Shown: one piece after another, positions 1 to 37,171 of the stretch | How positions within the stretch are numbered: the stretch's first letter is position 1 | How the letters are laid out: every line of letters starts with the position of its first letter | DNA from: an uncultured Vicinamibacteraceae bacterium | Lineage (GTDB): Bacteria; Acidobacteriota; Vicinamibacteria; Vicinamibacterales; UBA8438 | DNA length: 37,171 nucleotides | NCBI GenBank assembly: GCA_964591245.1 | Contig: CAZPZZ010000004.1 | Location: 1,079 to 38,249, forward strand | Direction: 5' to 3' | Position numbers and translations under genes: made by a program | The notes under the pieces: generated by a model | What the model saw: the letters and a program-made list of their open reading frames with translations, nothing else | Databases searched by the model: none | Told to the model about the DNA's origin: nothing

Positions 1-72
1 TTGCCGCACTCAGTCACAAGACCCTATGGTAACTGATCGCCAACAGAGTTGGACGCGGGGCGTCGAACCCTA

Positions 73-654
73 CTAGCGACTCGGTGATTCATCAATCCAC
101 ACCCGGATGTTGTTCCCCGCCCCCATCACGCGCACGACCTCCCCGCGCAACGGACTGAGCGCCTCAATAGCAGCCCTGACATTGAGCAGTTCGCCTTCAC
201 CCGAGAGCAACGCGTCGAGGACGACGACCGGCACTTCAACGCGCATCTCTGCTTCAACATCACCAGCATTCACAGTGAGCAAGACGGACTCTCCCTCACG
301 GACAATCTGTACGTCTTGCCCCTCGAATTGGAGCGGTCCAAATTCGATGTCACCAGCGTCGCGCAGTTGATGCCAGATGGTGCGAATGGCAGCCAGGGGA
401 ATCTCTTGGTCTCCACCAAGTTGTAGCTGTCCGTCGGACACGATAGTACCGGGAGCCATGGCGAGCGCTGCTTCAATGACAGCCAGCGGTAGATCGAGGT
501 TCATGTTCCCCGTACCGCCGGCAACGTCAATGTGAATCCAGGGTGTCGGCTCTCCCTCCGGTTGCCCCCCCTGGGCGCCCCCCATCATCACGGAGGCCGC
601 CCACACCGCCACAACCCCCATTACCTTGCTCACCCGGACGCACTCTTCTCTCAT
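73..654 (-). CDS. Hypothetical secreted protein
   Basis: ORF 73..837 trimmed to ATG 654, which follows a GGAGAGG RBS. Hydrophobic signal-like N-terminus; two similar 'xxLPLAVIEAAL'/'VEVPVVVLDALL' segments. Confidence 0.7.
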   Translation of the reverse strand: MREECVRVSKVMGVVAVWAASVMMGGAQGGQPEGEPTPWIHIDVAGGTGNMNLDLPLAVIEAALAMAPGTIVSDGQLQLGGDQEIPLAAIRTIWHQLRDAGDIEFGPLQFEGQDVQIVREGESVLLTVNAGDVEAEMRVEVPVVVLDALLSGEGELLNVRAAIEALSPLRGEVVRVMGAGNNIRVWIDESPSR

Positions 655-858
655 TGCAACCTCTCCTGCCTTCCGACACGGCACCTTCAACCAAGGCCCC
701 TTGAGCAAACCACCGCACGAGAAGACTCGGTCTCCTCTGCACTCACGCGAGGTCGGCCGGGTACGCCTGCGTGAGTGTACATGGGTGCCACGAGCCGAAC
801 GTAGCCCCCTTTCACGGCCGCGCACCGAACTGCCCAACGTCCAGTGTCGACTTCAACG

Positions 859-864
859 TATAAT
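859..864 (+). promoter_or_regulatory. Sigma70-type -10 element (TATAAT), very short leader
   Basis: Perfect TATAAT 11 nt upstream of ATG 876; no clear -35 or RBS. Confidence 0.45.
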
Positions 865-875
865 CTCGCTCTTCC

Positions 876-2021
876 ATGTCTGAGCTGGTGGAAAGACGTC
901 TCGCCTCATCCAAGCACTGGCCGGGTCGCCTCTTCTCCAGCGGACTGGCACTCCTGGTCTTGGCGTGCACCATGGCCGTGACCGAACGGGCTCTGTGCGC
1001 TCAGGAGCGACTCTCGCTCAACGTCGACCTCACCTTCTACGGAGACAATACAGAATTCTTCAATCCATGGCGGGAAGGCGAAACACTGCTCGGCACCGAA
1101 GGTCGCGTCTTCCTGGATGCGGAGCTGAGCAAACATGTCACACTCCGCGGTGGAATTTTCGCCGACCACCGCTTCGGGGACACGAATAACTTTCACATCG
1201 TGCGACCGGTACTCGCGCTGCACCTGCAGAACGACTTCACCCGCTTCATCATGGGGTCGATCGAAACCGGCACCCAACGGGTCGGTGACGGCCCCGACAA
1301 ACTTGGCCCACATGGCCTACTGCCTCCATTACAGCGCGAGTCTCTCGCCTTCACGCGACCAGATGAAGCCGGCATCCAATGGACCTTCGACACCCAGAGG
1401 CTCGAACAAGACACCTGGATCAACTGGCAGCGACTGAATACCGAAGCGAGCCGGGAGGTCTTCGACGCTGGAGTCCGGGGTGAACTCGCCATGGCCGACA
1501 ACCACCCGGTCAGACTCAGCTACCAATTCCACATCGTTCACCAAGGTGGGCAACTCTTTGCCTCGGGCCCTGTTGGTGATAGCTGGGGAGGTGGACCTGG
1601 CGTGATCGTCGACCTCCCCAAAGGCCTCTTCGACCGACAGACGGCCGAGATCCACGGCCTTGTCTCCCGTGACATCCCTGACCGCACCTTAGCCCCCACC
1701 GCGGGCACCGGTTTCGGCGTGTTTACGCGGTACGCCGCGCAACGCGCCGGATGGCGCGGACACGTCATCGCCTGGCGCGCTCGGGACTTCGTGAAACAAG
1801 ATGGGGATGAAAACTACGGATCGTTACGGGAAGACTGGCGTCTGGTGAGCCTACGGCATTATTTCGAGGCCGGGTTGACCCGAACGTACTATCCGGCCCC
1901 ACAGATGGGATTCGAAGTTGCCGCCCGGATACACCGCGTGGATACCCACCATGACTATTCGTTCCGTATCCTCGCAAAGGTCGACCTGAACATCCCATTC
2001 CCGACACCGGGCGTCCAGTGA
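876..2021 (+). CDS. Hypothetical secreted protein, probable outer-membrane beta-barrel
   Basis: Signal peptide ending ALCA|QE; many amphipathic beta-strand-like aromatic-rich segments, e.g. YSFRILAKVDLNIPF near the C-terminus. Confidence 0.65.
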   Translation: MSELVERRLASSKHWPGRLFSSGLALLVLACTMAVTERALCAQERLSLNVDLTFYGDNTEFFNPWREGETLLGTEGRVFLDAELSKHVTLRGGIFADHRFGDTNNFHIVRPVLALHLQNDFTRFIMGSIETGTQRVGDGPDKLGPHGLLPPLQRESLAFTRPDEAGIQWTFDTQRLEQDTWINWQRLNTEASREVFDAGVRGELAMADNHPVRLSYQFHIVHQGGQLFASGPVGDSWGGGPGVIVDLPKGLFDRQTAEIHGLVSRDIPDRTLAPTAGTGFGVFTRYAAQRAGWRGHVIAWRARDFVKQDGDENYGSLREDWRLVSLRHYFEAGLTRTYYPAPQMGFEVAARIHRVDTHHDYSFRILAKVDLNIPFPTPGVQ

Positions 2022-2078
2022 TTCGGCCGTATCAGCGGGATCGATACAGCTGACTATCAGGGGGCGCGCCACCATTCA

Positions 2079-3236
2079 CTAGAGCGCCGCGATGAATGCA
2101 TCAGTGAGCGCGTCAGCGGATTGCCGGTTCCACGTCTCGTTGACGCCGACGAGCAGCGTACCATCAGCACGAACGGAGCCAACGTCGATCCCACGATCCG
2201 ACAGTCCCCGCCGCATTGCTGTCGGGTTCGCACCGGCGACGCGCACGCGGAAGAGGTTGGTGGGCGCCGGCATGCGCTCAACCTCAAAGGCAGTATGTTC
2301 CGTCAACTGCGTGATGAACGCCTCGGAAATGTCGATCGCCTGCCGAAACCGCTCGACAAACCCGGGAAGGTAGTGGAGCGCAACCGCCGCAAACGGCCAC
2401 GCGCCGGGCAGACCAGCCCCGAACATGCGACGCGTGTGATACATCTCGTCGAGCAAGGCTCGCGGACCCGCCAGAATCGCCCCGGATACGGCGTTGAAAT
2501 ATTTGTAGAGCGATACGTAGACGGTATCAAAGGGGCGTGCGTAGTCGGCAACATCAATTCCGGTATAGCCACTCTGCAAGAAGAGCCGCGCCCCGTCGAG
2601 ATGAAGTCGAATGCCCTCTTGCTGGGCAAACGCCACCACGCGATCCAATTCCTTCTGGTCGAACATTTCTCCGAATTGGCGTCGCACGGGCGTTTCTATC
2701 GAGATCACGGATACGGGTCGCTTCACTCGCCCGCTGGCCGTTCGGTCAATCGCGGCCCGCATCTCTTCAAGCGTGAACGTACCGGAGCCTGGCGCCAATG
2801 GCAACAACGTGATGCCGCTCAACGTCTGCACGCAATCACCTGAATCATTGAACAGATGACTCTCGGCCTGCACAATGGCACGTCCGGTGCCTCCGGCAAG
2901 GGCACGAACCGCCAGGTGGTTTGCCAGGGTACCGGTGGGCATGAAAACCGCACGCTCCTTGCCGAGCATGGCCGCGAAACGCGCTTCGAGTTCGGCCACC
3001 GTTCCCCCATTCGAATAAGAATCGCGGCTGACCTTGCCCTCCTGGGCCAACTGAGTCCACAGCTGCGCCTGATCGGCTGGGGTCAACCCGAGCCCGTCCC
3101 CCACCATCCGCACTCGGCGCGACGACGACGCTCCCCCTGCACTGCCCTGCGCCCGAAGCCCACTGCCCTGGAGCCACCCTGCCCCAACGCCGAGGGCGCC
3201 CCCTTGTAAAAAACGTCGTCGGGGAATCGTCGTCAT
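2079..3236 (-). CDS. PLP-dependent low-specificity threonine aldolase/beta-eliminating lyase family protein with twin-arginine signal
   Basis: FMPTGTLAN, ESH, HLDGARL and SLYK (PLP lysine) motifs; PRRRFLQGG N-terminus. Start 3236 follows GGAGG (alternative start 3293). Confidence 0.85.
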   Translation of the reverse strand: MTTIPRRRFLQGGALGVGAGWLQGSGLRAQGSAGGASSSRRVRMVGDGLGLTPADQAQLWTQLAQEGKVSRDSYSNGGTVAELEARFAAMLGKERAVFMPTGTLANHLAVRALAGGTGRAIVQAESHLFNDSGDCVQTLSGITLLPLAPGSGTFTLEEMRAAIDRTASGRVKRPVSVISIETPVRRQFGEMFDQKELDRVVAFAQQEGIRLHLDGARLFLQSGYTGIDVADYARPFDTVYVSLYKYFNAVSGAILAGPRALLDEMYHTRRMFGAGLPGAWPFAAVALHYLPGFVERFRQAIDISEAFITQLTEHTAFEVERMPAPTNLFRVRVAGANPTAMRRGLSDRGIDVGSVRADGTLLVGVNETWNRQSADALTDAFIAAL

Positions 3237-3340
3237 CGTGCCTCCACTGCAGCAATCCAAAGAACCGCCATCTGCACAATCCGGTTCTGACATACCGCCT
3301 CACATAAGATGCGGCTCTCGTTGCCGAACGTACCCTCAAC

Positions 3341-5290
3341 TCATGGCAGCCTGTAGGCGAGGAGTTGCCCCGATCGGCCACTTCCACTTACAGCGACCAC
3401 AATGTACTGGACGCCGTCGAGTACATAGGTCATCGGAGAACCAGATTGCGGCGCCGGCATGTACACTTCGCCGACCTCCTCGCCGGTGAGCTTGTCATAG
3501 GCACGGAGCATCGCACCCTGCTCCCCCGATGGCGTCGTGAACACCCCACCTTCGCCCGCAATGACCAACGTCTTCGTGTTTAATGTTCCAATCCGCCCCA
3601 CGCGACCTGTACGTGGAATGTCAACACCGGCCAGTCTCGGATGGTTACGGATATTGTCAGGCGTCTCGCCGTGTGGCACTTGCCAGAGGATCTCCCCCTC
3701 GTTCAGGTCGATCGCAGTGATACGTCCCCATGGCGGCTTGATAATTGGAATACCTTCTATCGTCAACGCGGCGTCGCGAGCACTCACCTCCGACGCTCGG
3801 CCCCGGATGAAGTCCATCTCCGAGCGCTCCGGATCATTGATGAGTCCCAGGGACACGACCTGGGTGTAGGTATACAGGTAGATGATGCCCGTCTCCGGGT
3901 CGAACGACCCGCCACCCCAGTTCGTTCCTCCTGCCTGGGACGGCAACATCAGTGTGCCCCACGGCCCATCCGGTTCCGACACCGTCGGCGGTGTAAAGAT
4001 CGGCCCAAGCCTGTAGTTCGAGGCGATACGCTCTGCCTCGACCCGAAGCTCCGGAGTGAAATCAATCAAGTCATCGACGCTAACCCCCTGCCGGTCGTAG
4101 GCTGGTGGTTTCGTCACATAGGGCTGCGTCGGGGCCAACAACTCACCGGGCACAGTCGACGCTTCGACAGACCGCTCCTCGATAGGCCAGACCGGCTCGC
4201 CCGTCACACGGTCAAACACATAGAGCCAGGTCTGCTTCGTCGGCTGCGCGATGGCCTTGATTTCCCGTCCATCAACGGTGATATCTACCAGGATCGGCGC
4301 ACATGGCAGGTCCCAATCCCAGACGTCGTGGTGAATAAACTGGTAATACCAGAGCCGTTCGCCGGTCTCCAGATCCACGGCGATCAGACTGTCTGAGTAC
4401 AGATTGTCGCCATGACGGTGCCCACCGTAATAGTCATTAGTTGGCATCTCGGTCGCGAAATACGCGATGCCCAGGTCTTCATCCACCGTCATCTGTCCCC
4501 AGACCCCGGTATTGCCCGTGTAACGCCATGAGTCATTCAGCCAGGTGTCATTCCCGAACTCGTCCGCGGTGGGAATGGTATGGAAGATCCATTTCCGGTC
4601 CCCGGTGTTGGCATCGAAACCACGAATATAGCCTTTGACATTCTCCAGCGTACGGGGGGCACTTCCAGGAAGATGGGCGGCCCCGATAAGAATCGTGTCC
4701 CCGGCCACAATGGGCGCGGCATGCAAGCCCACCTCTCCGGTGACCAGGTCAATCTCCTGGTCCATGTTCTGCTTCAGATCGATGAGACCGTTATCGCCAA
4801 AACTTGCAAGCCGACGGCCGGTCGCCGCGTCCAATCCGATGAGCTGATATCCAGGGGTGACGTAGAAGATCTCACCGGCCCCATCGTTGTCGCGAAAGGC
4901 GAGACCACGCCCCGAACGACGGCGCGGAGCGTTCGCCCCTCTTTCACCTTCATCAAGGCGATGCGTCCACAGCAACTCGCCGGTCGCAGCGTCCGCCGCA
5001 AACACCGCTCGACGGGTTCCCGCGGTGCTATAGATCACGCCATCGACCATGAGCGGCGTGGACTGAAAGTTGAATTCGGGTTCAGGGCCAAAATTGTCAG
5101 TACTCAGACTCCAGGCCAACTCGAGGTCGTTGAAGTTGTCTGCGTTGATTTGATCAGCCGGCGAATAGCGCGTGCTCGCCAGGTCACTTCCATACGTTCT
5201 CCATTCGAGATCTCCGGCCTCTTGCGCCAGGACCGACGTACTGGCCACGAGGATCACGCCGGCCATCGAGCACATCCATCTGCGTACCAC
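3341..5290 (-). CDS. PQQ-dependent dehydrogenase, glucose/quinate dehydrogenase-like 8-bladed propeller, secreted
   Basis: YSPADQINADN, STPLMVDG, repeated AxDxxTG..W motifs, HHDVWDWDLP, GGTNWGG, KPPWGRITAIDL, SPMTY; signal peptide; AAGGAGG RBS. Confidence 0.9.
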   Translation of the reverse strand: MVRRWMCSMAGVILVASTSVLAQEAGDLEWRTYGSDLASTRYSPADQINADNFNDLELAWSLSTDNFGPEPEFNFQSTPLMVDGVIYSTAGTRRAVFAADAATGELLWTHRLDEGERGANAPRRRSGRGLAFRDNDGAGEIFYVTPGYQLIGLDAATGRRLASFGDNGLIDLKQNMDQEIDLVTGEVGLHAAPIVAGDTILIGAAHLPGSAPRTLENVKGYIRGFDANTGDRKWIFHTIPTADEFGNDTWLNDSWRYTGNTGVWGQMTVDEDLGIAYFATEMPTNDYYGGHRHGDNLYSDSLIAVDLETGERLWYYQFIHHDVWDWDLPCAPILVDITVDGREIKAIAQPTKQTWLYVFDRVTGEPVWPIEERSVEASTVPGELLAPTQPYVTKPPAYDRQGVSVDDLIDFTPELRVEAERIASNYRLGPIFTPPTVSEPDGPWGTLMLPSQAGGTNWGGGSFDPETGIIYLYTYTQVVSLGLINDPERSEMDFIRGRASEVSARDAALTIEGIPIIKPPWGRITAIDLNEGEILWQVPHGETPDNIRNHPRLAGVDIPRTGRVGRIGTLNTKTLVIAGEGGVFTTPSGEQGAMLRAYDKLTGEEVGEVYMPAPQSGSPMTYVLDGVQYIVVAVSGSGRSGQLLAYRLP

Positions 5291-5474
5291 ACGCCCTCCT
5301 TATGAATCGTCAGTGAGACCCCTGCCCCACGTCTCTCTCATTCCCGTATCCGCGCATCCTACCCCGGACCGCAACATCTTCCAACGCATCAGCGAGCGCC
5401 ATGCAGACCGCTACACTCTCCCTGGGGGAAGACCGTCGCCGGGATCCACCGGAATACAGGAAAGGGAACTCGTC

Positions 5475-5912
5475 ATGAGACCGCATACGGGCATTGGGGT
5501 AACCGCTATTTTCACTGCGCTGTCGCTCCTCGCTGGCATGGTCGTTGTCATGGCGGGTGGACAACGAGGCACCACTCGCGCGCCAGGGCAGCCAGGCTTC
5601 GACACAGGCACGGTCGCCGTGCAGGTAACCAACCGCCCAGGCGTCATGGTGACCAACAAACCGATGGTCATGGCGCGACAAAACGGTCCATGGGTTGTAA
5701 GTTTCGCAGACCCTGAGATGGGGGCAGGCACAGCGCTCGAATTCCTCCAGGTGGGAATTCCCTATCGATTCACCTGGCCCGGCGGACTCTTGGAAGAGCA
5801 CATTGTCCGAACAGTCTTCAAAGATGGATGGGTGCAGGTTGAACAACCAGCAGGGACGGCCAGGTCGCTAAACACCTCGGCCGTGACAACAATCGACGAA
5901 ATCACTCCCTAA
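5475..5912 (+). CDS. Hypothetical protein with N-terminal signal/TM segment
   Basis: 3' part of ORF 5172..5912; ATG 5475 follows purine-rich GGAAAGGG; hydrophobic IGVTAIFTALSLLAGMVVVMA. Confidence 0.6.
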   Translation: MRPHTGIGVTAIFTALSLLAGMVVVMAGGQRGTTRAPGQPGFDTGTVAVQVTNRPGVMVTNKPMVMARQNGPWVVSFADPEMGAGTALEFLQVGIPYRFTWPGGLLEEHIVRTVFKDGWVQVEQPAGTARSLNTSAVTTIDEITP

Positions 5913-6015
5913 CGCATACAAGCCCAGGCCACACCCCTCGGCTCAATCGGTCGCGGGAATCGAAGGCTTCCGTCAGACCTTCGCCGATACGCACGCCGGA
6001 ACGGACACGAACCTC

Positions 6016-6996
6016 TTATTTGGCCGCCCGTGCCGCTTCCTCTGCTCGCGCACCAGCAAGAATGCCCGCCATCGAATAATTCCCCTCATGGCACGCGTAC
6101 TCGTAGAGCGGTTCGTCGGTTCGCAGAAGTTCTACTTGTGCGGTCCAAGGCCGTGCCCAGGTTTCGACGTCTTCGACCGTAAATTCGTAACGGATCGCAC
6201 CGAGACCGACCCGTGTAAAACGCTCGATCAGCCGGGCCTCCGGGGTGGAGCCTCGCACACTCGTCAGGCGATGGAAGTTCTTCGTCTCGACCACGAGGGT
6301 GTCTCCCTCCCACCGACCTCGAGAATCCCCTACGAACTGCCGGAGCGTCCCATGAGGACGTCCATCCAGCGGTATGACCCGCAACGTGTGCGTCATTTCA
6401 ATCAGCAACACCACATGGTCTGGCGTCTGAAAGAGATGCACATTGTTGTTATAGGCACTCGGGACCATGGGAAGCCCGGTCGTGAACATGCATCGATCAT
6501 TCAGCCCGCGATCCTCCCAGGAGTCCGCAGGATGCTCCCGCCGATATGCCCGCCTCGCGGCGGCCCGTGCAGCGGCGGCCGTGGTCAACATCGGAACTCG
6601 TCCATCCGGTGGATCAACGATCAAGGACGTGCGTCTCGTCCCAATCGTCGTCGTTCCACGGTCAAGCCAAAAGTCGTTGTAGGCCCCGAGCGCACCATTT
6701 TCACCGCGGTCCACACTCGCGCCAGCCCTCGTGCGCCGCGCGGGGCGGTCCAGTAACTGCTGCTCTCGCTCGACGGTGGCTTGCTCGAGCGTGGCAGCCT
6801 CCTCTTCCGTCAGAAACTCCCGCTCAGACAGTTCTTCTGGGCGTTGAAGCGGTGTGATCGAGCGAAAATCCCAAATACCACCAAGTGCCGGATCACCCCA
6901 GGCGGTACGGAGCATGGACTGCGCCGTAACGGAAGCTACTGACATGACGAGGCTGAAGACAACGCCGATTCCAACGACTACCTGTCGATGCCGCAT
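6016..6996 (-). CDS. Uncharacterised secreted protein, 'WGxPxLxGxW...EYACHEGNY' family (paralog 1)
   Basis: Signal peptide, GGAGG RBS; collinear motifs shared with 7056..8156. Confidence 0.85.
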   Translation of the reverse strand: MRHRQVVVGIGVVFSLVMSVASVTAQSMLRTAWGDPALGGIWDFRSITPLQRPEELSEREFLTEEEAATLEQATVEREQQLLDRPARRTRAGASVDRGENGALGAYNDFWLDRGTTTIGTRRTSLIVDPPDGRVPMLTTAAAARAAARRAYRREHPADSWEDRGLNDRCMFTTGLPMVPSAYNNNVHLFQTPDHVVLLIEMTHTLRVIPLDGRPHGTLRQFVGDSRGRWEGDTLVVETKNFHRLTSVRGSTPEARLIERFTRVGLGAIRYEFTVEDVETWARPWTAQVELLRTDEPLYEYACHEGNYSMAGILAGARAEEAARAAK

Positions 6997-7055
6997 CTGA
7001 ACCTCCGAGCAATGCCTGGCCGGTCCGTCCGCCCAGTGCTCTAAACAATGCCGTA

Positions 7056-8156
7056 CTAGCGTCCCCCTGTGGGCAAGACAATAGGCACCGCAGGTTCTCT
7101 GATGCCAGGATGCCCCGCGTCCTTTCGCTGTTGAGACACAAGCGCCGCCGCCCGCAGGGCGAGATCCTCATCAGCGCGGGCCCCGGTCAGCAAATTCACC
7201 ATCCCGTAATTTCCTTCGTGGCAGGCGTACTCGAATAGATGATTCAGCGGATCGGCGGTATCTCGCCGCTGCATAGGAATCGCGACCGTATACGGTTGCG
7301 TAAAGGTTGCCTGATCCTCCACGGTGAACTGGTAATCAATCGTATTCGAGTCCACCATACGGAAACGTTCGATCAGTCGAAGCGTCCCGCCCGGTCCTCG
7401 GTGCCCTGTCTGGATGATGTGCGAGGGTTGATAGTTTCCGCCATCCAAACGGTTATGAAACCCCGCGGTCTCGACAATGAGCGTGTCGCCTTCCCACCGC
7501 CCCCGGCTATCCCCTAGCCACTGACGAATCCCATCGCCCACATGATCGCGTCCGTCCAGTGGAATGATACGCGTCTCGTGGATCATCTCCATGACAATCG
7601 CGATATGATCCGGCGTCTGAAAAATCTGGTAGTTCGCGTTGTAGATATTGGGAATCATCGCGATCGGCAAGGTCCGAGAAATGCAGCGCTCCCAACTATT
7701 CCGATCGAGCCATGAATCACCTTCCCCCCGACCAGTTCTGGCGTCCTCTCGCTCCACAAGACGCTGTATGGCGTCCGGTCGCATGACCGGAATGCGACCG
7801 TCTGGTGGATCGACAATCAACGAGTCACGGCCTAGTGCACCGGCTTGCTCGAGCCAACCGGCCCCCGTCCCGTCAGTCGCCTCACGCACAGCCGCCTGCG
7901 CCGCCCGACTCTGCGCTCGTTCCTCTGTTGTCAACCGTTCGAGTGGAGTCGTCGTCGAGTTGTTCCACACGCCACGAAGATCCGGATGTCCCCATGGCGT
8001 CTTCGGAGCCAGAGCCGCTCCCTCTGAGTCCAGTCGTCCATTCAGCTCGGTCGATGCGCCCGACACGGTCCGAGAAGCCTGACCGGCTGCGTCCGTGCCG
8101 ACACACGTGACTAGCACCAACACGAACAACGAAACACACTGTCGCGAATAACTCAT
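7056..8156 (-). CDS. Uncharacterised secreted protein, 'EYACHEGNY' family (paralog 2)
   Basis: Start trimmed to ATG 8156 after GGAGG; signal peptide; LIVDPPDGR, GDSRGRWEGDTL and EYACHEGNY shared with paralog 1. Confidence 0.85.
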   Translation of the reverse strand: MSYSRQCVSLFVLVLVTCVGTDAAGQASRTVSGASTELNGRLDSEGAALAPKTPWGHPDLRGVWNNSTTTPLERLTTEERAQSRAAQAAVREATDGTGAGWLEQAGALGRDSLIVDPPDGRIPVMRPDAIQRLVEREDARTGRGEGDSWLDRNSWERCISRTLPIAMIPNIYNANYQIFQTPDHIAIVMEMIHETRIIPLDGRDHVGDGIRQWLGDSRGRWEGDTLIVETAGFHNRLDGGNYQPSHIIQTGHRGPGGTLRLIERFRMVDSNTIDYQFTVEDQATFTQPYTVAIPMQRRDTADPLNHLFEYACHEGNYGMVNLLTGARADEDLALRAAALVSQQRKDAGHPGIREPAVPIVLPTGGR

Positions 8157-8312
8157 CGAGCACACCTCCAGGTCATATCTTAGCGCGGTCTCAACGCCCT
8201 GCATCCAGAGCACACAACCCGGTCGCAGGAATGGGGACCCCGGGCTGCCGCTCGCGAATGAGAATTCACGTCGGAGCTCCCATCCGGGCCATCGAGAGAA
8301 CAGTCCCAAGGT

Positions 8313-9749
8313 CTACCGTGACGGAGCCGCAACCAGCTTCCGAACCCATCCGTCGCCTTTCGTCAACAGATAGAGTTCTCCGCTCGCATCGATTCCCAGG
8401 CGCAGGTCAACCCGATCGCCTGGACCGTAGGTATTCGGAAAACCAGCCACCTCGACGATATCCCGCTCCTCACCGTCAAACATCAGTCGAATTTCCGTGA
8501 TTTCCACCGGCAGCTCCCCATCGAGCGCATCCACGTCAAACGTTAACAACCGCCCTCGTGGAAACTCGGCAAAAACATACTGCCCCTGGAGTTCAGGGAT
8601 CGCTCGACCTCGATAGACAAAGCCACCGCCCACCGCATTGCCGTCATCGTGGTCGTACTGCGCCACCGGATACACGAATTCGTGCTCATCGCGATCCGGA
8701 AGCGGATATACCGGTCCCGGCCCCGCTCCGACGGCGTACCCGCTCGCAAAGGTCCCCTCCCGCAACCGCCAGCCATAATTTGCACCAGGTTGACCAACAT
8801 TGACCTCCTCCACCTGGTTCTGGCCAATATCCCCAATGAACATTCTGCCGTCGGTATCCCACGAAAAATGCTGGGGATGGCGAAGTCCATATGCCCAGAT
8901 CTCAGGCGCCGCACCAGTACGCGCAACAAACGGATTATCCGAGGGAATGCCATACCCCTGGGTGGCATCGCCTCCGAGCGGATCGATTCGAATAATGGCG
9001 GCCTGAGGAACGGCCAGCGACTGGCCGTAGTCTTGTGGATCATGCGCTGCCCCCCCATCTCCCAAGCAGGCGTACAGCATGCCGTGATCTGGCGATCCGG
9101 GCTCGGCATAGGGATTAAACGCGATCGTACCGATGTTGTGATTCGGGGCGAACTGACCGATACGAAACACTTCCCGTGAAGAGCCACTAAAAACGTTGGC
9201 ACTCGGGTCAGTCATGGTCCATTCGCGAATGACGCTTTCGTGACTTCCTGCGTCGTCCTCCAGATAGTCCGCAATGCCGCTGGCGGAATCGGTGCTGTAC
9301 GCGGTGTACAACTTGCCGAACCCGGGCGTCCCCTCCTCAGCAAATTGTGGGTGAAAGGCCACACTAACCAGACCGGCCTCGTTCGGAAACATGGAATCAT
9401 CGAAGCCGACGTCCTCTTCGCGCAGATCCAAGAATGTGACGGGCGCCATCCCGTCCTCGTCGGTCGCATACACGATCCCTCGCAGATCATTCAGTGCCAA
9501 TCGACCGGCATCGTCTCCGAAAGGGACGAGATACTGAATGCGGGCAAACGCGGCGTTGATCTGTCTTCCTCCACTTGAGTCCGAGGTCTCCGGTACGCGT
9601 ACAAAGGTTTCGGTCCCGACAATGAGATCGCCTTTGCGAATAGTCTCTGGGATCGGATCCTCCAGCGGCTCCAGCTGACCAGCGGCCGCGGAGAGGATAG
9701 AGGCGAACGTGAGGGTAGCTACGACGCTGAATACTCTTGTAACGTGCAT
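8313..9749 (-). CDS. Glucose/sorbosone dehydrogenase family (PQQ-dependent sugar dehydrogenase, 6-bladed propeller)
   Basis: GLVSVAFHPQF, NHNIGTIAF, GDGG, IPSDNPF, EIWAYGLRHP, DIGQNQVEEVN, GANYGW; signal peptide. Confidence 0.88.
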   Translation of the reverse strand: MHVTRVFSVVATLTFASILSAAAGQLEPLEDPIPETIRKGDLIVGTETFVRVPETSDSSGGRQINAAFARIQYLVPFGDDAGRLALNDLRGIVYATDEDGMAPVTFLDLREEDVGFDDSMFPNEAGLVSVAFHPQFAEEGTPGFGKLYTAYSTDSASGIADYLEDDAGSHESVIREWTMTDPSANVFSGSSREVFRIGQFAPNHNIGTIAFNPYAEPGSPDHGMLYACLGDGGAAHDPQDYGQSLAVPQAAIIRIDPLGGDATQGYGIPSDNPFVARTGAAPEIWAYGLRHPQHFSWDTDGRMFIGDIGQNQVEEVNVGQPGANYGWRLREGTFASGYAVGAGPGPVYPLPDRDEHEFVYPVAQYDHDDGNAVGGGFVYRGRAIPELQGQYVFAEFPRGRLLTFDVDALDGELPVEITEIRLMFDGEERDIVEVAGFPNTYGPGDRVDLRLGIDASGELYLLTKGDGWVRKLVAAPSR

Positions 9750-9858
9750 TCAAGAAGTATGAACCGAACACCAGATGGCGGTCTACCTTTCGCCGTCCGA
9801 CTCCGTGGGTGACCGCGCAAGAACCGGGCGTCAGCACCGATACGGATCCGCGTCCGCC

Positions 9859-10860
9859 TCACTCGCAGCCCCCGACTGCGCCATCGGGCCCACACACCCT
9901 CGACAACACCTTGCTGACGTAGTCACGGGTTTCTCCGTACAGGACAACCTGCCCGCGGACGTAGCGCTCAGCAAATCCAGGTCCTGCGTTGTAGGCCACA
10001 AGCGCAAGTTCCAGATCCCCAAACTTTTCCAGTAGCTGCGAGAAATAACGTACGCCTCCTTCGACGTTTTGCTCAGGTACAAGGGGGTTTACACCTAATT
10101 CCCTCGCGGTCATCGGCATGAGCTGCATCAGACCGATCGCACCAGCATGTGAGCGTGCGTCAGGGTCAAAGGCGGATTCGACCTCGATGATGGCCCGTAC
10201 GACGGCTGACTCAACGGAGTACGCGTCAGCGTACCGTTGGATAATGACGTCAAACGGCTCGGGAGCGATATCTCGCCCTGTGAGCGGCGGGATAGGCTCA
10301 CGTGCTCGCGGCGTGGTCGCGCGCACATACGCCCTATCAAGATAAGCAGCTGCTGCCTCGCGCCCGTATCCAACAGCCGTCATCAGCCGTGCGGTATCGA
10401 GCGCTCGGCGCCTGATACGTCCCGCGACAACATCGGCTGTCTCGCGCGCCGAGTACCCGACAGCGTCCATCCGGTACGCCATCCGGTTACGGGCCGCAAC
10501 CCCCGGCGACGCGATCACCTCTAGTCCCGTGTCGAGTCTGGCCGCGTCACGAACCTCATCAAACGTAAACGGTCCCAAAGGGGCACGTCCGACCACGGCT
10601 TCAGCCAACTGCGAAAAATCCGTCCAGGCCGCGACTCGTTCACCATCTGTCATGGCATCCTGCCGTCGAACGAGTTCCTCGAACGCCCGGTGTACGGAGG
10701 TCAAATCGAAAAGCCGGACAACGAGTTCCCCGCTCGATTCGGGCTGGATAGCCGCAACTTCATTCGCCGACACCTCAGAATCAACCGCGCCACCGGCTAA
10801 GACCAGCAAGAGAACGACAAGGGTGGTGAACGCGACCGTCACGTTTCTATTCTCTGGCAA
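9859..10860 (-). CDS. Lytic transglycosylase (SLT domain) with N-terminal anchor and unknown helical domain
   Basis: IIEVESAF (catalytic Glu), GAIGLMQLMP, AYNAGPG, ETRDYV. TTG start is uncertain. Confidence 0.88.
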   Translation of the reverse strand: MPENRNVTVAFTTLVVLLLVLAGGAVDSEVSANEVAAIQPESSGELVVRLFDLTSVHRAFEELVRRQDAMTDGERVAAWTDFSQLAEAVVGRAPLGPFTFDEVRDAARLDTGLEVIASPGVAARNRMAYRMDAVGYSARETADVVAGRIRRRALDTARLMTAVGYGREAAAAYLDRAYVRATTPRAREPIPPLTGRDIAPEPFDVIIQRYADAYSVESAVVRAIIEVESAFDPDARSHAGAIGLMQLMPMTARELGVNPLVPEQNVEGGVRYFSQLLEKFGDLELALVAYNAGPGFAERYVRGQVVLYGETRDYVSKVLSRVCGPDGAVGGCE

Positions 10861-11323
10861 AGGTACCCGGAGTTGCAGTCGCGAGGCACCGCTCTAGGAC
10901 ATCTTGGTTCCGGACGACACGAATGCGGACGCTGGTGCCGGCGCCAATCCGCTGGAGTCCAGTCCATAGGTCGGCACCGGTATGCACTGGATATCCTGCG
11001 ATGTCGAGTACGACGTCACCGGTCCGTAGTCCGGCCTTCGCGGCCGGTGATCCCTCGATCACACCTCGAATGATCGCGTCTGCCGTATTCGTCACGACCC
11101 CGATGAACGCCTGCGACCCGGACGTCTTCGCCAGATCCGACACGCTCTGCCCCCGGAACGCCTGCGAGAACGTGTTGACGGGTGGTATCGATCGACGTCC
11201 GCACTCCACTGCCATGAACTCGGGTCCTCCCGGTGTTAGAGCCTCGAGCGTCAAGAGCAAGAGGAACGACACCACCGCCATCCCCTGGAACAGGCGCCGC
11301 ATCATGGATGACCATCCTGCCAC
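10847..11323 (-). CDS. Secreted single-PDZ-domain protein
   Basis: AFIGV...IIRGVIEGSPAAKAGLRTGDVVLDIAG...IRVVR; hydrophobic N-terminus; no protease domain. Confidence 0.75.
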   Translation of the reverse strand: MAGWSSMMRRLFQGMAVVSFLLLLTLEALTPGGPEFMAVECGRRSIPPVNTFSQAFRGQSVSDLAKTSGSQAFIGVVTNTADAIIRGVIEGSPAAKAGLRTGDVVLDIAGYPVHTGADLWTGLQRIGAGTSVRIRVVRNQDVLERCLATATPGTFARE

Positions 11324-11435
11324 ATCCGCTCACCATTCCCATGCGCACAACTGACCCCATTCATTTGACACGGTCCGACCGAATTGATGTTCAGTGAGAT
11401 AATCCACCGCAATGGTATCTATCGAGGAGGAATCC

Positions 11436-11948
11436 GTGACCAGACCGGTACAATCCTGCAGCGCAACCTCGGTGTGCAGACAACTTGCCACCGGTGTGGC
11501 CATTGGCCTCGTCGCAGCCACGGGAACATTCGCTCAATCTCCGGACGTGATGGACCCCGCAAGCAACGTGCTTGCCCTCGAGCGCCAAGTCGAAACCGCA
11601 GTACTTGAAGCCAACGTAACCTTCCTCGATCAGATCTGTGCGGAGGACTTCACCTACTCCCACGGAGACGGCTGGACCACCGGCAAGCCCCTCCTCGGAA
11701 TCGACCAAAGATCGGAGTGGTTGGCATCACTCCAGGGTCGTTATGTCCAACGCGAGGTGGATTCCCAACAGATCGAGATGCACGGCGATGTCGCCATCAC
11801 CATGGGGCGGGTACGGGCACGTACGGGAGGCTCGGACGAGGCGCAACGTGCATTTAGTTTCTGGTATATCCGCGTCTGGGCGTATCGCGATAACGAGTGG
11901 CGTTATCTCTCACACCGAACCGTACAGGGTCCGAACTACGAAAATTAA
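11436..11948 (+). CDS. Secreted NTF2/SnoaL-like (DUF4440-type) protein
   Basis: GTG 11436 is 5 nt after GAGGAGG; AEDFTYSHGDG, HGDVAITMGR, YIRVWAYRDNEWRYLSHR. Confidence 0.8.
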   Translation: MTRPVQSCSATSVCRQLATGVAIGLVAATGTFAQSPDVMDPASNVLALERQVETAVLEANVTFLDQICAEDFTYSHGDGWTTGKPLLGIDQRSEWLASLQGRYVQREVDSQQIEMHGDVAITMGRVRARTGGSDEAQRAFSFWYIRVWAYRDNEWRYLSHRTVQGPNYEN

Positions 11949-12006
11949 GTCTGGCACCATCCCACTGCTCGCAGAAATCCAGGCAGTCCTCCGACCAAGA
12001 AATCTC

Positions 12007-13233
12007 TCAGACTGCAGGGGTTGGCTCCGCCAGCAGCGTCTCGATCTGTGAGGTCATCTCTTCCAAGGTCTCGGTATAGAAGCTCCCACTTGCCGGACTC
12101 GGAAAGCCGGCGTGCACTGCCCGTACTCGCCCGTCACGCCCAAGGATGAACGTCGTAGGGAACGCATTAAGGTTCACCGCCTGCGGCACCTTCGCGCTGA
12201 CGTCGTCCGGAACGCCCGCGAGCAAAAACGTGTAATCGAGACCATAACGCTCAATGAATGCCCGCAAGCGAGTGGGGTCGGCGAGCTGCTCCTGCTCTTC
12301 AAACGAGAGAGCCACGATCTCCAATCCCTGCGCTTGATAGGTCTTGTAGAGACCAGAGAGAAACGGAGCCTCGTCGTGACAATTCGGACACCAGCTTCCC
12401 GTGATACTCACGAGCACCACTTTGCCAGCAAATCGAGCATCGTCATGACTCACCATCCGGCCTTCGAGGTCGGGAAAGTCAAACTGAAAGGGTTCCTCTG
12501 AATCCCGGACGGTCGTGAACTGAGATGGGTCCGTCGGCGAGGGCAGCGTCATCGCGGCCGGACCCTCTGAGGGAAAGGCCACCAGTTCACGTTGTCCGTT
12601 CTGCACGAGCAACAATGAACCATCGTCCTGCGGGGTCACCTCGAGCAGCAGCGGTCGAGCACCGGAAAAGTGACTCATGACGAACGTCCCATCGCGGTAC
12701 CGGCCGGTCAAGTTTCCGGTGTCGCCGTCGACACGGAGAATCGCCCCCGACACTTCGGCCCCCGTCTGCCGAACAATGAAGCGCCACGCTTTCTCGCCCT
12801 TGCTGCTCTCGGTCGGAATGATCCAGACTCCCGCAATGGAGGGACTCGTCACATTGGTCGATTCAATCGCCACGGCGGGCTGGGCCCGGAAAGGATACGG
12901 AGCCCGAACTCCACGCAGGTACTGCCCCTCGAGCCGTCCATCGATGTAATTCGCCTCGAGGCGCGTCCCGTACTGATCGAACTCGATGACGACCCCACCA
13001 TTGTCGAGCTGTCCTCCGGTCGACTCGATGAGCAGATCACCGTTGAAGAACATCCCGCCAAGTGACGAGACATCCTGCGTGATCTCGAAGACAAATGGCA
13101 CATCAACGTCGTTGACCGTTACCGTTGCATTCCATCGCCCAGCGAGTGACGGCGGTTCCGGTGGCGCCAGACAACCGAACGAAACTCCGAGTGTCACCAG
13201 CATCAACCACACCGCGATCGACTTACAATTCAT
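12007..13233 (-). CDS. TlpA/ResA-like thiol-disulfide oxidoreductase, probable lipoprotein with extended N-terminal beta domains
   Basis: GKVVLVSITGSWCPNCHDEAP, AFPTTFILGRDG (cis-Pro); lipobox-like SFGC; GAGGTG RBS. Confidence 0.88.
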   Translation of the reverse strand: MNCKSIAVWLMLVTLGVSFGCLAPPEPPSLAGRWNATVTVNDVDVPFVFEITQDVSSLGGMFFNGDLLIESTGGQLDNGGVVIEFDQYGTRLEANYIDGRLEGQYLRGVRAPYPFRAQPAVAIESTNVTSPSIAGVWIIPTESSKGEKAWRFIVRQTGAEVSGAILRVDGDTGNLTGRYRDGTFVMSHFSGARPLLLEVTPQDDGSLLLVQNGQRELVAFPSEGPAAMTLPSPTDPSQFTTVRDSEEPFQFDFPDLEGRMVSHDDARFAGKVVLVSITGSWCPNCHDEAPFLSGLYKTYQAQGLEIVALSFEEQEQLADPTRLRAFIERYGLDYTFLLAGVPDDVSAKVPQAVNLNAFPTTFILGRDGRVRAVHAGFPSPASGSFYTETLEEMTSQIETLLAEPTPAV

Positions 13234-13291
13234 CGGTCACCTCGCACGAAGTTCGTTCTATTGGAGCCATTGAAAAAACCCGTGAAGCCCA

Positions 13292-13813
13292 TCATCGTCT
13301 CTGGGAAGATGTTTCTCGTTCCTTCAGGATCAGATCACACACTTCCCTCACAGCGCCCTGCCCTCCGGGTCGAAGGGTTGAGAATCTGGCCGCCGCCTTC
13401 ACCTCGGGGTACGCGTCGGCGACACAGATCCCAACGCCTACATGCCGCAAACAATCCAGATCGTTAATATCGTTTCCCACGTACGCAACTCGACCAGGAT
13501 CGATGCCCCGCTCGGTGAGGATACGCTGGAGCGCCTCCCACTTCGTATCGCCCAACCCCTGAACACACTCCAGACCAAGCTTGGCAGCCCGAGCCGACAC
13601 CACGGGATTCGTTTCCGTAGATAACACCAGACATCCCACACCAGAGCGGACCAATGCTTGCAGCCCAAGTCCGTCGGCGCGCGAACAAAACACCGCCTCC
13701 CGACCATCCTCCATGACGAGGACACGATTGTCGGTGAAGACACCATCGAAATCGAACACCACAAAGGTGACCGCGTCCAGATCTTCGCGTCTGAGTTGAA
13801 ACGTCACGTTCAT
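13292..13813 (-). CDS. KdsC/YrbI-like HAD phosphatase (Kdo-8-P or related nonulosonate-phosphate phosphatase)
   Basis: FDFDGVFTDN, DGLG, YVGNDINDL, GGQGAVREVCDLIL. Confidence 0.85.
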   Translation of the reverse strand: MNVTFQLRREDLDAVTFVVFDFDGVFTDNRVLVMEDGREAVFCSRADGLGLQALVRSGVGCLVLSTETNPVVSARAAKLGLECVQGLGDTKWEALQRILTERGIDPGRVAYVGNDINDLDCLRHVGVGICVADAYPEVKAAARFSTLRPGGQGAVREVCDLILKERETSSQRR

Positions 13814-13923
13814 CCTGTCGGTGAATGCCGCTCCGCCATTCGATGATCACGCAGAGGCGCGGCTCCAAGAACGCCCTTTCTCCGGGCTCTGTCGATGACC
13901 TACCGATTCACTCGCCACACACT

Positions 13924-14691
13924 TCAGATCGGCTCCAAATTCTCAGCCAGAATCCACCCCACCGTGCCATCTTCGAGGGAAATCTCGATCCACGTATCAG
14001 TTCGACGGTCAATCTGCACCTTGGTGCCTTCGTGGATGGAGAAAATCTGGAGCGCGGCATCATCCGACGGTGCGCTCTGCACGTGAACCTCTTCCGCCAT
14101 GACGATCGCTTCCTCGGCACGTCCAAGCGAAAACTCTCTCACCCCGAGGTTAATCCCGAAGACCACCGTGACTGCACCGGCGATGCCAGCCACACGCCGG
14201 CCCCAGGTCGCGAAGTGCTCGGGACGAAAAAGCACGGCAACAATCGCGCCCATCGCCACGAGGTATGCAAGCGCGACAAGCCAGACCAGCACAACACGGG
14301 GCAGCCAGCTCACCCACCAGTCCACAACACGAAACAACCAGAACGTCGGCCGGATAGTGATGTCATCAGCCGTCATGGACCGGGCGAGTTCGATATTCGC
14401 CCGGAGATCGTCATCTCCGGGCATCAAACGACGGGCACGTTCGTAGTACAGCATTGCCGGACCCAATTGACCGATCTTGAAGTACGTATTCCCGAGGTTG
14501 TAATACAGCTCGCCGCTTTCGAGTCCCTCATCGAGCACACGAACATATCTCTCGAGGGCACCATGGAAATCGCCCTGCTGATACCGCTGGTTCCCCTCGT
14601 CGAAGAACGCTTCCTGAGCTTTACCGGTCCCGACAGCGTGAAGTACCAACCACCCGGCGGTTACCAGCGTGTACCAGCTCTGTCGGGTCAT
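13924..14691 (-). CDS. batE: BatE: TPR + TM + SH3-like protein
   Basis: LYYNLGNTYFK TPR, two TM helices, IHEGTKVQI...GTVGWI SH3; ATGA overlap with batD. Confidence 0.85.
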   Translation of the reverse strand: MTRQSWYTLVTAGWLVLHAVGTGKAQEAFFDEGNQRYQQGDFHGALERYVRVLDEGLESGELYYNLGNTYFKIGQLGPAMLYYERARRLMPGDDDLRANIELARSMTADDITIRPTFWLFRVVDWWVSWLPRVVLVWLVALAYLVAMGAIVAVLFRPEHFATWGRRVAGIAGAVTVVFGINLGVREFSLGRAEEAIVMAEEVHVQSAPSDDAALQIFSIHEGTKVQIDRRTDTWIEISLEDGTVGWILAENLEPI

Positions 14692-16541
14692 GTCATCGCC
14701 TGGTCGAGGTCCGTCATCGCTTGTCCCGCACGGTCCAACATCTCCTGCATGGCCGTGTCGTCAGGCTCAACGGGCGCAAAGCGTTGTCGGTCACAGTCTT
14801 CGAGACAACTCAGATACAAATCAATTACATCGGAAGGAACCTGCCGATCGGAAAGCAAGCCACGAACGGAGTCATGAATCAAGCCAGCTTCGGCGACGTT
14901 AAGTTTATCTCCGAGAAATCCGTACATCGCTCGAGCAACCTCGGCATGGAACTCGCGGTGACTCCGCTGCGTCCTCAACGTCTCCGCCCTGGCGAAACGT
15001 CCTTTCGCAACACGCGACGCCCGCCGACGGCGCGCATAGGCCACATCTCCCCGTAACCGATCTTGATGGCGCCGTATCGCCGCGGCACCGGCAACCGCGA
15101 ACAATGGCAGCACCAGTACACTCCAAAAGGACACACTACCCACCAACGAGCGGTCTATCGGATGAAAACTTGGGATCGCCACGCGGATAAAGCGAATGTC
15201 TTGCCGCTGCAGGTCGATACCCGTACGCAGGCGACCGATAGAAACAGTGGAAGCCTCCACCGCATCGCCGGACACCGTCAAAGCAATGGGTGCCGACGCG
15301 GCGACCTCGTAGGTGCCCTGCGCGGCATCCAAATACGCCAGTTCGATGGCAGGAATGACTGTCTCACCAGGCGCTCTAGGCACGAGAACGTACTCGAAAA
15401 CCTTACGACTCCGCACCCCGTCTACGGTAGGCTCAACCCGCTCACTCACATCGGGCGGGTACACTTCAAGATCTTGCGGAAAATCCACCACGGGTGCAGC
15501 CAGTGTGCGGATATTGCCGGTCGCTGACATCTCGACCCTGAACGTCAGTGCATCGTTCGTCTCAATTCCAACGCTCCCATCACGATCGAGCGATGCGGCC
15601 ACGGTAAGCTCACCAACCAGACCGGTGAACGAAGGCGGTTCCCCTTCCGGCAACGGCATCACCTCGATGTCCACCGGACTCGACCCGACGCCGAGCGCCA
15701 CGCGTCCACCAAACAGGCCCCCACCCAATAATCCGCCAAAGGGATTTCCGAATGGATCTCCGAACCCACGGGAACGTCGTTGCCTTCGAACCTGCACCTC
15801 GAGCAACATCGGTTCCAGCGTCTTCGAACCCGCGCTCGTCGGGAATACGGCCACCCGACGAATCACGCGACTCGCATACTGGACGCCGTCACGAACAACC
15901 TGCTCAACCGGCCCTCGCTCCAGCGGGAGTTCCTCAACCCAAAAACCGGCTGTGCTTGGCTGTTGGGTGACATCAAACCCTTCAACATCGACACGCGTAA
16001 AGATTCGATACTCCACGACAACGGGCTCATTCACGTACACGCGCGTCTTACTCGGCGTCGCCGTCACAAACAGATCCTCGGCGGCCACCCCCCCATCTCC
16101 GCTCCTCGAACGGGAACGTCCGGAAGCAGTAGGCGCCCCGGCAATTCGAATCTGGAGTCGTTCAGTGCGGAGATTCCTACCTTCAACCGGAACCGTCACT
16201 GCCCCGATCTCAAAGGTTCCTTCCGCAGTAGCCTGATATTGGTATTGAATTGTCAATGACGTGGTCGTGCGACCGTTGACAAATTGCATCGAGGTCGAGG
16301 TACCCGATCCCAGATACGCAGCAAACGCCGACAGGTCAGGCAATTCGGGATCACCCTGAATCTGCTGGGTTCCCTGGACCTCGACGTTCAATACGAACCG
16401 CCGATTCAGGGCCACCTCATTCTCACTGAGATAGGCACGAACCTCCTGGGCAATTCCAGGCATCGGGTACGTCGCCAGCAGCGCGAGCACAAGCAACACT
16501 ACCCGAGGTACTCGACAGAATATCTGTACGGTGATCACCAT
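14688..16541 (-). CDS. batD: BatD family protein
   Basis: STSMQFVNG, YVNEPVVVEYRI, LVGELTV, GNI, FEYVLVPR; C-terminal TM; operon position. Confidence 0.88.
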   Translation of the reverse strand: MVITVQIFCRVPRVVLLVLALLATYPMPGIAQEVRAYLSENEVALNRRFVLNVEVQGTQQIQGDPELPDLSAFAAYLGSGTSTSMQFVNGRTTTSLTIQYQYQATAEGTFEIGAVTVPVEGRNLRTERLQIRIAGAPTASGRSRSRSGDGGVAAEDLFVTATPSKTRVYVNEPVVVEYRIFTRVDVEGFDVTQQPSTAGFWVEELPLERGPVEQVVRDGVQYASRVIRRVAVFPTSAGSKTLEPMLLEVQVRRQRRSRGFGDPFGNPFGGLLGGGLFGGRVALGVGSSPVDIEVMPLPEGEPPSFTGLVGELTVAASLDRDGSVGIETNDALTFRVEMSATGNIRTLAAPVVDFPQDLEVYPPDVSERVEPTVDGVRSRKVFEYVLVPRAPGETVIPAIELAYLDAAQGTYEVAASAPIALTVSGDAVEASTVSIGRLRTGIDLQRQDIRFIRVAIPSFHPIDRSLVGSVSFWSVLVLPLFAVAGAAAIRRHQDRLRGDVAYARRRRASRVAKGRFARAETLRTQRSHREFHAEVARAMYGFLGDKLNVAEAGLIHDSVRGLLSDRQVPSDVIDLYLSCLEDCDRQRFAPVEPDDTAMQEMLDRAGQAMTDLDQAMT

Positions 16542-17401
16542 GGTCTCCGGGGCGGCCTCGCGGGCATCGTCGTCCGGCGACGACGTTGGATCTCGCCAGG
16601 GTTCTCAGTGATCGCCTGAAGCAACCGCTCCGCCTCTTCCTGGGTCAATTCACCAGGTTGAGACTGTGGGTCACCCTCCGACTGACCAGACTGATCTGGA
16701 GACTCCTCACCATCAGACGGCGTACCCTCAGGCTGATCGTCCTCGTCGGGATCTTGCTGAGGTTGTTCCTCATTCGCCTGATTCTCTTGCTCCGGATCTT
16801 GATTGGAGTCTTGTGATGACCGTTGGCCCTGATCATCATCATCTGACTCTGATTCGCTCTGTTGGGAGTCCTGATCGCCCTGCTGCTCACCGTCCTCGTT
16901 TTGGTCCTGGTTGTCGTCCTGTTCCTCTGATTCGTCGGATGAGTCCTGCTGCTGTTGCTCCTGCTGCTGCAATTGCTCCAGCGCCAACTCCAGATTGTGT
17001 TTCGCATCTCCGTCCGATGGATTCCGTCGCAACGCTTCCTTGTACGCCTCGACCGCCGGTTGGAGTTGCTGCTGCCGATACAAGGTGTTACCGAGGTTGT
17101 ACCAAGCACCCGCCGCGATGACTGGATCATTGCTGGTGGCTGCCTGTTCATAGGCTTCCAGTGCCCGCTGAAAATCCTCCGATCGGTACATGGCGTTGCC
17201 ATCATTGAAAGGCACGACCGGAGAGTTCGGAGCCTGACGCAACGCCTCCAGATAGCGTTCGTGCGCCTCCTGAAATTGGCCCTCCTCGTAGAACCGATTC
17301 CCCTCGGCAACCTCACTACGCCCCGGCTGCGCTGTAGCGAGCGGAGTCGCTCCCAATCCGCCAAGCACCACGCTCCAGGCGATCCAGAAGAATCGTGTCA
17401 C
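16535..17401 (-). CDS. batC: BatC: TPR protein with Q/D/E-rich low-complexity tail
   Basis: WYNLGNTLY, AYKEALRRNPSDGDAKHNLELA, acidic linker, EAERLLQA...W end. Confidence 0.85.
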   Translation of the reverse strand: MTRFFWIAWSVVLGGLGATPLATAQPGRSEVAEGNRFYEEGQFQEAHERYLEALRQAPNSPVVPFNDGNAMYRSEDFQRALEAYEQAATSNDPVIAAGAWYNLGNTLYRQQQLQPAVEAYKEALRRNPSDGDAKHNLELALEQLQQQEQQQQDSSDESEEQDDNQDQNEDGEQQGDQDSQQSESESDDDDQGQRSSQDSNQDPEQENQANEEQPQQDPDEDDQPEGTPSDGEESPDQSGQSEGDPQSQPGELTQEEAERLLQAITENPGEIQRRRRTTMPARPPRRPW

Positions 17402-18429
17402 CTAAACCTCCCCGACCAGCCGAGACTGACCCGTCGGCGGTCCGGCACGAGCACCTCGACGACGAGCAACAACAGCGCCAGCCCGAGAAATAACTGATAT
17501 TGCTCGTCGAAGACCGTCACCTGCTCCTGATCGAACTCTTGCCCTTCTCCGGCCGTCACCTCCTCGGCCAGCAGTTCCAACTCTGTCCCGGTAGCCGACG
17601 CATGATAGTAGAGGCCACCGGTGCGGACAGCCATCGCCTGCAACGTGGCCTCGTCAAGCCTCGTGGTCACCACCGCGCCTTCGCCGTCGCGCTTGAACCC
17701 CCGGCTACGTCCCTCCGCATCGAGTTCAGGAATTGGTACGCCTTCGGACGAACCGATACCCACGCTATAGATGCGAACACCTTCCTCGACGGCGCGCTCT
17801 ACCGCGCTTTCAACCTCACCCTCATGATCCTCACCGTCGGTGATCACGACGAGCACGCGATGTCGCCGGTCGGTCTCCGAAAACGCTTCAAGCGCAACGG
17901 AAACAGCCTGGCCGAGGTTCGTCCCCTGTAACGACATCATTGCAGGATCCATGGCATTCAGAAACAGGGTGGCGGCGCCATAGTCAATGGTCAGGGGACT
18001 CTGCACGAAGGCCTCTCCCGCGAAGGCCACCAGCCCAATCCGATCGCCATCCAATCGGCCGATCAGGTCTGCAATCGCTAATTTGGCCCGCTCTAGACGA
18101 TTTGGAGCAATATCTTCCGCCACCATCGAAACTGAAAGGTCCAATGCCACGACGATATCTTGCCCCTCGCGACGTACGGTTTCGACCCGGGTCCCGAACT
18201 GTGGCCGAGCCAGCGCGGTCACCAACAGACCCACCGCCATAACGTACAACACCGTCTTGGCCATACGCCCAGGACGATTAACCGTGGACGTCAGGCGCTC
18301 CAGGAGTGTTGGGTCAGCGATCAGTAACAGATCGCGACAACGGCGAACGTGCGCCCACCAGGCCAGCCCTACGAGAACTGGAATCACGACGTACGCGAAC
18401 AACATCTGCTCCGCAGCGAACCTGAACAT
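17398..18429 (-). CDS. batB: BatB: VWA domain membrane protein
   Basis: ALARPQFG, DLSVSM MIDAS, PNRLERAK, GLVAFAG, PLTIDY, ITDGEDH. Confidence 0.9.
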   Translation of the reverse strand: MFRFAAEQMLFAYVVIPVLVGLAWWAHVRRCRDLLLIADPTLLERLTSTVNRPGRMAKTVLYVMAVGLLVTALARPQFGTRVETVRREGQDIVVALDLSVSMVAEDIAPNRLERAKLAIADLIGRLDGDRIGLVAFAGEAFVQSPLTIDYGAATLFLNAMDPAMMSLQGTNLGQAVSVALEAFSETDRRHRVLVVITDGEDHEGEVESAVERAVEEGVRIYSVGIGSSEGVPIPELDAEGRSRGFKRDGEGAVVTTRLDEATLQAMAVRTGGLYYHASATGTELELLAEEVTAGEGQEFDQEQVTVFDEQYQLFLGLALLLLVVEVLVPDRRRVSLGWSGRFR

Positions 18430-18471
18430 AGTGCTCTGTGTCAGCCGATGGTGGCGATCACCATGCCATTC

Positions 18472-19464
18472 TCACGGTAACCGCCGCATGACAGTGGCCC
18501 CCAGACCAAACTCAAGGAATAGGAGCCCCATGCCAAGCAACAAGGGAACGTGGAACAGCTCTCCGTACCGGGTGAACTGTTCAACTTCAATCTCAGTCGT
18601 CTCCAATGCATCAATTTCCGCGTAGATTCGTTCCAGACTCTCTCGATCGGCGGCACGGAAGTACTGGCCTCCGGTGAGGCTCGCCGTTTCTTGTAACGTC
18701 TCCTCATCGATGTCAACACGAATCTGGGCATAGCGGCGACCGAAGAGCGGATCGTCCACAGGTACGCGTGCGACGCCCTGCGTCCCGGCCCCAATGGCGT
18801 AGATGCGGACGCCAAGTGCCTGTGCCATCTGAGCGGCAGTAACCGGATCAATTTCACCTCGGTTGTTGCGCCCATCGGTCAGCAACACAATGACCTTTGA
18901 CTCCGCATTGGAGCCCTGTAATCGCTTGACCGCCGTCGCCAGTCCCATACCAATGGCGGTGCCATCTTCGACGATGCCGGTCTCGAGTTCGCCCAGGATT
19001 GTGGTCACAACGTCGTAGTCCAATGTCAGCGGCACCTGCGTGAACGCATCGCCGGCGAACACGACCAGACCAATCCGATCATTTCGACGCCCCTCGACAA
19101 AATCCGCGGCTACCTGCTTCGCCGCGACGATCCGATTGGGCTCCAGATCTTCGGCGAGCATTGAACTTGACAGATCAAGCACGAGAATAATGTCGATACC
19201 GTCCGTCGTCACGTTCTCCGCCGTGAGCCCGGTCTGAGGACGCGCGAACGCCACAATACATGCAATCAAGGCCAAGGTACGCAGGGCGAACAGCACATGT
19301 CGGCGGCGCCCCGTCTGTTGGTGATCCGCCCGTCGCACAATGGCAACCGAGGAATAGCGAAGGGCAGCGCCCTGTTGGCGTCCGCGGATGACATACCAGT
19401 ACACGAGGAGCGGAACGGCCGCGAAAAGCAGCAAATACAGCGGGTCGGCAAATCGATAGATCAT
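18472..19464 (-). CDS. batA: BatA: VWA domain membrane protein
   Basis: AFARPQ, DLSSSMLAED, DRIGLVVFAG, GTAIGMGL, LLTDGRNNRG, IDEETL. Confidence 0.92.
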   Translation of the reverse strand: MIYRFADPLYLLLFAAVPLLVYWYVIRGRQQGAALRYSSVAIVRRADHQQTGRRRHVLFALRTLALIACIVAFARPQTGLTAENVTTDGIDIILVLDLSSSMLAEDLEPNRIVAAKQVAADFVEGRRNDRIGLVVFAGDAFTQVPLTLDYDVVTTILGELETGIVEDGTAIGMGLATAVKRLQGSNAESKVIVLLTDGRNNRGEIDPVTAAQMAQALGVRIYAIGAGTQGVARVPVDDPLFGRRYAQIRVDIDEETLQETASLTGGQYFRAADRESLERIYAEIDALETTEIEVEQFTRYGELFHVPLLLGMGLLFLEFGLGATVMRRLP

Positions 19465-20477
19465 GCGACTTGACTAGTCTCCGGCGTATCCGAAACCAGT
19501 GGTTCAACGGGCTTGGTTGCATCGACCAATCCGCGTGCCAACACCATGAGGTCAAGACACTCGGAAAGGTCCGGCTGAAATTTTGCAAATTTAACGAGAT
19601 CGCAGCGGTCGAGCACTTGCCGGAACTGCGTCACAATACTGCTCTCGATCCCTTGATGACGCAATCCGGTTACCACCTCACCGGTTGTCATTTCCATGGC
19701 GTCCAGACCGAACCGCCCGTTCACATAGACGCGCATGATGTCCGATAGACGAATGTGGTACGTCTTGATGTTCCCAGCCTCGAGCAATCCAGACGCTTCC
19801 AGTGCATCCAACGATTCCCAGGCGACAAGATGCGCCGGGGGCTGCGGAATGACCCCTACGGGAACCTCCGATGGCGTTCGCTGGCGGCGGCGCCGATAGA
19901 ACCAAATCACCAAGAACGCGGCCACCGCGGCCATGATTAGCCAGGGGAGCAATCGCAGGACTTCGAACGGTATGGCCAACGGCCCTTTGATGTCGCGAAG
20001 CTCTCCACTTTCATCCCGACCGACACTCTCAACGGTGACCGCGGTACCCTCGGTGACGACTACAACCGAATCGCCGGTCGGCGAGGCGACCTCCAACTCC
20101 AGCGTCGGAAACGGCAGCACGCCGAGTTCAAACGCGGTGACCGCTAACTCCAGGCGGGAACGATTCAACTGTTCGTCCGCCTCCTCGCTCAACCGTACCT
20201 CTCCCAGCACCTCAAACGGCGCCAGATCAAGAGGCTCCGGAAACACCACCTCAGCGTCTGGGTCATGGGTCACCGTGATGACCACCGTGACCGGGTCTCC
20301 GATCTGGATAACCTCTGGCGTGATGGTCTGCTCAACCGTCGGGAGCACCACCTGGGCGACAGTTAATGAGGAGGTCAGCGCCAGGGTTGCAACCAGCACT
20401 ATTGCCACCAATCGCTGACACCGCATTGGCGCCTGCACGACGTCGCGGTCAAACCGGATCACGCCACCCATCTTCAT
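19461..20477 (-). CDS. Bat-operon conserved membrane protein (periplasmic Ig-like domain, TM helix, cytoplasmic helical domain)
   Basis: IGDPV, LRDIKGP + TM, AMEMTTGE, DLVKFAK; lies between DUF58 and batA with ATGA overlaps. Confidence 0.82.
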   Translation of the reverse strand: MKMGGVIRFDRDVVQAPMRCQRLVAIVLVATLALTSSLTVAQVVLPTVEQTITPEVIQIGDPVTVVITVTHDPDAEVVFPEPLDLAPFEVLGEVRLSEEADEQLNRSRLELAVTAFELGVLPFPTLELEVASPTGDSVVVVTEGTAVTVESVGRDESGELRDIKGPLAIPFEVLRLLPWLIMAAVAAFLVIWFYRRRRQRTPSEVPVGVIPQPPAHLVAWESLDALEASGLLEAGNIKTYHIRLSDIMRVYVNGRFGLDAMEMTTGEVVTGLRHQGIESSIVTQFRQVLDRCDLVKFAKFQPDLSECLDLMVLARGLVDATKPVEPLVSDTPETSQVA

Positions 20478-21348
20478 CGGAACCGTTTGGCTCGCTGCCG
20501 AAAAAAGCGCATCAGCCGATCCGCGTACGGACGGTCTGTCGTGATTTCGATGACATCGACGCCCGTTTTCCGGAACTCACGCTCACGTACTATCAGAGTC
20601 TCGGCAACATCTCGTTCGAATGCCGTTCGAAATCCAGGGTCTGACACATTGACAGTCACCTGCTCGCCGGTCTCGGCATCTTCAAGTTCGAGATACCCGA
20701 CCGGCGGAAGATGTTGCTCCCTCGGGTCACTCATCCGGATGACCACCGTATCGTGTCTACGACCGGCGACCGCCAGCGCCTTGCGGTAGCCGGTCGCCAG
20801 GAAATCAGATACGACAAAAACCACGGCGCGGCGCCGGACCACCCGGGCGAGATACTCGAGTGCACCGGCTACATCGGTACCGCGTCCTACTGGTCTGAAA
20901 TACAAGAGTTCGCGCAACACACGGAGTACGTGACGACGTCCTTTTCGAGGCGGTACAAACTTCTCGATACGGTCGCTGAAAATGATCAATCCCACCTTGT
21001 CATTATTGGTAATCGCAGAAAACGCGAGGACAGCGCAAATCTCAACCGCAACTTCCCCCTTCATGCGAGACGCAGAGCCGAAATCACCGGATGCACTCAC
21101 GTCCACCACCAGCATCACCGTGAGTTCCCGCTCTTCATCGAAAACCTTGACGAAGGGTGTGCCATTACGCGCCGTGACATTCCAATCGATATTGCGGATA
21201 TCGTCTCCGTAGTGATATTCCCGCACCTCGGCGAAATTCATGCCTCGCCCTTTGAATACCGAGTGGTACTCACCCGAGAACACCTCATTCACGAGCCCCC
21301 GTGTCGCAATCTCGACCCGGCGTATCTGTTTGAAAATCTCGTGTGGGA

Positions 21349-21352
<4 letters not shown>
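20474..21352 (-). CDS. DUF58 family protein
   Basis: FKGRGMNFAEVREYHYGDDIRNIDWNVTAR, EEREL, DVSAS, SDF. Confidence 0.93.
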
Positions 21353-22353
<1,001 letters not shown>

Positions 22354-22401
22354 CCTCTTGGGTCGGTGGGAGCACTCAGTGAGCCCCCTTCGAAACCTAG
22401 T

Positions 22402-22407
22402 ATTCTA
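22402..22407 (-). promoter_or_regulatory. Putative -10 (TAGAAT) of the moxR-bat operon
   Basis: Minus-strand GGTAGAATAC about 50 nt upstream of moxR. Confidence 0.4.
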
Positions 22408-22717
22408 CCTATTGAGCTGTCCCAGCGACGCAGGCCGTCAGGACGGCGCCGGCCCATTGCATACGGACGCCACGGACGACGATCCGTACACGGGTGGGAA
22501 CGCAACCACAGGTCTGTGCACCGAAAATGCCGGACCGGGTCCCACCGACATCAGACGAATGTCTCGGCCAGAAAGTCGGAAGAGATGTAAAGTCGTGAAG
22601 CTCCCGATGGTAGAGTGAAGTTTCCTCTACACACGCCGAGGCCTCTTCGGGCCTGCATCGATGGGGAACAAGCCCCAACTGCGGAGACGTTCGATGACGA
22701 TTGGGACATGCGACAGA

Positions 22718-24787
22718 ATGAGCCGGCTGGTCCTCCTCTTGGGAGCGATGACTTCCACAGCATCGGCCCAAACCGGTGGTCTGTATACGGTCGGCCAAGC
22801 GGACACTGGAGCACGCATATATTCACGCTACTGCGCCACCTGTCACATGGCCGATTTGAGCGGCGCGTTTGAGGCTCCCCAACTGGCTGGCGCCAGCTTT
22901 CAGGCCATCTGGAGCACGCGACCGACGAACGAGCTTCGAACCCTGATCCAAAATTCGATGCCCCCAGGCCAAGGCGGTGCGCTGGCCGACGACGAATACG
23001 ACGGGCTCGTCGCATACATACTTCAAGCCAACGGAGTTCCGCTCAGACCTGGGGATCAAGCAACACAGGCCTCGACGTCGCCTGCAGCACCGCCCCGCGA
23101 TGCGGAGCCGCCCACCGGAAGCACTGCGGACACAACTGTCACCTACCAGGCTCTCGACACGTTCCAGCCGGTGACAGACGCGGCCCTGCGCAACCCGGAT
23201 CCCGGTGATTGGCTGAACTATCGGCGTACGGACAATGCCTGGGGTTACAGCCCACTCGCTGAGATTACTCGCGAGAACGTGCATCAGTTGACCCTGGCCT
23301 GGGTGTGGGCAATGCCAGCCGGCAGTAACCAGCCTACGCCGCTGGTCTATGACGGCACCCTCTACCTTGCCAATCCGGGCAACCTCATCCAAGCGCTGGA
23401 TGCCTCGACTGGCACACTGCTCTGGGAGTATCGCCGGCCGCTACCAGACGGGCTGCAGACGGGATTGATTCGAAATCTCGCCATTTACGAAGGCCTGATT
23501 TACCTGGCGTCCCGCGACGCGTTCCTTGTAGCCCTCGATGCACGCACCGGAGCTGTCGTATGGGAAACTCAGATCGCCGACTATCGCCAGGGCTATTCCA
23601 ACTCCGCCGGGCCAATCGTGGCCGCAGGCAAAGTCATCAACGCGATCAACGGATGTGGTCGTTTTCAACCGGATAGCTGCTTCATCACAGCACACGACCC
23701 CTATACCGGCGAAGAACTGTGGCGAACGTTGACCATCGCAGGTCCCGGAAGTGTCGGTGGGGATACGTGGGGTGATCTATCACTGACGCTCCGTGGCGGA
23801 GGCGATTCATGGATCGCGGGAAGTTTCGATCCAGACCTCGGTCTGATCTATTGGCCGGTGGCCCAGGCCAAGCCGTGGGTCCCCGCCAGTCGTGGGCTCA
23901 CCGTACATGACGCCGCCTTGTATACGAATGCCACACTGGCCATCGACCCGGACGACGGGTCGATTCGCTGGTACTTCCAGCACGTACCTGGCGAGGCACT
24001 CGATCTCGATGAAGCCTTTGAAAAAGTTCTCATTGACGACGCACAAGGCCAGAAGGCGCTATTCACCATCGGCAAAAGCGGCGTACTCTGGAAGCTCGAC
24101 CGGGAGACCGGAGCATTTCTTGGGCACGTAGAAACGGTCTACCAAAACGTCTTCGATCGGATCGATCCAGTAACCGGTGCGGTCACCTATCGTCAGGACA
24201 TCGCGGAAGCGGGCATCGGCGACTGGGTATCCGTTTGCCCAAGCACGGCGGGTGGCCACAACTGGCAAGCCATGGCGTACAGCCCAGAGGCTCGGACACT
24301 CATCATCCCACTCAGCCAGAGCTGCCTGGAAATCGCCGGGCGTGAGGTGCCACTCATCCCTGGGTCAGGCGGCACCCAGGCCGATCGCAAGTGGTTCGAA
24401 ATGCCAGGAACAGGGGGAAACCTTGGCAAACTGGCCGCCTATGACATAGACACCCTCGAGGAAAAATGGAGTGTCGAGCAACGAGCGGCGCTGCTGACCG
24501 CTGTCCTCACGACAGCGGGTGAACTCGCGTTCGCCGGTGATGTGGATCGCTATTTCCGCGCGCTCGACACACATACCGGTGAGGTACTGTGGGAGACACG
24601 GCTTGGCACGTCCGCCCAGGGATTCCCGGTGAGTTTTCTCGCCGACGGCGAGCAATTCATCGCGGTCACGGCCGGCGTGGGCGGTGGGAGCCCCCGTCGT
24701 GTACCGATCCTGTTGAGCCCAGAGATTCACCACCCTGGCGTCGGCAACGCCTTATACGTCTTCAAGCTCGCTAACGCGCGGCGCTAG
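22718..24787 (+). CDS. Quinohemoprotein-type PQQ dehydrogenase with N-terminal cytochrome c
   Basis: Signal peptide; CATCH (22832-22846) plus axial NSMPP; Pro/Thr linker; [39 protein letters not shown]. Start could be 22691 or 22661. Confidence 0.9.
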
Positions 24788-24865
24788 ACCCGGCACCTCA
24801 TCCGTGCACCAGTGACCACACCCTCGTCTCGAAGATACCGCGAGGCGTCTGGGCGTACCACATCG

Positions 24866-25843
24866 CTACTGGCCGCCTTCGCGGTGCGCATTGTAGCGTT
24901 CTGCCCGCTCAACCATCACGGCAGTCTCGGTCAAATCAAGCCGTCGCTGGGCGTCGAGGGGCCTCGGGCCCGCATCACTGCCGCCAATCCGACCATCGCG
25001 CGCCAACGATGTCATCGCGGCGTCCATGGCTCCGAGAGCAATCGCCCCCATGGCACCAACGAAGAGCACGCTCACCCCGTTATCGCGAGCGTCAGCCACC
25101 GATGAAGCACTGGTCAAGATCGGCCGGCCCGCCATCTCGACAGCCCGCCGGCACTGGTCTAGCGGAATACCAGGAATGAAGATCAGGTCGCCGCCTTCCT
25201 CCGCGTACAGTGCTACCCGCTCCATTGCTTCCTCAAGCTCACCGCCGTCGGCAACAACATCGCTCCGCACAAGAAGGACAAGGTCCTGGTCCCGCCGGGC
25301 ATCGACCGCCGCGTGCACCTTGTCCACCATCGCCGCGCGACTGAGAATCTTCCCCTCGTCGTAACCCGCGAGGTGTTTGGCGCCATAGAGGTCTTCGAAC
25401 ATGATGCACGCTGCGCCCGCCTTCTCCATCCGCTGGATCGTGCGGTACACGTTGAGTGGATTCCCGCCACCGTCATCCGAGTCGGCAATAATCGGCAGGT
25501 CAACGGCGTCCGACGTCCGGTTACAGAATTCGACAAGGTCATCCACCGTGATCATGCCGAAATCGCCCGTTCCATATTTGCTGAGCGAGAGCGCACTCCC
25601 ACCGGTCATCACCATCTCGAACCCGTGCATGGCTGCCAACTTGGCAGTCGCGACATCGCCGCAATTAATGCACCGGCTGGGTTCGCCACGGGCCAAAAAC
25701 TCCCGTAAGCGTGCCGCTGGAGTCTGCCCCGTCGATTGTGCAACCACAGGCGCTCCACCCGCCCAACGCTCCCCGATGAAACCGCCGGTCGCGAACCCGG
25801 CACCTTGCAGAAAACGCCGACGGCTTGGTCTGTCGTGCTGCAT
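24866..25843 (-). CDS. Isocitrate lyase/PEP mutase superfamily enzyme with twin-arginine signal
   Basis: TGGS, DFG, PIIADSDDGGG, AGAACIMFED, LVRSD, GGDLIFIPG; SRRRFLQG; start trimmed to ATG 25843 after GGAG. Confidence 0.85.
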   Translation of the reverse strand: MQHDRPSRRRFLQGAGFATGGFIGERWAGGAPVVAQSTGQTPAARLREFLARGEPSRCINCGDVATAKLAAMHGFEMVMTGGSALSLSKYGTGDFGMITVDDLVEFCNRTSDAVDLPIIADSDDGGGNPLNVYRTIQRMEKAGAACIMFEDLYGAKHLAGYDEGKILSRAAMVDKVHAAVDARRDQDLVLLVRSDVVADGGELEEAMERVALYAEEGGDLIFIPGIPLDQCRRAVEMAGRPILTSASSVADARDNGVSVLFVGAMGAIALGAMDAAMTSLARDGRIGGSDAGPRPLDAQRRLDLTETAVMVERAERYNAHREGGQ

Positions 25844-25887
25844 CGTGTCATCTCCCAAAGAACAAAAGTGCCGTTTCAAGTCCAAGT

Positions 25888-25893
25888 ATTTTA
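25888..25893 (-). promoter_or_regulatory. Putative -10 (TAAAAT) of the ICL/PEPM-family gene
   Basis: Minus-strand CCGTAAAAT 45 nt upstream of the start. Confidence 0.4.
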
Positions 25894-26013
25894 CGGCACC
25901 CGCCCCGACGAACAGACGACGGAGGCGGCAGCGGAGAGAACCAAACCACGCCGTTAGAGAATGGTCAGTCCCACTTCCTCTCGGCGGCGCAGCTTGATCG
26001 GAGAGACGAGCCG

Positions 26014-26019
26014 TATAAT
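26014..26019 (+). promoter_or_regulatory. Putative -10 (TATAAT) of the copper monooxygenase operon
   Basis: CCGTATAAT, back-to-back with the 25888 element; GAGGAGG RBS before ATG 26141. Confidence 0.45.
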
Positions 26020-26140
26020 GATCTGGAGTTCGTTCGTCGTTGGCAACTATCCTCGTCGCTGAGACCGGAGTGCTGTCAACCTCGCGCACAGGCGCCCCGA
26101 GGGGGGAATCTCGTGCGCCGATCCTGAGGAGGTACTAAGT

Positions 26141-27490
26141 ATGAGGCCGACCGGTAGCATCCGAGGCATGTTGGCTCTGACTTTGGTCACGATCGTCGCA
26201 CTGCTCGCGCCGTCAAACGCGGCATTGGCCCAAAGCGACGTGACTCCAACGTATTCAAAAGACGTCGCACCGATTTTTCGCGATAAGTGCGAGGCCTGTC
26301 ACCGCCCTGGTTACATCGCGCCCATGTCGCTGCAAACCTACGCAGAGTCACGGCCCTGGGCCCGCTCGATCAAGAACCGGGTCGAAACACGGCAAATGCC
26401 ACCTTGGCACATCGACAAGTTCGTGGGCATTCAGGAATTCGACAACGACCGCTCCCTGAGCGAGTCGGAAATCGAGACCATCTCGCGGTGGGTCGACGGC
26501 GGCGCTCCTCGGGGCAACCCTGCGGACATGCCTCCTCCCGCTGTCTTTGCCGATGATGACGTATGGAACTTTGCGGATCGCTTTGGCGGACCACCTGACC
26601 TCGTCGTCCATTCCACCCCATACACCATGCCGGCCCTCGCACAAGACCACTGGTGGAAACCGGAGGTTCCGACGGGCCTGAACGAAGACCGCTGGATTCG
26701 GGCCATCGAGATCAGACCGTCAACCGTAGCCGGACGTCGCATCACCCACCATGCGTTGGCGCGGTTGCAGCAGGAAGAAGATGAAGGCGCTCTCGGCGCG
26801 GCGTCAGACATCGGCCCAGGCTTGCTCATGGAGTGGGCCGTCGGTAAGCAGGGCGAGATCATGCGCGAGAACAGCGGAAAGTTGATCAAGAAAGACTCTT
26901 CCATCGTGTGGGATGTCCATTACTCGTCTGCCGGCGAGGAGATTACCGACACCGTTGAGCTCGGCCTCTACTTCTACCCCAAGGAACAGCCACCGAAATA
27001 TCGTCAGGTCTTATCGGCGTGGAGCTCTCTCGAAGGCGGCAGCGCAAACCTATCGATTACGCCAAACTCGATCACAGCAACCGAACGGTTCCACGTACTC
27101 CGCCAGAATGGCCGGCTTGAGAATTTCCAGCCACATATGCATCTGCGAGGCAAAGGCATGCAGATGACAGCAGTGTTTCCAGATGGCACGAGCCAAGTCT
27201 TGAGCCGTGTGAGTAACTTTAACTTCAACTGGCACAACAACTACGTCTATGCCGACGACGCGGCGCCGCTACTGCCCAAAGGAACGGTGGTCGCGGTGAA
27301 GTCCTGGTACGACAACACATCCGCCAACCGCGCTAACCCTGATCCCAACCAATGGGTGGGTTACGGAGACCGGACCGTGGATGAAATGGGACATGCATGG
27401 GTCAATGTCACCTACATGGATGACACCGACTTCGCCGCTGCAGTGGCGGAACGTGAGGCAAAGGCCGAGACGACCGAAGGTGACGAATAG
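26141..27490 (+). CDS. Secreted cytochrome c fused to a copper type II (PHM/DBH-like) monooxygenase
   Basis: Signal peptide; CEACH (aa50-54) + QMPPW; THH (203-204), VHY (260), PHMHLRGK (332/334), FNFNWH, DEM (416). Confidence 0.8.
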   Translation: MRPTGSIRGMLALTLVTIVALLAPSNAALAQSDVTPTYSKDVAPIFRDKCEACHRPGYIAPMSLQTYAESRPWARSIKNRVETRQMPPWHIDKFVGIQEFDNDRSLSESEIETISRWVDGGAPRGNPADMPPPAVFADDDVWNFADRFGGPPDLVVHSTPYTMPALAQDHWWKPEVPTGLNEDRWIRAIEIRPSTVAGRRITHHALARLQQEEDEGALGAASDIGPGLLMEWAVGKQGEIMRENSGKLIKKDSSIVWDVHYSSAGEEITDTVELGLYFYPKEQPPKYRQVLSAWSSLEGGSANLSITPNSITATERFHVLRQNGRLENFQPHMHLRGKGMQMTAVFPDGTSQVLSRVSNFNFNWHNNYVYADDAAPLLPKGTVVAVKSWYDNTSANRANPDPNQWVGYGDRTVDEMGHAWVNVTYMDDTDFAAAVAEREAKAETTEGDE

Positions 27491-27524
27491 CCATCACCCA
27501 GGATCCGATCATTGCCGTTACATA

Positions 27525-27558
27525 GCCTGAAACCGGGGCGCTTACCCCGGTTTCGGGT
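27525..27558 (+). other. Intercistronic stem-loop
   Basis: GCCTGAAACCGGGG-cgctta-CCCCGGTTTCGGGT, 14 bp including G-U pairs; no U tract. Confidence 0.65.
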
Positions 27559-27599
27559 CGTGGCCGATCGTGTGCTGTAGGGAAGAAGGAGACTGTTTT

Positions 27600-28433
27600 A
27601 TGTGGGTCTTTCGTGTGGCAGCATGGATTGTGGTGCTCTTGGTGGGCATTGCCGTTCTACCAGCCACGGCGCAAGTGCCAAAGACGCTCCAGGCATTTGG
27701 CGCGCCTGTATATCCAGCGTTTGAAGGCTGGTATCAGAATGCCGACGGGTCGGCCACGATTCTGATCGGCTATTTCAATTCCAATCAGACCCAAACCGTC
27801 GACTTACCCATCGGCGAATTGAACCGATTTTCCCCCGGCCCTGAAGATCGCGGCCAACCGACACGCTTTGAACCGGGTCGGTCATGGGGCGTGTTTAGTG
27901 TTGAGGTTCCGGGTGATTTCGATGGTCAGCTGAGTTGGACGCTTGTCGCCAACGAAAATCCAATTAACATTCCCTTCCACCTCGAAGCGCCGTACTTCGT
28001 GGAACCCTTCCGCGACGCATCGAACAACAACGAGCCGCCGACCATCAAGTTTGCTCCGGACGGCACCTCCTTCACCGGCCCGCCCGCAGGAATTGCCCAT
28101 ACCGCCACTGCGACCATTGGCACGCCAGTGGACGTAGGTATCTGGCTGACCGATGTAGTACCCGATACGAATGTACGCGAGAATCCTCGTCGGCGACGCC
28201 CCGCCATGAGCCTACGATGGTCAACGCTTCGTGGGCCTGGCCAGGTAGAGTTCGACGAATCAGTACAGGACTTTGAGGATGCATCGCCCCAGACGACCAT
28301 GACCACTGTTACATTCGACGTAGCAGGCGAATATTGGCTTCGGGCCGAGGCCCTGGACTCAACGGGTGAGGGAGGCAGCGGGTTCCAGTGCTGTTGGACG
28401 TCAGCAATCGTCAAGGTGGACGTCACCCCCTAG
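27600..28433 (+). CDS. Uncharacterised secreted protein with C-terminal Ig/PKD-like domain and CCW motif
   Basis: AAGGAG RBS then ATG 27600; signal peptide; VYPAFEGWYQNADGS, GQPTRFEPGR, WSTLRGPGQVEF, GEYWLRAEA, FQCCWT. Confidence 0.8.
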   Translation: MWVFRVAAWIVVLLVGIAVLPATAQVPKTLQAFGAPVYPAFEGWYQNADGSATILIGYFNSNQTQTVDLPIGELNRFSPGPEDRGQPTRFEPGRSWGVFSVEVPGDFDGQLSWTLVANENPINIPFHLEAPYFVEPFRDASNNNEPPTIKFAPDGTSFTGPPAGIAHTATATIGTPVDVGIWLTDVVPDTNVRENPRRRRPAMSLRWSTLRGPGQVEFDESVQDFEDASPQTTMTTVTFDVAGEYWLRAEALDSTGEGGSGFQCCWTSAIVKVDVTP

Positions 28434-28457
28434 ACTGAACTCTTTCCCTCACGATTC

Positions 28458-28505
28458 AGGAACAGGGGCACGGATCCTCACGGTCCAGTGCCCCTTTCCT
28501 CTTTA
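28458..28505 (+). terminator. Probable intrinsic terminator
   Basis: AGGGGCAC-GGATC-ctcac-GGTCC-a-GTGCCCCT followed by TTCCTCTTT. Confidence 0.65.
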
Positions 28506-28602
28506 TACCAGCCGCTCGGGCGACAGCCGCAACCGCTCAGGTGATACGAGCTTCCACAGTGTTACGGTGCCGCACTACGATTTCCGCGAAATCGTCAAGA
28601 GG

Positions 28603-28630
28603 GGAATATTTTCGGTCGAATCTGAGTCTA
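28603..28630 (+). promoter_or_regulatory. Putative autoregulated ECF promoter (GGAATA-N17-GTCTA)
   Basis: Resembles the RpoE-type GGAAC/GTC consensus; 75 nt upstream of the sigma gene. Confidence 0.55.
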
Positions 28631-28705
28631 CGAAGATAACGGCATTCGGAGCCCGTCGCCTCAAGCACGCGACACGTCCGCCGGACCGACATTGTCGTCC
28701 AGACC

Positions 28706-29353
28706 ATGGGCACTTATACTGCCGTCATCGTCGTGCCGCACGTAGATCAGGTGGACACTGGATCCCTCCGCCGCCAGCTGGATCCGGACCGAACGCTTGT
28801 CGAAGAAGCGCAAGCAGGAAGTCCCGATGCATTTGAAACGCTGGTGAGGCTCTATCAAGTCCGGATCGTAAACTACGTATCGGCTATCGTTAAAGATCTC
28901 GGCGAGGCGGAAGATGTCGCTCAAGAAACGTTCGTGCGCGCCTACAGGTCGCTCAAGCGTTTTCGGTACGAAAGTTCGTTCAAAACATGGCTCTACACCA
29001 TCGCGACGAATACGGCCCGCACCGCCCTTGAACGCCGCGGACGACGGGAACGAGTCCATGATCAGAGCCTCGACGACGCCGATCATCCGGTGAGTTCCAA
29101 CCATGTTCCGGCTGAAGGCCCAGACGCCGAGACGACACTCGTGACACGAGACGCTATAGACCGCGCATTGGCAACCCTCTCAGAGGAACTCCGGATTGCT
29201 GTGGTCTTACGTGATGTCGATGGCCTCGATTACAAGGAAATCGCCGCAGTCACTGGTGTCCCGATCGGAACCGTGGAATCTCGAATTTTTCGTGCAAGGC
29301 AACGGCTCCGCCCCTTGCTGAGCTCGGTGCATGTCGAGGCACGAAGACGTTGA
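28706..29353 (+). CDS. ECF RNA polymerase sigma factor (RpoE/SigW-like)
   Basis: AEDVAQETFVRAY, SSFKTWLYTIATN, LRDVDGLDYKEIA, GTVESRIFRAR. True start may be downstream. Confidence 0.93.
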   Translation: MGTYTAVIVVPHVDQVDTGSLRRQLDPDRTLVEEAQAGSPDAFETLVRLYQVRIVNYVSAIVKDLGEAEDVAQETFVRAYRSLKRFRYESSFKTWLYTIATNTARTALERRGRRERVHDQSLDDADHPVSSNHVPAEGPDAETTLVTRDAIDRALATLSEELRIAVVLRDVDGLDYKEIAAVTGVPIGTVESRIFRARQRLRPLLSSVHVEARRR

Positions 29354-29838
29354 AAGAAACCGTCATGCGCTGTGAAGATTATGAACGTTTGATAGTCCGC
29401 CACCCGGGGGCGCGGATCTCATCGGACGAGGAGCAACACCTGCAGCGCCATCTGAACGAATGCGGGGAGTGTCGAGAAGCGTTGGCGGCACAGCGACAGG
29501 TATCAGACATACTAGCTAGACGTTCGACGGCAATGGTCTCCCCTGACTTTGCGAACCGCGTCATGGCAGATCTCCCCGTCAATCCAGCATGGCTAGAACT
29601 CCTGAATTGGCAACGGTGGACATTCCGACTGGCCCCAGTGGCCGCGACACTCGTGCTGGTAGCAGTGCTCGGATTTGGCGAGACAGAAGCCACCCGGCCA
29701 CTGGAATTTTCCGATCTGGTCGTCGACTGGGTCGCGGATGACGGAACCGGTCCAGAAACGCCAGGGCTTGACCTGCTGTGGCAAGAAACGGACGTCGTCG
29801 AGACCTGGCTCGAAGTGGCGTTGACCACAAGTCCATGA
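29350..29838 (+). CDS. Zinc-binding membrane anti-sigma factor (ZAS/zf-HC2)
   Basis: HLNECGEC (HxxxCxxC), one TM helix; overlaps the sigma stop codon. Confidence 0.85.
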   Translation: MKETVMRCEDYERLIVRHPGARISSDEEQHLQRHLNECGECREALAAQRQVSDILARRSTAMVSPDFANRVMADLPVNPAWLELLNWQRWTFRLAPVAATLVLVAVLGFGETEATRPLEFSDLVVDWVADDGTGPETPGLDLLWQETDVVETWLEVALTTSP

Positions 29839-29878
29839 CCTCCGCGCGGGAACAAGGACATCTAGAGCAGAAGGGCAC

Positions 29879-30379
29879 GTGATGAACGGCACGATGATGC
29901 GCCTCTGGGCCGGCCTTTTCGTGCTCGTGGTTTTCGTGGGCGGACTCGCCGCTGGATTCGTTGTTCGTCCCATGCTCTCAAGCGCCTTCTCCTATAGAAG
30001 TCCCCGGCCTGCCTTCGAGCCCGGGCCACGATTTGCTCGTGGGCCACGAGGTGCTCGTCGGCCACGAGTCACAGAGCGCTTACTCGACCGGATCGCGACG
30101 CAGATCGCCCTGACCCCAGATCAGCGTCAACAACTCGAAGCAGTATTTGAAAACCGCCGGCAACGGTTCCGAAGACTCGACGAGGACATTCGTCGGCAAT
30201 TCGAGACCGAGCAAGAGCAGATGACAATGGATATCGCAACAATCTTGACCGCCGAGCAAATGGAAGTCTTCGAGAACGAAATCATCCAGATGCGGCGTGA
30301 TCGTCGCCGCCCTGAACGATTCCGCGGTCCCCCGCAACGACCGGAAGAATCACGTAGGCCTCCACCGTGGTTCCGCTGA
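29879..30379 (+). CDS. Spy/CpxP/ZraP-like periplasmic LTxxQ protein
   Basis: N-terminal TM; LTPDQ and LTAEQ motifs flanking a charged helix; Arg/Pro-rich tails. Confidence 0.75.
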   Translation: MMNGTMMRLWAGLFVLVVFVGGLAAGFVVRPMLSSAFSYRSPRPAFEPGPRFARGPRGARRPRVTERLLDRIATQIALTPDQRQQLEAVFENRRQRFRRLDEDIRRQFETEQEQMTMDIATILTAEQMEVFENEIIQMRRDRRRPERFRGPPQRPEESRRPPPWFR

Positions 30380-30649
30380 CTTCTCAGGCACAGATCCCCC
30401 CCATGAGCACACTCCATACGGGAAAAGCGGGCCCGTCAAGGCCGTCTCCCATTACTGCCCACGCAAACTGATCCTCACGGCCATGTTTCAGGCTCTTCCA
30501 TTTCCTGTACCAGACAACGATCTGACAGGCTTGACGTCCGGATGTGTTTGCCGGTGCAACGCGCGAGACATAGTCACGTGGTACATTGACGTCGCCACGC
30601 AGCATGCGTGGTGCCGCTGGTGGCTCTCAACACTGTGAGACAAACTCGT

Positions 30650-31630
30650 ATGACGGAACGCAAAACCGGACTTGCCGTAGAACAGGAACTGATTTCACCG
30701 CTACTCATGAGGTTCCGGCTGCAACCCGAACCCGGGAGTCCATTTCACAACTACACAGCGGGGCAATACATCGCCTTGCGCCGGGACGATTGTAAGTTGA
30801 CACGTAAGACCGGATTCGCGCCAGACGGAAAAGCCACCTACGAACCAGAACTCGATCCGTGGGGACGACAAACGCTCGGCCCCGTGACCCATGCATACTC
30901 GATTGCCTCTGCCCCTTCTGAGACCGCTGAGTTTGGGTGGCTCGAGTTCCTCGTGGCACTCGAATACGGCATCCATGGCCTACCTGGACGACTGAGTGAA
31001 GCGCTCTTTGGAATGAACGACGAGGCCGGTTGCGAAGTATCGTACATGGATCGCTTCGCAGGCGATTTTACGCTCGAAGCGAGAGTAAAACAGGCCGAGA
31101 ACGTCTTGATGGTCGGCACCGGTACGGGCGTGGCACCATTTGTCTCAATGATGAAGGAACTGCACGCGCGGGCGGACCCGGGAAACGACCGCCGGTATAC
31201 ACTGGTCCATACGCATCGCACCGAGGCAGAACTCGCCTATCACAAAGCACTCTTCGACATCGAAGTCGCCGGTCGGGTCGACTTCGTGTACATACCGACG
31301 CTCAGCCGCCCCACGGCCACAACCGCGACGGGCCAGCGGGTCGGCCAAGGACGCGCGAGCAACGTCATTCGACACCTTTACGACTTGCCAACGACGGAAC
31401 AGGACAAACTCGCCAACGCCCGCGGCGAAGTCGCCGTCGCTGCCGCCAACTTGGCCCTCGAACGTCTGGTGCATCCCGTCCTCCCCAACCATCTATCGAC
31501 GTCAGAACTGAAGACTCGCATCGAACCAAGTCAGTCGGTTCTCCTCGCCTGTGGGAACCCGGCGTCCATGGCCGACCTCCAGTCCACGGCGGCGCACCTG
31601 GATCTACGGTGTGAACAGGAAGCCTGGTAG
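30650..31630 (+). CDS. Ferredoxin/flavodoxin-NADP+ reductase-like flavoprotein
   Basis: AGQYIAL, AYSIAS, GRLS, MVGTGTGVAPFVSM, LSR, CGNP, terminal Trp. Start 30650 or 30608. Confidence 0.82.
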   Translation: MTERKTGLAVEQELISPLLMRFRLQPEPGSPFHNYTAGQYIALRRDDCKLTRKTGFAPDGKATYEPELDPWGRQTLGPVTHAYSIASAPSETAEFGWLEFLVALEYGIHGLPGRLSEALFGMNDEAGCEVSYMDRFAGDFTLEARVKQAENVLMVGTGTGVAPFVSMMKELHARADPGNDRRYTLVHTHRTEAELAYHKALFDIEVAGRVDFVYIPTLSRPTATTATGQRVGQGRASNVIRHLYDLPTTEQDKLANARGEVAVAAANLALERLVHPVLPNHLSTSELKTRIEPSQSVLLACGNPASMADLQSTAAHLDLRCEQEAW

Positions 31631-31833
31631 CGTAAGACGCGGTGAATTCGCATGGAGACACCTGGGGACTTCACGTCTTCGCGAGACTGACCAGAGGACG
31701 TCCTCACGAAAACCACACGGTCACGGCAGAGCCCACAACAGAGCCACGATCAATTTTTTGGGTATAAAGCCGGCCCCCAATGGAACCGCCGTAACTGGTA
31801 CAGAACGACGGGGTCATCCCGATCGCAGAATAC

Positions 31834-32265
31834 TTATGTGGAAAACGTGACCGTGTCGGTGATCTGCAAACCGTGCTCGAGGGTCTTATGTACTGGACAT
31901 CGGCGAGCAACTTGCAGCAATTGGTCGCGCTCAACCGAGGTCAAATCTCCGTAGACGGTAATCTGACTCTCGATCTGGTTGACCAGCCCATCTGGACGTC
32001 CGTCGCAGTTGACACAATCGTCTGAGTGCACCCTGTCGCACTCTAGGATGACATCGACACCTGCCAGTGGAATATTTTTCTGCGTCGCATAGAGACGCAA
32101 CGTCATGGCCATACACGCGGCAAAGCTACCAAGCAGAAACTCGTAGGGAGTTGGCCCACTGTTCGCGCCACCCGCCTCCGGCGGCTCATCGCTCCGCCAG
32201 AGAAATTGGCGAGATCGGATATCGACCGCGGTACCGCTCTTCAGCGAGGCTTTGATCGTCGCCAT
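31834..32265 (-). CDS. OsmC/YhfA family protein
   Basis: DEP, GPTPYEFLLGSFAAC, RCPVHKTL, extra CVNC. Confidence 0.9.
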   Translation of the reverse strand: MATIKASLKSGTAVDIRSRQFLWRSDEPPEAGGANSGPTPYEFLLGSFAACMAMTLRLYATQKNIPLAGVDVILECDRVHSDDCVNCDGRPDGLVNQIESQITVYGDLTSVERDQLLQVARRCPVHKTLEHGLQITDTVTFST

Positions 32266-32558
32266 AATGGCTTCTTCTCAAATAAGGCCAGCCCCGAGCA
32301 CTCTGACTCGATGCCCTAACGTAACCGGCACCACCACAACGGCAACGACTACATGGGCGACAACAAGACCGCATGACACACCCCGTGCGGCAAGCCCGGA
32401 GCGCCAGTATACAAGGATTCACAACTTGTCTCTTGGACAAGACTGGCCCTCCGAGCGATGTCCTGCACCTCTGGTCTGTTGAACAGTACCTACCGATAGA
32501 ATCACCGGCGCGGTGACGGTCCCAGGCTCAGACAAACAGGAAACTCAATTACTCCCAC

Positions 32559-33410
32559 TCACTCGCGCACGGTAAGACGAACGTTCAATGCCATGGTCTG
32601 GCCACGACGCACGTCAACGTCGGTTACGTACGTGTGGTGACCTTCACTCCGCACTTCCAATCGATGACGCCCCTCACCAACCACAAGCTCAAGCAGTTCC
32701 CCATCCGAACTAAGCCACTGTTCTCCGTCAACGAAGACAAGAGCCCCGAATGGCTGCACGCGGATGGCCAAGGTTCCGAATCCGGCGTTCTCGGCAACCT
32801 CAACCGTCGACTGCCTGGTCGTCACCGGAAGCGGCCGACCAGACAAGGGCTGCAGAGCATTGTTCTCAGTCTCCATTGGCTCTGGCGGAACCGGTGGTGA
32901 GGGATTGGCCTCACCTGGCACCAAACGTTCCATCTCATGCTTGATGTGATACGTCGACCCGATCGCCAGGTAGAAGCGCTCCTCCACTCCCCGATAGCCC
33001 GGATGCCGAAGGGAAATCTCGTGCTCACCCGGCGGTAAATGGAGGCGCTGAAAAAATCCATCGTAGCTGTCGACGACCCCGGCGTAATAGCCGTCAACGT
33101 AGACCTCTGTTTCTACGGGTTTCGTCTCGATTCGGACAGAACCGACCTCGCGAGCCAGAGCCCCATAATGCGGATATGGCCGCCAAAAATCGTAAAACGG
33201 ACTGTAATAGTAGGGGCTGTAAAAGCCAACTCGCGGGCCTGACCACACTCTGGTGTACAGCCGCCGCGCAGGCCTTACGTGGGAGACTGGCGGTCGACTC
33301 GGACGCCGTACAGCCCGACGACGTTGAGCATCAACCTCGACCATCCACCCTGACATCACCAGCCCCGCGACGATGCAGCTCGCACTAATCAGTTTTTTGG
33401 CAACAGACAC
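32559..33410 (-). CDS. Secreted protein with two PEGA domains
   Basis: GTG 33410 is 6 nt after AAGGAGG; signal peptide, Arg- and Tyr/Pro-rich region; VYVDGYYAG..LPPGEHEI and VFVDG..GRHRLEV. Confidence 0.85.
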   Translation of the reverse strand: MSVAKKLISASCIVAGLVMSGWMVEVDAQRRRAVRRPSRPPVSHVRPARRLYTRVWSGPRVGFYSPYYYSPFYDFWRPYPHYGALAREVGSVRIETKPVETEVYVDGYYAGVVDSYDGFFQRLHLPPGEHEISLRHPGYRGVEERFYLAIGSTYHIKHEMERLVPGEANPSPPVPPEPMETENNALQPLSGRPLPVTTRQSTVEVAENAGFGTLAIRVQPFGALVFVDGEQWLSSDGELLELVVGEGRHRLEVRSEGHHTYVTDVDVRRGQTMALNVRLTVRE

Positions 33411-33459
33411 CAATACCCTCCTTGCAAGCGCGTTGCTCGCGCTCTGCAATTGCAGATAG

Positions 33460-33475
33460 TGCAAACAGCGTTCCG
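33460..33475 (-). promoter_or_regulatory. Sigma54 (-24/-12) promoter
   Basis: Minus-strand CGGAACG-CTGT-TTGCA: exact GG-N10-GC spacing, 50 nt upstream of the PEGA start. Confidence 0.6.
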
Positions 33476-33795
33476 AAAAGCATTCGCCAGCGCGATGGTC
33501 CGAATCTGCTCACAAACACTCCGCGCACGTGGACTTGAGCCCGCCCGACCACTGCACAGTCCCCCTTCTCCGATGGAGTCAACAGACCCGGTTGTCACTT
33601 TCCCAGGCACGCACCTGTCCTCTCTCTGTGACACGGTCACGTGTGGGTAAGGCCGGACCGGATGTTGCGCGCCACCACGACAACAGAAGTTGGTTCCTGA
33701 AGATTCAGTGGACGCCGACGTACGCCGGGCGAAGGGTGATACGAATGGTGTGAGAGGGGTGGGCCTATCGTCGTCCCGAAACCTACCGCGCCTCG

Positions 33796-34833
33796 CTACG
33801 TCAGAGACCTTGCATCCGGCATTTCTCGCTGCTGACGGGCGAAGGCACGCAAATCGGCAACCTGGTCGAATTCATCAACGATCTCGCGACCGAGGATCTC
33901 CTCGAGCACATCTTCGAGCGTGACGATACCGCTGATGCTTCCAAACTCGTCGGTCACGACCATCAAATGCTGACGCTGCTCGAGCGCAGTCCGGAGCAGG
34001 TAATCCAACTTCGCCGTTTCGACCACGAAATGCACCGGTCTCATCAACTGGTCGAGTGTCGTGTCGAACTCGTCTTTCGCAGCCGCACGAAGAATGTCAC
34101 GCCGATACACGATACCAACGATGTCATCTGGATTCTCGTCGTAAACGGGAACCCGACTATGTTGGAGTAGTTGCTCCTCGCTAGCCGCGTCAACCAGACT
34201 CGTACCAGTCTGCAAGGTAAACAACACTGTACGAGGGGTCATGATCTCCGCAGCCGTTTTCGCATCAAGCGCCAGCACGTTGCTAATCACGTCGGCCTCG
34301 TGAGGCTGGAAATCTCCGGTACTCAGCCCCCGCCGCACCATCAGCAGAAGATCCTCATCCGAAACCCGTTCGTTCTGGTGGCCTGCGGCCACCAATCGAG
34401 TCACCAGGCGGCTGAGCCAAATGATCGGCGTACAGATGAACACTAACGCCATTAACGGGCGCGCTATGGGACCTGAGAGTTGCCTGGCATAGATCACGCC
34501 GGCCGTCTTCGGGATAATCTCCGAAACAAGCAGAATCGCCAGGGTAAAGGCCGCAGAAAAATAGCCGATCCAGATCGAGCCGAAAACGTTGGACGCAATA
34601 GCACCGGCCAGCGCAGCCCCACCCGTATTAGCAACCGTATTTAGCGACAGTATGGCCGCAATGGGCCGGTCGACATGCGAGCGCAGAACTCGCAAAATCG
34701 GGCCGCTCGGTTTCCCAGCTCGCTCCAGCGCGTCGATTTGCGAGAGCGGTACCGAATAGAGAACCGCTTCAAAAAGTGAGCAGGCCGCAGAAGTCAGCAC
34801 CACCAGCGCGACGACAACAGCGAGTTCAAGCAT
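33796..34833 (-). CDS. CNNM/CorC-TlyC family protein (DUF21 + CBS pair)
   Basis: CSLFEAVL, ILSLNTVANT, SEIIPKT, IMTPR, HSRVPVY, DEFG, GIVTLEDVLEEILGREIVDEFD. Confidence 0.92.
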   Translation of the reverse strand: MLELAVVVALVVLTSAACSLFEAVLYSVPLSQIDALERAGKPSGPILRVLRSHVDRPIAAILSLNTVANTGGAALAGAIASNVFGSIWIGYFSAAFTLAILLVSEIIPKTAGVIYARQLSGPIARPLMALVFICTPIIWLSRLVTRLVAAGHQNERVSDEDLLLMVRRGLSTGDFQPHEADVISNVLALDAKTAAEIMTPRTVLFTLQTGTSLVDAASEEQLLQHSRVPVYDENPDDIVGIVYRRDILRAAAKDEFDTTLDQLMRPVHFVVETAKLDYLLRTALEQRQHLMVVTDEFGSISGIVTLEDVLEEILGREIVDEFDQVADLRAFARQQREMPDARSLT

Positions 34834-34892
34834 GACTGACTCTATGACCAGAAAGCGGACGGGACGTGGCCTACCACCACGCCCCATCAACG

Positions 34893-35825
34893 CTACTGCG
34901 GGGTTTCGAGAAACCGCAACAACTCACTATCCGTCCCCAGAATAAAAAACGTACTGGGATCCATCGTTCGTTCGTAGGTCTCAAGGGATTTTGTGAATGC
35001 GTAGAACGCTGCGTCGCGCCCATACGCCTCGGCGTAGATTTGGGTTGCCTCCGCGTCAGCGTCTCCGCGCAACCCTTCGGCCGCCCGAAAAGCCTCCGAC
35101 TGGATTCGCGCCAAATCGCGTTCCCGTTCGCCCTCAATCCTTGCAGATTCCCCCTGTCCCTCGGAGCGGAACTCCTCGGCGATACGCTGGCGTTCCGCAA
35201 TCATCCGCGCAAAGACATCTTGCTGGACATCAGCAATGTAATTGATCCGCTTGAATTGAAGGTCCAGTAGTTCAATCCCAAGCTCTGAGACCGCCGCGGC
35301 GGCCGCCTCGAGAATCTCACGCGTGATCGCCTCGCGGCCAGTCATGATAGGTACGAGCCGCTCATCTCCCTCGCCAGCGACGGCACCTATATTCGTTGGT
35401 TCACGATTGCTCGTGCGAACAATTTCAATGAGATCGTGACGGGCCACGGCGTTTCGAGTCTCCCCATCAAGAATGTCATCTAGTCGCGATTGGGCGCCAC
35501 GTTCGTCACGGAGTCGCTGAAAAAAGAGAAGCGGGTCAGTGATACGCCACCGAGCGTAGGTATCGACCCAGATGAATCGCCGATCTCTGGTCGGAACCTG
35601 ATTGGGATAACCATCCCACTCAAGAAACCGTTTCTCGAACATGTTCGCGGTCTGGATGAACGGCAGCTTGAAATGGAGACCAGGCTCTGTCACCGGTTCT
35701 CCGACGGGTTCACCGAACTGAGTGATGATCGCCTGGTTAATTTCGCTCACAGTGTAGACTGAACCGCCAGCCAACGCGATGGAGACGATCGTAGCGACCA
35801 AAGTAAGTGATTGAAAAGCTCTCAT
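34893..35825 (-). CDS. hflC: FtsH protease modulator HflC
   Basis: QFGEP..PGLHFKLPF, WRITDP, RMIAER, RSEG, FYAFTKSLETY. Confidence 0.93.
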   Translation of the reverse strand: MRAFQSLTLVATIVSIALAGGSVYTVSEINQAIITQFGEPVGEPVTEPGLHFKLPFIQTANMFEKRFLEWDGYPNQVPTRDRRFIWVDTYARWRITDPLLFFQRLRDERGAQSRLDDILDGETRNAVARHDLIEIVRTSNREPTNIGAVAGEGDERLVPIMTGREAITREILEAAAAAVSELGIELLDLQFKRINYIADVQQDVFARMIAERQRIAEEFRSEGQGESARIEGERERDLARIQSEAFRAAEGLRGDADAEATQIYAEAYGRDAAFYAFTKSLETYERTMDPSTFFILGTDSELLRFLETPQ

Positions 35826-36856
35826 TGGCCACCTCCTGCACGCGTCGCCGAATCAACCAATGGAGCCATCGCCGTTCGCGCCCCGCCGTCGAGTGAGAGA
35901 AGCGGTAACACGCCGGTCGCGCCCTCGGCGACGTACACCTTCCGACCGACGGAGGGGAGAATTCGTTGCATCGTTTCGAGATAGAGCCGTCGACGGGTGA
36001 CCGCCGGGGCCTGGCGGTACGCGGCCTCGACCGTGGAGAAACGTGACGCTTCCCCCTCAGCACGGTTGACACGATCCAAGGCATAACCCTCGGCCTGCAG
36101 GATCGTCTGCTCCGCTTCACCGCGCGCTCGAGGGATGACCGCGTTGTATTCGGCGAGAGCCTCGTTGATGAGCCTGTCTCGCTGTTGCTGGGCCTGACTC
36201 ACCTCATCCCACGACGGTTTCACCGGATCGGGCGGGTTCACGTCTTGCAAGACCACCTGGTCGATGGCAATACCCATCTGGTATTGGTCCGTCAGAGCCT
36301 GCAAGCGAGCCTCGACGGCAGTCTCAATTTCCTGGCGTCCGACCGTCACGACCTCAGTAACAGTCCGATCCCCGACCGTTTCACGCATGACCGCCTCGTT
36401 CATGGCACGGAACGTCTCTTCGAGATTCCGTACTTTAAAGAGGTACTCGTATGGATCGTCAACCCGATATTGGACAATCCATTCAACGACCGCCACGTTG
36501 AGGTCGCCGGTCAACATAACTGATTCATCGCCGATCTGCTGCTGCTGCCCCGCGTACTGGGTGCGGATGCCTGCATCAACGGTGCGGAAACCAAATTCTT
36601 GCTTGAGTTGTCGCTGTACGGGAACCCGCTGCATCACTTCTACAAACGGAATCTTGAAGTGCAGACCAGGCTCAGTGGTACGGGAGTACTTCCCAAAGCG
36701 GAGCACCACACCAACCTCTTCCGGCTCAACCTGGAAAGCAGTGCCGGCCGCCGCGACCAGCGCAACAATCGCAACCACTCCGATGGCCGCATTGCGCCAG
36801 GGAATCTTGGGCACCCTGAACTGACTCACGTCAACGACGCGAAAATTGTCATCCAT
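35822..36856 (-). CDS. hflK: FtsH protease modulator HflK
   Basis: GVVLRFG, MLTGDLN, LQDVNPP, IPRARGEA, AEGEASRF, RLYLETM; AAGGAG RBS. Confidence 0.94.
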   Translation of the reverse strand: MDDNFRVVDVSQFRVPKIPWRNAAIGVVAIVALVAAAGTAFQVEPEEVGVVLRFGKYSRTTEPGLHFKIPFVEVMQRVPVQRQLKQEFGFRTVDAGIRTQYAGQQQQIGDESVMLTGDLNVAVVEWIVQYRVDDPYEYLFKVRNLEETFRAMNEAVMRETVGDRTVTEVVTVGRQEIETAVEARLQALTDQYQMGIAIDQVVLQDVNPPDPVKPSWDEVSQAQQQRDRLINEALAEYNAVIPRARGEAEQTILQAEGYALDRVNRAEGEASRFSTVEAAYRQAPAVTRRRLYLETMQRILPSVGRKVYVAEGATGVLPLLSLDGGARTAMAPLVDSATRAGGGQ

Positions 36857-36982
36857 GCAGCTTCTCCTTCTCTACCAACGGGGACGCTAGGCACATCCTC
36901 TTCTGAGGAAATCTGTACCTCTTAGTACTTTAGCGCGATTCAGGCCGCCGCTGTTCCCACACCGCGCACAATCTGACTCGCA

Positions 36983-37009
36983 GTGACCACGTCGACCGAA
37001 AACAGGTTC
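36983..37009 (-). promoter_or_regulatory. Putative ECF promoter of hflKC (GAACCT-N16-GTCAC)
   Basis: Same GAA-to-GTC spacing as the 28603 element and a shared spacer 11-mer. Confidence 0.4.
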
Positions 37010-37112
37010 ATCTCAGGGAGTCCCGCTTCAGCCCCCCAAGGCGTCACGGCGTGTGGTGAGACACGTGGAGCACAAGTCCTCTGCGGGTCCCGCCGCGCCA
37101 CCTGGGGTACTT

Positions 37113-37171
37113 CTATTTCTTGGTGAACCGATCCCAGTCACGGGCCGTACCTGGTTCACGATCGGTCTGCA
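37113..37171 (-). CDS. Possible 3' end of an upstream CDS (partial)
   Basis: Open frame ...QTDREPGTARDWDRFTKK* running in from the window edge; too short to verify. Confidence 0.25.
   Translation of the reverse strand, partial: QTDREPGTARDWDRFTKK

Follow-up and report, generated by a model that had tools for sequence, protein, structure and literature searches.

The window, the whole stretch of 37,171 nucleotides that was analysed, comes from a marine bacterium and carries two neighbouring plus-strand genes, alpha and beta: alpha encodes a protein resembling a c-type cytochrome joined to the catalytic core of the copper monooxygenases PHM and DBH, and beta encodes a secreted protein that is predicted to consist of two Ig-like domains. 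The features discussed below are as follows, in order of position; residue numbers refer to the 449-aa form of alpha and the 277-aa form of beta.

22661-24787 (strand not given): periplasmic PQQ quinohemoprotein dehydrogenase with fused cytochrome c, in the same window
26128..26132, plus strand: GGAGG ribosome-binding site of alpha, 8 nt ahead of the ATG at 26141
26141..27490, plus strand: alpha gene, a single ORF whose 449-aa product (P0001) is predicted to unite a cytochrome c with a PHM/DBH-like copper core
26141..26230, plus strand: putative signal peptide of alpha, residues ~1-30, ending in ...AALA/QS, read from the sequence by eye
26243..26515, plus strand: predicted mono-heme c-type cytochrome domain, residues ~35-125, with weak Pfam and profile matches, helical in the model
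26288..26302, plus strand: CxxCH for heme attachment, reading C50 E A C53 H54, present in 50/50 sequences and 18/18 paralogues
26396..26398, plus strand: M86 in QMPPW, candidate distal heme ligand, invariant in alignment A1 and in the paralogues
26588..26995, plus strand: N-terminal jelly roll, residues ~150-285, with the CuH-type site, aligning to PHM and DBH
26747..26752, plus strand: H203-H204, putative CuH-type ligands aligned to the HH of PHM/DBH, invariant
26918..26920, plus strand: H260, putative third CuH-type ligand (profile 'qvHY' on PHM 'LQVHY'), invariant
26996..27421, plus strand: C-terminal jelly roll, residues ~286-427, with the CuM-type site, a sub-threshold Cu2_monoox_C match and a structural match
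27134..27142, plus strand: H332-M-H334, putative CuM-type HxH aligned to the HTH of PHM/DBH
27338..27382, plus strand: loop of alpha residues 400-414, containing W405, at the heart of the interface with beta that the complex model predicts
27386..27388, plus strand: M416, candidate CuM Met ligand, conserved and inside the structurally aligned range
27530..27553, plus strand: perfect 9-bp hairpin (AAACCGGGG / CCCCGGTTT) with a 6-nt loop and no T tail, in the alpha-beta spacer
27586..27591, plus strand: AAGGAG ribosome-binding site of beta, 8 nt ahead of the ATG at 27600
27600..28433, plus strand: beta gene, for a 277-aa secreted protein of two predicted Ig-like domains; the listed ORF starts at a GTG at 27570
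28386..28400, plus strand: QCCWT with the vicinal Cys pair C264/C265 of beta, invariant in 30/30 orthologues

Judged by its N-terminal hydrophobic stretch and the ALA/QS junction, alpha appears to be exported through a Sec-type signal peptide, in line with the periplasmic location proposed in an earlier note on this DNA. Residues 1-30 are of low pLDDT in the model, and an alternative start is possible at M10; the Atlas record begins at residue 10. The earlier note had also described the open reading frame at 26141..27490 together with ten ligand residues, all of which are found as described, and had placed a CxxCH at 26288-26302, exactly the position of CEACH, residues 50-54. Its claim that the catalytic region is free of cysteine, and so lacks the eukaryotic disulfides, is borne out as well: the entire protein contains two cysteines, C50 and C53, both within the CxxCH.

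One covalent heme is predicted at C50-x-x-C53-H54 of alpha. The probable sixth ligand of this heme is M86, the methionine of the MPPW that had been put forward as a candidate axial residue; it is present and invariant, and its part as a ligand is presumptive. Pfam matches in the heme region are all weak (Cytochrome_CBB3, E 0.005; Haem_bd; PccH): the Cytochrome_CBB3 score of alpha is 17.5 bits, under the cut-off of 27, which the relatives P0129 (37.1), P0141 (34.1) and P0183 (28.2) pass. The family profile also picks up two structures in their heme regions, 5c2v_A (E 4e-4) and 4rlr_A (E 0.003). Heme attachment appears feasible, given that the genome holds three Cytochrom_C_asm matches above the cut-off, one of them in an 841-aa frame that also has a ResB-like stretch.

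The ligand residues stand out in alignment A1, which comprises 50 homologues with 29-82% identity to alpha: eight of them (C50, C53, H54, M86, H203, H204, H260, H332) show no variation, and at least 90% of the sequences retain H334 and M416. As the mean column identity of A1 is only 28%, such conservation goes beyond chance. Rat PHM uses H107, H108 and H172 at CuH and H242, H244 and M314 at CuM, and needs ascorbate; the numbering, as it had been quoted for this comparison, agrees with the PDB mutant titles H107A, H108A, H172A and M314I. The proposed equivalents in alpha, H203-H204 with H260 and H332-x-H334 with M416, are all present, and M416 is a candidate counterpart of PHM M314 from its position and conservation.

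A single-sequence phmmer search with alpha against PDB sequences gave chance-level matches only (best E 0.35), and a profile search was therefore needed. The A1 profile matched human DBH (4zel), with E 3.2e-9, as well as PHM/PAM, of which 13 distinct sequences scored between E 7.2e-8 and 1.2e-5, and the HH, H and HxH of the alpha profile fall on the known PHM/DBH ligand positions. The Pfam models PF01082 and PF03712 cover alpha's branch poorly: Cu2_monoox_C reaches 11.8 bits on alpha (residues 328-419), under its cut-off of 23, and Cu2_monooxygen gives no match in alpha; among 39 scanned relatives, many of them picked for having N-terminal extensions, the Cu2_monoox_C cut-off is passed by eight and the Cu2_monooxygen cut-off of 30 by none, the best score being 25.2 bits. 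NCBIfam returned nothing useful on alpha (best E 0.22).

The AlphaFold model of alpha (pLDDT 88.2, pTM 0.85) points to the same enzymes. The Foldseek comparison with PHM and DBH that the earlier note proposed puts both at the top of the list (DBH first, 1.9e-12; then PHM, 8.8e-12), and VIA-align superimposes the model on DBH with Z 21.5 (rmsd 3.1 A, 266 residues) and on PHM with Z 20.1 (rmsd 3.0 A, 244 residues), alpha 150-430 lying on PHM 60-328; the next family after these two is PNGase F, with Z 8.5. The profile matches, the fold and the aligned ligand columns support the assignment originally made from the letters of the sequence, namely that alpha joins a cytochrome of type c to a two-copper core of the PHM/DBH kind; we infer its heme, copper and oxygenase chemistry from the conserved residues and the fold.

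One part of the original description has to be given up. Alpha had been called self-contained, whereas a second secreted protein, beta, is encoded alongside alpha in each of 80 related loci (two of these cut short) and is predicted to bind it. None of the 891 homologues of beta has a name or a Pfam domain; the best Pfam match of beta itself has E 0.15, and NCBIfam gave nothing on it. The name of beta in the Atlas, 'putative PKD domain', is an automatic label. In its model, beta folds into two beta-sandwiches, for which Foldseek and VIA-align return generic Ig, PKD and chaperone-like matches (Z 8-10, mostly to residues 140-277), and these structure matches gave no functional lead.

The spacer between the two genes holds the hairpin listed above, and a terminator scan over 25800-28800 called none. 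Alpha and beta are covered by seawater metatranscriptome contigs from four runs of four studies, and one 637-nt RNA-library contig crosses the spacer (27227-27863); such contigs may include DNA, a contig over two genes is no proof of a single transcript, and the parts of the stretch that they leave uncovered carry no meaning.

Our complex model predicts that beta is a partner subunit that binds alpha. The pair has an ipSAE of 0.80 and the best of three controls 0.00; of solved complexes, 116 out of 157 attain this mark, against 2 of 215 mismatched pairs (figures that apply only roughly here, since alignments of our own were used); the runs share at least 67% of contacts, with a partner pLDDT of at least 82. 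The contacts of lowest error join alpha 401-413 to the N-terminal domain of beta (38-41, 59, 122-132), and the beta loop of residues 260-262, just before QCCWT, also touches alpha in the model. A check from outside the complex model is provided by W405, at the centre of the interface, which is present in all 12 beta-associated paralogues of alpha and in none of the six beta-less ones.

These paralogues belong to a set of 18 full-length alphas in the genome, the alpha of the window among them, and share 28-77% identity with that alpha. The 12 that are paired with beta form one side of a branch (support 99/99), and each of the 12 beta paralogues of the genome adjoins an alpha. All ten ligand residues are kept in 17 of the 18; the remaining paralogue (contig C67 of G000) has lost five of the six copper ligands and kept the heme motif. 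Among the 12 betas, QCCWT is found in only 4, and 8 have no cysteine in the mature protein. Pairing recurs in three other genomes, where, out of 36 beta matches, at least 25 have a listed alpha no more than 600 nt away (for G044, the alphas in this comparison are the best 28 scored candidates). Two Acidobacteriota genomes contain 17 and 11 alpha matches and zero beta matches. Given these two alpha-bearing genomes and the six paralogues that stand without beta, beta is not generally required by the family.

The wider alpha family is unstudied and very large, comprising 14,960 clusters at 50% identity, and most of it is left unannotated by current Pfam and NCBIfam models. Among the neighbours in the 80 loci are a PQQ dehydrogenase (18/80), an ECF sigma factor (13/80) and a PEP-mutase-like gene (10/80); a crude ORF clustering of these loci, noisy in its calling and with antisense frames included, found no other family in more than 14 of them. 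The recurrence of the three named genes, all neighbours in the window, reflects only local synteny between close relatives, and none of them qualifies as a third conserved gene. Pfam applied to 93 neighbours of the other paralogues showed only ankyrin, PSD/DUF1552, PQQ-like, GSDH, DUF5916 and TRAP genes recurring in a scattered way; the genes around the 18 paralogues form a heterogeneous set and indicate no pathway.

From the sequence and model evidence we propose, with a probability of roughly 0.6, that alpha is one of the two subunits of a copper oxygenase in the periplasm, with beta as the other. The fused cytochrome would accept single electrons from periplasmic carriers and hand them to CuH: H203, H204 and H260 would form this electron-transfer site, and H332, H334 and M416 the oxygen-binding site of the CuM type. 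The fused heme would stand in for the ascorbate of the eukaryotic enzymes, and a requirement of alpha for ascorbate is unlikely. CuM would bind O2, followed by hydroxylation of a substrate C-H bond, the activity that we infer for alpha; the N-terminal domain of beta would bind the alpha loop just before M416 and would probably shape or gate substrate access. Given the large paralogue expansion and the variable pocket positions, the sequences suggest that each alpha-beta pair may act on a different seawater organic compound.

The same scaffold and cofactors could serve a periplasmic redox reaction other than C-H monooxygenation: the enzyme might reduce O2, superoxide or peroxide, oxidise a metal ion or a sulfur compound, or carry out thiol-linked chemistry. 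Thiol or peroxide chemistry is conceivable, as in 13 of the 39 scanned relatives (a selected sample, not a frequency) the cytochrome is preceded on its N-terminal side by an AhpC/TSA or Redoxin domain; in the closest orthologues of beta, moreover, the invariant vicinal Cys pair adjoins the loop that touches alpha, and no substrate-related gene is conserved nearby. However, the alpha of the window has no redoxin domain, two thirds of the beta paralogues (8/12) lack cysteine in the mature protein, and the complete PHM/DBH ligand set, including the CuM-type Met, is conserved across the family. In the characterised enzymes this ligand set activates O2 for hydroxylation. We regard a non-monooxygenase role as unlikely, though far from negligible.

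Beta could also be the substrate rather than the partner, such that alpha would oxidise QCCWT, through Trp hydroxylation or a Cys-Trp cross-link, to give a tryptophylquinone-type cofactor. Known Trp-derived quinone cofactors need a dedicated oxidising partner, which offers a precedent; Q263, C264, C265, W266 and T267 are invariant in 30/30 orthologues, the two genes are always adjacent in the related loci (80/80), and the loop that contacts alpha in the model (residues 260-262) lies directly before the motif. Yet the motif is confined to 4 of 12 beta paralogues while all 12 are paired with an alpha; the best contacts are on the N-terminal domain of beta, off the motif, and resemble a stable subunit interface; and beta is unlike any known quinoprotein, its structure matches being the generic Ig/PKD-like ones at Z 8-10. 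We consider this reading improbable.

Peptide amidation, which the earlier note had suggested, would make alpha a true bacterial PHM that hydroxylates the C-terminal glycine of secreted peptides in the first amidation step, and the fold and both predicted copper sites do match PHM. The substrate-carboxylate clamp of PHM, however, which we take to consist of R240 binding the carboxylate together with N316 and Y318, finds little echo in the bacterial proteins: Q330 occupies the position of R240 in alpha, the paralogues show Q, M, R, E, S, W, F or L there, and there is variation, too, at the residues +2 and +4 from the Met (compared by offset only). Because the R240-aligned residue is a Gln, and variable among the paralogues, amidation is unlikely to be the function; in addition, there is no PAL-type lyase or peptide precursor gene among the scanned neighbours, and eighteen paralogues per genome would be unfit for a single peptide-processing role, so that we leave this reading only a slight chance. 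Slighter still is the chance that the copper-site residues are a structural relic in a non-catalytic cytochrome or binding protein: the C67 paralogue indicates that a copper-free form can persist, and non-metal proteins such as PNGase F occur in the same fold clan, but the ten ligand residues persist in homologues that range from 29 to 82% in identity to alpha, at a mean column identity of 28%, and in 17 of 18 paralogues at only 28-77% identity.

PHM and DBH are textbook enzymes that make hormones and neurotransmitters in animals, and they are central models of O2 activation by two distant coppers. Bacteria are now seen to carry this core in a family of 14,960 clusters, together with a fused predicted electron donor and, in one lineage, a predicted second subunit. 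In the literature outside subscription journals we found nothing on a bacterial enzyme that joins cytochrome c to a PHM-type core, and in the PDB no bacterial structure of the PHM/DBH type, in agreement with the earlier note, which knew of no biochemical characterisation of this fusion. If the proposed chemistry is true, alpha would allow the PHM mechanism to be studied in a soluble protein that has no disulfides and needs no ascorbate, with electron delivery driven and timed via the heme; the family would represent a new class of periplasmic C-H oxygenases in marine carbon cycling; and its paralogues could be mined for biocatalysts.

A broader view, which we put forward as a tentative one, is that PHM/DBH-type monooxygenases may not be essentially eukaryotic: a far larger, overlooked bacterial branch would use a fused cytochrome c in place of ascorbate, and in some marine Acidobacteriota alpha and its Ig-fold partner would have been co-duplicated to between 12 and more than 20 pairs per genome, perhaps as a periplasmic, P450-like oxygenase toolkit against diverse, possibly refractory seawater organics.

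Compared with known systems, alpha shares with PHM (rat PAM core; 1phm, 1opm, 1sdw) the same double jelly-roll (Z 19-20, ~3.0 A over ~244 residues), whereas the identity is only 13-15%; the conserved Met follows at a similar spacing, H334 and M416 being 82 residues apart in alpha, against 70 for the proposed PHM counterparts; and alpha differs from PHM in having a Gln in place of R240, no disulfides, an N-terminal c-type cytochrome, a bacterial and periplasmic setting, and a separate predicted beta subunit. Human DBH (4zel) is the best match by profile, Foldseek and VIA-align, and both proteins carry an extra N-terminal domain before the catalytic core. In DBH this extra domain is a beta-sandwich of the DOMON type, whereas in alpha it is a predicted helical heme c domain with a CxxCH; the DBH dimerisation domain is absent from alpha, and the substrate of DBH is a phenylethylamine, a substrate for which alpha gives no hint.

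The double jelly-roll is also common to alpha and PNGase F (1pnf), but this match (Z 8.5) is far weaker than those to PHM and DBH, and PNGase F is a hydrolase without copper ligands. A 2022 paper assigns both PNGase F and PHM to clan CL0612 and describes the former as the bacterial and the latter as the eukaryotic family of the clan (PMC8812541). The bacterial alpha family contradicts the split between a bacterial PNGase F and a eukaryotic PHM as that paper draws it.

With PQQ quinohemoprotein dehydrogenases, one of which is encoded in the same window, alpha has in common a periplasmic location and a built-in mono-heme cytochrome c as an electron port; their catalytic domains are unrelated to that of alpha, and their cytochrome drains electrons, whereas that of alpha is proposed to supply them. 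The cytochrome domain of cellobiose dehydrogenase feeds lytic polysaccharide monooxygenases, and the logic would be shared: a heme domain gives single electrons to an extracytoplasmic copper oxygenase and so replaces a small-molecule reductant. In that system, however, the heme is of type b, the copper is mononuclear, held by a histidine brace on a separate protein, and the folds are unrelated to those of alpha, in which a predicted heme of type c is fused in cis to a two-copper core of the PHM type.

Sequence and structure comparisons support a signal-peptide-like N-terminus, a heme motif and two PHM-type ligand sets in alpha, as well as a PHM/DBH fold and a conserved adjacent partner, beta, with a predicted interface. 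The genes and elements concerned are:

14688-22353, minus strand: aerotolerance-type (Bat) operon with MoxR AAA ATPase, DUF58, two VWA/BatA-like proteins, a TPR protein and BatD
22661-24787, plus strand: PQQ-dependent dehydrogenase with N-terminal cytochrome c (aa 46-120)
24866-26089, minus strand: PEP-mutase/isocitrate-lyase superfamily protein (Pfam PEP_mutase E 1e-31; methylisocitrate lyase below cut-off)
26141-27490, plus strand: alpha, 449 aa, the sole long ORF there
26288-26302, plus strand: CEACH heme motif, residues 50-54 of the alpha translation
27530-27553, alpha-beta spacer: perfect 9-bp GC-rich hairpin with a 6-nt loop and no T run after it
ATG at 27600, plus strand: beta, 277 aa, secreted; best start, following AAGGAG
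28706-30379, plus strand, directly 3' of beta: ECF σ factor, 162-aa putative anti-σ protein and 166-aa Arg-rich protein

GGAGG lies 8 nt 5' of the alpha ATG, M10 is an in-frame alternative start at which the Atlas copy begins, and the N-terminus, read by eye, resembles a Sec signal peptide ending ...AALA/QS. A script check of the translation found every residue named in the earlier note: M86 lies within QMPPW, H203, H204, H260, H332, H334 and M416 are all present, and C50 and C53 are the only cysteines.

Single-sequence searches tell little about alpha: Pfam returned Cytochrome_CBB3 (E 0.005) and Cu2_monoox_C (E 0.16), both below curated cut-offs; the NCBIfam scan gave no useful match; and phmmer against PDB sequences gave only noise. 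The family is large, with 14,960 clusters at 50% identity matching at E 1e-3 or better and 1,902 at 1e-30 or better; the relatives scored, at least 8000 clusters at 90% identity, are nearly all unnamed or “hypothetical”, and none carries a precomputed Pfam domain. Cu2_monoox_C exceeds Pfam's own cut-off in 8 of 39 scanned relatives. In an alignment of 50 relatives out of the 50%-identity clusters (29-82% identical to the query), mean column identity is only 28%; C50, C53, H54, M86, H203, H204, H260 and H332 are invariant, and H334 and M416 are retained in at least 90%. Searched against PDB sequences, the alignment profile matches human DBH (4zel, E 3.2e-9) and 13 distinct PHM/PAM sequences (E 7.2e-8 to 1.2e-5), with the HH, H and HxH of the family falling on the corresponding PHM and DBH histidines; its heme region weakly matches heme-binding stretches of hydrazine synthase alpha (E 4e-4) and PccH (E 0.003).

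An AlphaFold2 model of alpha built with the same alignment has a mean pLDDT of 88.2 and a pTM of 0.85. The kinship suggested earlier holds in a Foldseek comparison with the PDB, where DBH ranks top (1.9e-12), followed by 27 PHM entries, and unrelated jelly rolls appear only from 1e-5 onwards. The conserved ligands, the profile matches to DBH and PHM and the fold matches together bear out the architecture proposed earlier, in which a PHM/DBH-type two-copper core comes after a c-type cytochrome domain. Heme attachment is feasible, as the genome carries cytochrome c assembly genes. Some distant relatives (P0129, P0141, P0194, P0214, P0223, P0237, P0256 and others) have the cytochrome/copper core fused to further domains: an N-terminal AhpC/TSA-redoxin domain in 13 of the 39 scanned relatives, a biased selection, and elsewhere C-terminal TPR repeats, a CBM48-like module, an alpha/beta hydrolase or EF-hands; in some the whole unit is present twice.

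The earlier note described a self-contained enzyme and missed beta, whose conservation, adjacency and predicted interface speak against that description. All 80 related loci compared, from Vicinamibacterales and Acidobacteriota, have a beta homologue beside alpha (two loci are incomplete); the window's other neighbours (PQQ dehydrogenase, PEP-mutase-family protein, ECF σ module) are common to only 10-18 of the 80. The 891 database relatives of beta are named only “hypothetical protein” and have no Pfam domains, and its model (pLDDT 83.8) shows two tandem Ig-like sandwiches with generic structural matches only. Modeled together, mature alpha and mature beta reach an ipSAE of 0.80 (0.79, 0.80 and 0.80 in three runs; best of three controls, 0.00), a mark reached in 116/157 solved complexes and 2/215 mismatched pairs, counts that are rough here because we used our own alignments. 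Contacts agree between runs to at least 67%, with partner pLDDT at least 82. Predicted error is lowest for contacts between alpha 401-413, a loop that runs up to M416, and the N-terminal domain of beta (38-41, 59, 122-132); beta loop 260-262 touches alpha as well. Independently of the model, W405 at the interface center occurs in all 12 paralogues in the window's genome that have a neighboring beta and in none of the six that lack one. That beta is instead a substrate of alpha is retained as a minor rival to its role as partner subunit.

Near the C-terminus of beta, QCCWT is invariant in 30/30 orthologues; within the genome only the four closest beta paralogues have it, the other eight lacking Cys in the mature protein, so that it is a speciality of this orthologue group, with a redox-active vicinal disulfide or a modification site as possible roles. 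No terminator was called in the alpha-beta spacer by a terminator scan, and the hairpin there may serve RNA stability or stoichiometry; a 637-nt RNA-library contig (27227-27863) crosses both spacer and hairpin. Contigs from four metatranscriptome runs in four studies cover both genes. These contigs are weak evidence of expression and co-transcription, because DNA can be present in such libraries and one contig need not represent one transcript. Near-identical DNA covering all or part of the stretch occurs in 20 seawater metagenome runs from 13 studies; one of the runs may be the source sample.

The genome (4.5 Mb, 301 contigs, 94% complete) holds 18 full-length alpha ORFs, three fragments at contig ends and four long proteins matching the heme region only. 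Each of its 12 beta ORFs adjoins an alpha (nine downstream, two upstream, one divergent), and a maximum-likelihood tree sets the 12 partnered alphas apart on one side of a branch supported at 99/99, from which we infer that the pair duplicated as a unit. All ten ligand residues are kept in 17 of the 18. The exception, on contig C67 (L120, 12999-14219, minus strand), keeps CxxCH and M86 and has lost five of six copper ligands (H203, H260, H332, H334 and M416 to R, L, E, G and L), and probably represents a form without copper. Alpha matches at E 1e-20 or better occur in 14/61 Acidobacteriota genomes, including the window's own and an unpublished genome, G024, with a single match; the richest has at least 28, followed by genomes with 21, 17, 11 and 6. 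Beta matches number 31 in a 3.9-Mb genome from the same family, and 20 lie no more than 600 nt from an alpha among the matches listed. In two further lineages, which have 17 and 11 alpha matches, there is no beta match; beta is thus a feature of one lineage within the family, not a universal requirement. In G050 (contig C5, ~261-275 kb), a genome without a beta homologue, at least six alpha-type genes stand in tandem, a different mode of expansion.

The remaining 17 paralogues have heterogeneous neighbors. Three of the 18 (L105, L107, L112) have large ankyrin-repeat proteins encoded a few kb away at most, directly adjoining in two cases; Planctomycete-type PSD/DUF1592 and DUF1552 pairs lie near three (L105, L106, L117), L105 being common to both sets; and glucose/sorbosone dehydrogenase genes abut two, one with overlapping stop and start codons. 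In the window, the PQQ dehydrogenase scores 362.9, below the NCBIfam methanol/ethanol family cut-off of 480, adjoins alpha in 18/80 related loci, and might supply electrons to neighboring periplasmic enzymes or accept electrons from them. The PEP-mutase-family ORF contains 'MQHDRPSRRRFLQGAGFATGG' about 80 aa in, a stretch resembling a twin-arginine export signal that would lie at the true start; this superfamily is normally cytoplasmic, and export would be unusual. The ECF σ module is syntenic in 12-13/80 loci, and its Arg-rich protein has no Pfam match.

We propose that a His/Met-ligated heme would pass electrons to the H203/H204/H260 copper, that the H332/H334/M416 copper would activate O2 and hydroxylate a substrate, and that beta would shape substrate access, each paralogue pair having perhaps its own substrate. 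Peptide amidation, an activity suggested earlier, is unlikely, for reasons including the position aligned to PHM R240, which is Q, M, R, E, S, W, F or L among the paralogues; positions +2 and +4 after the Met likewise vary.

The alpha model superposes (VIA-align) on DBH with Z 21.5 (rmsd 3.1 Å over 266 residues) and on PHM with Z 20.1 (3.0 Å over 244; model 150-430 on PHM 60-327), and after a gap on PNGase F with Z 8.5. Neither the profile nor Foldseek found a characterized bacterial member in the PDB, and a literature search, with subscription journals outside its reach, likewise returned none, in line with the earlier note; a 2022 paper on the fold (PMC8812541) describes PHM as the eukaryotic family in the clan. 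The catalytic core is already known; the novelty lies in the cytochrome c donor fused to it, in a dedicated partner subunit and in how large the bacterial family is.
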